From the NCBI GenBank assembly GCA_025361725.1, contig JANYJV010000010.1, forward strand, positions 6,541 to 70,540: a stretch of DNA of 64,000 nt, given 5' to 3'. The notes under the pieces are model-generated. The model was not told the DNA's origin. It saw only the letters and a list, made by a program, of their open reading frames with translations, and did not search any database. Source of the DNA: Acidimicrobiia bacterium (lineage in GTDB: Bacteria > Actinomycetota > Acidimicrobiia > IMCC26256 > JAENVU01). Both the position numbers and the translations under genes were made by a program. Numbering within the stretch: position 1 is the stretch's first letter; every line of letters begins with the position of its first letter. Positions 1 through 64,000 of this stretch are shown piece after piece.

Positions 1-367
1 TGTCGTTGAAGCCATCCAAGCGGCGGACGTGTTTGGGGACCAGCTTCGGTTCGAACTCGCCCAGCCGGTCGCGTGGGACATTCACGGGGATCGCGCCGGC
101 ATCGGTCAACACCTGCTTCGGTGATGTCCCGTTCCGGTTGTTGCCGCTGCCGTGGCCGCCCGGGTCGCCATGTTCGTATCCGAGGTAGTCGGTCATCTCG
201 GTCTCGAGCGCCCGATTCATGATCCGCGAAGTGAGTTCAGTGAGGACCCCATCCGGGCCGAGGAGCTCGAGGCCCTCACGATCGACCTGGGCCATCAACC
301 GGTCCAAGATCGCGTCGTCGATCACCACATCGTCTGGCATCGGGAAATCACTCTCTGTCGTCTTCAT
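1..367 (-). CDS. IS256-family (mutator-type) transposase, N-terminal part, runs off the window edge
   Basis: Manual minus-strand translation from ATG 367: MKTTESDF...LLGPDGVLTELTSRIMNRALETEMTDYLGYEHGD...NNRNGTSPKQVLTDAGAIPVNVPRDRLGEFEPKLVPKHVRRLDGF; the RNG and VPRDR.G.FEP motifs are typical of IS256. Confidence 0.92.
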   Translation of the reverse strand, partial: MKTTESDFPMPDDVVIDDAILDRLMAQVDREGLELLGPDGVLTELTSRIMNRALETEMTDYLGYEHGDPGGHGSGNNRNGTSPKQVLTDAGAIPVNVPRDRLGEFEPKLVPKHVRRLDGFND

Positions 368-424
368 AGAAGTGTCCTCTCTTAGTTGGTCGGGACACCT
401 CACACAAAGAATCCAACACCCCCC
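1..424 (-). mobile_element. IS256-family element, left end
   Basis: The transposase is preceded by an AGAGGA RBS and a GG-initiated end (GGGGTGTTGGATTCTTTGTGTGAG) at about 424, exactly where the IS4 reading frame breaks off. Confidence 0.75.
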
Positions 425-1206
425 ATCGAAAACTCCTTCGATCTCCCAACGTTGCGCTATGACGACCGGCGTTGCCCGAGGCGCGGAGCTCGGCGAGCCA
501 CGACCCGTCCGCGAGGGTCTCGAGATACCGCGGTTTCATGTTCGACTTCGCGCGCCACAACAGGTCCGCACCAGTCGCGACCGCCCGCCTCCACAACGGA
601 AACCCGCAGAACCCACGATCAGCCAGGACCAACATCCCCGCCTCGAGCCGATCGATCAACTCACGAGCCAACGTGTTCTCACCCGTCGTATAGGCACCCA
701 CGACCGCGTCGAACATCGCATGCGTCCCGCACTCAGCGACCGCGACGAACCTGGCTTGGGGAAACGCAGCCTGCTCACGCTTGCTCACACCCGGCCGCCC
801 GAACCACTCCGCGTTCTCCGGCGTGTCTGTGACATCGAGACTCGTCCCATCGATCGCCACCAGGCGCCGGCCCGCCAACCATCCGCCCGGCGCGCTCGCA
901 ACCGCCAACGGCACCGCGACCGCTTCGAACAACGCGGCGATCGGCTCAGCACCAAGTCGCGCGGGGCCTGGAAGATTCGCAGACTTCGACGGCAACACCA
1001 CCGGCTCTGCGCCCGACACCCACGAGAGCCCGTCGGTCAGCAACCCGAGGACGACTTCGTAGGAACCTTCCGAATGCAACGCCATCCCGATCGCGAAATA
1101 CGCCAGTGTCTGCGCCGGCAACGACCGATGCCCCTGCTCCCTCCGGCCCGCCTCAGCAATCACCGCATCGACAAGCTCCGGCGGAAACCTCCGCATCAAC
1201 ACCCCC
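425..1206 (-). pseudogene. IS4-family transposase remnant (internal deletion/frameshift, truncated by IS256)
   Basis: ORF 348..1319 carries RLVAIDGT, FPQARFVAVAECGTHA and LVLADRGF (first two DDE aspartates); the AQRWEIEGVFD motif appears in another frame at about 425-457 after a deletion. Confidence 0.85.
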
Positions 1207-1443
1207 GAACATCGCCTCTTCAGTTTCATCTCGATCAACTGGCGCGGCAAGCCCCTCACCGACATCCGTACCATCGTCGAGCTCATCGCCGCGACGACCA
1301 CCACGACCGGCCTCACCATCCAATGCGCCTACGACCCAGAGTGGTATCCCAAAGGCGTCAAGATCACCGACGCGCAACTCGCCGCCGTTCCCCTCACACC
1401 CCACGACTGGCACGGCGAATGGAACTACACGCTCACGTCCTGA
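1207..1443 (+). pseudogene. ISAzo13-family transposase, C-terminal fragment
   Basis: Manual translation EHRLFSFISINWRGKPLTDIRTIVELIAATTTTTGLTIQCAYDPEWYPKGVKITD...HDWHGEWNYTL* matches the ISAzo13 C-terminus; no start codon. Confidence 0.85.
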
Positions 1444-1449
1444 ACCGCG

Positions 1450-1990
1450 CAATCAAACGCGCGTCGGGCCCGAAGCATCGCAATACCATCAATCGTCGGT
1501 AAGGCCCCGGGCGTCGGCTCGTTGTAGCAGCGGCGAGCGGTTCGGGCCGGTGACGATGTCAAAGATCGTGCACTTGTTGGCGCCCGCCAGGTCGACGGGG
1601 AGATCGTCGGAGGGCGACATTCCGAGGCGGGTGGCGTTGATCGCGACATCACATCCCGCGGCGACCGCCGGCCCGATCTGTAGAGATCGAGGTCGGGATA
1701 GCGCCGAGCGATTCGCACCGCGAGATCATCGGCAACCCTCGCGGTGCGATTGGAAAGGGTCAGGCTGGCCACCCCACCCGCGGCCAAGGCGAACGCGATC
1801 GCAGAACCTGCACCCCCGCAGCCGCACACCCGCACCGATCGCTTGGGATGTCCAGCGGAATGAGTACGCCCTCGACGCCACGAGCGGCCAGCTCGCCGTT
1901 GAAAAGTGCCGGTACCTTGGCGCGACCGATCGGGTGCCCGACAACGAACAAACACTTGGGTACCACCGCCGACCAGCACTCGACCCGACT
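1450..1990 (-). pseudogene. Shikimate dehydrogenase (AroE-like) remnant, frameshifted
   Basis: Pieces in different frames: VVGHPIGRAKVPALFN; CGCGGAGSAIAFALAAGGVASLTLSNRT (Rossmann fold, NRT motif); DVAINATRLGM. Confidence 0.7.
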
Positions 1991-2149
1991 CCACGACCAC
2001 GATGCCTTCTTCGTCACGACCAGTATCGCTGGGCTCCGGGATCCGAACTCTCCTCAAGGACGCAGCGCGACAAGCCGATTCCCGAGGCCAGGTCTTTTCG
2101 GCCGGCGAGGAGGAATCGTGACCGAGGCAACCCGCGGCCCGCAGGCCCA

Positions 2150-3202
2150 ATGACACCACCGGGCACTGCTCGTCGTGCCGAGGTTTCCGCCGGCCAGTTG
2201 CAAACCCGCCAACCGACCAGGCGGTTGCCTGATGTCGTTGTCTCCGAACGCCTCGTGGAGCGTGCGGTGATGGCGCGGTGGCTGGGAATCTTCTTCGCGT
2301 CGGGAGCCACACTGGCGCTGGTCGGGCTCTTCTTGTCTGACGCGCCGCATCGGCACATCACCGCGACGGCGCTCCTCGCCGCCTCGGGCTATCCGGTCGC
2401 GGCGCTCCTGCTCGTGGATGGTCGACGCCTTCCGATGCCGCTGGTCCAGCTCCTCACCGCGGCCGGCACCCTCATCGTGACATTGGCAATCGTGATCGGA
2501 GAGCAGAGCCGACTCGCGGACGTCTCGCCGGTGTTCTACATGTGGGTGCCGATCTTCGCGTTCACGTACTTCTCGTTCCGCGCCGCGGTGCTCCAAGTCG
2601 CGTGGATCGCCGCGTCCTACGGTGCTGTACTCGGCGGTGAAGCCAGCAGATCGAGCGTCGGCCAGTGGATCGTCGTCGTCGGAGTCGTCGCGGTCACTTC
2701 CGCGGCAGTCCACGGCCTCGTCTCCCAGATCCGCCGACTTGCACGCACCGATCCGCTCACCGGTCTTGCCAACCGGCGCGTCTTCGACGAGCGGCTTCAC
2801 GCGGAGCTCACGCGCGCGCAACGGACTCGGGCTCCACTGTGTATCGCCATCATCGATCTCGACAACTTCAAGCGGATCAACGACGAACTCGGTCACCAAG
2901 CCGGCGACGAGGTGTTGATCCGGCTTGCACCCGCGTGGCTCCCCGAGCTGCGGACCAACGATTGCCTTGCCCGCTACGGCGGCGACGAGTTCGCAGTCGT
3001 CTTGCCGAACAGCACCACCGATGACGCGAACCGCATCATCGAACGGCTCCGCGCGGCCACGCCCGACCTTTCCTTCTCCGTCGGCATCGCGGCGTGCGAA
3101 CCCACGGATGATGAGGACAACCTCGTGACTCGGGCCGACAGTCGCCTCTATCACGTGAAGCGCCACCGACGGGCCAGCCCCGGATCTCCAGATCACTCCT
3201 GA
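2150..3202 (+). CDS. Membrane-bound diguanylate cyclase (GGDEF domain)
   Basis: About 6 hydrophobic segments, then TDPLTGLANRR, IIDLDNFKRINDELGHQAGD, RTND I-site and YGGDEF; start codon uncertain (2150 or later). Confidence 0.9.
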   Translation: MTPPGTARRAEVSAGQLQTRQPTRRLPDVVVSERLVERAVMARWLGIFFASGATLALVGLFLSDAPHRHITATALLAASGYPVAALLLVDGRRLPMPLVQLLTAAGTLIVTLAIVIGEQSRLADVSPVFYMWVPIFAFTYFSFRAAVLQVAWIAASYGAVLGGEASRSSVGQWIVVVGVVAVTSAAVHGLVSQIRRLARTDPLTGLANRRVFDERLHAELTRAQRTRAPLCIAIIDLDNFKRINDELGHQAGDEVLIRLAPAWLPELRTNDCLARYGGDEFAVVLPNSTTDDANRIIERLRAATPDLSFSVGIAACEPTDDEDNLVTRADSRLYHVKRHRRASPGSPDHS

Positions 3203-3395
3203 CCCTCTGCGTGCGGCGGTGGTCACTCATGCCCGCACCGCCGACGCGCCCATGAGGGTGATCGACCCCAGGGTGGCGCCGCGGCCTGGTGCTATCAGAC
3301 GGTACGGCCCCTCATGTTCGTGGGTCCGCGGCGGCTCTCGCGACAGCCTGCATCCAGGTACAGGTCGTCCAATCGGGGGCCCGGCAGAGGAGGGC

Positions 3396-4487
3396 GTGTT
3401 CGAGTTGACGCCGGGCGCTCTCGATCTCGAGCTGTCGGGCGGTGAGCTCGTCGATCTTGGTCCGCACGAGTTGTTGCCAAGCGTCCCCTTCGGTCTCCCC
3501 CGAGGCCTCTCAGGCCGCCTCGCCGGCCGTCTGATGGCGGCCAACCATGAACAGCAACAAGAGCTCGCGCAGCTCGTGGAGCTGCCCGAGCAAGGCTCGC
3601 TCTGTGAGGTGGGTTACGGACCAGGTGTATTGCTCCATTTGCTCCGCACTCGATTTCCCCACGCCACCTTGTGCGGGGCAGATCCGTCGGCGCTGATGCT
3701 GCGCCATGCACTCCGGACTACGGCGGCCGACCCGGGCGACGGCGTGACCGACCTGCGCACTGGCGCCGTCGCGGACCTGCCCTTCGACCACGAAACGTTC
3801 AACGCGACGGTATCGATCAACACCGTGCAGTTCTGGCCAGATCTCCGCACGGGCCTCCGCGAGATCCGCCGCGTGACACGTCCGGGTGGCCAGGTTCTGA
3901 TCGCATGGCACGGCGGAACGGACCCTCGACGCTTCCAGCGCCGCCTGATTCTCGACGAGTCAGAACTCGCCCACATGGCATCGACCATCGAGGCACACCT
4001 CGGCGAGTTCCATCGAACGCGCCTCGCCCAATCAGAGCTCTTCACCGCCGGACTCCCGCGGAGCCTGCCGCCTGATTCGGGCGTGAGTCCATCGCCTCTC
4101 GGTGTCCCGACATCGTCTCGGCAGGCCATCAGGAACGGTGCAGGAGCCGGAGGCGCTTCCGTGTCCCGCCGGTCCAAGCCGCCGAGAAGCCGGGGCGGGA
4201 CTCGAGCGTCGGGGGTCGGGGGTCAGCGGAGCGCGCGGTCGAGGAAGCTGTCGAGCTCGCGGTTGTCGACATCGATGTGGAGGTGTTCGCCGTGGCGCTC
4301 GATATCGAGCGTGGGGCAGAAGAACGGGGCGCCGTCGACGAAAAAGTACGGGGAGCCGATGACGCCGCGGCGGATGCCCTCGGCGCGATCGGCGTCGACC
4401 GCGCCGCGCGCGGTCCTCGCGTCGGGGACGCCGAGGCCGTACCCGGCGGCGATCTCCGCGAGTACTTCCGGTCTACCAATCGCCTGA
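3396..4487 (+). CDS. Class I SAM-dependent methyltransferase with an abnormal read-through C-terminal tail
   Basis: GAGGAGG RBS before GTG 3396; EVGYGPG motif I, DLPF..ETFNA, LREIRRVTRPGG; the folded domain ends near 4060 and the tail overlaps the convergent gene. Confidence 0.75.
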   Translation: MFELTPGALDLELSGGELVDLGPHELLPSVPFGLPRGLSGRLAGRLMAANHEQQQELAQLVELPEQGSLCEVGYGPGVLLHLLRTRFPHATLCGADPSALMLRHALRTTAADPGDGVTDLRTGAVADLPFDHETFNATVSINTVQFWPDLRTGLREIRRVTRPGGQVLIAWHGGTDPRRFQRRLILDESELAHMASTIEAHLGEFHRTRLAQSELFTAGLPRSLPPDSGVSPSPLGVPTSSRQAIRNGAGAGGASVSRRSKPPRSRGGTRASGVGGQRSARSRKLSSSRLSTSMWRCSPWRSISSVGQKNGAPSTKKYGEPMTPRRMPSARSASTAPRAVLASGTPRPYPAAISASTSGLPIA

Positions 4488-4852
4488 CCCCGTTCGAACA
4501 GCGCATCGCGAATCGCGAGGTTGAAACCTTCACCGACCTCGGTTCCGTGCTCGTACGCGAGCGTGGCGGTACCGAGGACCGCGATGGTGGTCGTCGGGAA
4601 CGCCGAAGGGTCGAAGCCGGTGAACAAGTCGGGGGCGACCTGCGCGCGCAGGTCGGCGATCTCCTCGGTGACCTTGTCGGCCGCGAGCGGCTGTCCGTTG
4701 GCCAGTTCCAGCGGCCAGGCATGGACCCGGAGCCGCACGCCATCGGCGCCGGCCCGGTGGCGCCGTTCGATGAAGCGTCGCAGACTGAAGTGCGCGAAGG
4801 GACACGACACGTCAGCGAACACGTCGATGGCCCCGGCGCCGTGGCCGTTCAC
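4223..4852 (-). CDS. DsbA/FrnE-like thioredoxin-fold protein
   Basis: IDVFADVSCPFA N-terminus and GVIGSPYFFVDG cis-Pro motif. Confidence 0.8.
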   Translation of the reverse strand: MNGHGAGAIDVFADVSCPFAHFSLRRFIERRHRAGADGVRLRVHAWPLELANGQPLAADKVTEEIADLRAQVAPDLFTGFDPSAFPTTTIAVLGTATLAYEHGTEVGEGFNLAIRDALFERGQAIGRPEVLAEIAAGYGLGVPDARTARGAVDADRAEGIRRGVIGSPYFFVDGAPFFCPTLDIERHGEHLHIDVDNRELDSFLDRALR

Positions 4853-4907
4853 TCCGCGAGAACCCAACGCCGGCTCCCACACGACGGGCGAGCGGCGGTC
4901 TCGGCCA

Positions 4908-5300
4908 TCAGGCGCCGCGCAACGCGTCGAGGGCTGCTTGGATCCGCACACCGGCCTCCTCGGCGATCGGCGCGAGGTCGGGATTGTCGGGCACCTCGGC
5001 GATGATCTTCGGGTCGAGCGCGTCGACGACGGTGCGTCCCTCTTTGGTGCGGACCACGACGTTGCACGGCAGCAACGTCGCGATCCGAGGGTCGATCTCG
5101 AGCGCGCGGTGCGCGAGCTGAGGGTTGCAGGCGCCCAGGATGATCTGGGGCTCGACGTCGATGCCGAGCTTGTCCTTGAGCGTTTGACGGACGTCGATCT
5201 CGGTGAGGATGCCGAACCCTTGATCCTTCAGCGCGTCCTTGACGCGATCGATGGCGTCGTCAAAGGAGATGTCGAGCTCGATACTGCGGGTGAAATCCAT
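4908..5300 (-). CDS. DUF302-domain protein
   Basis: LKDQGFGILTEIDV, ILGACNPQLAHRAL, LLPCNVVV. Confidence 0.9.
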   Translation of the reverse strand: MDFTRSIELDISFDDAIDRVKDALKDQGFGILTEIDVRQTLKDKLGIDVEPQIILGACNPQLAHRALEIDPRIATLLPCNVVVRTKEGRTVVDALDPKIIAEVPDNPDLAPIAEEAGVRIQAALDALRGA

Positions 5301-5537
5301 ACGGTTCGCCTCGGTGGTGGTTGGCCAGAAGATAGCGGGCAGGACGCGGGAAGCGACGGAGAATCCAACGGCGACGATGGGAAGACGCGCACGCTCGCCA
5401 CTCGGCGGCGATCGCGAGCCGCTCCCCAACCTCCCGGGATCGCCGCCTCGTTCGGTGCCATACCCGGTATGGTACGCCTCGAACCGATCGGGATCGAACG
5501 GAGGTCATGGCCGACTGGCCTCGCTGGTCGGCTGGCG

Positions 5538-6683
5538 ATGATGGCGCGCAGGACAACCTGGTTCCGGGCCGTGCGCCTCGTGTGGTCGCGACCGCGTGGC
5601 ACCGCGAAGCAGTATCGCCGGCGGCGGCGTGAGATCCTGAGCGCGGTCAGCCGCCATGGCCTCGGCGTCCTCGTCGGCCCGCGCAGGTTCGGTCGCCTGG
5701 TCCCGTTCCATTGGGGTCTCCTCGGTCATCAGCGCCGCGCGGTGCCCTACACCCGGGCGGAGCACGTACGCCTCGCGGTCGAGGATCTTGGTCCGACCTT
5801 CATCAAGATCGGCCAGATCGCGTCGACGCGCGGCGATCTGCTCCCCCCCGAATACCAGCGCGAACTCGCGCACCTCCAGGACGCCGCGCCCCCCGAGTCG
5901 CTCGACTTCATCCGTGAGACGATCGAGGCGGAGCTCGGGCGCCCACCGGAGATGATCTTCGAGCACTTCGACGCGGTGCCGCTCGCCGCGGCGTCCATCG
6001 GCCAGGCCCACGCCGCGACGTTGCCCGACGGTACCGAGGTCGTCGTCAAGATCCGCCGCGCCGGCGTCGCCGCCCACGTCGAGCGCGACCTCGAGATCCT
6101 CGGCCAGCTCGCGGAGACCGCCGCTCGCCGCTGGGACCCCGACGGGCAGTACGACATCCCGAGCCTCGCCGCCGAGTTCTGCCAGACGCTGCGCCATGAA
6201 CTCGACTACTGCCGAGAAGCCCAGAACGCCGAGCGCTTCGCCGAGAACTTCGCGGCTGACCACAAGACCATCATCCCCCGCGTGTATCCGGAGTTCTCGA
6301 CGTCGCGGGTTCTCACACTCGAACGGATGCGGGGGATGAACGTCGATGACCTCGCCGTCTTGGAAGCGGCTGGAATCGACTGTTCCGAGCTCTCGCGGCG
6401 TGCCGCGGAAATCACGCTCACGATGGTGTTCGAGCACGGTTTCTTCCATGCCGACCCGCACCCCGGGAACTTGTTCGTGCACGCCGACAGCTCGATCGCG
6501 CTGATCGACTTCGGCATGGTCGGTGTCGTCGACCTTGCGACCCGCAGAGCCCTCGCCGTTGCGCTTCTCGCGACCACGACCGGTAATACGGAGCAGCTCA
6601 TCGACGCGTTCGCAAGCCTGGGTGTCACGAGCCGAAATTTCGAACGCCAGCAACTCGCGACCGACCTCGAATGGTCGCGTTGA
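5538..6683 (+). pseudogene. ABC1/AarF/UbiB atypical kinase, C-terminally truncated at an IS6 remnant
   Basis: LGPTFIKIGQ, PLAAASIGQAH, VVVKI, FFHADPHPGN, LIDFGMVG; the frame ends abruptly at the IS6 junction and the usual C-terminal region is missing. Confidence 0.85.
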
Positions 6684-7300
6684 GTCCACGCATGGGGCGC
6701 AGTCGGGCTTTGAGTCGGCCATGGTCACACTCCACACGGTTGTTCGCATCCTGGGCCGTGTTGTGAAACGCGGCGGGTATGAACCCCTCGATCGCCGCCC
6801 GCAACGCTGGGGTCCGATCCGTGACAACCTCAACTGGTTCACCATGGGTGCGGAGCGCTGTCGCGAAGAACCGTCGCGCGGCTCGGAGATCCCGTCGGGA
6901 TGAGACGAGCACGTCGATGATCTGGCCGTACTGATCGACGGCGCGATACACGTACCGCCACCGACCGGCGACCTTCACGTACGTCTCGTCGACAAACCAA
7001 CGATCGCCGACAATGTGCCGCACGGTCCGGGCGTCGGCGAGGAGCGGTGAATCGTCGCACCCACCGGGTAGACGGTCAAGTGGTCAACCTCGATCCCGCG
7101 CTCGCCGAGCAGTTCGTCGACGTCGCGGTAGGAGAGCCCGTACCGCAGATACCACCGCACCGCGAGAACGATGATCTCCGGTGGGAACCGGAACCCGACA
7201 AATGCTGAACTGGGAACTACGGGAACCGAACGGGAACGACGAGGCATCATCACGCGACGCTCACCGACCGGGCAACCCTCCGCCAAAGCAACAGAGCGCC
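6670..7300 (-). mobile_element. IS6-family element remnant with frameshifted transposase
   Basis: GFRFPPEIIVLAVRWYLRYGLSYRDV in one frame; WFVDETYVKVAGRWRYVYRAVDQYG, VVTD and NNRVECDH in another; IS6-like end CGCTCTGTTGCTTT at about 7298-7285. Confidence 0.88.
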
Positions 7301-7500
7301 CGTGCGGACGGACAGTCAGGCGGTGACCATGCTGCGGCCGCGGTCCCGTCGTCGACGAAACTCGCCGAGGATGGGGCGCGAACATGACCGAACCCGGGGT
7401 GGTGAGGAGTGGCCGGGTTGAGCCAGATGGTGACCGACGCCCGCGTTTGCCACGGCGAACAACGGAGTACCGGATCGGTGGGCCTTGCGCGCTCGCCCTC

Positions 7501-8580
7501 TCAGTACATGGTTTCGAGGAGGGCGACGAGGGAGTCGGCACCTCCGGTCGGGACGTACCCCGTGGCCCGCCCGGCCGCGAGTGTGGCCTCGGCGACGGCT
7601 GGGAAGTCGGACCGGTCTGCGCCCACATCTCGGAGGCGCGTCGGCAGGCCGAGCGACTCGACCAACGTAGTGATGGCGTCCGCACCCGCATCCACGGTCG
7701 GCGCATCGAAGGCCGCCGCAACTAGCACCACACCGCCGGGGTTCTCGGCTTCGAGGTGGCGCATCACCGCAGGCAACGTGATGCCGCTCGTGAGTCCGTG
7801 CGGGACATCCCACCGCGCGCCGATCTGATGACCGAGCGTGTGCGAGAGGTGCACCCGCACGTTCACCACTCCGGCCATGCTCATCCAGCCCGCGATCTGA
7901 GATGACTCGCGCGCGTTGAGATCACTGGGCGCGGCGAGGGTCAGCGGCAGCGTCCGGCGCAGGGTGCGGATCGCTTCGGTCGCGAGCGTGTCTGTCATGG
8001 GATGCGCACGCGGTCCCCACATCGCTTCGCACGCGTGATCGATCGCTTTCATACCGGTGGAGAGCCAGAGTTCCATCGGCGTGTTGAGCGTCACCTCGGG
8101 GTCCAGCACGATCGCGTGTGGCGCCATCCGCGGGTCCACCACGTACGTCTTCACTCCCGCGATGTCACCGGTCATCCCTGATGCAGGGGTCCACTCCCCC
8201 GACGACAGCGTGGTCGGGATGTGAATCTGGGGAATCGCGTCCGTGCCTGATCGGACGGCGACGATCTTGGTGGCGTCGGTGACGCTCGAACCGCCGTACC
8301 CGATCAGCAGATCCGCGCCGGACGTCTGCACCATTGCGATGGCGTCGTCGACGTCGGCGCGCGGCGCATGTGCGCGCATCCGCGCGAACGTCCCGCCGTG
8401 CGCGTCTCCGAGCGCGCGTTCCAATGCAACGATCTGGTCGGTCTGCTCGGCCAGGGTGCGGCCGGTGATGATCAGCACCCGGTGCGCGCCGAGTTCCTCG
8501 ACGATCGCCGGCACGTCGGCCACCGCGCCCGAGCCGTGCACGACCCGGTCGATCGCCGGAAATCGGTACGTTCGGCTCAC
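7501..8580 (-). CDS. Iron-containing alcohol dehydrogenase (maleylacetate reductase-like)
   Basis: GGSSVTDATK, IPTTLS, LDPEVT, metal-ligand motifs DHACE, HLSHTLGH, PHG. Confidence 0.88.
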   Translation of the reverse strand: MSRTYRFPAIDRVVHGSGAVADVPAIVEELGAHRVLIITGRTLAEQTDQIVALERALGDAHGGTFARMRAHAPRADVDDAIAMVQTSGADLLIGYGGSSVTDATKIVAVRSGTDAIPQIHIPTTLSSGEWTPASGMTGDIAGVKTYVVDPRMAPHAIVLDPEVTLNTPMELWLSTGMKAIDHACEAMWGPRAHPMTDTLATEAIRTLRRTLPLTLAAPSDLNARESSQIAGWMSMAGVVNVRVHLSHTLGHQIGARWDVPHGLTSGITLPAVMRHLEAENPGGVVLVAAAFDAPTVDAGADAITTLVESLGLPTRLRDVGADRSDFPAVAEATLAAGRATGYVPTGGADSLVALLETMY

Positions 8581-9989
8581 CGCCACACCGCCAACCGCGC
8601 CTCGATCTGGTCGTCGTCCTCCACTGCGCGTCCGTACTGTGCAACAACGTCCGCCGACCGGCCGGTGGCTCCGGTCCGAGCGAACTGCACCCAATCGTCC
8701 TGCATCTGGGCGGCCAAGCTGGCGGCCAGCGTCGGTTCGGTGTCAGCCCCGGTCCAGCGGCCCCAATCCAGCTGGTCCAGCGTGTCGAACGTGAACGGCA
8801 GGTCGGCCGCGTGGCACGCCCGCAGCGGCAAGCCGTCGGCCCGAGGCGACACCTCCCAGGTGAAGAGGTACCGATACGTCTCGCCGTGATGCGCGTCGGC
8901 CACCGCCACCGCAGGGAGAAGCATCTCGTGGTCGCTCATGATCGCAGCCCAGACGTCCATCGGTTCGTCTCCGACGATCGCTTGGTACGCGCGCACGACC
9001 TCCGACCCGTCGTGTCCGAGATAACGATCGACCCGAGTGCGCATCTGCGTGTCGGCGAGCGTCGACTCCATGAGGAAGAGGCGCATCTCATCGCGTGTCG
9101 TCCCGATCATGAGGTCGACGTCGGCACCGACGCCGGTCGCGAGCGCATCGACCGGTCGAGCGAGCAACAGGGCGTCGTCGACACACGGATGGAACGGCAT
9201 CCGTGCCATCTCCATCATCAGTGGCATCAAGGCCTGACCTTGGGCTTCGATGATGCGTTGCCACGGGACCGCACGCGGATCGTCGCCGTCCAATGCGTCG
9301 CAGTACATCTCGGTGACGCGATCGACCTCGGCACGGGTGCGCGTGTAGTCGGTGGCACCGCTCTGGACGATCGAGTGATGGAACAAACCGGCTGAGCTCG
9401 GCGCGGCCAAGAGGTGGAGCACGGACCCGCCGCCCGCAGACTCGCCGGCGATCGTGACGTTTCCCGGATCGCCGCCGAAGCCGTCGACGTGATCCTGGAT
9501 CCACCGGAGCGCGCACTGTTGGTCCCGGAGCCCGCAGTTGGTGTCGCCGAGGCCGAGGAATCCCAGCGCACCCACCCGGTACCCGACAGTTACGACCACC
9601 ATCTCGCCGCGCGCCGCGAGGCGCGCACCGTCGATCGTCGGATCGCTCGTCGCCCCACTCAAGAACCCGCCGCCGTAGAACCACACGAACACCGGATGCG
9701 GTCCCGGTGTTGCCGGTGTCCACACGTTGAGGAACAGACAGTCCTCGTCCATCGCCGGCGGCGTGGCGTCACCGGGAACCATGCCCATCCCGGGCAACTG
9801 GGGCGCGACGGGTCCGAACGATCGGGCGTCGATCTCGCCGCGGACCTTGTGCGCCACCGGCGCCATGAACCGCTGCGGACCGATCGGCGGTTCGGCGAAC
9901 CGAAGACCCAGATAGGCGTGCACACCTTCGACCGCGGCGGCGCGCCCTCGAACGGTTGCACCATCGAGTTCGACCACCGGTGAGGACAT
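8577..9989 (-). CDS. Type-B carboxylesterase/lipase
   Basis: EDCLFLNVWTP, YGGGF, GESAGG nucleophile elbow, CHAADL. Confidence 0.93.
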   Translation of the reverse strand: MSSPVVELDGATVRGRAAAVEGVHAYLGLRFAEPPIGPQRFMAPVAHKVRGEIDARSFGPVAPQLPGMGMVPGDATPPAMDEDCLFLNVWTPATPGPHPVFVWFYGGGFLSGATSDPTIDGARLAARGEMVVVTVGYRVGALGFLGLGDTNCGLRDQQCALRWIQDHVDGFGGDPGNVTIAGESAGGGSVLHLLAAPSSAGLFHHSIVQSGATDYTRTRAEVDRVTEMYCDALDGDDPRAVPWQRIIEAQGQALMPLMMEMARMPFHPCVDDALLLARPVDALATGVGADVDLMIGTTRDEMRLFLMESTLADTQMRTRVDRYLGHDGSEVVRAYQAIVGDEPMDVWAAIMSDHEMLLPAVAVADAHHGETYRYLFTWEVSPRADGLPLRACHAADLPFTFDTLDQLDWGRWTGADTEPTLAASLAAQMQDDWVQFARTGATGRSADVVAQYGRAVEDDDQIEARLAVWR

Positions 9990-10041
9990 CGGCGCAGGGT
10001 ACCGGTCTCCACCGGCGTGGCGTATCGGCTGCGCGCCTCGC

Positions 10042-11133
10042 CTACGACCGGATGAGCGGATGCTTCGTGAAGAAGTCCCACATGATCTCGTCGGCGTTGA
10101 TGTTCATGGTGGTGGGCCCGACGATGGACACGATCGATTGTGAGAACGGGCTTCCCGGCCACGTGTGGCCGCCGCCCTCCACGCGGTAGAGCACCGTCTC
10201 GGACCCGGGCGAGCAGTCAAAGCTGACCTCGACCACGTCGGCGGCCACCTTCTGTTCCTTCGTTGCCGTTGTGCAACCGTTGCGCTTCGCCCAGGCTTCC
10301 ATGATCTTCGGGATCGAGTCCTTGCCCCCGGCCGCCAACTGGCTCGGCGTCGCAATGTCCCTGAGCTTCTTGCCGGACCCGTCCGGCGCGGGGAGGTCGA
10401 GGCCCTTTTCTCCGAGCCCGCCGTTGAACGACACGTACCCGTCGGCGGTGCCGTGGAAGGTGACGATCGGCACCGCCCGCTTGGGGGCGCACCCTTCGAT
10501 GTTGCGCACACCGGCCACCGGCGCCACTGCGGCCACCCGGTCACTGAACGCACACGCGACGGCCGACGTCATGAACGCGCCGTTCGACAAGCCGGTGACG
10601 TACACACGGTTCGTGTCGATGCAGAGGTTCTTCTCCGCGGCGTCGAGCATCTCACCGGTGAACGTCAGGTCTTTCGAACCCAGGGTGGTGTCCCAGCGCG
10701 GCACGGGTCCGGTGCCCATGGGCGTGAGCGTGACGAAGCCCTTGGTCGCACCGAACTTGGTGAGACCGCTCATCTGGAGGTGGACATCCGCGCCCTCGCT
10801 GTAACCGTGGAAGTCCAGGACCAACGGCACCGGCGAGGTGCCGTTGTGGGCCGGCGGCACGTCTTGGTAGTACCAGCGCGATTCACCGCTCGACGTCATC
10901 GTGGCCTTGGTCTGGCCGGCGGTCACACTCGCGCCGGCACCACTGCAACCCGCCGACTTCACGGCCGGAACTGACGCCGGGTCGATGGTCTTTCCCGACT
11001 TCCCCGCCGTAGATGTGGACGGGGACTTCGATGAGGCCGTCTGCTTGGCGGCAGTCGAGCCATCGCTGCTGCACGCGGCGAACGCCACCAGCCCGCCTGC
11101 GAGCACGACCGACATCAGCACCTTGCGACTCAT
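10042..11133 (-). CDS. PHB-depolymerase/LpqC-like esterase lipoprotein
   Basis: Signal peptide with lipobox FAAC; DFHGY, TGLSNGAFM, FHGTAD, GGGHTWPG. Confidence 0.88.
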   Translation of the reverse strand: MSRKVLMSVVLAGGLVAFAACSSDGSTAAKQTASSKSPSTSTAGKSGKTIDPASVPAVKSAGCSGAGASVTAGQTKATMTSSGESRWYYQDVPPAHNGTSPVPLVLDFHGYSEGADVHLQMSGLTKFGATKGFVTLTPMGTGPVPRWDTTLGSKDLTFTGEMLDAAEKNLCIDTNRVYVTGLSNGAFMTSAVACAFSDRVAAVAPVAGVRNIEGCAPKRAVPIVTFHGTADGYVSFNGGLGEKGLDLPAPDGSGKKLRDIATPSQLAAGGKDSIPKIMEAWAKRNGCTTATKEQKVAADVVEVSFDCSPGSETVLYRVEGGGHTWPGSPFSQSIVSIVGPTTMNINADEIMWDFFTKHPLIRS

Positions 11134-11217
11134 GGTTCTCCCCGGACGATTCAAAGCGCAGACCCTACGCGGCGGAGCGCACTCGCTCCGCTCGCTGTCT
11201 TGCCGCGTGACGCCCTC

Positions 11218-12369
11218 CTACCGGCGTTGCGCGCTCTTCACTGCGGCGGCGCCGACCTTGAGAAGGCGCTGATCACCAACGGGCGTTCCCGCCATCCGGC
11301 TACAGGTCATCGCCACGGACAATTCGAGCGTGGGGTCGGCCCACGCGCCCGACCCACCCAAACCGAAGTGGCCGTAGCCCTGAGGCCTTCCGCCGCGAGT
11401 CGTGGCGGCCATGTGGTATCCGAGCCGCCACCGCATCGGGAAGCCGAGCACGACGTCGCGCGCGGTCGTGCGTACCGTCGTCGCAGTCTTCAACGTTTCG
11501 GGCGAGATGAACGGCGTACCGTTCACGGATTCACCGGTCGCCAAGACCGAGTACATCCGGGCCAACGACCGCGCGGTGAAGCAGCCGTTCAACGCCGGAA
11601 GTTCGGCTTCGTACACCGCGCCGCTCTCGATGAGCTCGGCGACATCGTCGACGAGAAACGCGTCGAGTGACATTTGGAACCGTCCGAGCCGGTCGAGCCG
11701 CGCCACCACGCGCTGGGTGCGTTCTTCGTCCGGCCACGACGTGATGAGGGTGGCGACGCGCCCGCGCGCCGGCCCGCGTGCACCGATCGACATGCCGTCG
11801 AGTTCCAGCGGCTGCACTATTTCCGCCTGGATCACCCCGTCGACCGTGAGTCCGGTCACTCGCCGCAGCACCTCGCCGACGAGGAAGCCGAAGGTGATGG
11901 CGTGGTACCCGTGCTTGGTTCCCGGCGCGTACGCGGGTTCGGCCGCGGCGAGCGCGTCGATCGTGCGATCCCAGTCGAGCAACTGCGCGCCGTTGTCGAT
12001 GATGCCGCGCACTCGGTGCATCCCCGCCGAATGGTCCAGCAGGTTGGTGATCCGAATGTCTTCCTTGCCCGCGGCCTTGAACTCGGGCCAGTACTCGGCC
12101 ACCGGCGCATTGAGATCCAGCTCGCCGCGGTCGGCCAGCCGGTGCGCGGCAGTCGCCACCACACCCTTGCTCGTCGACCAACTCATCGCGGTCGTGTCAT
12201 GCTCCCACGGCCGGCCTTCCTCATCTCGGTCCCCGGCCCAAACGTCGACCACCTTCTCGCCCCGGTGGAACACGGCGGCGGCGGCGCCTCCACCGCGTTT
12301 GTGCTTCAGCGTGGCTCGGAGCGCGGTCGCGACCTCGGCGAAATCAGGATGGACAAAGCCCTGCATCAT
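11218..12369 (-). CDS. Serine hydrolase, beta-lactamase class C / family VIII esterase
   Basis: WSTSKG (SxxK), LLDHSAG, HGYHAITFG, GHFGLGGS. Confidence 0.9.
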   Translation of the reverse strand: MMQGFVHPDFAEVATALRATLKHKRGGGAAAAVFHRGEKVVDVWAGDRDEEGRPWEHDTTAMSWSTSKGVVATAAHRLADRGELDLNAPVAEYWPEFKAAGKEDIRITNLLDHSAGMHRVRGIIDNGAQLLDWDRTIDALAAAEPAYAPGTKHGYHAITFGFLVGEVLRRVTGLTVDGVIQAEIVQPLELDGMSIGARGPARGRVATLITSWPDEERTQRVVARLDRLGRFQMSLDAFLVDDVAELIESGAVYEAELPALNGCFTARSLARMYSVLATGESVNGTPFISPETLKTATTVRTTARDVVLGFPMRWRLGYHMAATTRGGRPQGYGHFGLGGSGAWADPTLELSVAMTCSRMAGTPVGDQRLLKVGAAAVKSAQRR

Positions 12370-13547
12370 CCGGGAATCCTTCCACGACGGACCGGCAACT
12401 CGCTCATCCCACGCACGAGCGTCGATGCCGTCCACGTCGGTTCGCACTCCACCCCCCAGGTCCCCCACCGGGCCAGGAGTTCTTCGAGCAGGACCCGTGC
12501 TTCGAGGCGGGCCAGCGCGGCACCGAGACACAGGTGTTCGCCAAACCCAAACGCAAGGTGGGGCGGATCCGTCGGCCGGGTCACGTCGAACCGGTCTGCG
12601 GTCGGACCGAACGCGGCCTCGTCACGGTTCGCGGAGGCGTACAACATGATCACAAACGCATCGGCCGGGATTGCCACGTCGAGCACCTCGACGTCCCGAG
12701 TCGCGGTGCGGCCGAACGCCTGGATCGGTGTGACCCACCGCAGACTCTCCTCGACCGCCGCCGGGATCGCGGATGCGTCCTGGGCCAGGGCACGACGTTG
12801 GTCGGGGTGCTCGGCGAGGGCGAGTGCGGCGCCCGAGATGAGATGCCGAGTGGTCTCGTTTCCGGCTACGAGCAGGGAGACACAGAACATGCGCGCCTCG
12901 GCATGGGTGAGCCGATGGCCCTGGACCTCTGCGTGCACCAGCGTCGACATCAGGTCGTCGCGAGGTGTCACCGCCCGCTCCTGCAATTGCTCGTCCAAGA
13001 ACCGCCACAATTCTCCGGCGAGCGCGAACACTGCCGGGTCCGTCGTGTCCGGCGCTTCGATCATCGCGTCGGACCACCGGCGGAAGTCGCTCCGGTCCGC
13101 GTCGCCCACGCCGAGGAGTTCCGCGATCACCTGGACCGGGAATGGTGCCGCGACCGCCTCGACGAAGTCCCCGGCGTCCTCCGGCGCGATTGCGTCGAGC
13201 ACTTCGACCGCGAGTTCCCGGATACGCGCTTCGAGACCAACCACTCCCCGTGGCGTGAACTCGCGGTTGACCAGCTTGCGGTACGCGGCGTGGTTGGGCG
13301 GGTCCATGTGCAGCACCGACCCCGACATGTCGGCCGGCGCGAACCGCAGCGGATCGTTGACCAGCACACCGCGGCTTGAGCAAAAGTCCGCAGGGTTGCG
13401 CGAGATGGCACGCACCTCCTGGTAGCGCGCCACGGTGAACACGTCGTCGTCCAGCTGGTGCACAGGCGCGGCGGCGCGCAACTCGGCGAGGCGCTCGAAG
13501 TAGTCGGGCGCGGTGAACGTGCCGGGGATGCGCGGGTCGAGGATCAC
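12366..13547 (-). CDS. Cytochrome P450
   Basis: I-helix AGNETT, ESLR (ExxR), heme motif FGFGEHLCLG. Confidence 0.95.
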   Translation of the reverse strand: MILDPRIPGTFTAPDYFERLAELRAAAPVHQLDDDVFTVARYQEVRAISRNPADFCSSRGVLVNDPLRFAPADMSGSVLHMDPPNHAAYRKLVNREFTPRGVVGLEARIRELAVEVLDAIAPEDAGDFVEAVAAPFPVQVIAELLGVGDADRSDFRRWSDAMIEAPDTTDPAVFALAGELWRFLDEQLQERAVTPRDDLMSTLVHAEVQGHRLTHAEARMFCVSLLVAGNETTRHLISGAALALAEHPDQRRALAQDASAIPAAVEESLRWVTPIQAFGRTATRDVEVLDVAIPADAFVIMLYASANRDEAAFGPTADRFDVTRPTDPPHLAFGFGEHLCLGAALARLEARVLLEELLARWGTWGVECEPTWTASTLVRGMSELPVRRGRIPG

Positions 13548-13580
13548 GGTTCGCAGGGATCGCGCATCGCGTCGGCGGCC

Positions 13581-14789
13581 CTACGCCGCGAGGCCGACGG
13601 CAGCCGTGCCCATCAGATCGAGGAAATTGTCGCAGTAGAACGCGCGGCGCACGGACTCGTCGGCATCGCCCAACGACGCCTCGAACCGTTCGAACGGTTT
13701 CCGACCACCCTCCACGTGCGGGTAGTCCGAGGAGAACATCGCCACCTCCGGACCAGCCTGCTCGATGATCCAGCCGACGTCTTCGGTGGGATAGGGCGTG
13801 AAGCGCATCTGCCGGCGCACGTACTCGGATGGCCGGAGTTCGAGGGCCTTGATCCGCTCCTCGTGGCGGTGGAACGCGTCGAACGCCGACTCCATCTGCC
13901 GCATCCACGAAGGGACCCAGATCGCACCCTGTTCGATGACCCCAACCTTGAGGTGGGGGAAACGGTCGAACACGCCGTCGAAGATCAGCGTCGCCAAGGT
14001 CTGTGCCGGCGGTCCGGGGATGCCCATGTAGTCGACGGACCGGAAGTTCTCCTCGCCGCCGTGAAAGTCCGGAGGGATCGGCAGGCCGTTGTTGAAGTAG
14101 CCGGGTTCGATGAGATCGCCGGTGCCACCGACGTGGAACACGATCGGGATACCGGCGTCCTGGGCCTGCGCCCACACCGGGTCCAAGGACCGATGACTCG
14201 GCGAATGATTCGGTGGACACCCGGACGCCACGAGCAATGCGGCCGCGCCACCGGCGATCGCCTCGCGCGCCATGGCCTTGGCGCGGTCGAAGTCCGCGAG
14301 TGGGACATAACAGGTAGGCAGCAGCCGGGCGTCGACGGAACAAAACTCGAGCATCCCGCGGTTGTGGGCGTGCGCCGTGCCGTACGCGAAGTCGAGATCG
14401 TCGCGGTGTTCCCAGTCGTGCAGTCGCCGATTGTGGAACGTGTTGAACAGCAACTGACTCGAGAACCCGAGCAGATCCAAGGCGCGTGGGCGGTCGTCGG
14501 CGATGAACGCACCCGTCGCGGCGAAGTTCTTACGAGCCATGATGTCGGTGGCTTCGGTCGCGCGGTATTCCTCGGACGCGTGCTTCGTTGCGATGCGATC
14601 GAACGCGACGGTGAGGTCACGGAGTTGCTCGTCCGGATCGCCGGTCTGTTGCAGTTCGTTCCCGCCCGAGAGCGACAACGGCGCAATGCGGTCCCTCAGA
14701 TCCGGGTCCGCGTGATCACGGAGCCACGAGGGCGTCTCCATGATGTGCGCGTCCGCGTCGTGCACGATCCGACCACTCACGTACGCCAT
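13581..14789 (-). CDS. Amidohydrolase-2 family metallo-hydrolase/decarboxylase
   Basis: DADAHIME, IVFHVG, GVFDRFPHLK..IE, FSSDYPHVEG. Confidence 0.88.
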   Translation of the reverse strand: MAYVSGRIVHDADAHIMETPSWLRDHADPDLRDRIAPLSLSGGNELQQTGDPDEQLRDLTVAFDRIATKHASEEYRATEATDIMARKNFAATGAFIADDRPRALDLLGFSSQLLFNTFHNRRLHDWEHRDDLDFAYGTAHAHNRGMLEFCSVDARLLPTCYVPLADFDRAKAMAREAIAGGAAALLVASGCPPNHSPSHRSLDPVWAQAQDAGIPIVFHVGGTGDLIEPGYFNNGLPIPPDFHGGEENFRSVDYMGIPGPPAQTLATLIFDGVFDRFPHLKVGVIEQGAIWVPSWMRQMESAFDAFHRHEERIKALELRPSEYVRRQMRFTPYPTEDVGWIIEQAGPEVAMFSSDYPHVEGGRKPFERFEASLGDADESVRRAFYCDNFLDLMGTAAVGLAA

Positions 14790-14840
14790 CCCGGCTCCCC
14801 TCGCATCACCTCGACGACCCCAGCCCGTGACCGTACTCCG

Positions 14841-14917
14841 GACCCTCTCCCCCACACTCTGGCGTCGCTCACGCCGCTCCACGCGGCGCTGGTGACGCCA
14901 GACGGTGGGTTTGGGTC
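14841..14917. repeat. Palindromic REP-like element, family A
   Basis: CCCACACTCTGGCGTCGCTCACGCCGC-TCCAC-GCGGCGCTGGTGACGCCAGACGGTGGG; imperfect inverted repeat, near-identical copy at 41177-41237. Confidence 0.85.
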
Positions 14918-16064
14918 AGCGAGGTGGGGCGAAGGGTCCGCCGGGGGCGAACGCGATCGCGGCGAAGCGTTCGGCGATGCGGAGGTAGCCGTCGCCGTCG
15001 GGGTGCAAGCCGTCCAGGAGCGTCGGCGCGTCTGCTTCGCCGAAGAGTTCCAGGCCGTCGACGTACGTGAGGTTGGCATCGCCGCTCGCCTGCCGGGCCA
15101 CCACTGCGGCGCCGAGGATTGTGCGGATGCGCCGCAGCGTGAGGCTCGTGGGCACCAGCTCCTGCGGCCGGTTCGGGACGACCCGAACCCGACCGTCCGG
15201 TGTCGTCAGCGTGGGACCGGGATGGTCCTCAACCACCGGACAGACGATCGGTGACACGACCACGATCGGCGTATCGGGCAGCTCGTCCCGCAGCGTGTCC
15301 ATGAAGCCGTGGAACGCCGGAGCGAAGGTCCGATCAGTGAAGCTGTTCGCGTTCACCACGTTGATTCCGACCTTCAGACTGATGAGGTCTGGACGTTGCT
15401 CCACGATCGAGCGGGCGACGAACTGATCCAGATGACACTGGCCGGCAATGCCGAACTGGAGCAGATCCACCTCGCCGAGCTGGGCCGCCACTGCGGGCCA
15501 GATCTCAGTGGGACCGTGCGCCTCGATGCAATGGCTGATCGAACTCCCGTAGTGCGCCCAGCGGCGTTTCGTACGCGGCGCCGGCTCGACGGCCGAACCG
15601 TCGGCAACCCGCAGCGCACGGAGCTGCGTCGCCGCGTTCTGCGGCAGCCAGATCTCGATGATCTTCATCGCGTCACCGAGATCGTCGAACCGCAACGCCA
15701 CCGGCTGGCCCTGCTCGACCTGAAGGTCCAAGGTCACGAGATCGATGACCAGCCGCGTGCCGGAGGGATCCTCAGTTCTCGCAACGCGCCGACCGTCGAC
15801 CACGACGTCGAAGTACATCGGACGAACCGGCGCCCCGACCACCGTGAACCCGGTGGTCGCCGCATCGAGCTCGATCCACGGCGAGTCGGTGCGCAGCATG
15901 ATTCGCACACCCGACCCGAGCGTGACCATGAAGTGCATGAACACGTCAGGAATTTGCGGACGCGTCCACGCGGGAAGCCGGCGAGGCGTGATCCCGGCAT
16001 CGGCGCGATCGAAGTCCAACGCCCCCACGACCTCAACCGCCCCACCTTCGAACGAGAGCTCCAC
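14916..16064 (-). CDS. SGNH/GDSL hydrolase with N-terminal beta domain
   Basis: YGSSISH, block II FGIAGQ, KVGIN, DGLHP; GGAGGA RBS before GTG 16064. Confidence 0.88.
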   Translation of the reverse strand: MELSFEGGAVEVVGALDFDRADAGITPRRLPAWTRPQIPDVFMHFMVTLGSGVRIMLRTDSPWIELDAATTGFTVVGAPVRPMYFDVVVDGRRVARTEDPSGTRLVIDLVTLDLQVEQGQPVALRFDDLGDAMKIIEIWLPQNAATQLRALRVADGSAVEPAPRTKRRWAHYGSSISHCIEAHGPTEIWPAVAAQLGEVDLLQFGIAGQCHLDQFVARSIVEQRPDLISLKVGINVVNANSFTDRTFAPAFHGFMDTLRDELPDTPIVVVSPIVCPVVEDHPGPTLTTPDGRVRVVPNRPQELVPTSLTLRRIRTILGAAVVARQASGDANLTYVDGLELFGEADAPTLLDGLHPDGDGYLRIAERFAAIAFAPGGPFAPPR

Positions 16065-16236
16065 CGCATTTCCTCCATCACTTCTGCGCTGCATCCGCAG
16101 CGCGGCGAGTCTCCTACGTACCCGGAATCGCTCGTCCCTCGCTCCCGGGCTACTCCGGGGACCGCGCAGGTGCCGGTGCAGCGTACGGCCCAAGAATTCA
16201 CCCCGGCTACACGCCGCAACCTGCGACGATTCCTGA

Positions 16237-17199
16237 GTGACCAACGAACCCCGACTCACTCCCGAACCGCAGCGCAGCGAAGGCGAGCCGGTCGGGAGCA
16301 TCCCGACCAACCACGCGAGCACCCACACCGAGCGGACGACCAGTAGTGAAGTCGGGAGCATCCCGACCAACCACGCGAGCACCCACACCGAGCGGACGAC
16401 CAGAAGTCAAGATACCTATACCCACGGCCATCACGAGTCGGTGTTGCGGAGTCACCGATGGCGGACGGCGGAGAACTCGGCCGGATACCTGCTCCCCCAC
16501 CTCACGCCGGGTCAAACGTTGCTCGACGTCGGCTGCGGACCCGGCAACATCACGATGGACCTCGCCGCGCTCGTCGCACCCGGCCGGGTTATCGGTATCG
16601 ACGCGGCTGCCGATGCCATCGACGCCGCGAACCAGGTCAACACGCAACCGGAGCAGGTCAGCTTCGCGATCGGTGACGTCTACGCGCTGGACGCGCCGGA
16701 CGCGACCTTCGACGTCGTGCACGCGCATCAGGTGCTCCAACACCTCACCCGACCGGTCGACGCGTTGCGCGAGATGCGGCGAGTCCTCCGACCGGGAGGC
16801 GTGGTAGCGGCGCGCGACAGCGACTATTCGTGCTTCTCATGGGCGCCGCTCGACCCGCGACTCACGCGTTGGAACGAGCTGTATCACGCGCTCGCACGTC
16901 ACAATCAGGCCGAACCCGACGCCGGTCGTTTCCTGCTCGGGTGGGCGCAGCAGGCCGGATTCACCGACGTCGTTGCGAGCAGTTCGAGCTGGACCTACGC
17001 AGACCCCGAGTCGCGCGCGTGGTGGGGTGGCCTCTGGGCTGATCGCGTGCAGCAATCATCCTTCGCCACCCAAGCGCTCGAGCACCGACTCTCCGACGCT
17101 GCGGAACTCGCAGACCTCGCGGACGCGTGGCTGAACTGGGGCCAACAGCCCGATGGTTGGCTGGCCATTCTCCACGGCGAGATCCTCGCCCGCGGCTGA
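16237..17199 (+). CDS. Class I SAM-dependent methyltransferase with repeat-derived N-terminal insert
   Basis: YTHGHHESVLRSH, LLDVGCGPG, FDVVHAHQVLQHL, LRPGG; no other in-frame start before the conserved part. Confidence 0.9.
   Translation: MTNEPRLTPEPQRSEGEPVGSIPTNHASTHTERTTSSEVGSIPTNHASTHTERTTRSQDTYTHGHHESVLRSHRWRTAENSAGYLLPHLTPGQTLLDVGCGPGNITMDLAALVAPGRVIGIDAAADAIDAANQVNTQPEQVSFAIGDVYALDAPDATFDVVHAHQVLQHLTRPVDALREMRRVLRPGGVVAARDSDYSCFSWAPLDPRLTRWNELYHALARHNQAEPDAGRFLLGWAQQAGFTDVVASSSSWTYADPESRAWWGGLWADRVQQSSFATQALEHRLSDAAELADLADAWLNWGQQPDGWLAILHGEILARG
16251..16410 (+). repeat. Repeat family B with a 60-bp tandem duplication inside a CDS
   Basis: 16291-16350 and 16351-16410 differ at 2 nt; each has a GTCGGGA-GCA-TCCCGAC hairpin; homologous to 19503-19680. 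Confidence 0.9.
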
Positions 17200-17217
17200 C
17201 CAGAATCTCCGCGCCGC

Positions 17218-18231
17218 TCAGGCCGGGGTGACCACCGGGAAGCGGATGTACTCGTCGATGAGAGCGAGACCGAGATGCTCGTCGCGCTCGACACGCTCAC
17301 CCCGACGCTCGCTCAGGTCAGCACACAAGGTCTCGAGGATGGCATCCAGGGTGAGATCGTCCGCGTGCGCGCGCCAGGTGTCCCGATCCGCTTCGCTCGC
17401 AAAGCAGTAGGCCTTCCACGACACCGACAGCCGCAACTCGGACCAGCGGTAGTCCGCCAACACGGCGTCGTCCGGTCCGCGCACGATCCACCGGTCACCT
17501 TCCGCTCGGAGACCGCAACCCGGCCGGAGAGGCGGCATCGCATCCGCGCTCACGGGCGAGACGCGATCGACACCGTGGAACACCGAGTCGGTGTCCAGCA
17601 CGAGCGCGGTGTTGGTGTGTATCGGATGGTGGACCATCGGTCCGGCGGGACCATCGGGCCAGTACGCGAGCGCGCCGCCGACCAGGTCGGAGAACCAGGC
17701 AATGCCCGTCGCGATGTGCATCCGGTACTGGTCGAAGAGTCCCGAGTGGTGCATGACGACGAGCAGCCACTGCGGAACGGTCTTGCGGCTCACACCACGG
17801 AACTCGGGAACGTCGGTATGGACGGCGAGTTCCTGACCCGGGACCATGAGGTTCGCGTACGCGATCTGTGGCTCGACGACAGACCTGCCGTGCACCACGC
17901 GGGCCGCATCCGCGAGGCGGGATGAGAACAGGAACGGCGCGATGTCCGGCGCGATCAGTTCGCCGCCGTACGCATACTCCTCGCGGAAGTAGCTGGTGCG
18001 GGCCGCGAGGGTACGAGGCGTCTCCGCCGCACGATGCAGTCCGCCGGTGTTGACGAAGTTCATGACGCTGTCGTGGCGCTGCACGAGCCCGGGACCCTCC
18101 GGGATCTCGATCGGCTCGAGTTCGCCGTAGGTGCGATAGCGCCCGAAGTGGATGCACAGATCGACGACCGATGCTGCATCCGTGTCGTTCAACAGCGGGT
18201 CTATCGGGACGATCGTTCGGGATCCGAGCAC
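17218..18231 (-). CDS. Hypothetical protein, possible 2OG-Fe(II) oxygenase fold
   Basis: NLMVPGQELAVHTD (HxD), GGAL, FHGV (distal His), RLSVSW. Confidence 0.55.
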   Translation of the reverse strand: MLGSRTIVPIDPLLNDTDAASVVDLCIHFGRYRTYGELEPIEIPEGPGLVQRHDSVMNFVNTGGLHRAAETPRTLAARTSYFREEYAYGGELIAPDIAPFLFSSRLADAARVVHGRSVVEPQIAYANLMVPGQELAVHTDVPEFRGVSRKTVPQWLLVVMHHSGLFDQYRMHIATGIAWFSDLVGGALAYWPDGPAGPMVHHPIHTNTALVLDTDSVFHGVDRVSPVSADAMPPLRPGCGLRAEGDRWIVRGPDDAVLADYRWSELRLSVSWKAYCFASEADRDTWRAHADDLTLDAILETLCADLSERRGERVERDEHLGLALIDEYIRFPVVTPA

Positions 18232-18264
18232 TGCGGCAGCGTACGACGTTGGTCCGAAGACGCG

Positions 18265-18879
18265 CTATAGGGTCAGGACGCCTGCGGCAATCAGAGCGTC
18301 GCGCGCTTCGTCGACCCCGCGCGCAATTTCAGCCGTAAACCCCGCGGCGCGCGCACCGTCGACGTTGATGACGTTGTCGTCCAGAAAGAGGATCCGTTCG
18401 GGCGCGAAACCTGCCAACTCCGCAACGCGATCGAAGAGATCTCGGTCGGGTTTCAACACGCCGAGTTCATGCGAAAGGAATCTGGGATTGAACGTGGCGA
18501 AGATCCCCCACTCAGAGAACCGCTCCTCGGTGTGCAACGAGTTCGTATTGCTCAAACAGCCCACCGCCACCACCTCCGCCACCTCAGCGACCAACGCCTC
18601 GGCGCCGGGCATCGGTCCGACCGGCCAGATGCGGAACGCTTCGAGGAACGCATCCGCCGGGACCGACAGCTTCCACTCGTCGACCATCCCCGCCGCGAAC
18701 TCGGACGCGGTGCACTCCCCCCGTTCGAACGCACGGACCCACGGACAGGACAGCCAGCGCTCCCACAACTCGTCGTCGCTGCTGATGCCGGCGAGATCCC
18801 GCATGGCACCGACACCACTGAGCTCGATGAGGACACCCCCGAGATCGAAGAGCACGAGATCGAACGGCACCGACGTCAT
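18265..18879 (-). CDS. HAD-superfamily phosphatase (YihX-like)
   Basis: FDLGGV, LSNTN, LKPD, FLDDN motifs. Confidence 0.9.
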   Translation of the reverse strand: MTSVPFDLVLFDLGGVLIELSGVGAMRDLAGISSDDELWERWLSCPWVRAFERGECTASEFAAGMVDEWKLSVPADAFLEAFRIWPVGPMPGAEALVAEVAEVVAVGCLSNTNSLHTEERFSEWGIFATFNPRFLSHELGVLKPDRDLFDRVAELAGFAPERILFLDDNVINVDGARAAGFTAEIARGVDEARDALIAAGVLTL

Positions 18880-18969
18880 CGCCTCATACTGCTGGGCGGG
18901 GGTCACGTTCACGAAATCGGATCGAAGACCTCCGAAACGGAACGCACCCCAGCACTAACTTCGGCGGTC

Positions 18970-19983
18970 ATGGACCTCCCTTGCGTGTGGGACGCACCCC
19001 GACCGTACGTGCATCCGCTCACCACTCCCGCCGGCGCGATGCTCAGCGTGGAGGCGCCGGCGGATCACCCGTGGCATCACGCGCTGTGGTTCACGATCAA
19101 GTTCCTGAACGGCGAGAACTTCTGGGAGGAGTACGGCGAGTTCGGCACGCTGCGCACGATCGATGTCTCGCCTGTCGAAGGCGGCGTGCGCGCCACCCTC
19201 GATTGGATTGCACCCGACGATGCGGAGGTGCGGCTGCACGAGGTACGTACGATCACCACTCATCGTGTCGACGACGACGCATACGCGATCGACTGGCACG
19301 AGTTCCTCACCGTGCCGGCCGACACCGTGCTCGATCGGACTCCGTTCACCAGGTGGGGTGGCTACGGCGGCCTGACGTTCCGCGGCGCGCCGGACTTCAC
19401 CGACACCGTGATCCGCCTCGCCGACGGCACCGACCGCGACCGCGCCCTCGGCGACCCCTCCCCCTGGCTCTCCATCGAAGGCACCCCTCATACTTGGATA
19501 GCTTCCGAGCCGCAGCGCAGCGGAGGCGAGCAGGTCGGAAGCATCCCGACCAACCGCGCGAGCACCGACACCGAGCGGACGACCAGAAATGACGGAGGCG
19601 AGCAGGTCGGAAGCATCCCGACCCGCCAACACGCAGCCGACTCGCTCCCGAGCCGCAGCGCAGCGGAGGCGAGCAGCTCGGAAGGGAGCCCACGAACTCC
19701 CCAGGTCCCTCGATCGGCGACCGTACGAGCAGACAAGCAAGCGGGAATCATCATGTTCGATCATCCGGACAATCCGCGGTCGCCGTCGCCTTGGTACGCG
19801 AGCACGAAGGCGGACACCTACGGCGAGGGATGGGCCAACTTCGTGAACGCAGCGTTCCTGTGGGACGACCCTCTCACGATCGCCGCGAACGAGGACCTCG
19901 ACCTCCGGTATCGAGTGATCGTGCACGACGGGCACTGGGACACCGACCGCATCGGCGCCGAGTACGCCCGGTGGGTCGCCTGA
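18970..19983 (+). CDS. PmoA-family (DUF6807-like) protein with an in-frame repeat insertion
   Basis: RPYVHPLTTPAG, PADHPWHHALWF, NFW, GGYGGLTFR, DHPDNP, RYRVIVHDG; about 80 aa insert at 19490-19740. Confidence 0.8.
   Translation: MDLPCVWDAPRPYVHPLTTPAGAMLSVEAPADHPWHHALWFTIKFLNGENFWEEYGEFGTLRTIDVSPVEGGVRATLDWIAPDDAEVRLHEVRTITTHRVDDDAYAIDWHEFLTVPADTVLDRTPFTRWGGYGGLTFRGAPDFTDTVIRLADGTDRDRALGDPSPWLSIEGTPHTWIASEPQRSGGEQVGSIPTNRASTDTERTTRNDGGEQVGSIPTRQHAADSLPSRSAAEASSSEGSPRTPQVPRSATVRADKQAGIIMFDHPDNPRSPSPWYASTKADTYGEGWANFVNAAFLWDDPLTIAANEDLDLRYRVIVHDGHWDTDRIGAEYARWVA
19503..19740 (+). repeat. Repeat family B mosaic inside a CDS
   Basis: Two CCGAGCCGCAGCGCAGCGGAGGCGAGCAG modules and two GGTCGGAAGCATCCCGACC modules, homologous to 16251-16410. 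Confidence 0.9.
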
Positions 19984-22634
19984 TGCCGGACAGTCACGCG
20001 CTCGGCGACGAACTGCTGAGCTTCGTGACCAGCACCCTGACGCAGCTCGCCACCACCCACTTCCCGGACTGGCGGATCCCGCGAACGTTCGCCGGCCACC
20101 GCGTCGACGCGGACGTGCGCGCCGACCTCGTCTTCACCCTCACGCACCTCGCGCAGGGCGGCGTCACCGAAGTCGCCGGCGATCCGATCGACGAGGTCAT
20201 CGCCCGGCTGCTCACCGAGGTCGACGGCCGCACCACGCACACCTTCTTCTCGTATCGAATCGCCGAGACCCTGCTGCGACGAGGTCCCTTCGCCGCCAAC
20301 CCGCTGCTCGCCGACGCGACCGATGCTCAGCGCGCGGAGGTCGATCGTGCCACCGACAGCCGGGACTGGATCGAACTGCTCGACACGGACCTCCTTCCTC
20401 GCAACTACGCGGCGGTGTTGTCCCGTTGCGAACTGGCCCGCACCGACCTCGGACTGGCGCAGGACCCAGGCGTCCTCACGTCCCTCGTCGAGCGGCTCGC
20501 GACCCTCCTGAATCAGAACCCGCTCGGCGCGCTCGACGACTCGAACGACGGCTCCGGCCGATACGACATCTACACGGCCGACATCTGGTTGTTCTGCGAA
20601 CCGCTCGCGGACCGGCTCGGGGAGTTCTGGCGGCACGGCGCCCGCGCCACACTGGACCTCGTCGACGCGGTCGCCGGGCCGGACGGCGCGGCCATCCCAT
20701 GGGGCCGTTCCACCGGCGTCCTCGCCACGGTGCTCACGGTCGAGCTCGCGGCGCTGGCGTTGCATTCCCAGCTCCGTGACGACCGCGCGAGCAGCTGGAT
20801 CCGCCGCGGCATCGACGCGTTCCGCGCCACTCGTCATCGGTTCGACACCGACGGCGTCATCGACGCGCACCGGCACCGGAATCAAGACGAGTACCGAGGC
20901 CCGGCGCGCCGGCTGCAACTCACGCTCGACGTGCTCGGGAAGCTCGCGTGGGCCGGCGCAGCACTCGGATCGGCGGACGCAATCGAACCAGCGTCACCAC
21001 TCGAGACGTACCGACCGCGGGACGGTCGTATCGACTTCGAGGCCGATCGTCACGCGGCCGTTTGGGCGAGCGCCAACCCCGCGCGGCGGGTGGTCATCCC
21101 CTTCGTCGGGGCAACGCGCAGCCACTACTTCCCCGTCCCCCACGCGCCCGGCACGTTCGAGGCGCCCGTCGACAACGACCAGGTGGTCTGGGCGCCGCTC
21201 ATCATCGACGGTGCGCGTCGTGCGACCACCGCACACCTCCCGGCGGACCTCACCACCTCGGCGCACGCCGTCACCGCGCGCTGGGACGCCCTGAAGGTCT
21301 GTGGCCTCGGTCCCGGCGGCAGCACGCCCGATCCCCTTGCCGGGTCGTGCACCACCACCTACGAGCTCGACCGCCGGACGCTGGTCGTGACCCACGACCT
21401 CAAGTTGGCAGGCGAGCCCGACGCGATCTCGATGCTGATCCCGGAGACTGAACGCACCGAGCTCCGCGTGGAGTTCACCGCCGATGTCTCGCACGCGATC
21501 ACGACGATCGAGGTCGGCGGTATCGCCGAATGGTCAACCCCGTATTCGGGGCTGCGCCGCGTCCATCAACTCGATGTCGACCCGACCACCCGGGTGCGCA
21601 TGAGCGCTCGGGTCACGCCGTTGTTGCGGGTCGCGTCGACGGCGCACGGGCACTGGTACGACCGCCTGCTGTATGCGCCGATGGCCGATCGCGTTCGAGG
21701 GATGCCCGCCCCGCTCGGGGTCCTCGCGGACCGATCGGTCGATCTCGATGATGTCGAGTTGCTCCATCTCCACTGGCCGGAGTGGTTCGGGTTCGACGAT
21801 CCGTCGGTGCACGCCGAACTCATCACAACGCTGGCCGACCGCGGGATTCCGATCGTGTGGACAGCACACAACCTGACGCCTCATGACCGTCGACCCGAGG
21901 TCTACGACCCGATCTACCAGCAGTGGGCCACCGCGGCCGACGCAGTCATCCATCACTCCGAATACGGACGGGCACGAATGCTCGCCCGCTACTCGTTCCG
22001 CCCGGTGTGCCGTCACGAGACCATCGTGCACGGTCACTTCGGCGAGCTCTGGCCGGCGGCGCACACCATGACGCGCGCTGAAGCCGAGCGAGGCCTGGGA
22101 TTCGAGCCGACCAACATCCGGATCGGTCTCGTCGGCGCGCCGCGTGAGGACAAGAAGGTGCTGGAGTTCCTCGACGCCGTCACTCGTTGTACGCGTGAGG
22201 ACATCCAGGTCGCGTGTTGGTCACTCCGCATCGACCAAACCGCGCCGGACGACCCGCGCATCGTGGTCGCCGATCGCTATCGCGGCGTCGACGACGTCAT
22301 CTACGCGACCCGGCTCGCGGCGTGTGACGTCCTCGCCTTTCCGTTCGACCCCGAGGGAGACATGCTCGCGACCGGCACGATTGCCGACGCGATCGGCGTC
22401 GGCATCCCCGCGCTCGTCTCCGAATGGCCGTTCCTCACCGAGATGCTCGGCGGCGCAGGAATTCCGTGCGGGCACACGGCGTCGACCATCGCCGCCGCGC
22501 TTGAGACCCTCACCCGCGCCGACGTCGACACCGCGGCCGCGGCGATGAAGGCGTCGCGATCGAGCTTCGACTGGGCGCCGCTCGCACACTGCACCGCCGA
22601 CCTCTTCGACCGCGTCGTCCTCGCCGAAGCCTGA
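19983..22634 (+). CDS. 883-aa fusion: DUF2264-like helical domain + beta region + C-terminal GT-B (GT4-like) glycosyltransferase
   Basis: TGATG coupling to the upstream gene; N-part GRYDIYT and PDGAAIPWGRS; C-part HLHWPEW, WTAHN, ADAVIHHS, DVLAFPF, ADAIGVGIPALVS. Confidence 0.65.
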   Translation: MPDSHALGDELLSFVTSTLTQLATTHFPDWRIPRTFAGHRVDADVRADLVFTLTHLAQGGVTEVAGDPIDEVIARLLTEVDGRTTHTFFSYRIAETLLRRGPFAANPLLADATDAQRAEVDRATDSRDWIELLDTDLLPRNYAAVLSRCELARTDLGLAQDPGVLTSLVERLATLLNQNPLGALDDSNDGSGRYDIYTADIWLFCEPLADRLGEFWRHGARATLDLVDAVAGPDGAAIPWGRSTGVLATVLTVELAALALHSQLRDDRASSWIRRGIDAFRATRHRFDTDGVIDAHRHRNQDEYRGPARRLQLTLDVLGKLAWAGAALGSADAIEPASPLETYRPRDGRIDFEADRHAAVWASANPARRVVIPFVGATRSHYFPVPHAPGTFEAPVDNDQVVWAPLIIDGARRATTAHLPADLTTSAHAVTARWDALKVCGLGPGGSTPDPLAGSCTTTYELDRRTLVVTHDLKLAGEPDAISMLIPETERTELRVEFTADVSHAITTIEVGGIAEWSTPYSGLRRVHQLDVDPTTRVRMSARVTPLLRVASTAHGHWYDRLLYAPMADRVRGMPAPLGVLADRSVDLDDVELLHLHWPEWFGFDDPSVHAELITTLADRGIPIVWTAHNLTPHDRRPEVYDPIYQQWATAADAVIHHSEYGRARMLARYSFRPVCRHETIVHGHFGELWPAAHTMTRAEAERGLGFEPTNIRIGLVGAPREDKKVLEFLDAVTRCTREDIQVACWSLRIDQTAPDDPRIVVADRYRGVDDVIYATRLAACDVLAFPFDPEGDMLATGTIADAIGVGIPALVSEWPFLTEMLGGAGIPCGHTASTIAAALETLTRADVDTAAAAMKASRSSFDWAPLAHCTADLFDRVVLAEA

Positions 22635-22659
22635 CTCGACTCCACCTCTCTACCCTCCC

Positions 22660-22740
22660 ACCGCCAACCCCCTTCGACCAACTGGCGTCTGCTGACGCTC
22701 ACAGCGGCCTCAGACACCAAACGCTGAGGGTTGGGGTGCG
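22660..22740. repeat. Palindromic REP-like element (diverged family A) between convergent genes
   Basis: CCAACCC...CTGGCGTCTG...CAGACACCA...GGGTTGG imperfect inverted repeat. Confidence 0.5.
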
Positions 22741-22744
22741 CGGC

Positions 22745-23533
22745 GGGGTCGTCGGACGCGGTCAACCAGCGGTTGAGGACGGCGGCGTCGTGGCGGAGAG
22801 CGGCGGGCGCATCGTCTCGCACGAATTCGAGGAACGCGTACCGATCCACAGTCCGCGCGCCGATCGACATCGCCGTCACACTCAAGACGGCGTCCCAACG
22901 ATCCACGCCTTCGGCGAGAGGGCGGCGGTCATCGGCACTCGCCCATTCGTAGACGTGGAGATGCGAGAGCCGTGATCCCAACTCGACGACTTCGGCGGCG
23001 TCGGCGGAAGGACCCAGGCTGTCCCGCCAATACGGCGGCTGCCAGTAGGTGAAGAGGTTCGGCGCGCCGACCGTGTCGAGCAACGACCGGGGTCCCGGCG
23101 ACGGTCGCGGTCGGTGTCCCGCCATGGAATTCCAACCCGACGGTGAGCTCACGAGCGTCGGCCAGCGAACAGAACGCGGCGAGGCCATCGACGACGGCGC
23201 GGTACTGCTGCGACCTCTGCTCCACACCGAACCCGGCCCACACCCGAACGTTGGGCGCGCCGAGCGCGAACGCGGTGTCCAGCGTCACGTCCATCTCGTC
23301 GCGATCCGGTACCGACCCCGCGAACACGTACGACCCGTAGGACGCGACGACGAGACCCGCAGCCACCGACGCGGTGCGCGCCCGCGCTGCGCGGCGAGGT
23401 CGCCGGGTGGCACGTGCACGTCGCCACCCCACTCGATGCCGCCCAGTTCGCACTCCGCGGCGAGGCGAGCCACCGCGTCGACGGTCTCGGCCCGCAAGGT
23501 CACCGAACAGAGTCCGGGCCGGATGCGGGTCAC
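22745..23533 (-). pseudogene. Sugar-phosphate isomerase/epimerase (xylose-isomerase-like TIM barrel), two frameshifts
   Basis: GLCSVTLR..GIEWGGDVHVP; SYGSY..VRVWAG..LEFHGGT; YWQP..SHLHV..FLEFV lie in three successive reading frames. Confidence 0.8.
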
Positions 23534-24534
23534 GCGATGCGGTCCAGGTCCTCTGCCTGCACCGGGTACCGCGGCATTTCACCCGCAACGAATCGCTCCA
23601 CTTCCTGCACCGCGAGTTCGGAGAGCCGGACCAACTCGTTTCCCATCGCCCCGGCGACGTGCGGAGTGATGAACGCGTTCGGCAACGCCAAGAGGGGATG
23701 GCCGGCGGGAAGTGGATCCGGCTCGGTCACGTCGAGCACCGCGGCCAGCCGGCCGGCAGTGAGCTCGGCAATCAGCGCGTCCTGGTCGATCAGCGCAGGA
23801 CGCGCGGTGTTGAGCACGGTCACACCGTCGTTCAGGAGCGCAAGCTGCGCGGCCCCGATCATCCCGCGTGTCGAAGGGATGTCCGGAGCATGGATTGAGA
23901 GCAGGTCGACCGACGCACACAGCTCGTCGAGATCGTCGACCTTGGTGACGCCCATCGCGGCGGCATCGGCCGCAGTAAGGAACGGATCGAACACCGAGAT
24001 CACGAGATCCGTGTCACGAAGTCGTTCGATGACCAGCCGACCGACGAAGGACGCGCCGACGATCCCGACCCGAGCGCCGCAGTTCCCAACCTTCGAGAGG
24101 TTTAGCGGCACCTTGACTCCGGGTGTGCGCACGAGTTCCCGCACGAGGAACACGCCCTTGTTCGCAAGCAGGATCGCACCGACCGCGTAGTCCGCGACCG
24201 GAACGGCGTTTGCGGCTGCTGCCGACGTCACCACGACCCCGCGCTCCCAGACCGCGTAAGTGACCTGCCACTTCACCGTGCCCGCGCCGTACGCGAACAG
24301 TTCGAGCTTCGGTGCGAGCGCCATCACCTCGGGCGTCAGGGTTGGACAGCCCCAGTGGCCGACGAGGATCTCGGCGCGGGCCAACGCGGCCGCAGCCCGA
24401 TCGTCGTCGAAGTTCGAGAACGGCCGCGGGTCGAGGATCTCGCCGATCGCGGCGAGCCGGTGCAACTGATCGGGAGTGAACAAGTGCTCGACCATGCCGT
24501 CGAGCATCCCGAACACGATCGTGGGCTTCGCCAT
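23530..24534 (-). CDS. D-isomer-specific 2-hydroxyacid dehydrogenase
   Basis: GIVGASFVG, SIHAP, LNTAR, LDVTEPDP, TPHVAG. Confidence 0.92.
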   Translation of the reverse strand: MAKPTIVFGMLDGMVEHLFTPDQLHRLAAIGEILDPRPFSNFDDDRAAAALARAEILVGHWGCPTLTPEVMALAPKLELFAYGAGTVKWQVTYAVWERGVVVTSAAAANAVPVADYAVGAILLANKGVFLVRELVRTPGVKVPLNLSKVGNCGARVGIVGASFVGRLVIERLRDTDLVISVFDPFLTAADAAAMGVTKVDDLDELCASVDLLSIHAPDIPSTRGMIGAAQLALLNDGVTVLNTARPALIDQDALIAELTAGRLAAVLDVTEPDPLPAGHPLLALPNAFITPHVAGAMGNELVRLSELAVQEVERFVAGEMPRYPVQAEDLDRIA

Positions 24535-24544
24535 AGAGGCCGAT

Positions 24545-24660
24545 ACTCGCGCGCCACTTCGGCTCGTCCGCTCCGTGGTTGAAAAGCGCGTGCCCTCCCG
24601 GACGCTCCCGAGCTGCTCGCTGCGCTCGTTTCGGTTCAGTCTGCTGCGCGAATTCACGCA
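24545..24660 (-). repeat. Diverged family-B-like repeat, intergenic
   Basis: Minus strand GAGCGCAGCGAGCAGCTCGGGAGCGTCCGGGA...GAGCGGACGAGCCGAAGT shares modules with the 16.3 and 19.5 kb repeats. Confidence 0.6.
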
Positions 24661-24730
24661 CGTCGTCTGCCACGTTGCGTGAAGGGCAACCACCGTGAGA
24701 GGCTAATCGTTCCTTGGGAAGGGGTCCTGG

Positions 24731-26959
24731 ATGCGGAAGTCGGTTGTCGTCGCGCTCGCGTTGGCCATGGTCGCGACAAGCTGTCGTGTGCTGTTGGTGC
24801 CCGATCCGCCCGGACCGCGAAGTCGTGATGGCTTCGTCGAGGCCGGATACTGGGCCCAGCGCCAGAACTCCTACCTGGACTACGCGTCGACGCAGTTCTC
24901 TCCCGGTTCTCCCACGAACCTGATCGCCAACGCCGAGCACTCTCGGCGGACCGGCACACCGTTCAACACCGCCGGCATCAGCGCCGCCAACTACGCGAAC
25001 TCGTTCTCGCGCATGGACAACTTCGTCGACACTGCGGACTTCGACCTCACCTACATCATGAACCTCTGGTACGGCTATCGCGATCTGCTCCCGGCAGATC
25101 TGAACGCCGGCATCGAGAGCCACATGCGGTCGTTCAAGTACTGGTTCACCGATGCCCAACCCACCGGCACGGTCGACCAGCGCTACTACTGGTCCGAGAA
25201 CCACCGGCTGCTGTTCCACGCCACCGAGTACCTCGCCGGTCAAGCGTTCCCGAACGACGTTTTCAGCTCGGACGGCAACACCGGCGCGTGGCACAAGGCT
25301 CGGGCGCGCGACTTCATCGACCAGTGGCTGACCGAGAAAGCCCGGTACGGCTTCACCGAATGGCACTCGGACGTCTACTACCAGAAGACCTTCGACGCGC
25401 TGCTCACGGTAGTCGAGTGGGTCGATGACCCGCTGCTCGCGCGCCGCGCATCCATGGTCCTGGACCTCTTGCTCTTCGACATGGCCCTCAACGTGCAGAA
25501 GGGCAACTTCGGCGCCACTCACGGTCGCTCGTACATGAAAGACAAGAGCATCGCGACCGACCAGGACGTCTTCGGCCTCAACAAGTTGCTGTTCGACGAC
25601 ACCAGCCTTCCCTACGACAGCACCAGTGACGCCGGCGCGGCCCTCATGGCACGCGCGCAGAAGTACCGCGTGCCGGCGGTCATCCTGCGCGTCGGCCAGT
25701 CGAAGCACACGACCGTCGACCAGGAACATATGGGCGTTCCCCTCGACGCCGGTGCGCCCGTCGACCACACCCAGACCGGCATCGACGGTCACTCCTTCAC
25801 CGATCCGAAGGAAGTGGCGTTCTGGTGGGAGCGCGGCGCGCAGACGGCGTGGCAGACGGTGCCACTGACCCTGGACACCCTCGACAGCACCGGCTTGTGG
25901 GAGTCGGACTTCTTCAAACCGTTCAAGCCGATCGCCGACATCACCGGCGGCGACCGCACCGTCGCGCAGAACCTCTCGCAGCAGCTCGAGCCGATGCTCG
26001 GCTTCGCGCTCCTCACCGCAGTGGATACCTACACCTACCGCAGCGACTCGGTCATGTTGTCGACCGCGCAGTCCTACCGTCCCGGCAAGTTCGCCGAGCA
26101 GGCGCATGTCTCCCAAGCCACGCTCGACGAGAAGGCGATCGTCTTCGTCACGCATCCGAAGAACGAGCCGCAGTCCGGCACGCAATGGCCGGACAACGAC
26201 GGCTACTGGACCGGGTCGGGCTCACTCCCCCGGGCCGCACAGCACGGTGCGCTCTCGATGAGTCTCTACGCGCCGGTCTTCACCAACCCGGCGCCGCCGC
26301 TCACCGCGTTCCGCTACCTGCCGTACACGCACGCGTACTTCCCGCAGGAGCGCTTCGACGAAGTGACCCAAGGCGGCAACTGGACGTTCGGACGCAAGGG
26401 TGACGGGTACGTCGCGCTCTACTCCTGGCGCCCCACGCACTGGCGCACGTATTCGGACCCGACGATCTTCACCCACGGGTTGACCCAGTCCTTCGACCTC
26501 GTCGCCGACGGTGGACCGGACAACGTGTGGCTCACGCAGGTGGGCGACGCTGCGAAGTTCGGCAACTTTGCGTCCTTCCGGAACGCGGTCCTCGCGAACC
26601 CGGTTGCCGTCACTCCTCGCCCGGCGAACGGTGAGCTCCCCGGCGGGTTCGACACCAGCTACGCGTCTCCCACGGAAGGGACCGTCGCGTTCGGAACCAC
26701 GGGGTCGCTCACGGTGAAGGGCATCGCCACTCCGCTCGCCACCGGCAAGCGCTTCGACAACCCGTGGTCGCTCGCCAACGTCGGTTCCCAGCAGATCACC
26801 ATCGCCGACGCCGCCGGCAAGCTGGATCTGGACTTTGCGACCGCGTCACGAACTGCGAGTTCGACCCGTCGTCACCGCCCGCACGATCGTCAAGGTGGGA
26901 ACGGCGACGGCAATGACGACGAGCATGGGAACCACGACCAGCCGGACCGTTCTCGGTGA
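24731..26959 (+). CDS. Secreted lipoprotein, heparinase II/III-like toroid + beta-sandwich architecture
   Basis: Signal peptide with lipobox ATSC; WSENH, GFTEWHSDVYY and HGRSY motifs reminiscent of polysaccharide-lyase-like toroids. Confidence 0.55.
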   Translation: MRKSVVVALALAMVATSCRVLLVPDPPGPRSRDGFVEAGYWAQRQNSYLDYASTQFSPGSPTNLIANAEHSRRTGTPFNTAGISAANYANSFSRMDNFVDTADFDLTYIMNLWYGYRDLLPADLNAGIESHMRSFKYWFTDAQPTGTVDQRYYWSENHRLLFHATEYLAGQAFPNDVFSSDGNTGAWHKARARDFIDQWLTEKARYGFTEWHSDVYYQKTFDALLTVVEWVDDPLLARRASMVLDLLLFDMALNVQKGNFGATHGRSYMKDKSIATDQDVFGLNKLLFDDTSLPYDSTSDAGAALMARAQKYRVPAVILRVGQSKHTTVDQEHMGVPLDAGAPVDHTQTGIDGHSFTDPKEVAFWWERGAQTAWQTVPLTLDTLDSTGLWESDFFKPFKPIADITGGDRTVAQNLSQQLEPMLGFALLTAVDTYTYRSDSVMLSTAQSYRPGKFAEQAHVSQATLDEKAIVFVTHPKNEPQSGTQWPDNDGYWTGSGSLPRAAQHGALSMSLYAPVFTNPAPPLTAFRYLPYTHAYFPQERFDEVTQGGNWTFGRKGDGYVALYSWRPTHWRTYSDPTIFTHGLTQSFDLVADGGPDNVWLTQVGDAAKFGNFASFRNAVLANPVAVTPRPANGELPGGFDTSYASPTEGTVAFGTTGSLTVKGIATPLATGKRFDNPWSLANVGSQQITIADAAGKLDLDFATASRTASSTRRHRPHDRQGGNGDGNDDEHGNHDQPDRSR

Positions 26960-27067
26960 CCGTGTCCCACGCGCCCCACTCGGCGCGTCGGACCGGCACC
27001 CACCACGAAGCGCGGTGAAGCTCGCCGCTATCCTCGCCGCCGTGACCCACCCGCCACGTTGCGAACG

Positions 27068-28603
27068 ATGACCCACGCCCTCGGCATCGACGTCGGCACC
27101 ACCAACGCCAAGGTCGCGCTCGTCGACGACACCGGCCGCTTGGTCACCGCCGCGGCCCGCCCGATCACCACCACGCGCGACGGCGAGGTCGCCGAGCAAG
27201 ACGCCGCGCAACTCTGGGTCGCGGTCTGCGATGCCGTGCGTGAGGTCGTCAGCGCCGCGCCGGACGGAGCGGCGGACATCGGACACATCGGGGTCGACAG
27301 CCAATACTCCTCGACGGTGCCGGTCGACGCGGCTGGAAATGCCGTCGGCCCGCTGATCATGTACCTCGACCGCAGGGGCACGGACCACTGCCTGGCGATC
27401 TTCGGCCGCGATCCCGATGCGTTCATGGCGTTCGTCGAGCACCACGGCATTCCGCCCGTCGGAGGTGGGGTCTCGCTGTCTCACATGTTGTACTTCCAAC
27501 ACGATCGGCCCGAAATCCACGCTCGTACCCATGCGTACCTCGAACCCATGGACTTCGTGATCGCGCAACTCACCGGCGTCGTCGCCGCCAACCAGTGCAC
27601 GCAGTTCACCTCGCTGTTGTGTGACAACCGCACACTCGGCAGCACCGAGTACGACCCCGAACTCCTGCGCATGAGCGGCGCGGATCCGGACACGCTTCCA
27701 CCGCTGCGATCGTTAATCGACCCGATCGGAACCCTGCTGGCCGAGGTGGCGGCCGACCTCGGGCTGCCGGCGGGCGCCATCGTCCACGCGCCGATCAACG
27801 ACAGCCACGCCGGCGCCATTGCCACCGGCGCGCGCCGCGCCGATCGCATGGGGCTGATGATCGGCACCACCTCGGTGTTGCTCGACACCACGGACCGCCA
27901 CGGCACCGACCTCGACCATGAGGTCCTGACCATGCCGAGTCCGTTCCCCGGCGAATACATCGTGTGGGCCGAAAACGGTCTGGGCGGCAAGGTCGTCGAG
28001 CACATGTTGGAGCGGGTCGTCCACGCGTCCGACGAGCTCGGCGATCATTCGACCGCGGACCAGTTCGCGCAACTCGATCAACTGTTGAGCGCGGTGGCGC
28101 CGGGAAGCAACGGCGCGATCTTCATGCCGTGGCTGGCGGGTTCGCTCTCACCCGTCGCGGATACCAACATGCGCGGCGGGTTCCTCAATCTCTCGCTCGA
28201 CACGGAACGTCGCCACCTGGTGCGTGCGGTGATCGAAGGCGTGGGATTCAACCTCGCCTGGCTGCTCCCGGTGGTCGAGACGTTCTCGGGCCACCCGGAC
28301 CAGGAGATCATCTTCGGCGGTGGCGCGGCCCGTTCTGCGCACTGGGTCCAGACCTTGGCCGACATCTTCGACCGACCGGTGTCGGCGCTCACCGATCCCC
28401 ATCAGGTGATCGCCCGAGCCACCGCAATGCTCGCATTGAATCGCGGCGGCGTCCTCACCACCGACGATCTCGACCGCATGGTCGACGTCGCCACCAAGGT
28501 CGAGCCGCGCCCTGAACATCGGGCGACCTACGACCGCCTGCTCACCCAGTACGTCGCCGCGTTCGACGCCCTGCGCCCCATCTACGCAACCTTGAATACT
28601 TGA
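27068..28603 (+). CDS. FGGY-family carbohydrate kinase (xylulokinase-like)
   Basis: GIDVGTTNAK, YLDRRG, NDSHAG, IGTTS, RAVIEGV, GGGAARS. Confidence 0.92.
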   Translation: MTHALGIDVGTTNAKVALVDDTGRLVTAAARPITTTRDGEVAEQDAAQLWVAVCDAVREVVSAAPDGAADIGHIGVDSQYSSTVPVDAAGNAVGPLIMYLDRRGTDHCLAIFGRDPDAFMAFVEHHGIPPVGGGVSLSHMLYFQHDRPEIHARTHAYLEPMDFVIAQLTGVVAANQCTQFTSLLCDNRTLGSTEYDPELLRMSGADPDTLPPLRSLIDPIGTLLAEVAADLGLPAGAIVHAPINDSHAGAIATGARRADRMGLMIGTTSVLLDTTDRHGTDLDHEVLTMPSPFPGEYIVWAENGLGGKVVEHMLERVVHASDELGDHSTADQFAQLDQLLSAVAPGSNGAIFMPWLAGSLSPVADTNMRGGFLNLSLDTERRHLVRAVIEGVGFNLAWLLPVVETFSGHPDQEIIFGGGAARSAHWVQTLADIFDRPVSALTDPHQVIARATAMLALNRGGVLTTDDLDRMVDVATKVEPRPEHRATYDRLLTQYVAAFDALRPIYATLNT

Positions 28604-28621
28604 ACCGAGGAAAGGCCCTTC

Positions 28622-30019
28622 ATGGCTTACCCATATGCCGACCGATTTCCCGTGCTGCGGGGGATGCCGTCCGAAGGACGCGACCGCAATGCGATCGTGG
28701 CCGAGCTCCGCGAGCTCGCGACCGCTGAAGACAAGACGTGGGAGACCGGCAAGTGCTCCGGCACTATGTACTGCGGCGACCACGACCACTACGACTTCAT
28801 GAATGAAGTATTCGGGATGTACAGCCACATGAACGTGCTCCAGCGCGACATGTGCCCGAGCGCCACACGGTTCGAGGGTGAGATCATCGCCATGACCCTC
28901 GACCTGATGCACGGCACCGCGGCGCAGAGTGCCGACGACGGGCCGGTCGGTCTCATCACGTCGGGAGGCTCGGGCAGCATCCTCCACGCAGTGCTCGCGT
29001 ACCGCGAGTGGGCACAGAACGCGAAGGGCATTGCGCACCCGAACATCATCAAGCCCGAGACCGCGCACCCGGCGTTCAACAAGGCGTGTCATCTCGTCGG
29101 CGTTGAGCTGCGCCAAGCGCCGATCGACCCGGCCACCGCCCAAGTGGACCTCGATGCCCTTGCCGATCTGATCGACGAGAACACCGCGGCCATGATCGGT
29201 TCGGCCTGCAGCTACGGCTACGGCACCATCGACCCGATCGCGGAGATGGGACAACTCGCGCTGACCCATGACATCGGCCTGCACGTCGACGGGTGTCTCG
29301 GCGGATTCATCCTTCCGTGGGGCGAGCAACTCGGCTACGACATCCCGGCGTTCGACTTCCGCGTTCCGGGAGTCACGAGCATCTCGGCCGATACGCACAA
29401 GTACGCGTACGGACTCAAGGGCACGTCCGTTCTCTTGTTCCGCGATCGCATCCTGCGCAACGGTCAGTACTTCTACCTGACCGACTGGACCGGCGGAAAG
29501 TACTGCTCACCGGGTATCGACGGCTCGCGGTCCGGCGGTCTCCTCGCCGCCACGTGGGCGGGCATGGTCTCGCTCGGCGCCGAGGGATACCTCCGCTACG
29601 CGCGCGCAATTTTCGAGACGGCGTTCGCAATGCAGGACGCAGTCAAGGCGCATTCGGAACTGCGCCTCATCGGATCACCGACGTTCTGCTTCAGCTTCAC
29701 GTCGGACGATTTCGATATCTACCACGTCAACGATTTCATGCGGACTCGCGGTTGGCGCTTCAACGGTCAGCAGTATCCGAACTCGATCCACATGGCGGTG
29801 ACCCGACCGCAGACCCAGGACGGCGTGGCGGACGCTTTCGCCACCGACCTCGACGAGGCCGTTGCGTACGCGATCGAACACAAGGACGAGCCGGCCAAGA
29901 GCAGCGCCATCTACGGCGGAGTGGCCGGTGGCCCATCGCCCGACGCGACCACCTTCATCGAGTCGATCATGGCCTCGATGATGGACGAGCAGCAGGCCCT
30001 CCCCCCACTCACCGCCTAA
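28622..30019 (+). CDS. Sphingosine-1-phosphate lyase-like PLP enzyme (group II decarboxylase fold)
   Basis: GKCSGTMY, TSGGS, HPAFNKA, HVDGCLGGF, SADTHKY (PLP lysine), GGKYCSPGIDGSRSGG. Confidence 0.85.
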   Translation: MAYPYADRFPVLRGMPSEGRDRNAIVAELRELATAEDKTWETGKCSGTMYCGDHDHYDFMNEVFGMYSHMNVLQRDMCPSATRFEGEIIAMTLDLMHGTAAQSADDGPVGLITSGGSGSILHAVLAYREWAQNAKGIAHPNIIKPETAHPAFNKACHLVGVELRQAPIDPATAQVDLDALADLIDENTAAMIGSACSYGYGTIDPIAEMGQLALTHDIGLHVDGCLGGFILPWGEQLGYDIPAFDFRVPGVTSISADTHKYAYGLKGTSVLLFRDRILRNGQYFYLTDWTGGKYCSPGIDGSRSGGLLAATWAGMVSLGAEGYLRYARAIFETAFAMQDAVKAHSELRLIGSPTFCFSFTSDDFDIYHVNDFMRTRGWRFNGQQYPNSIHMAVTRPQTQDGVADAFATDLDEAVAYAIEHKDEPAKSSAIYGGVAGGPSPDATTFIESIMASMMDEQQALPPLTA

Positions 30020-30076
30020 CTCGGGGTTAGACGGCCCATCAACGCACGAGGATCCAAAGCTCTTTTCGACCGCGAT

Positions 30077-30113
30077 TGGGATCGGCGTCACGCCTTGCGT
30101 GACGCCGATCCCA
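30077..30113. terminator. Perfect 17-bp-stem hairpin between convergent genes
   Basis: TGGGATCGGCGTCACGC-CTT-GCGTGACGCCGATCCCA. Confidence 0.7.
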
Positions 30114-30298
30114 GACGCTGGGCAAGTATCGGACCGCACCCAAGCAGATGGCGACGTCATTCGACGGCGGGCACGTTTTGCGGAACGTCCCGGAATCTGG
30201 CACTACCCGTAGAACCGAGAGCCAGGCGACTTCAGTGCGCTTTGGGGCGCCCTGGGCCCCGAAAGCGCGGAAAGTCGGCGTTCGAACCACGCGGCGCG

Positions 30299-30871
30299 TC
30301 AGTTCGAGGGGAGGCGGTTCCAGTGGCGGATGACGCGGTAGTCGTGTTCGTGGCCGATCACCGAGATCGACGCCGGATCGAGCGCAACCACCCGCCCGGC
30401 CGCCGGCTCGAGGCCCACCGCGCAGGCGGTCAAGATGCGCAGGATGTGAGCATGGGCGAACAGCAGCACCCGGCCGTCGACGGCATCGCACCGTTCAATG
30501 ACCGCGGCGGCCCTTGCCGCCACCGCCGCGAGCGACTCACCCTCGGGGATCGGGTCGCTCCACACACTCCAACCGGGGATTTCCTCGCGAATCTCAGGCG
30601 TCGTGCGTCCCTCAAACACGCCGTAGTCCCACTCACGGAGATCGTCGACAACTTCCGCGTTCGCGAACCCAGCGATGCGCGCCGTCTCGCGCGCTCGGCT
30701 CAGTGGACTGGTGAAGACCGCGGCGAACGGCTGCCGATCCAGCGGGCGAAACAGCGCCGCGGCTTCGCGGCGGCCGGCGTCGGTGAGCGCAACATCAGTC
30801 CGTCCGGTGTGCTGACCCGTGGCCGTCCATTCCGTGGCGCCGTGGCGCACCAGCCACAGCTCCGGGTTCAT
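30299..30871 (-). CDS. Histidine phosphatase (phosphoglycerate mutase family)
   Basis: LVRHGATEW, SPLSRARET, LREWDYG, FAHAH. Confidence 0.92.
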   Translation of the reverse strand: MNPELWLVRHGATEWTATGQHTGRTDVALTDAGRREAAALFRPLDRQPFAAVFTSPLSRARETARIAGFANAEVVDDLREWDYGVFEGRTTPEIREEIPGWSVWSDPIPEGESLAAVAARAAAVIERCDAVDGRVLLFAHAHILRILTACAVGLEPAAGRVVALDPASISVIGHEHDYRVIRHWNRLPSN

Positions 30872-31554
30872 CGCGTCCGGTGCTCGACGCCGTTCTCCCG
30901 AGCGACGAGTACGTCCGTCACCAGGTTGAGGAACAGTCCGTGCTCGACGATCCCGGCGCGCCGGCTCAACATGCCCGCGAGGCGAGCCGCGTCTCGGATC
31001 GGCGGGAACGCACAATCGAGGATCCAGTTGCCTTCGTCGGTCACGTACTCAGCACCACCACCAGCGCGCCGGACCGCGACTCCAGCGCCCATGTCGTCGA
31101 GGTACTCGGCCTCAGGACGCCAGCCGAAGATCGCGACCTCGACCGGCAGGGCGATGCGTCCACCGAGCTGATCGGTCAACTTCGACTCGTCGACGATGAT
31201 CACTTCGCGCGCACTGGCCTGCGCCACCATTTTCTCGCGCCACAGTGCCCCGCCGGCGCCCTTGATGAGGTTGAAGTCCGGGTCCACTTCGTCGGCGCCG
31301 TCGATGGTGAGATCGATGGCCGGGTGCTCACCGAGGGTGGTGAGCTCGATACCCGCGGTGATGGCCTCGGTCTCGCTGGCACGGGAGGTGGGGATGCCGA
31401 GCACGCCATGGAGTTGCCCGTCCGCGATGCGAGCACCGATGGCCCGGATTGCGTGGGCGGCGGTGGTGCCGGTACCGAGACCGACCACCATTCCGGATTC
31501 GACCCACGAGGCGGCATATTCGCCGACGGCCTGCTTCTGCTCGTCCTGATTCAT
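30868..31554 (-). CDS. rpiA: Ribose-5-phosphate isomerase A
   Basis: [36 protein letters not shown]. Confidence 0.95.
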
Positions 31555-32967
31555 ACCCGAGTCTCGCTTGTGGGACGGGCGAGCACCGGATCGTGCCACC
31601 CTCCATCCTTCGTGATGAGCCGATCGGCTTCCACTGGGCCCCAGGTTCCGGGTTCGTACGGAAGGGCCGGGCTGTGCTTCGTCAACACCTTGTCGACCAC
31701 CCGCCACGCCTGCTCGACGCCGTCTTCCCGAGCGAACAGCAATCCCTCGCCACGGATGGCATCGCCGATGAGTCGTTCGTACGGCGTCATCTCGTCCGGG
31801 TACTCGTTGCAGAGGTAGAGCTCGCGCGAGCTACCGACCATGGCTTCGCCCGGGACCTTCGCCCGAGCGCCGATCGCGATCGAGATCTCGGGTGCGAATC
31901 GGAATCGGACGTAGTTGCCATGCCCTTCCGCAACGTCGGAGTCGGCGAAGACGCGCTGGGGAGGTGAATGGAGTTCCACGTGCACCTCCGTGCACTTCTC
32001 CGGCAGGCTCTTGCCGGCACGCAGATACCACGGCACCCCTGCCCACCGCCAAGAATCGATGTGCAGCCGGCACGCGGCATACGTCTCGACGTCCGAGTCC
32101 GGCACGACGCCCGGTTCGGAGCGATAGCCGTCGAACTGACCGCGCACGAGATCTCGCGGCGTCATGGTCTCGACGGCGGCGAACACGCGCTCCTTGCCGT
32201 CGCGGAGGGCAAGGTCTCCCATCCCGAGCGGCGGCTCCATCGCGAGCAGCGCCATGATCTGGAAGAGGTGGTTCTGCACGACGTCGCGCAGCGCGCCGAC
32301 TTCCTCGTAGAACGCGCCTCGGCCCTGCACGCCGAAGTTCTCGGCCATGGTGATCTGCACGCTGGCGATGTAGTTGCGGTTCCAGATGGGCTCGAGGAAC
32401 GAGTTGGCGAACCGGAAGTAGAGGAGGTTCTGTACCTCCTCCTTCCCGAGGAAGTGGTCGATCCGAAAGACCCGATCCTCGGGAAACACCGAGTGGACGA
32501 TCCGGTTCAGTTCCTGCCCGGATGCGAGGTCTCGCCCGAAGGGCTTCTCGACAATGAGGCGCGCGTTCTCCGCTGCGCCGGACGAGCCGAGCGTCTCGAC
32601 CACCGGCCCGAACATGCTCGGCGGGATCGCAAGGTAGTGCGCCGGAGCCTTCGCGCCGACCTTGTCGAGTTCACGCTTCAGTTTGGTGAACGTCGCCGGG
32701 TCGGCGTACTCGCCGTGTACGTAGTGCATGGAGTCCATGAGGTGGTCCAGCGCCTTGGCGTCAGTGACGCCGCCGTGTTCGTCGATGCTGGCCCGAATCC
32801 GCTCGTCGAACGCCACGAGTTTGAGTTCGTCTCGGGCGATACCGATGACCGGCACGTTGAGATTCCCGTGGCGCGCCATCGCGTAAAGCGCCGGGATCGT
32901 CATCTTGTAGCCGAGGTCGCCCGTCGCACCGAACCAACAGAGGGCGTCGGCCTTCCCGATGCCTCGA

Positions 32968-32984
<17 letters not shown>
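31551..32984 (-). CDS. zwf: Glucose-6-phosphate 1-dehydrogenase
   Basis: [28 protein letters not shown]. Confidence 0.97.
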
Positions 32985-33978
<994 letters not shown>

Positions 33979-33992
33979 CTCTGTACTCCTTC

Positions 33993-35618
33993 TCAGTCCC
34001 GACGATCGCGCAGCTGCCGGTACCGGCGGATGAGCGCGTTCGTCGACGAATCGTGGGTGAGCTCCGCGTCGGAATCCAGTTCCGGGACGATCCGCTGCGC
34101 GAGTTGCTTGCCGAGTTCGACGCCCCATTGGTCGAACGAGTTGATGTTCCAGATCGCACCTTGGGTGAAGACCTTGTGCTCGTACAACGCGATGAGCTGG
34201 CCGAACGTGTGGGGCGTCAGTTCGGGCATCAGGATGGTGGAACTCGGGTGGTTGCCCGCGAACACGCGTGCTTCGACTTGATCCGTCTCCACGCCGTCGG
34301 CGATCACTTCCTCCCGCGTCTTGCCGAAGGCGAGTGCCTCGGGTTGCGCAAGCAGATTCGCCACCAGCAGATCCTGATGGTCGCCGAGCGGTTGGGCGGC
34401 ACGCGCCACACAGATGAAATCCGCCGGGATCAGCTTCGTGCCCTGATGAATGAGCTGGTAGTACGCGTGCTGGCCGTTGGTCCCCGCCTGACCCCAGACG
34501 ATCGGGCCGGTCTGCATCCCGACCGGCTCGCCCTCGCGGGTCACGGACTTCCCGTTGCTCTCCATGTCCAACTGCTGCAGGTACGCCGGCAGATGGGCGA
34601 GGTACTGGCTGTACGGCAGCACCGCGAGCGTTTCAGCACCGAAGCAGTTGCCGTACCAAACGCCGATCAGACCCATGAGCATCGGCAGGTTGGACTCAAT
34701 CGGTGCCGTCCGGAAGTGTTCGTCCATCGCGTGGAACCCGGCCAGCATATCGCCGAACTGGTCGGCTCCGATCGCGAGCATCAACGACAGGCCGATCGCC
34801 GAGTCGAACGAGTAGCGGCCGCCGACCCAATCCCAGAACCCGAACATGTTGTCCGGATCGATACCGAACTTCGTCACTTCGTCCGCGTTGGTGGACACCG
34901 CAACGAAGTGGCGCGCCACCGCGGCGTCGTCACGGAGTTTCGCGAGCGACCACTCGCGCGCCGAACCGGCGTTGGTCATGGTCTCGAGCGTGGTGAACGT
35001 CTTGGACGCCACGATGAAGAGCGTCGTCTCGGGATCCAAGTCCTGGGTCGCTTCACGGAAGTCCGAACCGTCGATGTTCGAGACGAACCGGTACCGCATC
35101 GAACGGTCCGAGAACGCCGCCAACGCAGTGGTCGCCATGCGCGGGCCGAGATCGCTGCCACCGATCCCGATGTTGACGATCGCGTCGATGCGCTTCCCGG
35201 TGTGACCGGTCCACTCGCCGCTCCGCACGCGCTCGGAAAATGCCGCCATGCGATCGAGCACGCCGTGCACCTCGGCGACAACGTTCACACCGTCGACGAC
35301 GATCTCGGCATCTCTCGGTGCCCGCAACGCGATGTGCAACACCGACCGATGTTCGGTGACGTTGATCGGATCCCCGCGGAACATCGCGTCCCGGAGTTCT
35401 TCCACGCCGGCGCGGCGCGCAACATCGGCAAGAAGCCCGATCGTGGCGCCGGTCAGCCGGTGCTTTGAGTAGTCCAGGAAGAGGTCGCCGGCCGTCGCGG
35501 TCAGGTCCTCGCCACGTTGGGGATCGTTGGAAAAGAACTCACGTAGATGCCGATCTTTGACTTCGTCGTAGTGCGCAACGAGCGCGTTCCACTCAGAGGA
35601 ATCCACCACACGCGTCAT
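33993..35618 (-). CDS. pgi: Glucose-6-phosphate isomerase
   Basis: [38 protein letters not shown]. Confidence 0.98.
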
Positions 35619-35700
35619 CGGGCGAGTCTGACACGCAGCCCCACCAAAACTGGCGACCTCTCCGCCCGTCGCGACCATGCGGCCGGCGCCGGGCGCGCGC

Positions 35701-36462
35701 TCAGCCGAGGTCGACCCAGGAACTCAACCCGAGCGCATCGAGCAGATCCGTGATGCGCGCGGTGAGCCACGACAACCGGTCGAGCGCGAGGAGGAGACCG
35801 AACCCGAACAACACCGCAGCCGAGATGAACGCGATGAGACGGAGATGGCGCTTCAGCGCGTTCAGCGCGGTGGTGGACGCACCGAACGCCAGTCCGATGA
35901 CCAAGAACGAGACGCCCATCCCCACCGAATACGCGGCGAGCAGACTCACCGCGCGCGCCGAGGTCTGGGTAGCGGCGACCCCGAAGACCGCGGCCAACAC
36001 CGGACCGAGACACGGAGACCAACCGAAGCCGAATGCGGCGCCGACGATGGGTGCGGTCGCCCAACCGAACCGTCGGTTCACCTGGAACCGCTTCTCCGGA
36101 TACAGGCGCGGCGCCCGCAACACCTGCGAGCCCACGAGGTAGAGCGCCATGACCATGACGAGGATCCCGGACGCGCGGGTCAGGGTCTCCTGGTTGTCGA
36201 ACGCAGCCTGCCCGATGCCGCTGGCCGCGAGCCCGAGGATCGTGAAGACTGATCCGAATCCGAGCGTGAACAGCGCCGTCGTCACGGCAACGCGCCCGAG
36301 GTTGGCGCGCTCACCTTCTTGTAGGTCCGCCACCGAGACGCCGCTCACCACGCTGAGGTAGCCCGGAACCATGGGCAGCACACACGGCGACAGGATCGAC
36401 ACGATGCCCCCGCCGAACGCGACGAGCAGCCCCACGTTGTTTGCCGTCACCGCAAGAAGCAC
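35701..36462 (-). CDS. ccdA: Cytochrome c biogenesis protein CcdA
   Basis: SPCVLP and GWSPCLGP with multiple transmembrane segments. Confidence 0.92.
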
Positions 36463-36551
36463 GGCGCCAAGGTTACGGGGCGGCGGTCTGGCTCTCGGCG
36501 TCGCCGCCCGCGCCGACGGGTGCGAACTCGCGTGGCGGGTTGGGGATCAAC

Positions 36552-36576
36552 TAGGATGATAGCGAACGTGCGTTCG
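36552..36576 (+). promoter_or_regulatory. Putative -10 element (TAGGAT) followed by a LexA/SOS box
   Basis: TAGGAT at 36552-36557; CGAAC-GTGC-GTTCG at 36563-36576 matches the Gram-positive/actinobacterial consensus; RBS GGAGGAG at 36623-36629. Confidence 0.7.
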
Positions 36577-36635
36577 CACATACGCATCCCTTCGATGCCG
36601 GACGCACCTCGTGGCTTTCGGCGGAGGAGTGGTCA

Positions 36636-38111
36636 ATGCAAGAGCGTAGGAACACCGCCACGTCGAACTTTGGCGTGTCACGTCGCGAAGGGCACGATGC
36701 GTCTGCCTTTTATGAGCGGTTCCAAGCGCCTGCAGTATCGACGCTCGACGCAGTACCCCCTCCCAAGCCGATCGACGAGCCGTTCCAAACCGGAGATGCG
36801 CGTCACATGGACTCGGTCGCGGATGGTTCCGTCGCGCTGGTCGTCACATCACCGCCGTACTTCGCCGGCAAGCAATACGAAGAGGAACTCGAGCGAGACG
36901 GAGTCCCCGCCTCGTACCTCGAGTACCTCGACCTCCTCGAAGCGGTCTTCACGGAGTGCAAGAAGAAACTTGAACCGGGTGGTCGCATCGCGGTCAACGT
37001 TGCGAACTTGGGGAGAAAGCCGTACCGCAGTCTCTCTGCCGACGTGATTCATATTCTTCAAGACAAACTCGGCCTCTTGCTGCGCGGCGAGCTGATTTGG
37101 CAGAAGGGTGAGGGGGCGACCGGATCGTGCGCGTGGGGATCGTTTCGCAGCGCCGCGAACCCGGTGCTGCGCGACATCACCGAACGGGTAGTCATCGCCA
37201 GCAACGGACGGTTCGACCGCGCCCGTACCGTCAAGCAACGCGAAGCTGAAGAACTGCCGTACCAGAGCACCTTGATGACCGAAGACTTCATGGCGCTCAC
37301 GCTCGACCTCTGGGAGATCCCGCCGGAGAGCGCGCGTCGCGTCGGCCACCCTGCACCGTTTCCCGTCGAGCTCCCGGAACAGTTGATCCGGCTGTACACC
37401 TTCGACAACGACCTGGTGCTCGACCCGTTCATGGGCAGCGGATCTGCGCTCGTGGCTGCGGCACGGCTCAATCGGCGCTACGTCGGTTACGACCTGGATC
37501 CCGAGTACGTGACGATCGCTCGACAACGTGTGGCGGAGGAGCTCGAGCCGACGCCGCCGGCCCCGTCGTCTCGGACGCGAAAGCCGATCACGATTCCGGC
37601 AGGCGTTGCGGACGACGAGGACTTCCAGAGCCGGGCAACACGAGAAGGCAAGGCCGCGCAGAAACTCGCCGAAGAAGTGCTCGTCGGCGCGGGCTTTGCA
37701 ATCTCTGAACGGAACCGCAAGATTCGAAAGACCGGCGTGACCATCAACTTCATCGCACAGGATGCTGCCGGCGAAACTTGGTACTTCGACGTCTCCGGTG
37801 CATTCAAGTCGCACCGCGGTGGTCTGCTTCGCACCGATACCGTTTGGAAGTCACTCGGACGCGCCAATGCGTTACGAGATCAGGTGGCAGAGGGCGTCCC
37901 ACTCGTCTTCCTCACGACCCATCTCCCTCGGCGACCGAGCGAAGGTGACACGGCACTGCGGTCGGCGGGGCCGAACGCATTCTTCGATGCGATCGAAATG
38001 TTGACGGACGAGGGCAGGGCCCGACTCGAGCAGTATGGCGACGGCGGTCATACGGCAGAACCACTGACTGGATTCTGGACCACCGGAGATCTTGATCGGC
38101 GACGGCGGTAG
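36636..38111 (+). CDS. Beta-class amino DNA methyltransferase (N4-C/N6-A) fused to a C-terminal PD-(D/E)XK-like domain
   Basis: VTSPPY (motif IV) precedes HPAPFP and LDPFMGSGS (motif I); a Pro-rich linker leads to about 165 aa with a Mrr/YraN-like pattern. Confidence 0.88.
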   Translation: MQERRNTATSNFGVSRREGHDASAFYERFQAPAVSTLDAVPPPKPIDEPFQTGDARHMDSVADGSVALVVTSPPYFAGKQYEEELERDGVPASYLEYLDLLEAVFTECKKKLEPGGRIAVNVANLGRKPYRSLSADVIHILQDKLGLLLRGELIWQKGEGATGSCAWGSFRSAANPVLRDITERVVIASNGRFDRARTVKQREAEELPYQSTLMTEDFMALTLDLWEIPPESARRVGHPAPFPVELPEQLIRLYTFDNDLVLDPFMGSGSALVAAARLNRRYVGYDLDPEYVTIARQRVAEELEPTPPAPSSRTRKPITIPAGVADDEDFQSRATREGKAAQKLAEEVLVGAGFAISERNRKIRKTGVTINFIAQDAAGETWYFDVSGAFKSHRGGLLRTDTVWKSLGRANALRDQVAEGVPLVFLTTHLPRRPSEGDTALRSAGPNAFFDAIEMLTDEGRARLEQYGDGGHTAEPLTGFWTTGDLDRRRR

Positions 38112-38426
38112 ATGCCCGACATTGTTGCGTGCGCGATCGTGCACGACGATCCGCCCGAGGTCTTCATTGCCGAGGACATCGAAACGCTCAACTGGATACT
38201 CGCGTTGAAGCTCATCGCCCAGTGTCCAGGACGAGAGGTGCCCGAAACGATCCGTGCTGCATTGCGATCGGCGGTTCTCGACGAGCAGTGGGGACAGGCG
38301 GTCAGTCTTTGGATGGAAGTTCGTCCAGGAGCCATCGACGTGTATCCGTCGTACGAGTTGTACCGACCTGAAGATGTCGCGCTGGCCCACGAAGAGTTGC
38401 AGTTTTCGCGCCTCTTCCTCGACTGA
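38112..38426 (+). CDS. Small acidic hypothetical protein (104 aa)
   Basis: Starts immediately after the MTase TAG and overlaps the next gene by TGATG; 19 D/E versus 7 K/R. Confidence 0.75.
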   Translation: MPDIVACAIVHDDPPEVFIAEDIETLNWILALKLIAQCPGREVPETIRAALRSAVLDEQWGQAVSLWMEVRPGAIDVYPSYELYRPEDVALAHEELQFSRLFLD

Positions 38427-39424
38427 TGCCCGGCGCGCTCACTGAAGTCACCGAGCTTTCGACTGCGCTCGGCATGCTCGTTGAAGATCTCGCTCGTGGA
38501 GTCTCTCAGCGACCCTCCCGACTCCTGCACGTCAGCGACGAAGCCTGGGAACATTTCACCGACGGCTACTACGCCGGCGACCATCGATCGATGTTCGACA
38601 CCGCCTTTCAGAACGGCGTGTCGTTTCTTCGGGCAGAAGACGGGTTGCGCAATCGCCCGCCGAAGGTCGTGGAGTGGAAGGGTCCCCACCGACCACCCGG
38701 TGACGACGTCGTTCCTGCCGATCTTCGGATCGATCACGTGTACCAGGTGAGTTGTAAGTACCTGTCGCGCATCATGCAGAACCCGGGGCCGGCGCGACTC
38801 TTCGACCGTCTACTCGTCGGCGAGGCGCGAACGAACACGAGCTGGTTCGAATCCGTCGCGCCGACCGAGTACCAAGCGTTCTATGCCGCCGCGCGCGCTG
38901 CGGTACCGCTCGAACTCCCGATGAGCGTCGGCGATATGACGATCGAGCAGCGTCACCTTTTGAGAGACGCCCTTCGACCGCGTCGACTGCCACCATCGAT
39001 GCAGGTCCCCTGGGCGGACCTCTGCCGGGCGGTCTCGATCGGATCGGCTGCCCGTTGGCAAGCTCGCCTCCAATCAGATCGCGATCGTGTGCGACTGCTG
39101 TGGAGGCTCTTGCGAATCGGTGACGCTCCGTACTTCGTGCTCGGCTCAGACGAGATGCATCACATGCGGCTCCGTGTTGCGTCGGCCTGGGATTGGGTTC
39201 AGACGTACGAACTCCGATCCTTCACCGTCGAACCGAGACGCGCCGGCCAACCAGAAGTTGCCTGGACCGCGGATGTTCGTTCGAGAGCGACGAGAGCCGT
39301 GACCACCATTGCGGGTCACGTCGAAGTGCGATGGAGCCATGGCCGATTCAACGGATCCCCCGAGGCCAAGGTGTATCTGGACACGCCGCTGTCGGGGACG
39401 CCGGGCTACTTCCCGCTCGAATAG
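38426..39424 (+). CDS. Hypothetical protein, putative restriction-endonuclease-like nuclease
   Basis: PADLRIDHVYQVSCK resembles the D...SxK variant of the PD-(D/E)XK site; located in an operon with a DNA MTase. Confidence 0.55.
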   Translation: MPGALTEVTELSTALGMLVEDLARGVSQRPSRLLHVSDEAWEHFTDGYYAGDHRSMFDTAFQNGVSFLRAEDGLRNRPPKVVEWKGPHRPPGDDVVPADLRIDHVYQVSCKYLSRIMQNPGPARLFDRLLVGEARTNTSWFESVAPTEYQAFYAAARAAVPLELPMSVGDMTIEQRHLLRDALRPRRLPPSMQVPWADLCRAVSIGSAARWQARLQSDRDRVRLLWRLLRIGDAPYFVLGSDEMHHMRLRVASAWDWVQTYELRSFTVEPRRAGQPEVAWTADVRSRATRAVTTIAGHVEVRWSHGRFNGSPEAKVYLDTPLSGTPGYFPLE

Positions 39425-39440
39425 AGCGCGGACCTTCTCC

Positions 39441-40277
39441 TCAGTCGAAGGGCGGCAGGGAGGGGAGGTCGCCGGCGAGGAGCTCGTCGACGCGGACCCG
39501 GAGCGCGGTGGCGTAACCGTCGCCCGTGAGTTGCAGATAGCGGTTCGAGCGCACCGCGTCCACCACCATCGCGGCGGCCTGCGCCGGCGGCATCCCTCGA
39601 TCGGTGTTCTCGTCGAGCATGCGGTCGACGAACTCGGATTCCGGGCTCATCTCGGTCGCCGTCGCGGCGGGCCGGTTCCGATCCGAGGACGCAATCCCCG
39701 TCTTGACCGCGCCGGGGCACAATGCCGTCACCCCAATGGGTGCGCCCGCCGAGGCCAGCTCGCCGGCCAGGCATTCGGTCAGCCCGAGCGCGGCGAACTT
39801 CGAGGCGGTGTAGGGCGCGGAGTACGCCGAGGCGAAGAGACCTGCGGCGGAAATCGTGTTCACGATGTGACCCGGCCGGCCGCGCTCGATCATCCCCGGG
39901 ACGAAGGCCTGGATCCCATGCAGGATCCCGTAGAAGTTCACCCCCATCACCCATTCGAAATCGGCGACGGGCCGGTCCCAGGTGAGGCCGCCGGCGAACA
40001 CCCCCGCGTTGTTGCACACGACGTCCGCACCGTCGAACTCGCGCTCGACGCGCGCCGCGAACTCGTGCACCGCGTTCGCGTTGGAAACGTCGACCGTGAC
40101 TGCAATCACCGTCGCGCCGGTCGAACGGAGTTGGGCTTCGGTGTCGTGCAGCGCGTCGGCCTGCACATCGGCGATGGCCACCCGCATCCCAACGGCAGCG
40201 AACGCGTGGGCGAGTGCTTGCCCGATCCCACTTCCCGCGCCGGTCACGACGGCACACTTGCCGTTGAGCTGATCCAT
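39441..40277 (-). CDS. Short-chain dehydrogenase/reductase
   Basis: TGAGSGIG, NNAG, YTASK. Confidence 0.93.
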   Translation of the reverse strand: MDQLNGKCAVVTGAGSGIGQALAHAFAAVGMRVAIADVQADALHDTEAQLRSTGATVIAVTVDVSNANAVHEFAARVEREFDGADVVCNNAGVFAGGLTWDRPVADFEWVMGVNFYGILHGIQAFVPGMIERGRPGHIVNTISAAGLFASAYSAPYTASKFAALGLTECLAGELASAGAPIGVTALCPGAVKTGIASSDRNRPAATATEMSPESEFVDRMLDENTDRGMPPAQAAAMVVDAVRSNRYLQLTGDGYATALRVRVDELLAGDLPSLPPFD

Positions 40278-40320
40278 GCGCGCAGGCTAGGTGCCGCGCA
40301 ACACCGCTAACTTCGACACC

Positions 40321-41175
40321 ATGCGCGTATCGATCGGAAACACCCGCCTCTTCGTCGACGTCGAGGGACTCGGTCTCGTCCCCGACGGCGCGACCATGCG
40401 CGCCAAACCGACCCTGATCCTGCTCCACGGCGGTCCCGGGTTCGACCATTCGAGTTTCAAACCGCATTGGTCCCAGTTCACCGACATCGCGCAGGTCGTG
40501 TACTACGACCATCGGGGCCAAGGTCGCAGCGATCGTTCGGATCCCGAAACGTGGAACCTTGAGCAATGGGCCGCCGATCTGGTTGCGCTCTGTGACGCGC
40601 TCGAGATCGTCGACCCCATCGTTTGCGGCGTGTCATTCGGCGGGATGGTCGCCCTCCAGTACCTCGTCGATCACCCGACGCACGCGAGTCGGGTGATCCT
40701 CGATTCCACAACGGCCCGCTCTGATCCGGCGCTGATGCTCCCGGTGTTCGAACGACTCGGCGGCCCGGCCGCACGAGATGCGGCGGAAACGTTCTGGGCC
40801 GAACCCACTCCCCAAGCCATGAAGCAATATTTCGAACTCTGCATGCCGCTCTACAGCCGTACGACCGCGCCCGACGCCGCCGACCGCATGCACCGCCAGA
40901 TCGAAGTCGCGAACTACGCCCTGTTCGGCCAGTGGAGTCGAGGCGAACAACGAACCTTCGATCTCACCGCTCGCCTCTCCCAGGTGCAACGGCCCGTGTT
41001 GCTCCTGGCCGGGGAGGACGATCCGGTCTGTCCCGTCGACGGAGCCGAAGTCATCGCGGCCGGGATCCCGCACGCACGCTTCGAGCGGTTCGACGACTGC
41101 GGCCATGGAGTCTGGCGCGACCAGCCTGACCAGGCCTTCCATCTGATTCGGGATTTCATACTCGGCCGAGCCTGA
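40321..41175 (+). CDS. Alpha/beta hydrolase (proline iminopeptidase-like)
   Basis: HGGPG, DHRGQGRS, GVSFGG, GEDD, CGH. Confidence 0.9.
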   Translation: MRVSIGNTRLFVDVEGLGLVPDGATMRAKPTLILLHGGPGFDHSSFKPHWSQFTDIAQVVYYDHRGQGRSDRSDPETWNLEQWAADLVALCDALEIVDPIVCGVSFGGMVALQYLVDHPTHASRVILDSTTARSDPALMLPVFERLGGPAARDAAETFWAEPTPQAMKQYFELCMPLYSRTTAPDAADRMHRQIEVANYALFGQWSRGEQRTFDLTARLSQVQRPVLLLAGEDDPVCPVDGAEVIAAGIPHARFERFDDCGHGVWRDQPDQAFHLIRDFILGRA

Positions 41176-41176
41176 A

Positions 41177-41237
41177 CCCCACACTCCGGCGTCGCTCAGG
41201 CCGACCCAAGCGGCGCTGGTGACGCCAGACGGTGGGG
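41177..41237. repeat. Palindromic REP-like element, family A
   Basis: Near-identical to 14850-14909; lies between convergent genes. Confidence 0.85.
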
Positions 41238-41245
41238 TGAGAGGG

Positions 41246-43084
41246 TCAGGCGGTGCGGTCCATGGCGTGGGAATCCCAGGCCGCGAAGAGACGGGCGTAA
41301 CGACCGCGGCGTGCCAGCAACTCGTCGTGGGTTCCGACCTCGAGCAGGCCGCCCTGGTCGACGACCGCGACCCGGTCACACCGCTGCGCGGTCGACAGGC
41401 GGTGCGCGACCACCACAACGGTGCGACCGTCGGTGAGGCGATCGAGTGCCCGCTCGACCGCGTGCTCGGTCCCGGGATCGAGATTCGAAGTGGCTTCGTC
41501 GAGGACGAGGACCGCCGGGTCCGCGAGCGCAGCACGCGCCAGCGACACGAGCTGCTTCTCGCCCGCCGACAGCCGCGATCCGCGCTCACGCACTTCGGTC
41601 TCGAGACCATCCGGGAAGGCCGCAAACGTCGCGGTCAGCCCGAGCGCCTCAACTGCGGCTTCCACCTCGGCGTCCGTGGCGCCGTCTCGCCCGACGCGCA
41701 CGTTGTCACGGATCGTTCCGGCGAAGAGGAAACCCTCTTGCGGGACCACCACGATCGTGTGGCGGAGGCTCGCCAACGTGGCGTTGCGCAGATCGACGCC
41801 GCCGTAACTCACCGTGCCGTCGCGCGGGTCGTAGAAGCGCGCCATCAACTTCGCCAAGGTGGACTTGCCGGCGCCGGTCGGGCCTACCAGCGCCACCCGC
41901 TCCCCCGCACCCACGGTGATCGAGACATCGTGCAGGACTTCGGGGCCAAGCGGATGGACCACGCCGTCCGTGTCCGGCACGTCGGTGCCGTAGGAGAACG
42001 CGAGTCCGGTGACCGCGAGATCGCCACGATCAGGGAGATCGACTGCGCCCGGCTTCTCGTCGACGGACACCTCGGTGTCGAGCAGGAGAAACAGTTTGTG
42101 GAGCGCCGCGCCCGACGACTGCACCGTGTTGTAGAGCTGGCTCAGTTGCTGGATCGGCTCGAACAAGTTGTTGAGGTAGAGGACGAACGCGAGCACCGTC
42201 CCCACGGTCACGGCGCGGCTATCGACGAGCACGCCCCCGAGCCCGACGATCACCGCGATGCCGATGACACCAGTGAACTCGACGAACGGGAAGTACTTCG
42301 CCGAGATTCGGACCGTCTCGAGGTTCGCTTCGAACTGGTTCTCGTTCGTGGTCCCGAAGCGCCGGATCCAGCCGCGCTCGCGCCCGAACGCCTGCACGAC
42401 TCGGACCCCTTCGAGACCCTCTTGCAACGTCGAGAGGGTCTCGCCGATGCGTTCACGAACTTCGAGGTACGCCGCGTTCGACCGGCGCCGGAACCAACGA
42501 CTCGCGATTAGGACCGGCGGGACGATCACCAGGACCCCAAGGCTCAGCTGCCAGCTCATCGTGCTCACGACGATGATGGCGCCGATGAAGATCAGGAAAT
42601 TCTGCACGAACATCACCAGGCCCTGGCTGATGAGTTCCTGCAGCGCATCGATGTCCGACGTCATGCGCGCCACGAGGCGGCCAGTCTTCTCGCGGTCATA
42701 GAAGTCCAGCGAGAGCGCCATGAGGTGGCGGAAGACTCGTTCCCGCAAAGCCCGGAGGAATCGTTCCCCGGTTCGGCTGACCAGCCAGATCACCAGCCGA
42801 CCGAGCGCGAGTCCCAGAATCGCGACCACCAAATACGCGACGGCGATCCGATTCAACGCCGCACCGTCGTGGGCGACCAAGCCTTGGTCGACGCCGGCAC
42901 GCACCAGGGCCGGTCCCGCGAGCAGGCAAGCGGTCTGTCCGATCAGGACGACGGTCGCCACGATGATCTGGCGTCGGTAGGGGGCCAGCATGACGCTGAG
43001 GCGGCGCAGGACCTGATGCGCCGCGGCGCGGTCCAGCTTGGTGTCGTCGTCGACCGCGTTGTTCCCGATCATGCCGCCTCTCAC
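41246..43084 (-). CDS. ABC exporter half-transporter (TMD+NBD), subunit 2
   Basis: GPTGAGKS, LSAGE signature, LVLDEAT, AHRL. Confidence 0.93.
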   Translation of the reverse strand: MRGGMIGNNAVDDDTKLDRAAAHQVLRRLSVMLAPYRRQIIVATVVLIGQTACLLAGPALVRAGVDQGLVAHDGAALNRIAVAYLVVAILGLALGRLVIWLVSRTGERFLRALRERVFRHLMALSLDFYDREKTGRLVARMTSDIDALQELISQGLVMFVQNFLIFIGAIIVVSTMSWQLSLGVLVIVPPVLIASRWFRRRSNAAYLEVRERIGETLSTLQEGLEGVRVVQAFGRERGWIRRFGTTNENQFEANLETVRISAKYFPFVEFTGVIGIAVIVGLGGVLVDSRAVTVGTVLAFVLYLNNLFEPIQQLSQLYNTVQSSGAALHKLFLLLDTEVSVDEKPGAVDLPDRGDLAVTGLAFSYGTDVPDTDGVVHPLGPEVLHDVSITVGAGERVALVGPTGAGKSTLAKLMARFYDPRDGTVSYGGVDLRNATLASLRHTIVVVPQEGFLFAGTIRDNVRVGRDGATDAEVEAAVEALGLTATFAAFPDGLETEVRERGSRLSAGEKQLVSLARAALADPAVLVLDEATSNLDPGTEHAVERALDRLTDGRTVVVVAHRLSTAQRCDRVAVVDQGGLLEVGTHDELLARRGRYARLFAAWDSHAMDRTA

Positions 43085-44913
43085 GCGGTCACCTCCGGCA
43101 CCGCTCGGGTTGCTGAATCGTCGGCGCGGTCGACCGCCGATGGCGCTGCCCCGGCGGCGGCGAGCACCGAGCGGTATTCGTCGCTCGTGGCCAGCAACTC
43201 GTCGTGCGTACCCGTGGCGATCACGTGACCATCGCCGATCAGCACGACGCGGTCAGCCAACGCGATCGTCGCGGGCCGGTGGGCGATGATCAGCGTGGTC
43301 CGGCCGTCCATCACCTCGGCGAGCGCGGCGCGGATCTCGTGTTCCTTGGTGGGATCGACCGACGACGTTGCGTCGTCGAGGATCAGGATCCGCGGGTCGG
43401 CCAACACGGCGCGTGCGATCGCGATGCGCTGGCGCTGGCCGCCGGAGAGTGAGAACCCGTGCTCACCGATCACGGTGTCGTAGCCGTTCGGCAGCGCGTC
43501 GATGAAGTCGGACGCGCCGGCGAGGCGCGCCGCCCGCTCCACCTGTTCGAACGGCGCATCCGGATCCGCGAACGCGATGTTCTCTCGCACCGTGTCCGAG
43601 AAGAGGAACGTCTCCTCGAACACGATGCCCACGGCGCCGCGGAGTTCGTCCACCGCCAACTTCCGAACGTCGACTCCGTCGAGGAGGATCTGACCCGCGT
43701 CGACGTCGTAGAAGCGCGGCACCAGACGAGCGACGGTGCTCTTTCCCGAACCGGTCGCGCCGACGATCGCGACCGCCTCGCCGCCTGCGACCTCGAGATC
43801 GAGACCGTCGAGCACGGATCGACCCGGGCCGTACCCGAAGCGGACCCCCTCGAAGCGCAACGCACCCGCGCCCGCGCCGAGCGGCTGCGCATCGGGCGCG
43901 TCGGTGATAGCGGGATCGGTGGCCAGGATCTCGTGCACTCGCCCCGCGCCCGCCGACGCTCGCGACGCCTGCGCCACGAGCATCCCCATCATGCGCATGG
44001 GCCAGATCAGCATCAGGATGTAGAGGTTGAACGCGAGGATGTCGCCCACTTGCAGGTGGCCGTTCAACACCTGGTGACCGCCGTACCAGAGGATCGCCAC
44101 CATCGAGACCGTCGGCAGGAAATCGACGAGCGGCATGAAGCCGGCGCGCAGTCGCGCCGCGGCGAGCGACCGGTCGAGGACCGAGTCGGCCTCCGCCTGT
44201 AGCCGGCGAACCTGTTGCTGCTCGGCGCCGAAGCCCTTCACGACTCGGATGCCGGAGAGGCTCTCCTCGACGACGCCGGACACGTCCGCGAGTTCCTCCT
44301 GCAACGCGAGATTGACCGGCGCGATCCGATGCGAGAACCGGGTGGCCGCAACGTTGAGGAACGGCAGGGCACCCAGCGCGAGGACGGCGAGCACCACGTC
44401 TTTGGTCAGCATGATGACGAGCACACCACTCATCGTGAGCAGACTCGCGATCGTCAACGGGATGAGGATCACAACGGTCTGCACTTGTTGAATATCGGTG
44501 TTGGCGCGCGCCATGAGTTGACCGGTCTGGGCCTCGTCGTGGAACGCGAAGTGCAAGCGCTGAAGGTGGGCGAACAGCCGGTGTCGAAGATCGGTTTCTG
44601 TCCGGAGCGCGATGCGGAACGCCGCGTACCGGCGGAGCCCGGTACAGATGGCCTGCACGATGCCGATCGCCATCATCACGATGGTCAGACGGATGACCTT
44701 GCCCTGATCTCCGTGACGCATGCCGTCGTCGATAGCGGCGGCCGCCAGCAGAGGGATCGTGAGCTTGGCCGCGGTCCAGATCACTCCGGCGGCAACACCA
44801 CCGACCACCCACGATCGCTGCGTGGCGATCGAACGACGCATGAGCCGCCAACCGTCGCGACGGCGCGCGTGGTCACGCTCAGCTTGGTCGGCAGTATTGA
44901 CTCGGGACTCCAC
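43081..44913 (-). CDS. ABC exporter half-transporter (TMD+NBD), subunit 1
   Basis: GATGSGKS, LSGGQ, ILDDAT; 4-nt overlap with subunit 2. Confidence 0.93.
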   Translation of the reverse strand: MESRVNTADQAERDHARRRDGWRLMRRSIATQRSWVVGGVAAGVIWTAAKLTIPLLAAAAIDDGMRHGDQGKVIRLTIVMMAIGIVQAICTGLRRYAAFRIALRTETDLRHRLFAHLQRLHFAFHDEAQTGQLMARANTDIQQVQTVVILIPLTIASLLTMSGVLVIMLTKDVVLAVLALGALPFLNVAATRFSHRIAPVNLALQEELADVSGVVEESLSGIRVVKGFGAEQQQVRRLQAEADSVLDRSLAAARLRAGFMPLVDFLPTVSMVAILWYGGHQVLNGHLQVGDILAFNLYILMLIWPMRMMGMLVAQASRASAGAGRVHEILATDPAITDAPDAQPLGAGAGALRFEGVRFGYGPGRSVLDGLDLEVAGGEAVAIVGATGSGKSTVARLVPRFYDVDAGQILLDGVDVRKLAVDELRGAVGIVFEETFLFSDTVRENIAFADPDAPFEQVERAARLAGASDFIDALPNGYDTVIGEHGFSLSGGQRQRIAIARAVLADPRILILDDATSSVDPTKEHEIRAALAEVMDGRTTLIIAHRPATIALADRVVLIGDGHVIATGTHDELLATSDEYRSVLAAAGAAPSAVDRADDSATRAVPEVTA

Positions 44914-44973
44914 GGAGATTCGAGGGTACCCCCGAAGCTCGCGAAGCCACGATGAGATTGCTGCGATCGATCA

Positions 44974-44997
44974 CGCCGCGGACTCCGGTCCGCGGCG
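44974..44997 (-). terminator. 10-bp-stem hairpin downstream of the FtsH-like gene
   Basis: CGCCGCGGAC-TCCG-GTCCGCGGCG. Confidence 0.5.
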
Positions 44998-45036
44998 AGC
45001 GACCGCCAGATGCCCCAAGTCTCAGATGCGCTCGTC

Positions 45037-46851
45037 TCAGATGTCGGCGACGGTCTTGGCGAGCCGAGCTTCTTCGAGCACGCCGGTGATCTCGTCGCCC
45101 ACCAGTTCGTCGCGGACCAGCAACTCGTCACGCAATGCCTCGACGAGGTGCCGGTTCTCGTCGAGCAGCTCCCGCACGGCCTCCTTCGACCGATCCAGGA
45201 TGCGCTCGACCTCCACGCGGGCGCGCTCGTCGCCGAGCACCCGAGTGACCAGTCCGCTGTCCAGGGGACCTCCGCCCGATGCCTGAAAGCTGACGAGCGA
45301 GCCGGCCATGCCGAGCGCTCCCACCATCGTGGCGGCGATAATGGTCGCCTGCATGAGGTCCGAGCCCGGCCCGGTACCCGACTCGCCGAACCACAGTTCT
45401 TCTGCCGCCATGCCGCCGAACGCGATCTGGATCTGCGACAGCAGCTCGGTCCGATTACGCAGGAAGCGCTCCTCGGTATCGGAGTGTGCCAACAGGCCGA
45501 GCGACCCGCGACGGCGGACGATCGAGAGCACTTCGAGCTTGCGTCCGACCCCCACGAGGTGAGCAACGACTGCGTGACCAGCCTCGTGCGTGGCGATGAT
45601 GCGTCGCTCCTCATCCGTGTACTCGATGGGATTCGCGAGCCCGACTTCCTCGGTCAGCTTGGCCTTCTGAATGTCGTCCCATTCCATCGCGCCGCGGCCG
45701 GCACGCAGTGACCACACCAGCGCCTCGTCGAAGAGGTGCTCGATCATGACGGGCGAATAGCCGATCGTGACCGCCGCGAGCTGGTCCCGACGCTCGTCTT
45801 TGTCCAACTCCGGAACGTGGGCCTTCTTGTCGAGGTAGTGATCGATGATCTCGCGCCGACCGGAGCGGCTCGGAAGATCGAAGTGGATCGAGCGGTCGAA
45901 CCGGCCGGGACGCAGCAGCGCCGGGTCGAGCGCCGACGCGCGGTTGGTGGCGCCGATGATCAAGATGTTCGAGGACACCGGCGGACGCTTCTTGATCTCC
46001 CACCGCGCCGGCAGCATCCGGTTGACCTTGCTGATGAACCAACCCTGCAACTTCTCGCCGCGGGTCGGCTCGTCGAAGGACTGCAGCTGGATGAGCAGCT
46101 CGTTGATCACGCCGGCGAAGCCCTCGCCGAGACCGCGGTTGATCGTGCGGACGTCATGGCGGGCTTCGGGGTCCTTCATGCCGGCCCGGGCCACCGCAAT
46201 CGCGTCGATCTCCTCGATGAACCCGATGGCACCACCCTCGCGGCGAGCCGCCTTGCGCAGGTCCTTGAAGAACGTGGCGATCTTGCGGTTCGTCTGGCCG
46301 AAGTACGGCGACTGGATCGAGCTCGCAGCGACGAAATGGAACGGCACCCCGGCCTCTCGCGCCATGGCCTTGGCCATGAACGTCTTGCCGGTACCCGGAG
46401 GACCCTCGAACAGGATCGCGCGCCGCGGAGTCCCGCCCATCGTGTCGTGGAAGGTCTTGTACGCGAGGAAGAGGTTCAGCGTCTTGATGACCTCGTCCTT
46501 GACCATCCCGAGCCCGACGACATCGTCGAGCTTCACGGGGATCTCACTCGGCCGATACACGGTGTGAGGTGAGCGACCCATCAGCATCATCGGGACGACC
46601 AGGACGCTGCCGAGGATCAGCACGAGGACCAACGACGGCAGCATGCCCTGCCACTCGGGCGGCAGGTTCAGATTTGGGAGGCCCCACACCACAGGGTGCC
46701 CGCCGAGCAGTCGGGCCAACGGGTAATCGAGGAGCAGCGCCAACACGATCGCCATGCGGACGAGGCGCCGACGCCGGCCCGCCTCTCGCACCCGGGCAAC
46801 ATCGCCTTGCGCGCCGACAACCTTCTCGCCACCGAGGAGTCCGAGATCCAT
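45037..46851 (-). CDS. FtsH-like membrane AAA+ ATPase / M41 zinc protease (divergent paralogue)
   Basis: N-terminal hydrophobic segments, GPPGTGKT, FIEEIDA, ATNR..LDPALLRPGRFD, HEAGH, GGMAAEE, SDL. Confidence 0.9.
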   Translation of the reverse strand: MDLGLLGGEKVVGAQGDVARVREAGRRRRLVRMAIVLALLLDYPLARLLGGHPVVWGLPNLNLPPEWQGMLPSLVLVLILGSVLVVPMMLMGRSPHTVYRPSEIPVKLDDVVGLGMVKDEVIKTLNLFLAYKTFHDTMGGTPRRAILFEGPPGTGKTFMAKAMAREAGVPFHFVAASSIQSPYFGQTNRKIATFFKDLRKAARREGGAIGFIEEIDAIAVARAGMKDPEARHDVRTINRGLGEGFAGVINELLIQLQSFDEPTRGEKLQGWFISKVNRMLPARWEIKKRPPVSSNILIIGATNRASALDPALLRPGRFDRSIHFDLPSRSGRREIIDHYLDKKAHVPELDKDERRDQLAAVTIGYSPVMIEHLFDEALVWSLRAGRGAMEWDDIQKAKLTEEVGLANPIEYTDEERRIIATHEAGHAVVAHLVGVGRKLEVLSIVRRRGSLGLLAHSDTEERFLRNRTELLSQIQIAFGGMAAEELWFGESGTGPGSDLMQATIIAATMVGALGMAGSLVSFQASGGGPLDSGLVTRVLGDERARVEVERILDRSKEAVRELLDENRHLVEALRDELLVRDELVGDEITGVLEEARLAKTVADI

Positions 46852-46993
46852 AGTTTTCGTGTCCCAACGCCGAGATCGATCCGTGTGTCAATCACCCTAC
46901 GTGGCAGAACTTTCGATCGCTATCACCCATAGTGGGGAGATCGCGGCTTCCGCGGCCGCTGAGCTGGCCTCGATGCGACGGTAGGGTCGAGCG

Positions 46994-47389
46994 ATGCGGC
47001 TCGTCGACGTTCGCGCGAGCCGATTCGAGCAGGCGATCGTCGTGGTGATCCTCCTGGCTGGATTCGTGTTCCGCCAGCCCTGGTGCATCCCGATCGCCGC
47101 GGTCGTCGCCGCCTCGGTTTTGGTGCTCGGTGAGCGTTCGCCGGTCGCCCGGTTCTGGCATCGGGTCATCGAGCCCCGACGGCCGGCCGCGACCAACTTC
47201 GAGCCCCGTCCCACCGCCCAGACCCAGGCGCTGCTCCTGACCGTGGGCTTGGTGCTCGCAACAGTGGTGTGGAGTGCTGGATCCGTCGGGCTGGCGTCGA
47301 TCGTCGCGGCGGTGGCCGCAGTGGTGGCCGCACTCGGCGCCACCGGCGTGGTCAACCTCGCCGCCGAACTCCGCCGCCGTCGCGGCTGA
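46994..47389 (+). CDS. Small membrane protein, DUF4395-like
   Basis: VDVRASRFEQA, FEPRPTAQT, four hydrophobic segments; TAGGGT 6 nt upstream. Confidence 0.65.
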   Translation: MRLVDVRASRFEQAIVVVILLAGFVFRQPWCIPIAAVVAASVLVLGERSPVARFWHRVIEPRRPAATNFEPRPTAQTQALLLTVGLVLATVVWSAGSVGLASIVAAVAAVVAALGATGVVNLAAELRRRRG

Positions 47390-47415
47390 GCGCCACCGGG
47401 CTCGCCTGCGCCGTG

Positions 47416-47955
47416 CTACTCGGGGACCAGATGCGCCGGAATGTCCGCGACCAGCGGGTTGGCGCGATCGCGGTCGGAAAGGATCGGGGCGTCGCCGGGC
47501 CAGTCCACGCCGAGCGCGGGATCGTCCCACGCGACACCGAGCTCGTCCGCCGGGTTGTAGTAGTTGTCGACGAGGTAGGTGATGGTGGCGTCGGTGATGG
47601 CGTAGAACCCGTGCGCCACACCACGCGGGATGTACAGGCCGCGGTGCACCACCGCGTCGAGGTCCACGGTGAGCGAAGTCCCGCGCGTCGGCGAGGACAC
47701 GCGCAAGTCGTGCAGCACCGCGAGGACGCGGCCGAACGGCACGTACCAGTAGTCGGCTTGGAACCGGTGGTAGTGCAAACCGACAAGCGTGTTCGCCGAG
47801 CGGTCGGCACGATTGCCCTGCACCATCGTCGGCGACCCCTCGGGCAGCCACTCCTGGCGAAAGGTCTCTGCGAAGAAGCCCCGAGGGTCTTTCCAGAGCG
47901 TCGGCTCGACGATCACAACGCCGCCGATCACATCGGACGGCATGACATCGGCCAC
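47416..47955 (-). CDS. rmlC: dTDP-4-dehydrorhamnose 3,5-epimerase family protein
   Basis: DPRGFFAETF, GLHYH, DLRVSSPT, IPRGVAHGF, WDDPALGVDWP, ILSDRD. Confidence 0.88.
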   Translation of the reverse strand: MADVMPSDVIGGVVIVEPTLWKDPRGFFAETFRQEWLPEGSPTMVQGNRADRSANTLVGLHYHRFQADYWYVPFGRVLAVLHDLRVSSPTRGTSLTVDLDAVVHRGLYIPRGVAHGFYAITDATITYLVDNYYNPADELGVAWDDPALGVDWPGDAPILSDRDRANPLVADIPAHLVPE

Positions 47956-47958
47956 GAG

Positions 47959-48456
47959 TTACTCGCTTCCAAGGAGTCGGCCGTATCGGCCCTGATAAAA
48001 GAGGAGTGGGCCGGCGTCGGCACTGAGACCGAGTTCCTGCACCCGTCCGACGACGATGAGATGGTCGCCGGCATCGTGTTCGGCTTCGATGGTGCAGTCG
48101 AGGTACGCGTGCACGTCTTCGAGGATCGGGCCCTGGGTGCCGAGCCGCCAACCAATTTGACCGAACCGATCCGCGCCCGGCTTCGCGAAGAGTTGACTCA
48201 CGTGCTCTTGGTGCTCGTCGAGCACGTTGACGGTGAAGTGGCCGGCGCGCTGAATCCGGGGCCAGGTACTCGACGTCTTGGCCGGGCAGAACAACACGAG
48301 CGGCGGATCGAGTGACACAGAGGAGAACGAGTTCGCGGCGAGACCGACGGGCTCGTCGCCATCCATCGCGGTGATGACCGTGATGCCGGTGGCGAAATGG
48401 CCGAGGACGGCACGAAACGACGCAGAGTCGGGCTTGAGGACGTCGTCATCGGACAT
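47959..48456 (-). CDS. Flavin reductase (HpaC/DIM6-NTAB family)
   Basis: FATGITVIT, SFSSVSLDPPL, AGDH, PLLFY. Confidence 0.92.
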   Translation of the reverse strand: MSDDDVLKPDSASFRAVLGHFATGITVITAMDGDEPVGLAANSFSSVSLDPPLVLFCPAKTSSTWPRIQRAGHFTVNVLDEHQEHVSQLFAKPGADRFGQIGWRLGTQGPILEDVHAYLDCTIEAEHDAGDHLIVVGRVQELGLSADAGPLLFYQGRYGRLLGSE

Positions 48457-48474
48457 GGGTGGCTCCGCGATGGA

Positions 48475-49347
48475 TCAGGTGGGCGGGAAGCGCAGGACCA
48501 TACCCTCAGACGCCGCGATGACATCGGCTCCGTTCAACTGATCCGAAACGTCGCGCGCATCTCGCAACATCACGTCGACGTCGTCGTCGCTGTGGCCAGG
48601 ATCGTGGTGGAAGAGGGCAACGGTTCGAGACCCTGCCTGCTTCGCCACGTGCACCGCGTACTCCGCCGTGCAGTGACCCCAATGGCGCTTCTGCTCAAAC
48701 TCGGCCGGCGTGTGTTGCGCGTCGTGAATCAGCAAATCCACCCCGTCGCACAGCTCAAGGACCTCACGGGGTACGTGATCATCGGCGTGCCCGAGCCCAC
48801 ACCCCTGACCGTGATCGGCGAGGTACGCAACCGAGATTCCGTCCCATTCCACGCGATATCCGAGGGTCGGGCCGACGTGACGGATCCAGCGAGACCGCAC
48901 CTTGGCCGTACCGACCGCGAAGTCGTCGTCGCCGGCATCCTGGAAATTGACGGTGCCGTTGAGCTGATCGGGCCGAATCGGAAAGTACGGCGGCCGCATC
49001 ATTCCGGCGAACACCTCACCGATCGGGCCTTCGTTCTGGCGAGGCCCGTAGATCTCCACGAACGCATCGGGATGGTGGAGCGGGACGAAGAACGGCAGAC
49101 CCTGCACGTGATCCCAGTGCAAGTGACTCAACAACACCGATGCCTGAAAGCCATCGGCCCGGCCCTCGTTGGCAAGAGCCGTTCCGTAGTTCCGCAGACC
49201 GGTGCCGAGGTCGAACACGATCGGCGGCTCGCCGGGACGTTCCACGGAGACACACGACGTATTCCCGCCGTAGCGCGCGAGATAGTCACCGTCGCAGGGC
49301 GTCGAACCGCGCACGCCATGAAAAGTCACTGTGAGGTCCCCCGTCAC
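48475..49347 (-). CDS. MBL-fold metallo-hydrolase
   Basis: GVRGS, GGNTSC, DLGTG, SHLHWDH, HDAQH, WGH, FHHDP. Confidence 0.9.
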   Translation of the reverse strand: MTGDLTVTFHGVRGSTPCDGDYLARYGGNTSCVSVERPGEPPIVFDLGTGLRNYGTALANEGRADGFQASVLLSHLHWDHVQGLPFFVPLHHPDAFVEIYGPRQNEGPIGEVFAGMMRPPYFPIRPDQLNGTVNFQDAGDDDFAVGTAKVRSRWIRHVGPTLGYRVEWDGISVAYLADHGQGCGLGHADDHVPREVLELCDGVDLLIHDAQHTPAEFEQKRHWGHCTAEYAVHVAKQAGSRTVALFHHDPGHSDDDVDVMLRDARDVSDQLNGADVIAASEGMVLRFPPT

Positions 49348-49411
49348 GGCGGGGGACCTTAGCCACTAATTCACTCACCGAACAGACGCCGTTGTCACAA
49401 GGTTCAATGTT

Positions 49412-49600
49412 CCCGCTCATGCGACAGCGTCGCAGGCCGCTCGGGCCCCGGTTCGGGGGCGCGGACTGCCGGAAGCGCGTGCCGTGCGTCCCTCACCTTC
49501 GGTCCAGCTCATGCGACAGCGTCGAAGCGAGCCCACGGCAGATCTGAGCACCGAGATGGCGAGAGAAGGCGCCGAAGTGACGGTCGCAAGAGCGGGAAAC
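49412..49600. repeat. Repeat family C, rearranged copy
   Basis: Shares GCTCATGCGACAGCG, GGCCGCTCGGGCCCCGG, CCCTCACCTTCGG and CGAAGCGAGCCCACGGCA with 58583-58902. Confidence 0.85.
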
Positions 49601-49603
49601 CCG

Positions 49604-50479
49604 TTATGCGAGGACTCGTTTCCGGAAACCGGAGAGGCCGACGGCGAGGAACAACGCTGCAAAGCCTGCGACCGCGGGATAGATGGCCCAAAGGCTCATG
49701 TGCGGGCCTTTGGTCAACGCGGCGCGGAACCCTTCGCACATATACACGAGAGGGTTCACCAAGACGAGTTTTTGCAACCACGGGACGGCATGGAGCGACT
49801 GCCAGGGGTAGTAGATGCATCCCAGCATCGTGAGCGGCAGGACCACGATGCCGAAGAGCGCCGGCACCGTTCTCGGTTCGAATCGCGTCCCAAAGGCCAG
49901 CCCGAGGGAGCCGCACATGAAGCAGGCGAGCGGCGTCAGCGTCAGGAGCACTGGCCAGTCGATGTTCAGGTGCACGGGAGTGGCCGGCACGATGGTGGCA
50001 ATCGGGAACACCAGCGCCGCCGAGACCGCGCCGTACAACGCGCCCGCCGTCACTTTCTCGAGGGCCACCAGCGCCACGGGCATCGGAGCCAGGACCCGAT
50101 CTTCGATCTCGCGCGTGTACCCGAACTCCTGAACCATCGGCAGCGCCACCGACTGAATCCCCTGGAAGATGATGGCGAGGCCGACGACGCCGGCGACGAG
50201 TGCCGTCGAGAACTCTGCGGCGTGGCCTCCCCCACCGACACCCTGGCCGATCTTGGGGAAGACGTAGGCAAACACGAACACCAACAGCAACGGTTGGAGC
50301 AGCGTGCGCGGGATGAACTCCTTCGCGTTCTTTCGCAACACCACCAGGTCTCGCAACAACAGGGCGAGGAACGCGACTCGGGCGGCCGCGCGTGGGGACC
50401 GTGTCGGCACGAGGTCGGCGCGGCTCGGCGGCGCTCCGGATGCCGCACCAGTCGGCTCGTGTAACGCGGTGGCGGTCAT
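49604..50479 (-). CDS. ABC-2 type transporter permease
   Basis: Six-TM pattern, EFG..REIEDRVLAP, NPLVY; overlaps its ATPase gene. Confidence 0.88.
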   Translation of the reverse strand: MTATALHEPTGAASGAPPSRADLVPTRSPRAAARVAFLALLLRDLVVLRKNAKEFIPRTLLQPLLLVFVFAYVFPKIGQGVGGGGHAAEFSTALVAGVVGLAIIFQGIQSVALPMVQEFGYTREIEDRVLAPMPVALVALEKVTAGALYGAVSAALVFPIATIVPATPVHLNIDWPVLLTLTPLACFMCGSLGLAFGTRFEPRTVPALFGIVVLPLTMLGCIYYPWQSLHAVPWLQKLVLVNPLVYMCEGFRAALTKGPHMSLWAIYPAVAGFAALFLAVGLSGFRKRVLA

Positions 50480-51423
50480 TCGCGCAGGTCCTTTCCGGTG
50501 AGCTGAATGAACACGGTCTCGAGCGTCGGTGCGCTGGCCGAGAGATCGGTCACGGTGAACCCGGCGGCTTCGGCGACGTCGATGATCCGCGGCAGGATGC
50601 CATCGGTGCGCGGCGACCAGAGCCGAACGACACCGTCGGCCACCTCTACCTTGGACGCATCCGGGACCCCGCGGCGCAAGACTGCGGCGAGTTGTTCGAG
50701 GTCGCCCACCGCCGTGATCGTGACCATCGCCTCCACCCCGACCGACTGCTTCAACGCGCTCGGCGTGTCGGCCGCGAGGAGCCGTCCGTGGTCGATGATG
50801 GCGAGGCGGTTACAAAGTTGGTCGGCCTCTTCCATGTAGTGCGTCGTGAGGAGAATCGTCTGACCGTCTCGATGCAGCTCACCGAGAATCTCCCAGAGCG
50901 CTATCCGACTCTGGGGATCGAGCCCCGCGGTGGGCTCGTCGAGGAAGAGGATGGCGGGCCGGTGCATGATCGCCCGTGCCACCATCAGCCGCTGCGCCAT
51001 TCCGCCGCTCAGCGCAAGGACCGGTACGCGGGCGCGATCGGTGAGCCGAAACTGTTCGAGCAGCCGGTGCGCCTCGGCCTTCGCCGTCTTGGCGGTCATG
51101 CCGAAAAAACGTCCGTGGAAGTAGAGATTCTCGTAGACGTCGAGTGAGCGATCCAGTGTGTTGGTCTGGGGCACCACGCCAATGACTTGCTTGGCCCGCG
51201 TCGGGTGCGCCATCACGTCGACGCCGCCGACCATCGCCGTGCCGCTCGTGGGGATCACGCGAGTCGTGAGCATCCCGGCGGTGGTCGTCTTGCCGGCACC
51301 GTTCGGTCCGAGCAGACCGAAGATCTCACCCGAGCGGACTTCGAGGTCCAGATGGTCGACGGCGAGGATGTCGCCCGGATACACCTTGGTGAGTTGCTCG
51401 GTGCGAATCACCACGTCGTCCAT
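50476..51423 (-). CDS. ABC transporter ATP-binding protein (DrrA/NodI-like)
   Basis: GPNGAGKT, LSGGM, LDEPT, TTHYMEEA. Confidence 0.93.
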   Translation of the reverse strand: MDDVVIRTEQLTKVYPGDILAVDHLDLEVRSGEIFGLLGPNGAGKTTTAGMLTTRVIPTSGTAMVGGVDVMAHPTRAKQVIGVVPQTNTLDRSLDVYENLYFHGRFFGMTAKTAKAEAHRLLEQFRLTDRARVPVLALSGGMAQRLMVARAIMHRPAILFLDEPTAGLDPQSRIALWEILGELHRDGQTILLTTHYMEEADQLCNRLAIIDHGRLLAADTPSALKQSVGVEAMVTITAVGDLEQLAAVLRRGVPDASKVEVADGVVRLWSPRTDGILPRIIDVAEAAGFTVTDLSASAPTLETVFIQLTGKDLRE

Positions 51424-51478
51424 CGCGTCGAACCTACTGGCCGATTGCTCGCTCTTTTGCCTGAGTAGGTTCTCCGGG

Positions 51479-52360
51479 GTGAATCAGCCCCAGCACATCA
51501 CCGTCAACGACATCGATTTCGCATACCTCGAGGCCGGTCCGGCCGACGGTCCGCTCGCGCTCTGCATGCACGGCTTCCCGGATCACGCTCCGACGTGGGA
51601 CTTGCTGATGCCGCGGCTTGCGGACGCGGGGTATCACGTTGTCGCGCCGTGGTTGCGGGGCTACGCGCCAACGGGCTTGGCTCCCGACGGCAACTACCAA
51701 ACCGCGTCCGTGGCGCTGGACATCCTCGGACTGGCCGATGCGCTCGCAGGCGACGGAGATGCCGTCCTCATCGGTCACGACTGGGGTGCGATTTCTTCGT
51801 ACGCGGCCGTCGGGCACCGGCCGGACCGTTTCGCGAAGTTCGTTGCGCTTGCGGTGCCACATACGAGCGGTCTGATGTCGACGTTCTTCTCGCCGCAGCA
51901 GCTGCAGCGGTCCTTCTACATGTTCCTCTTCCAGACGCCACTCGCAGAGATCGCCGTGCCGATGGACGACTTCGCCTTCATCGACTACCTGTGGAGCTAC
52001 TGGTCACCGAACCATCCGCCGAGTGCCGAGTACATGCGCGCGCTGAAGGACACCCTCGGCTCACCCGGCAGCCTCGACGCCGCGATCGCGTACTACCGCT
52101 TCATGCTCGGAACCCTGCCGGGAGACCCCGCCCTGACGGACATCGGCGCGGCCGGCTCGGGACCGATCAACGTGCCGACCCTCTATCTTCACGGCATCGA
52201 TTGCGGCTGCATGGGCGTCGAGTCCGCCAACGAGGAACTGCTGCGTCCGAACTTCCCGGCTGGTCTGGACATGCACCTGATACCGGACGCCGGCCACTTC
52301 CTGCACCGAGATCAGCCCGAGGTCGTCAACGATCTCATCGTGAACTTTCTCGCCCGCTGA
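51479..52360 (+). CDS. Alpha/beta hydrolase (epoxide hydrolase-like)
   Basis: HGFP, LRGY, GHDWG, AGHF. Confidence 0.9.
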   Translation: MNQPQHITVNDIDFAYLEAGPADGPLALCMHGFPDHAPTWDLLMPRLADAGYHVVAPWLRGYAPTGLAPDGNYQTASVALDILGLADALAGDGDAVLIGHDWGAISSYAAVGHRPDRFAKFVALAVPHTSGLMSTFFSPQQLQRSFYMFLFQTPLAEIAVPMDDFAFIDYLWSYWSPNHPPSAEYMRALKDTLGSPGSLDAAIAYYRFMLGTLPGDPALTDIGAAGSGPINVPTLYLHGIDCGCMGVESANEELLRPNFPAGLDMHLIPDAGHFLHRDQPEVVNDLIVNFLAR

Positions 52361-52364
52361 CGCG

Positions 52365-53144
52365 TCAGGGGGCGGCGACCTTGTGGAGTTCGGGGTAGGC
52401 CTTGTTCATGCTGGCGCCGTCGACGAAGAGCGTGTCGCCGCTGACCCAACGGCCGTCGTCGCTCACGAGGAACAGCACAGCATCCGCAACATCATCGGGT
52501 TGACCGGCGCGTCCGAGCGGCGTGGATGCAACGTACGCATCGCGGATCGCAGGAACCACTTGGGTGAAGGCCGTGAGCGGCGTGTCGATAAACCCGGGCC
52601 CGATGCCGGCTACACGGACTCCAAACGGCCCGAGTTCCATCGCTGCGCACCGAGTGAGCATCTCGACACCGGCCTTGGCGCAGCAGTACGCGCTCATTCC
52701 CTCGGCCGGTACTCGCGCGTTGATGGACGCGATGTTCACGATCGCACCGCGTCCCGCTTCACGCATCACTCGCGCCTCGTGCTTCACCGACAGCATCACG
52801 CCCACCAGATCGGTCTCGATCACCGCACGCCATTCGTCGACGGGATGGTCGGCGATCATGCCGAAGCCGCCGAACCCGGCCGCGTTGACCGCGGTGTCGA
52901 GGGTGCCGAACTCGCTGACTGCGCGCGCCACCATCCGTTCGACGTCCGCCTCTGAGGTCACGTCGATCACTTCCGTCACCACTGCGTTGCCCAGTTCGGT
53001 CTGCGCCGCGATCAGCATCTCGGGATTGCGATCGGCGAGGACTGCTCGCGCGCCCTCGGCCACGAACCGGCGCGCGCATTCGAGCCCGATCCCCGATGCG
53101 CCCCCGGTGATCACTGCGACGCGACCTTCGAGTCGTCCAGACAT
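52365..53144 (-). CDS. Short-chain dehydrogenase/reductase
   Basis: TGGASGIG, YCCAK, PGFIDT, VDG. Confidence 0.93.
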   Translation of the reverse strand: MSGRLEGRVAVITGGASGIGLECARRFVAEGARAVLADRNPEMLIAAQTELGNAVVTEVIDVTSEADVERMVARAVSEFGTLDTAVNAAGFGGFGMIADHPVDEWRAVIETDLVGVMLSVKHEARVMREAGRGAIVNIASINARVPAEGMSAYCCAKAGVEMLTRCAAMELGPFGVRVAGIGPGFIDTPLTAFTQVVPAIRDAYVASTPLGRAGQPDDVADAVLFLVSDDGRWVSGDTLFVDGASMNKAYPELHKVAAP

Positions 53145-53226
53145 GGAGTGCTCTCCTTATTTGCTCTTGACCTGCAAACCGCGGCGGAGCGTATCGGCAC
53201 CCTGCGATACCCGGTACCGTGACCTT

Positions 53227-54162
53227 GTGCACGCGCATCACCACGGGGACGCCGACGCGACCTCAGGGGCGCGCCGGCGGGCGCTGACCTTCGCCCTCGG
53301 CGCCAACGCAGCACTCTTCGTCGGCCAACTGATCGCAGCCCTCGCGTTCGGATCGCTCGCGCTCCTGGCCGACGCCGCCCATCTCGCCACCGATGTCGTC
53401 GCACTGGCGTTGGCGTTGGTCGCCTTGCGCCTGGCCGGTCGGCCGGCGAGCGCGCGGTCGTCCTACGGCTGGGAGCGCGCCGAGGTCCTCGCGGCGCTCG
53501 GAAACGCGGTGCTGCTCATCGCTGCCTCGGGGTGGATCGTCTGGGAAGCCGTCCATCGGTTCTCGGAGCCGGAACGGATCAACGGGACGGCCGTTGCGAT
53601 TGTGGGTGCGCTCGGACTGGTGGTGAATGCCGGCAGCGCCTTCGCGGTGGCCAGAGTGCGCGGGGGAAATCTCAACCTGCGCGGCGCGTTCTTGCACCTC
53701 GCCGCGGACGCGCTCGGTTCGCTCGGCGTGATCATCGCCGGTGTGACCCTCGCGTTCACCGACGCCGATTGGATCGATCCGGTCGTCTCGTTGGCAATCA
53801 CCGCGCTGGTGGTCGGCTCCACGTGGTCCCTGGTGCGAGACGCTACGAGCGTGTTGCTCGAGCGCACCCCACGTGGTGTCGACATCAGCGAGATCGAGGC
53901 CGCGCTCAGCGCCGAGTCAGATGTCGAGGCCGTGCATCACATTCACGTCTGGTCGCTCGGGTCCGAGAACGCTGCGCTCTCGGCGCACGTCGTGCTTCGT
54001 GGTGAACCGTCGCTGCACGACGCGCAGTTGGTGGGCAATCGGCTGCGCACCCAAATCCAGAATCGGTTCGGCATCACCCACGCAACGATCGAACTCGAGT
54101 GCCACGACTGCGCCGACACCGTGCACGAAACCGCACCGGCCCACGGGCCACACTCTCACTGA
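53227..54162 (+). CDS. Cation diffusion facilitator (CzcD/ZitB-like)
   Basis: SLALLADAAHLATD, YGWERAE, HLAAD, HHIHVW, His-rich termini. Confidence 0.93.
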   Translation: MHAHHHGDADATSGARRRALTFALGANAALFVGQLIAALAFGSLALLADAAHLATDVVALALALVALRLAGRPASARSSYGWERAEVLAALGNAVLLIAASGWIVWEAVHRFSEPERINGTAVAIVGALGLVVNAGSAFAVARVRGGNLNLRGAFLHLAADALGSLGVIIAGVTLAFTDADWIDPVVSLAITALVVGSTWSLVRDATSVLLERTPRGVDISEIEAALSAESDVEAVHHIHVWSLGSENAALSAHVVLRGEPSLHDAQLVGNRLRTQIQNRFGITHATIELECHDCADTVHETAPAHGPHSH

Positions 54163-54842
54163 TGACCACGACCACCGGATCCCTCGACGCAACCGACATC
54201 GTCGGCCTGGAGACCAGCCCCCGTGCCGGACGTGGGCTTTGGGTGTTGCTCGTGGTCGTTGCGCTGGTGTTCGCCGGCGGCATCGGTTGGCGGATCGGCC
54301 GAGCCCAGGGCGAGCCGACGGTGCCGGGTCGCAGCTCCGTCGACGTCGGCTTCTTCCAGGACATGAGCACCCATCACAACCAGGCCGTCGGCATGGCGAT
54401 GACCTACCTCGCGAACGGAACTGTTCCGCTGTTGCGCCAGATCGCCGGCGAGATCGTCACGTACCAGTCGTCCGAGATCGGTGTGATGGGCGAGTACCTC
54501 ACGCGCTGGCACCAAGCCGGGACGGAAGGCTCGACGGCGATGGGTTGGATGGGGATGCGCACGCCCCGAGACCAGATGACGGGCATGGCCACGAAGCAGG
54601 AACTCGTCGCGCTCGGCGCGGCGCGCGGCGCGGACCTCGATCAGTTGTTCACCCGGCTCATGATCGATCACCACGTCGGGGGCGTTCAGATGGCGGAGTA
54701 CGCAACGAAGCACGCGACCACGCCCGAGGTCAAGCGGTGGGCGATCTCCATGGCGGACGGTCAGCGCGGCGAGATTGCCGAGCTGAACCAATGGCGAGTC
54801 CGCAACGGATTCCCGGCCGTTCGGGTCGACCTCAGCGCTTGA
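54162..54842 (+). CDS. DUF305-domain membrane-anchored protein
   Basis: FFQDMSTHHNQAV and FTRLMIDHHVGG double-His motifs; TGATG coupling to the CDF gene. Confidence 0.88.
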   Translation: MTTTTGSLDATDIVGLETSPRAGRGLWVLLVVVALVFAGGIGWRIGRAQGEPTVPGRSSVDVGFFQDMSTHHNQAVGMAMTYLANGTVPLLRQIAGEIVTYQSSEIGVMGEYLTRWHQAGTEGSTAMGWMGMRTPRDQMTGMATKQELVALGAARGADLDQLFTRLMIDHHVGGVQMAEYATKHATTPEVKRWAISMADGQRGEIAELNQWRVRNGFPAVRVDLSA

Positions 54843-55352
54843 TCAGGACTCGGAGGTGTCGTAGGGGCGTTGGCGCGGCTTCGCCGCCTCCCGCTTGGGG
54901 ACCATCACCTTGCGTTTGAAGTAGCAGACCTCTTCCCCGCGCTGGTTGTAGCCGAAGGTCTCCACACTGACGATGCCGCGGTCGGGCTTGCTCGAACTCT
55001 CCTTCTTCTCGAGCACGCGCGTCTCCGCGTAGATCGTGTCGCCGTGGAAGGTCGGCTTCTTGTGTTGCAACGTCTCGATCTCGAGGTTCGCGATCGCGAG
55101 CCCGGAGACGTCCGGCACGCTCATCCCGAGCACGAGGGAGTACACGAGGTTCCCGACCACCACGTTCTTGCCGAACTGAGTCTGGGTCTCCGCGTACCAG
55201 GCATCGGTGTGCAGCGGATGGTGATTCATGGTGATCATGCAGAACAGATGGTCGTCGTATTCGGTGATCGTCTTGCCCGGCCAATGCCGGTAGACATCGT
55301 CCGGTTCGAAGTCCTCGTAGTACCGCCCGAAAGGTCGCTCATACACCGTCAT
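54843..55352 (-). CDS. MaoC-family dehydratase
   Basis: GRYYEDF, KTITEYD, NHHPLHTD, PTFHGDT, NQRGE. Confidence 0.92.
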   Translation of the reverse strand: MTVYERPFGRYYEDFEPDDVYRHWPGKTITEYDDHLFCMITMNHHPLHTDAWYAETQTQFGKNVVVGNLVYSLVLGMSVPDVSGLAIANLEIETLQHKKPTFHGDTIYAETRVLEKKESSSKPDRGIVSVETFGYNQRGEEVCYFKRKVMVPKREAAKPRQRPYDTSES

Positions 55353-55464
55353 GGGCGTCGAGCGTACCGAGATCGGAGCGCAGCGCACCCAACCGAAGCG
55401 CGCTCGAACGGGGCCGAACCCTCGAATCGGAATAGAGCGCGGGGGCTCGGGGTTCTGGCCGCGC

Positions 55465-56481
55465 ATGAGTGATCTCGTGCTTCAGACCGTGCCGCTCGGC
55501 GACCAATGGCCGACGATCGACCCATTCCTGTTCTGCGCCCACCACAACGACAACTTTCCGGCGGGCAACGCGCAGATGGGACCGGCGGCGCCGCTCGACG
55601 GCCGCAACATCGGCATGGACTTCGACAGCATCGACGGCTGGAACATGTACCACGGCTCGGTCGTCCCCGGATTTCCCCAACATCCTCACCGCGGTTTCGA
55701 GACCGTCACCATCGTCCGCAAAGGCCTCATCGACCACTCGGATTCGATGGGCGCCGCCGCGCGCTTCGGGCGCGGCGACGTGCAGTGGCTCACGGCCGGT
55801 CGCGGCGTGGTGCATTCCGAGATGTTCCCCCTGCTTGACGACTCCGCCCCCAATCCGACCGAGTTGTTCCAGATCTGGCTGAACCTTCCCAGCGCCGACA
55901 AGCTCACGGACCCGTACTTCACGATGATCTGGGATCGGGACGTCCCGCGTGTCACGAGCGTCGACGACGCGGGACGCACAACCGAAATCGCGGTCGTCGC
56001 CGGCGCCCTCGGTGACGCCGACGTACCGACACCGCCACCGAACTCATGGGCCGCACGGCCAGAGTCGGACGTCGCGATCTGGTTGATCCGGATGGAGCCC
56101 GGCGCGCGCTACCTGCTCCCTGCGGCCGAGGGCGCGGACACGGTCCGCACGCTCTACTGCTTCGAAGGCAACGGACTGACGATCGGCGGGACCACCGTGG
56201 GTCCCAACACCGGCGCGGTGCTGGACCCGCACCAGGACGCACCGCTCACCGCGGGCGAGGAACCGGTCGAGTGTCTCGTCCTCCAGGGCCGACCCATCGG
56301 TGAACCGGTCGAACGCTACGGACCGTTCGTGATGAACACCCGTGAGGAACTCGAGCAGGCCTTCAGCGACTACCGAGCGACCCAGTTCGGTGGCTGGCCG
56401 TGGCCGACCGACGATCCCGTCCACGAACGAGACACTGAACGGTTCGCCCGTCACGTCGACGGACGGGTCGAGTCGGCGTAG
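55465..56481 (+). CDS. Pirin family protein
   Basis: DPFL, HPHRGFETVT, TAGRGVVHSE, GPFVMN. Confidence 0.95.
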   Translation: MSDLVLQTVPLGDQWPTIDPFLFCAHHNDNFPAGNAQMGPAAPLDGRNIGMDFDSIDGWNMYHGSVVPGFPQHPHRGFETVTIVRKGLIDHSDSMGAAARFGRGDVQWLTAGRGVVHSEMFPLLDDSAPNPTELFQIWLNLPSADKLTDPYFTMIWDRDVPRVTSVDDAGRTTEIAVVAGALGDADVPTPPPNSWAARPESDVAIWLIRMEPGARYLLPAAEGADTVRTLYCFEGNGLTIGGTTVGPNTGAVLDPHQDAPLTAGEEPVECLVLQGRPIGEPVERYGPFVMNTREELEQAFSDYRATQFGGWPWPTDDPVHERDTERFARHVDGRVESA

Positions 56482-56496
56482 TCAGGACCTGACGCG

Positions 56497-56531
56497 TCGA
56501 TCCGCCCGCCGGAAGCCGACGGGCGGATCGA
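56497..56531. terminator. 12-bp-stem hairpin between convergent genes
   Basis: TCGATCCGCCCG...CGGGCGGATCGA. Confidence 0.6.
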
Positions 56532-56550
56532 GCGCGGATATTCGTTCGGT

Positions 56551-57150
56551 TCAGGAGCCCATGGAGTTCGGGCTGATTCCGCAGTCCGAGAAGATCTTGA
56601 ACGTCTCCGAGTTGCTACTCAGCGCGTCCGACACAGCCTTGGACGTCTTGGAACTCGTGCCGACCAGCGAACTCGCGATCGCCTTCTTCACCTCGGCCTT
56701 CGAGAGGACCTTCTCGAAGAAGCAGCGAACCTTCGCCTTCGGCAGCTTGCCGAACGACGACGAGGTGCCTGCCTGCTTCATCACGAGATCGACGAAGTTG
56801 AAGCACTTCCCGTTCGTGATCACGCCGGCAACCTTCTCGGCCTGGACCGGCGAGAGCTTGGCCCCTGCGGCCTTGAACGGACCGTCCTTCGCGGCGAAGT
56901 CCTGCGGCGTGATTCCCTTCGCCTTCAGCGTGTCCACCCCGACCGCGTCGACCATGGCGGTGATCGCGCACTTGGCCTGGGTACGGGTGAAACCGTCCTT
57001 GGTCGCGGACGACCCGTTGTCGTAACTCTTCATCGCCGCGTCGACGTAGGGCTGACCGGCGCTTCCGGATGAACCACTCGTCGACGATCCGCTACTCCCG
57101 CACGCGGCGAGCAATCCGACCAGTCCGATGACCACGCTTCGACGCAACAT
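56551..57150 (-). CDS. Hypothetical lipoprotein (Lys/Ser-rich, internal repeat with Cys pairs)
   Basis: MLRRSVVIGLVGLLAAC lipobox; QAKC...GKC and KVRC...SDC halves. Confidence 0.75.
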   Translation of the reverse strand: MLRRSVVIGLVGLLAACGSSGSSTSGSSGSAGQPYVDAAMKSYDNGSSATKDGFTRTQAKCAITAMVDAVGVDTLKAKGITPQDFAAKDGPFKAAGAKLSPVQAEKVAGVITNGKCFNFVDLVMKQAGTSSSFGKLPKAKVRCFFEKVLSKAEVKKAIASSLVGTSSKTSKAVSDALSSNSETFKIFSDCGISPNSMGS

Positions 57151-57440
57151 TTCTCGACCTTCCAGCAGTTGAACATTGTCGTGTCCAAAAGGACTCGGCT
57201 CGTCCTGTCCACGGCTTGAGGATATGACGAATGCGGACCGGCGTCGGTCGATTCGGCGACCGCCGAATATGCATCGGTTTCGCACGTTTTGCCTCGCACA
57301 CCCATGCGCTTGCACCACCTTCGTCACGTCGCGTTCTGGGGCGGGTCGAGAGTTGCGTCGGCAAGTCGCCGGTCACCGACGGTCGGGATCATCGGAGTTA
57401 GGGTCGGTCCGTTGTCGATCCGCTCCGGGAAGCCAGTGCG

Positions 57441-58580
57441 ATGAACCGCGCGTCTGCGGCGCAAGCGACTCGATCTTTTGAACGGTTTCGTGCACCATGG
57501 CCGATGGTGCTGCCAGCGTGGGGCGTGGCACGCGTCCTTGTCGCCACAGCCCTCGTGACCGGTCACCTTCTCCTCGGCCATGTCGACGATCCCCTCGCCC
57601 GGGTGACGACCCGCCAGGGTCTGCTGGCGTGGGACGGCGCGTTCTACGCCGACCTCGCGCAGCACGGATACGCCGCCCTCCCACAGCCGGCGCTGCGTTT
57701 CTTCCCGCTCACCCCCCTGCTGGGACGCGCCGTCGGATGGGTCGGCGTCGGCCCACGCGTCGGCGTGGTGGTCGTCGCCAACCTTGCCGCACTGGTGGCC
57801 GGCTTCCTCCTCGTCCGGCTGGTTCGGCACGAAGGATTCTCCGACGACGTTGCCCGACGCGCGTCTTGGCTGCTGGCGCTGGCACCGGCGGCATTCGTCC
57901 TTGTACTCGGCTACGGCGAAGGCGTTTTCCTCGCGCTCGCGATCGGCATCGTGCTCGCGGCACGGAACCGCCACTGGGTCGTCGCGGCGGTGCTCGGCGT
58001 CCTCGCCGGGCTCAGTCGCCCGAGTGGATTCATCGTGGCCGTTCCGATCGCGGTCGAAGCGCTTCGGGCCCTGCGCGGAATCGCGCCGCGGGAACTCGCG
58101 ATTCGGCTTCTCGCAGTCCTGGCGCCCTTCGCGGGGACGGGCATGTTTCTCTGGTGGGTCGGCGATCGGTTTGGCGATGCGCTCCTCCCGTTCCGCGTGC
58201 AGACGCAGTCCAATCTCAAGGGCTCGTTCACGAACCCGGTCACGTCCATCTCTCACGCCGTCAGCGGCCTCGTCCACGGGCGAACGGTCGGTACCGGACT
58301 CCATGTGGTGTGGATGATCGCGGCGGCTGCGCTGGTCGTCGTCTGCTTCCGCCGGCTGCCTGCGAGCTACGGCTGGTTTTCGCTCGCGATCGTCGTGAGC
58401 GCGATGACGTCCGCGAACCTCGACTCATTCGAGCGCTATGCCCTCAGCGCCTTCCCGCTGACGATCGCGGTGGCGCTCATCGCGCACACCCGTTGGACCG
58501 GACGCCTCGTCATCGCCGGGAGCGCCGTCGCCATGACCGGCTACGCCACCCTCGCATTCCTGCACGCTTACGTGCCTTAA
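57441..58580 (+). CDS. GT-C mannosyltransferase (PIG-V-like) membrane protein
   Basis: WDGAFY..LAQHGY, FFPL.P, YGEG.F, SRPSG, ERY; many transmembrane segments. Confidence 0.85.
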   Translation: MNRASAAQATRSFERFRAPWPMVLPAWGVARVLVATALVTGHLLLGHVDDPLARVTTRQGLLAWDGAFYADLAQHGYAALPQPALRFFPLTPLLGRAVGWVGVGPRVGVVVVANLAALVAGFLLVRLVRHEGFSDDVARRASWLLALAPAAFVLVLGYGEGVFLALAIGIVLAARNRHWVVAAVLGVLAGLSRPSGFIVAVPIAVEALRALRGIAPRELAIRLLAVLAPFAGTGMFLWWVGDRFGDALLPFRVQTQSNLKGSFTNPVTSISHAVSGLVHGRTVGTGLHVVWMIAAAALVVVCFRRLPASYGWFSLAIVVSAMTSANLDSFERYALSAFPLTIAVALIAHTRWTGRLVIAGSAVAMTGYATLAFLHAYVP

Positions 58581-58582
58581 TT

Positions 58583-58902
58583 CCGCTCATGCGACAGCGC
58601 CGAAGCGAGCCCACGGCAACCCCAAGCACCGAGACGGCGAACGAAGGCGCCCAAGTGACCGTCGCAGGCCGCTCGGGCCCCGGCTCGGGGGCGCGGACTG
58701 GCGTCAGCGCGTGCCTCGCATCCCTCACCTTCGGAACTCCGCTCATGCGACAGCGCCGAAGCGAGCCCACGGCAACCCCAAGCACCGAGACGGCGAACGA
58801 AGGCGCCGAAGTGACCGTCGCAGGCCGCTCGGGCCCCGGCTCGAGGGCGCGGACTGGCGTCAGCGCGTGCCTCGCATCCCTCACCTTCGGAACTCCGCTC
58901 AT
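58583..58902. repeat. Repeat family C, 156-bp tandem (2 units)
   Basis: CCGCTCAT starts at 58583, 58739 and 58895; the units are almost identical. Confidence 0.95.
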
Positions 58903-58920
58903 ACGACGCCGGAGCGCAGG

Positions 58921-60072
58921 TCAGACCGCGTAACGCTGCAAGAGTCCGCGCGCGATCACGAGGCGCTGGATCTCGTTGGTCCCCTCGCCGATGATCATCA
59001 ACGGCGCGTCGCGGTAGTAGCGCTCGATGGGGAACTCCGTCGTGTAGCCGACGCCGCCATGGATCCGCATCGCCTCGGTCGCGATCTCGAACGCGGCTTC
59101 GCTCGCGAACAACTTCGCCATCCCGGCCTCCACGTCGGCGCGCGCACCTGACTGCTTCAGCGTGGCCGCGTGCTCGGTCAACAATCGTGCCGCTTGGAGC
59201 TTGGTACCCATGTCCGCGAGCTTGTTCTGGATCGTCTGGTGCTGCGCGATCGGTTTGCCGAACGTCGAGCGTTCCTGCGCGTACCGGATGGCATGCTCGA
59301 ACGCGGCGCGGGCCACGCCGACAGCACGCGCCGCGATGTTGATCCGTCCGACTTCGAGGGCACCGAGCATGAATCCCAGTCCGTGACCCAGTCCGGCGTC
59401 GCCACCGAGGACACAATCGGCCCCGATGCGATGCTCGTCGTAGAACATCTCGACGGTCTCGATGCCCTTGTAGCCGAGCTTTCCGATGTTCTTCGAGACC
59501 GTGATGCCCTCGAAGCTCGGACCGGGTTCTTTCTCAAGGATGAAACACGTGATGCCCTCGTCCGTGCGGGCCGCAAGCGCAACGATCCCGGCGCGTTCAC
59601 CGTTGGTCACCCAGGTCTTGGTCCCACTGACGATGTACTCGTCGCCGTCGCGCCGAGCACGACACGAGATGTTGCGGGTGTCGCTCCCTGCATCCGGTTC
59701 GGAGAGCGACAGACACCCGCGCGGCGCGCCCTGGGCGAGACCGGGGAGCCAGCGCGCCTGCTGCTCGGGGCTTCCCTCCCGCATGATGAGGCTCGCCGCG
59801 ATGGTGTGGGTGTTGATGACGCCGGACAGCGACATCCAACCGGCGGCCAGTTCCTCGATCACGGCGATGTACGCGAGGAGATCAAGACCGAGGCCGCCGA
59901 ACTCCTCGGGGATCGTGATGCCGAAGAGACCCATCGCTTGCATCTGCGCGACGAGGTCAGCTGGGTACTCGTCGGCGCGTTCGAGATCCCCGACGACCGG
60001 TAGCACCTCGCGCGCGACCCATCGCCGCACCGACGTCCGCAGCTCGTCCCGAATCTCTGGATCGGTACTCAT
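58921..60072 (-). CDS. Acyl-CoA dehydrogenase
   Basis: LSEPDAGSD, GTKTWVTN, IHGGVGY, IGEGTNEIQR. Confidence 0.95.
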   Translation of the reverse strand: MSTDPEIRDELRTSVRRWVAREVLPVVGDLERADEYPADLVAQMQAMGLFGITIPEEFGGLGLDLLAYIAVIEELAAGWMSLSGVINTHTIAASLIMREGSPEQQARWLPGLAQGAPRGCLSLSEPDAGSDTRNISCRARRDGDEYIVSGTKTWVTNGERAGIVALAARTDEGITCFILEKEPGPSFEGITVSKNIGKLGYKGIETVEMFYDEHRIGADCVLGGDAGLGHGLGFMLGALEVGRINIAARAVGVARAAFEHAIRYAQERSTFGKPIAQHQTIQNKLADMGTKLQAARLLTEHAATLKQSGARADVEAGMAKLFASEAAFEIATEAMRIHGGVGYTTEFPIERYYRDAPLMIIGEGTNEIQRLVIARGLLQRYAV

Positions 60073-60097
60073 CGTCGCATCCTACGAACCCAAGAAT

Positions 60098-60298
60098 CGA
60101 GCGGAAGTCAAGAACGAAGCGAGACCCACCGCACGCCTGCAGCCGTTCAACCAGCGAAGTGTGGCCCGAGCGGCCCGGCCCGCAGGGCCAAGAGCAGAAG
60201 TCAAGAACGAAGCGAGACCCACCGCACGCCTGCAGCCGTTCAACCAGCGAAGTGTGGCCCGAGCGGCCCGGCCCGCAGGGCCAAGAGCGGAAGTCAAG
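60098..60298. repeat. 93-bp tandem repeat (2 units) starting at the permease stop codon
   Basis: GAAGTCAAG at 60104, 60197 and 60290; near-identical units. Confidence 0.95.
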
Positions 60299-61109
60299 CG
60301 ACTTTGCGGTAACGACGGATGGACAACGGTGCGAATACGGCGATGATCGCGGCGATCCAGAGCAATGCGGAGACGACCTTGCCCGCCGTCGGTCCGCCCA
60401 ACGTGAGGACCCGAACCGCGTTGATCACCGCGGTCACGGGCTGGTGGTTCGCGAACGCTTGGAGCCAACCGGGCATCGTCTTCACCGGCACGAACGCTGC
60501 TGAGGCGAAGACGAGCACGGCCACGATCGGAAAGAACGCCGCCTGCGCGGTCTCGGCGTTCGGCGCGAGCAAACCGAGCAACGCCGACAGCCACGACAGG
60601 GCGTAGGAAAACAGCAGCACGATGGCGAGCGCACCGACGAGCGCGAGCGCGCTGGTGTGATAGTTGAAGCCGACCATGAATCCGACCGCGGTCATGACGA
60701 TCACGACGAAGACGTTCCGCACAAGATCTGCCGTCGTGCGTCCGACCAACACCGCCGAGCGGGCCATCGGGAGGGACCGGAACCGTTCGATCAATCCGGA
60801 TTGCAAATCCTCGGCGAGCCCCACTCCCGTGTTCAACGCTCCGAAGGTGACCGACTGAACCCAGACGCCGGCCATCAAGAAGTCGACGTACGGAATCCCA
60901 CCCCCCACATTGATCGCCCCACCGAACACGTAGCGGAACATCAGGACGAAGATGATCGGCTGCACGGTCGAGAACACGATCAGCTCGGGGTTCCGGGTGA
61001 GCCGCAGCAGGTTGCGCCACGTCATCGTGAGCGCGTCCCCCACGACCGAACCCGGATGCACACGGGCCTCGCGGCTCAACGTCGCCTGATCGACGGTCGT
61101 CGGGATCAT
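60294..61109 (-). CDS. ABC-2 permease (DrrB-like)
   Basis: QPIIFVLMFRYVFGG, G..ERFRSLPM, S.AFVP...MP.WLQ.FA..QP. Confidence 0.92.
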   Translation of the reverse strand: MIPTTVDQATLSREARVHPGSVVGDALTMTWRNLLRLTRNPELIVFSTVQPIIFVLMFRYVFGGAINVGGGIPYVDFLMAGVWVQSVTFGALNTGVGLAEDLQSGLIERFRSLPMARSAVLVGRTTADLVRNVFVVIVMTAVGFMVGFNYHTSALALVGALAIVLLFSYALSWLSALLGLLAPNAETAQAAFFPIVAVLVFASAAFVPVKTMPGWLQAFANHQPVTAVINAVRVLTLGGPTAGKVVSALLWIAAIIAVFAPLSIRRYRKVA

Positions 61110-62065
61110 GCCGGCACCTCCGCGTCTTCTGCCTCAGCCGAATGACCGGTGAGTTCGAGGAAGACGTCGTCCAGGGTCGGCTCTCGAACGGCGAGCGCTT
61201 CCACGTCGATGCCGGCAGCGTCCAGCGCGCGCACCGCGGCGATCACGGCCGGGCCGCTGTCCGCCACCTGGATCGCCACGCCGTTCGCAGTGTCGGCCAG
61301 CGCGACCTCACCGACCGAGGCGAGTGCACCACGCGCCCGGTCGATCTGGGCGAGGGGAACGTTGACCTCGATGTGGGTGGAACCGAGCCGGCCCTTCAAC
61401 TCCGTGGCTGTGCCCTCGGCGATGACCTGGCCGTGATCGATGACGACGATCTGATCCGCGAGGCGGTCCGCCTCTTCGAGGTATTGGGTGGTGAGCAGCA
61501 CCGTGGTGCCGTCGGCGACGAGTTCGCTGATGATCGCCCAGAGATCCAGCCGAGAACCGGGGTCGAGACCCGTGGTCGGTTCGTCGAGGAACAAGATCGG
61601 TGGACGGTGGACCAGGGCCGCGGCGAGGTCCAGCCGGCGGCGCATGCCGCCCGAGTAGGTCTTGAGCGAGCGGTCGCCGGCATCCGACAGTCCGAACCGC
61701 TTGAGCAGTTCCTCGGCGCGGGCGCCAGATTCGTCCTTCGGCAGATGACACAGCCGTCCAACCAACCGAAGGTTTTCCCGTCCGGTGAGCACTTCGTCGA
61801 CCGCCGCGTACTGGCCGGCGAGCCCGATCCGCAGCCGCACCGACTCCGGGTGCTTGGCCACATCGATGCCGAGGACCGAAGCTCGTCCCTCCGAGATCGG
61901 CAGAATCGTGGTGAGGATGCGTACCGCCGTCGTCTTCCCCGCGCCGTTCGGCCCGAGGAGTCCGAGCACGGTGCCGGCTTCCACCTCGAAGGAAACCCCG
62001 TCGAGCGCCACAACGTCCCCGAAGCGCTTCCGGACGTCTTGGACCACGATCGTTGCGTCAGCCAT
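61106..62065 (-). CDS. ABC ATP-binding protein (DrrA-like)
   Basis: GPNGAGKT, YSGGMRRRLD, LDEPT, TTQYLEEAD. Confidence 0.93.
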   Translation of the reverse strand: MADATIVVQDVRKRFGDVVALDGVSFEVEAGTVLGLLGPNGAGKTTAVRILTTILPISEGRASVLGIDVAKHPESVRLRIGLAGQYAAVDEVLTGRENLRLVGRLCHLPKDESGARAEELLKRFGLSDAGDRSLKTYSGGMRRRLDLAAALVHRPPILFLDEPTTGLDPGSRLDLWAIISELVADGTTVLLTTQYLEEADRLADQIVVIDHGQVIAEGTATELKGRLGSTHIEVNVPLAQIDRARGALASVGEVALADTANGVAIQVADSGPAVIAAVRALDAAGIDVEALAVREPTLDDVFLELTGHSAEAEDAEVPA

Positions 62066-62168
62066 GGCGCCGAGTTTCGCAGACCGGCTGCGAACGACTG
62101 GCGTCCTGAACCCACTGTTCATTCGGATCGGGGAACAGAGCGCAGGTGCCCTAGGTTCACCCTCCAAC

Positions 62169-64000
62169 ATGCAGATGCACCAGACCATGATGGGTTTTCG
62201 CCGGGATCCTGACGTCGTGAACGGCGCGCGGGTCGAACGCGCCCTCATTCGCCGGGTTCTCGGGATGACGAGTCCGTACCGCACTGCGCTCATCGGGTTC
62301 CTCATCACCGTCGTGCTCTCGGCTGCGGTGGGTGTCGTTCCGTCTTTGCTGTTCCGGTCGCTGCTGGACGATGCCGTCGGATCCAGGGACAAGGCCCTCG
62401 TCCTGGGCCTGGCCATCGCCGCAGTCGGCGTAGCGCTCGCCAATGCAACCCTGAGCCTCCTGCAGCGCTTCTACTCCGCTCGGGTCGGTGAAGGGCTCAT
62501 TTACGACATGCGGGTTGCGCTCTTCGACCACGTGCAGCGACTCCCGATCTCCTTCTTCACCCGGGTGCAGACCGGCGCGCTCATGAGCCGCATCAACGGC
62601 GACGTCGTCGGCGCGCAGCAAGCCGTGACGAACACCATCGGAACTGTGGTGCAGAACGTCATCACCCTGACTATCACCCTTGGACTGATGGTTGCGCTGG
62701 AATGGCGGCTCACGCTCCTCACGCTCGTCGTGCTTCCTGCTTTCATCATCCCGGCCCGCCGCATCGGCCGAAAGCTTCAGGTCATCACTCGTGACGGGTT
62801 CATGGTCAACGCGTCGATGAGCAACACGATCGCGGAACGGTTCAACGTGGCGGGCGCACTCGTCGTGAAGCTGTTCGGTCGTCAGGATCGCGAGCGCGAC
62901 GAGTTCTCCACTCGGGCCGCACAGGTCCGGGACATCGGTATCGCGTCGGCGATGTACTCACGCGTGTTGATGGTGGCCCTGGGGTTCGTCGCGGCGGTCG
63001 GAACCGCGGTCGTGTACTTCGTCGGCGGCCGGCTGGTCATCAGCGGCACGATCTCGATCGGAACCCTCGGCGCGATGACCCTCCTGGTCTCCCAGATCTA
63101 CCAGCCGCTCACGCAGCTGACGAACGCCCGGGTGGACGTGCTGACCGCGCTCGTCAGCTTCGAGCGGGTCTTCGAAGTCCTCGACTTCCCCGCCCTCGTC
63201 GCCGAGAAACCGGGTGCGTACGACCTGATCGATCCGACCGGCCGGATCGAGATCGATCACGTGTGGTTCCGCCATCCGGCCCCGGCCGTGTCGTCGCTGG
63301 CGTCCCTGGAAGAAGGCATGCCCGAACTCGAGACCGAACCGAGCGAGTGGATCTTGCGCGACGTGAGCCTGACCGTCGAGCCTGGAGAACTCATCGCGCT
63401 CGTCGGTCCGTCCGGCGCGGGCAAGACCACGACGGCGATGTTGGTGCCCCGCATCTCGGACGTCGAGCAGGGCAGCGTGCGCCTCGACGGTCACGACGTG
63501 CGTGACCTCACCCTCTCGTCGATCGGCGACGCCGTCGGGTTCGTCATGCAGGACCCCCACCTGTTCCACGACACGATCCGCGAGAATCTGCGATACGCGA
63601 AGCCCGATGCAACTGCCGGTGAGATGGAAGATGCGTGCCGTGCCGCGCGCATCCACGATCTCGTGATGTCGTTGCCGGACGGGTACGACACCATCGTCGG
63701 CGAGCGGGGCTACCGGATGTCGGGCGGCGAGAAGCAACGGCTCGCCATCGCACGCGTGCTGCTGAAGCAACCGGCCATCGTCATCCTCGACGAAGCCACA
63801 TCACATCTGGACTCCGAGTCCGAACATGCGATCCAGCGGGCCCTCGACGCCGCGTTGACCGGACGCACCGCGATCGTGATCGCGCACCGCCTCTCGACCA
63901 TCGTCAACGCCGATCGCATTCTCGTCATCAACGAGGGCCAGGTCGTGGAGCAGGGCACTCACGACGAACTGCTCGCACGCGGTGGCCTGTACGCGGACCT
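62169..64000 (+). CDS. ABC exporter (TMD+NBD), runs off the window edge
   Basis: Manual translation MQMHQTMMGF...GEGLIYDMRVALFDHVQRLP...GPSGAGKT...MSGGEKQR...ILDEATSHLD...AHRL. Confidence 0.93.
   Translation, partial: MQMHQTMMGFRRDPDVVNGARVERALIRRVLGMTSPYRTALIGFLITVVLSAAVGVVPSLLFRSLLDDAVGSRDKALVLGLAIAAVGVALANATLSLLQRFYSARVGEGLIYDMRVALFDHVQRLPISFFTRVQTGALMSRINGDVVGAQQAVTNTIGTVVQNVITLTITLGLMVALEWRLTLLTLVVLPAFIIPARRIGRKLQVITRDGFMVNASMSNTIAERFNVAGALVVKLFGRQDRERDEFSTRAAQVRDIGIASAMYSRVLMVALGFVAAVGTAVVYFVGGRLVISGTISIGTLGAMTLLVSQIYQPLTQLTNARVDVLTALVSFERVFEVLDFPALVAEKPGAYDLIDPTGRIEIDHVWFRHPAPAVSSLASLEEGMPELETEPSEWILRDVSLTVEPGELIALVGPSGAGKTTTAMLVPRISDVEQGSVRLDGHDVRDLTLSSIGDAVGFVMQDPHLFHDTIRENLRYAKPDATAGEMEDACRAARIHDLVMSLPDGYDTIVGERGYRMSGGEKQRLAIARVLLKQPAIVILDEATSHLDSESEHAIQRALDAALTGRTAIVIAHRLSTIVNADRILVINEGQVVEQGTHDELLARGGLYAD

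Follow-up and report, generated by a model that had tools for sequence, protein, structure and literature searches.

A putative LexA-controlled, restriction-modification-like cassette at a conserved DNA methylase locus of Acidimicrobiia

Type IIP restriction-modification (R-M) systems of the PvuII type are organized as a beta-class N4-cytosine methylase and a separate endonuclease. In the Dam-MutH and Dcm-Vsr pairs a solitary methylase is accompanied by an associated nuclease, and in Streptococcus pneumoniae DpnI and DpnII are alternative R-M cassettes carried at one chromosomal locus. Regulation of R-M systems is thought to depend on C-proteins, on the methylase itself or on antisense RNA. 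For the Vsr-like protein VsrA of Caulobacter, the pertinent section of one report describes an mRNA that rises on DNA damage and a suspected LexA box (PMC12907096). The LexA and SOS passages of a 2013 review of R-M regulation list toxin genes under LexA control (symE, tisB, yafNO and dinJ-yafQ) and name no LexA-controlled R-M system (PMC3874152). Our own full-text search of the literature likewise found no R-M system controlled by LexA.

Acidimicrobiia form an abundant and almost uncultured class of bacteria. In a 64,000 nt stretch of contig JANYJV010000010.1 from one such bacterium (hereafter the window), an initial annotation had described three coupled genes between ccdA and an SDR gene, and its account of the open reading frames, junctions and flanks is correct in all details. 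Gene 1 (positions 36636–38111, plus strand) encodes 491 amino acids and is followed in frame by gene 2 (38112–38426, plus strand; 104 aa), with only a TAG codon between them; by direct reading, this junction is cggTAGATGccc. The start codon of gene 3 (38426–39424, plus strand; 332 aa) overlaps the stop codon of gene 2 at a junction that reads gacTGATGccc. The flanking genes, which encode a CcdA/DsbD_TM protein (35701–36462) and the SDR (39441–40277), both lie on the minus strand. The impression of a higher AT content than in the surroundings also holds, as both the GC content of the cassette (0.59–0.63) and its third-position GC content (GC3, 0.70–0.72) are below those of the neighbouring pgi, ccdA, SDR and hydrolase genes (0.64–0.69 and 0.77–0.87 respectively). 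The full three-gene architecture recurs at 23 loci of other genomes, in keeping with the view that the three genes belong together.

The N-terminal part of gene 1 (36636–37595, plus strand) carries the signatures of a DNA methyltransferase. Pfam family PF01555 matches residues 66–296 over profile positions 1–220 of 221 (E = 1.3e-37), and the PADLOC model MTase_II matches with E = 1.7e-82. SPPY is present at residues 72–75 and, after it, the SAM-binding motif I (FxGxG) as FMGSGS at residue 265, and the motif IV SPPY is found in 47 of 47 family members. As a rule, SPP(Y/F) rather than DPPY in motif IV denotes an N4-cytosine enzyme. The closest solved relatives are 2zie (3e-35), then 8s9m/8s9n, which are annotated as 'DNA cytosine-N4 methyltransferase', and M.PvuII (1boo). 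Judged by these sequence features, gene 1 encodes a beta-class methylase of the N4-cytosine type, as had been proposed. The proposed interpretation is supported in part. It had missed that almost the whole order has this methylase family, at a conserved locus beside ccdA-pgi. A single copy of the family occurs in 54 of 61 relatives (32 of the 34 good genomes), the host genome (G000) has one match, and the methylase here differs from an ordinary mobile R-M enzyme. Methylation by gene 1 would presumably protect the DNA. The relevant part of a marine metaepigenome study reports CGCG methylation in all of its Acidimicrobiia MAGs (PMC8919816); gene 1 is a candidate enzyme for this class-wide modification, and m4C at CGCG may be taken as a lead to its target site.

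The remaining ~170 residues of gene 1 (residues 321–491; 37596–38111, plus strand), here called the C-domain, match no Pfam family. In an AF2 model (pLDDT 90.8, pTM 0.86) they adopt the alpha-beta-beta-beta-alpha-beta core of the PD-(D/E)xK fold typical of restriction endonucleases, and the top Foldseek matches in the PDB are NucS (2vld), EndoMS (5gke), PspGI (3bm3), SfsA, Can2, Card1, EcoO109I and FokI. The best of these, NucS 2vld, has a marginal E value of 1.9e-3 at a probability of 1.00; E values for NucS/EndoMS and PspGI, which share the fold, extend to 1.2e-2 with TM scores of 0.40–0.51. The catalytic D…(D/E)xK triad is not found in the C-domain. Its beta-3 strand reads F-D-V-S-G, so that the ExK lysine of NucS/EndoMS and PspGI is replaced (D-V-S), and the upstream Asp is variable in an alignment of 24 homologues; in sister cassettes, by contrast, a paralogue that stands alone still has E-Y-K. 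The Pfam NucS_C model has no match in the C-domain, and the genome's one match to it is on another contig. The same domain occurs in 568 representative clusters, both on its own and in fusions. That it is a degenerate nuclease had been suggested from the outset, and the altered active site predicts that it is catalytically dead.

Gene 2 encodes an acidic protein (pI 4.29; 19 D+E against 7 K+R), and acidity is a constant feature of its relatives (pI 4.05–4.64 in 21 of 21 homologues). None of the 43 homologues found is named, and searches of Pfam, PADLOC, NCBIfam, the PDB and Atlas families gave no match. Gene 2 shares the reading frame of the methylase gene and is sometimes fused to it, as in the natural methylase-C-domain-gene 2 fusion P0308; its ties thus appear to be with the methylase and not with gene 3, and it may act as a partner of the methylase or its C-domain. 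At loci L113, L120, L123 and L140 it occurs without gene 3, ahead of a different small nuclease.

Gene 3 probably encodes an endonuclease. It carries PADLRIDHVYQVSCK (D99…K111) and has a weak match to the PADLOC family REase_II PDLC03456 (residues 227–319, E = 4.6e-4), a family that matches 25 of 26 gene 3 homologues (best E = 1.4e-5). The matched region contains E300…E313-x-K315, and E83, D99, R101, D103, S109, C110, K111, E300, R302, H305, E313 and K315 are each kept in 85–86 of 86 homologues. The weak REase_II matches favour the nuclease assignment of the initial annotation, but the AF2 model (pLDDT 89.2) has no fold match among solved structures at E ≤ 1e-3, so a nuclease activity can only be inferred. 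No match to gene 3 was found in Pfam or among plasmid or phage records, and it does not resemble MutH, Vsr or NucS. A lead from the Atlas towards RE_HaeIII was not borne out. The family is unannotated and comprises more than 3377 proteins from at least 571 GTDB species; its identity of 43–65% across families of the order is unusually high for a restriction enzyme, which counts against a classical enzyme of this kind.

Among the 61 relatives, gene 3 is present in 15 and decayed in three of these; decayed copies of both genes were seen in G026, G031 and G033. At 80 GTDB loci that carry gene 3, it lies directly 3′ of a methylase gene in 66 cases and 5′ of one in two, and the order methylase-(gene 2)-gene 3, which had been singled out for comparison among orthologous operons, is kept in relatives. 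Gene 2 is missing from 45 gene 3 loci, of which 38 have the C-domain and seven do not. At 11 of the 80 loci an intact gene 3 resides amid metabolic genes, more than 4 kb from any methylase gene, and none of the 12 unlinked copies examined (these 11 and that of L022) has a LexA box. All five unlinked-copy genomes tested hold the methylase elsewhere, which is weak evidence because the methylase family is near-universal. The initial annotation had noticed neither these unlinked copies, with no methylase or LexA box nearby, nor the alternative alleles of the cassette at this locus, some of which have a different, small nuclease in place of gene 3.

The genus to which the window belongs is polymorphic at this locus, where three deeply divergent cassettes occur: a short methylase by itself; a methylase::C-domain fusion with gene 2 and a small nuclease whose D..ExK motif is intact; and the same kind of fusion with gene 2 and gene 3. 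The small nuclease, a 137 aa protein with the motif EID...W-F-E-Y-K, is a free-standing C-domain paralogue. All alleles keep a methylase of one family (59–89% identity), and the accessory set varies. If all of these alleles share one specificity, the cognate nuclease of so widespread a methylase would discriminate poorly against the DNA of relatives. The methylases of the genus fall into three distant clades, and an AU test rejects their monophyly (p = 4.9e-52). Locus L141 has ccdA and SDR genes 98% and 91% identical to those of the window, and a short methylase that is only 63% identical and in opposite orientation. The flanks and methylase of L141, the distant methylase clades, the AU rejection and the lower GC3 of the cassette together argue for cassette replacement.

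Upstream of gene 1, direct reading reveals a -10-like hexamer of the TANNNT type, TAGGAT (36552–36557, plus strand). A candidate LexA operator with the core CGAAC-N4-GTTCG, here CGAACGTGCGTTCG (36563–36576), begins 5 nt after this hexamer and is embedded in the full palindrome GCGAAC-GTGC-GTTCGC (36562–36577). A Shine-Dalgarno-like GGAGGAG (36623–36629, plus strand), conserved in locus L013, is located 6 nt before the gene 1 ATG. Hexamers resembling TAGGAT, TAGCAT or TAGTAT recur 5′ of orthologous methylase genes, and an E. coli-type sigma-70 promoter scan of the region scored none. The core motif matches once in the whole window against 0.23 matches expected, and at least one match arises in 19 of 100 shuffles. 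Such window statistics are weak by themselves, but the genome-wide and comparative data place the box far beyond chance. The host genome has 25 perfect boxes, about half of them inside ORFs; the same motif precedes lexA (two copies) and recA (one copy), and five of 10 further box-downstream genes scanned are classic SOS genes (dinB/IMS, an exonuclease-GIY-YIG-UVR gene, dnaE2, a DUF222 gene and ruvC).

Of 109 methylase loci for which 130 nt or more of upstream sequence was available, 15 have a perfect box and five a one-mismatch box, situated 39–91 nt 5′ of the methylase start, where ~0.09 perfect boxes would be expected from the genome-wide density. The half-sites are kept with ten different spacers (GTGC, ATTT, GAAC, GAAT, GCAT, GCAC, ACAT, ACGT, AGGT and ATCC), so the recurrence of the box in orthologous operons, which the initial annotation had marked for checking, is established. 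Boxes with no more than one mismatch accompany 20 of 74 loci with accessory genes versus none of 35 with the methylase alone or with only the C-domain added, and 15 of 27 gene 2-bearing cassettes versus four of 78 without gene 2. No such box is present at 53 of 68 gene 3-adjacent loci, and its absence from most loci makes it a trait of a subclade. By its motif the box matches the host's own LexA operator, it is conserved upstream of orthologous cassettes, and at this level the earlier claim of LexA control stands; LexA binding and induction of the operon by damage would be expected to follow. Repression of the sole protective methylase copy together with the nuclease is an odd arrangement for a classical R-M system.

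The locus, in an Acidimicrobiales genome, is best read, with a probability of roughly 0.5, as a type II-like R-M cassette that LexA represses and that has replaced a resident solitary short methylase. Gene 1 would be the SPPY methylase of the lineage fused to a catalytically dead domain of restriction-endonuclease fold, gene 2 a small acidic partner of the methylase and C-domain, and gene 3 the endonuclease. LexA bound to CGAAC-N4-GTTCG, 5 nt 3′ of the -10 hexamer, would hold the operon at a low basal level. Upon DNA damage, RecA*-driven cleavage of LexA would raise all three products of this presumably translationally coupled operon together. The cassette would have arrived as one unit and displaced the solitary short methylase allele. 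Linkage of the methylase to gene 3, the kept gene order, the decayed copies, the REase_II matches and the invariant charged residues all argue for R-M logic. The earlier placement of the system outside the standard R-M types is appropriate for its architecture and regulation, but the core logic would still be type II-like.

Several other readings were weighed. We regard it as unlikely that the locus encodes, instead of a classical defence R-M system, a damage-gated, methylation-reading nuclease system that relies on a class-wide m4C 'self' mark. The SOS-raised nuclease would then attack unmethylated DNA, such as an induced prophage or incoming or freshly made DNA. The C-domain and gene 2 would constitute the gate, with the dead nuclease domain as a decoy subunit and gene 2 as a DNA mimic, and the nucleases (gene 3 or the 137 aa ExK protein) would be swapped at one locus. 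An equally tentative proposal is that gene 3 is a strand-discriminating or repair enzyme, not a defence enzyme, within a methylation-linked damage-processing system that follows the logic of Dam-MutH, Dcm-Vsr or ScmA-VsrA. A single-copy methylase in 54 of 61 relatives does resemble a solitary housekeeping methylase, the operator is shared with dinB, dnaE2, ruvC and recA, and Caulobacter ScmA with VsrA offers a published analogue as far as the section on this pair goes (PMC12907096). Gene 3 is also strongly conserved, intact even in metabolic operons, and has no relatives on plasmids or phages; however, its presence in 15 of 61 relatives and its decay in three are unlike a core repair function, its unlinked copies lack LexA boxes, and it resembles none of MutH, Vsr and NucS in a genome that already holds NucS, the usual actinobacterial mismatch nuclease.

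It is doubtful that gene 3 is not a nuclease and that the cassette is an SOS-tuned epigenetic module of a methylase with readers or regulators of its mark. The confident gene 3 model that matches no solved nuclease fold, the weak PADLOC match confined to residues 227–319 and the failed RE_HaeIII lead would suit such a module, but D99, D103, K111, E300, E313, K315, H305 and R302 resemble a metal-dependent phosphodiesterase site, the link between gene 3 and the methylase is consistent across loci, and sister cassettes fill the gene 3 position with a small protein bearing a canonical D...E-Y-K motif. An SOS-triggered toxin module for abortive infection or addiction, in which gene 3 is a toxic nuclease, gene 2 its inhibitor (a DNA mimic or antitoxin) and the methylase fusion mainly a scaffold or regulator, is improbable. 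Gene 2 persists without gene 3 at four loci, gene 3 lacks gene 2 at 45 and stands alone at 11, and gene 2 is joined in frame, or fused (P0308), to the methylase, even though its uniform acidity, its TGATG coupling to gene 3 and the enrichment of LexA boxes in its presence (15/27 versus 4/78) are as a toxin module would have them, and LexA-controlled toxins are well known from the examples in the review passages on SOS control (PMC3874152). Finally, it is very improbable that the palindrome arose by chance or has decayed and plays no regulatory part at this locus. The shuffles, the many genomic boxes within ORFs and the silent sigma-70 scan are compatible with such a site, but 5′ of orthologous genes the box keeps its position and its half-sites while the spacer varies freely, and it is absent from 35 of 35 solitary-methylase loci.

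A sole copy of a lineage-wide methylase placed with a nuclease under the SOS repressor would newly link defence or epigenetic marking to DNA damage. The locus also exposes three unannotated families (gene 3, gene 2 and a mobile nuclease domain with dead and live forms) and shows clearly how cassettes have been exchanged in Acidimicrobiia at a methylase locus that is itself conserved.

Read as a LexA-repressed R-M cassette, the locus shares with the type IIP PvuII-type organization an adjacent, co-oriented and translationally coupled methylase and probable endonuclease, as well as a patchy nuclease, decayed copies and movement of the whole cassette between genomes. It differs in that its operator is that of LexA, it has no C-protein and includes a third, acidic protein, its methylase carries a dead nuclease-fold domain and comes from a family that is near-universal in the order, and gene 3 scores above threshold for no curated REase family and can sit far from the methylase. 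Like Dam-MutH, Dcm-Vsr and ScmA-VsrA, it combines a lineage-conserved methylase with a dispensable nuclease, and with ScmA-VsrA it shares a link to the DNA damage response through the LexA site suspected at vsrA in the section cited (PMC12907096); unlike in these pairs, gene 3 resembles neither MutH nor Vsr in sequence or fold, and the LexA box stands ahead of the entire operon with its methylase gene. LexA-controlled toxin genes, as presented in the SOS passages of the review (PMC3874152), similarly comprise potentially self-damaging genes that are silenced by LexA and released on damage, but they are toxin-antitoxin modules. As with DpnI/DpnII, the space between one pair of flanking genes is filled in close relatives by deeply divergent cassettes that exclude one another; here, in contrast, the methylase family is constant, and it is the C-domain, gene 2, gene 3 and the small nuclease that vary.

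The cassette consists of three plus-strand ORFs: gene 1 (36636-38111, 491 aa), encoding a methylase with an additional C-terminal domain (C-domain, aa 321-491); gene 2 (38112-38426, 104 aa), encoding a small acidic protein; and gene 3 (38426-39424, 332 aa), encoding the candidate nuclease. These coordinates and sizes exactly reproduce the layout of the initial annotation, and the junctions that it described as abutting and overlapping were read directly as TAG/ATG between genes 1 and 2 and TGATG between genes 2 and 3. Both flanks were annotated as it had placed them, with a CcdA/DsbD_TM gene and an SDR gene as neighbours, and with pgi and an alpha/beta hydrolase gene further out. The greater AT-richness that had been noted by eye is reflected in GC3, which is 0.70-0.72 in the cassette versus 0.77-0.87 in the neighbouring genes. 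The original observation is real. Upstream of gene 1, a TAGGAT hexamer occupies 36552-36557 on the plus strand and is separated by 5 nt from CGAACGTGCGTTCG downstream of it, the whole palindrome spanning 36562-36577, so that the proposed spacing from a TAGGAT -10 element was recovered. The tetranucleotide CGCG, which is very common genome-wide, is present at 36529-36532, at the would-be -35 position 17 nt 5′ of TAGGAT, and L013, a locus of the same cassette form, keeps it (actcgcgtg). An Rfam search over 35500-40500 gave no match, and a scan for terminators and for E. coli-type sigma-70 promoters found none.

Judged on the window alone, the match of the palindrome to the LexA operator CGAAC-N4-GTTCG (the box) is not significant. 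The window's own genome assembly (3.53 Mb in 151 contigs, 83.5% complete) contains 25 perfect sites, including two located 66-97 nt upstream of lexA (contig C132, 21566-22288) and one upstream of recA. Ten further genes that start just 3′ of a box were scanned for families, and five of these are classic SOS genes, encoding a Y-family polymerase (IMS), an RNase_T-GIY-YIG-UVR exonuclease, a DnaE2-type Pol III alpha subunit, a DUF222 protein and RuvC. Two of the remaining five have no family assignment, and the other three encode a SnoaL protein, a HAD hydrolase and an acyl-CoA dehydrogenase. Given the boxes at lexA, recA and these five genes, the motif is therefore the SOS box of this organism. 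The earlier assignment of the palindrome as a LexA operator thus agrees with the assembly-wide pattern, and the predicted LexA control of the cassette is well supported by sequence comparison. Mycobacterial 13E12-type repeat proteins, which belong to the DUF222 family, are LexA-regulated; in the assembly, a perfect box at position 7 of contig C121, and thus at the contig end, precedes a DUF222 gene (107-1342).

The examination of orthologous upstream regions suggested in the initial annotation drew on 14 loci around gene 3 homologues of relatives, 80 loci from GTDB species and 37 methylase loci from relatives lacking gene 3, all annotated with HMMs built from three protein alignments (A1-A3, the last for the C-domain) and from the methylase N-domain. 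After removal of four duplicates (L027 = L014, L049 = L016, L062 = L018, L102 = L017) and of 19 loci without a full methylase match, the count was based on 109 loci with 130 nt or more available upstream, and the best-matching box in the 130 nt preceding the methylase start was scored, 0-1 mismatch being counted. Perfect boxes precede 15 of the 109, which is only a part of them, versus approximately 0.09 expected at a density of 25 sites per 3.53 Mb; their half-sites are intact and flank ten different spacers. No box was found at solitary methylase loci (0/19), at loci with only the C-domain added (0/14) or where a contig ends after the methylase (0/2). It occurs in 1/7 loci with methylase and adjacent gene 3, in 3/38 that also have the C-domain, and in 1/2 where the contig ends after the C-domain. 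When gene 2 accompanies the C-domain, the counts are 3/3 without gene 3, 11/23 with it (8 perfect) and 1/1 at a contig end. In total, 15/27 gene 2 cassettes carry a box versus 4/78 without gene 2, although the loci are related by descent and these counts do not represent independent events. A strict tie between box and gene 2 is weakened by L033, L060 and L092, in which a perfect box is present and no gene 2 was detected.

The methylase itself is a lineage-wide gene, and this changes the picture of the cassette. Its N-domain (aa 1-320) is present as a single copy in 54 of 61 relatives, with 59-89% identity, and in 32 of the 34 with a genome completeness of 90% or more; gene 3 was recovered from only 15/61. 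In a sample of the phylum that takes in unpublished genomes (G061, G078, G108, G179, G207, G233, G285 and G298), 41/301 genomes carry the methylase, including most sampled genomes of the class and 20/20 of one further family, the latter figure resting partly on the same unpublished genomes. The SPPY motif is invariant in 47/47 family members, and the closest solved relatives are 2zie followed by N4-cytosine methylases. Passages of a marine metaepigenome study report that all Acidimicrobiia MAGs are methylated at CGCG and BAAAA, and assign BAAAA (m6A) by experiment to other, poorly conserved methylases (PMC8919816). As far as those passages go, the class-wide N4-type enzyme is thus a natural candidate for producing m4C at CGCG. 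Palindrome avoidance in the genome says nothing on the target site, as only CTAG stands out (O/E 0.26) and CGCG is not avoided (0.97). At nine or ten loci (L028, L031, L032, L037, L038, L041, L045, L048 and L090, with L029 similar), the box position is occupied by CGCGC-N4-GTTCG, approximately 46-68 nt 5′ of the methylase start and often as tCGCGCGTATGTTCGa, with the right half-site intact and the left half changed to a CGCG-rich form. This variant could represent either a weakened LexA site or, should CGCG be the methylase target, a recognition sequence of that enzyme.

The methylase adjoins ccdA-pgi, in either orientation, in the family of the window and in several more, and within the window's genus three cassette forms are found. 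A short methylase of about 320 aa stands alone and without a box in L132, L133, L135, L141 and L142. The methylase::C-domain fusion is followed by gene 2 and a 137-aa C-domain paralogue in L113, L120, L123 and L140, with a box that is perfect or has one mismatch; L143 has the same form and is cut by a contig end. Fusion, gene 2 and gene 3 occur together behind a perfect box in the window, L013 and L014. Between L141 and the window, ccdA is 98% and SDR 91% identical, whereas the methylase is only 63% identical, of the short form and oppositely oriented. A FastTree phylogeny of 47 methylases places the three forms in distant clades, each with members from other families. Monophyly of the genus's 13 methylases is rejected by an AU test (delta lnL 230, p = 4.9e-52; quick IQ-TREE, LG+G4), run after that tree was seen and on a group set by taxonomy. 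Together, these comparisons show that the cassette is swapped in its entirety at a conserved locus. In three relatives (G026, G031 and G033; loci L024-L026), frameshifts or stops disrupt the methylase as well as gene 3, and gene 2 is likewise broken in L025 and L026; L025 keeps a perfect box and L026 one with two mismatches.

The C-domain yielded a confident AF2 model (pLDDT 90.8), and the recommended structural comparison returned PDB neighbours with marginal Foldseek E-values (best 1.9e-3) that are uniformly PD-(D/E)xK folds: NucS 2vld, EndoMS 5gke, PspGI 3bm3, SfsA, Can2, Card1, EcoO109I and FokI. Its beta-3 strand reads F-D-V-S-G, so the lysine has been lost, and the upstream Asp varies among homologues. 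The canonical EID...W-F-E-Y-K-G is intact in a free-standing paralogue located 3′ of either gene 2 or the methylase (L113, L120, L110, L138). These features support the 'degenerate nuclease' of the initial annotation. The 137-aa paralogue (L120:4291-4701; L113, minus strand; L110:3926-4336; L138:3916-4332), which has no Pfam family, holds the place of gene 3 in the sister cassettes. The C-domain family comprises 568 representative clusters, in which the domain is free-standing, at a methylase C-terminus or N-terminal in ~305-aa proteins, the second half of which has no known family. Four such database proteins (P0174, P0179, P0218 and P0258, ~305-350 aa) continue into a ~150-aa domain, without Pfam match, that reads ...GGCT...G.WVDP..G.V.E.V...DLDQ.A.... 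Using hhalign, no relation was found between the ~305-aa proteins and gene 2 or gene 3, or between the C-domain and gene 3.

Gene 2 is acidic in 21/21 aligned homologues and matched no family in Pfam, PADLOC, NCBIfam, PDB or Atlas; the Atlas search gave unnamed clusters only, and PDB sequence-profile searches with gene 2, gene 3 and the C-domain gave chance-level matches only. Every gene 2 locus also has a C-domain. Because gene 2 shares its reading frame with gene 1, is fused to methylase and C-domain in the database protein P0308, and persists in loci without gene 3, we read it as a putative partner of the methylase/C-domain. Complex prediction for C-domain and gene 2 scored 0.00, which speaks neither for nor against binding.

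Gene 3 belongs to a large unnamed family, with more than 3377 proteins at E ≤ 1e-3 (8000 scored) and relatives encoded in at least 571 GTDB species. In its confident predicted model (pLDDT 89.2, pTM 0.85), an N-terminal part made of helices precedes a small beta-hairpin that bears D99...K111; a long insert, also helical, and a seven-stranded sheet at the C-terminus make up the rest. In 85-86 of 86 full-length homologues, E83, D99, R101, D103, S109, C110, K111, D256, E300, R302, H305, E313 and K315 are each kept, and the 12/12 gene 3 copies that are not linked to a methylase retain them as well. The PADLRID...VSCK segment initially proposed as the nuclease motif does contain the invariant D99...K111, but E300...E313-A-K315, on adjacent strands of the model, is an equally good candidate for a catalytic (D/E)...ExK. 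The latter lies within the stretch (aa 227-319) that matches the PADLOC REase_II model PDLC03456, and this model matches 25/26 homologues. The REase_II match and the invariant residues thus make nuclease activity likely, at somewhat better than even odds, although Foldseek found no PDB fold at E ≤ 1e-3. Against BFVD, the model matched three uncharacterised viral proteins without assigned function (E 3.1e-7 to 1.5e-4). No true PDLC03456 member turned up in a search of 301 genomes from the phylum plus 14 control genomes. RE_HaeIII was rejected as the gene 3 family: the lead came from a single Atlas cluster in which 10% of members carry PF09556, Pfam at E ≤ 10 gave no such match in 26/26 homologues, and searching the genome for the family at the same cut-off returned nothing. 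Homologues with 46-53% identity occur in bins of Burkholderiales (L047, L091), Planctomycetota (L052) and Armatimonadetes (L063), which could reflect transfer or binning error.

Several observations argue against a plain restriction-modification (R-M) system. At 11/80 loci, gene 3 is intact among metabolic genes (amidohydrolase, luciferase-like monooxygenase, SDR, EAL, MTHFR, aldehyde dehydrogenase), with no methylase within 4 kb and no LexA box. The methylase is encoded elsewhere in 5/5 tested genomes with unlinked gene 3, which says little given its near-universality. In addition, gene 3 shows stronger conservation than is usual for restriction enzymes, tblastn found no plasmid or phage relatives of it, and the window genome has NucS, with no MutS found there. 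These points keep alive two rivals, in which the cassette would have a repair-type or a toxin-type role. In L085 and L098, the unlinked gene 3 (at 4001) lies within a metabolic operon, where it overlaps the stop codon of the MTHFR gene before it (cTGATGcc) and an aldehyde dehydrogenase gene comes next.

The most apt description of the system is a type II-like methylase-nuclease cassette under SOS control, which includes a dead nuclease domain and an accessory protein of acidic character. Several alleles exist at this conserved methylase locus of Acidimicrobiales, and the cassette represents one of them. No LexA-controlled R-M system was found in the literature searched, including passages of a review on R-M regulation. 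Within that literature, Caulobacter ScmA-VsrA is the closest published analogue of the cassette.
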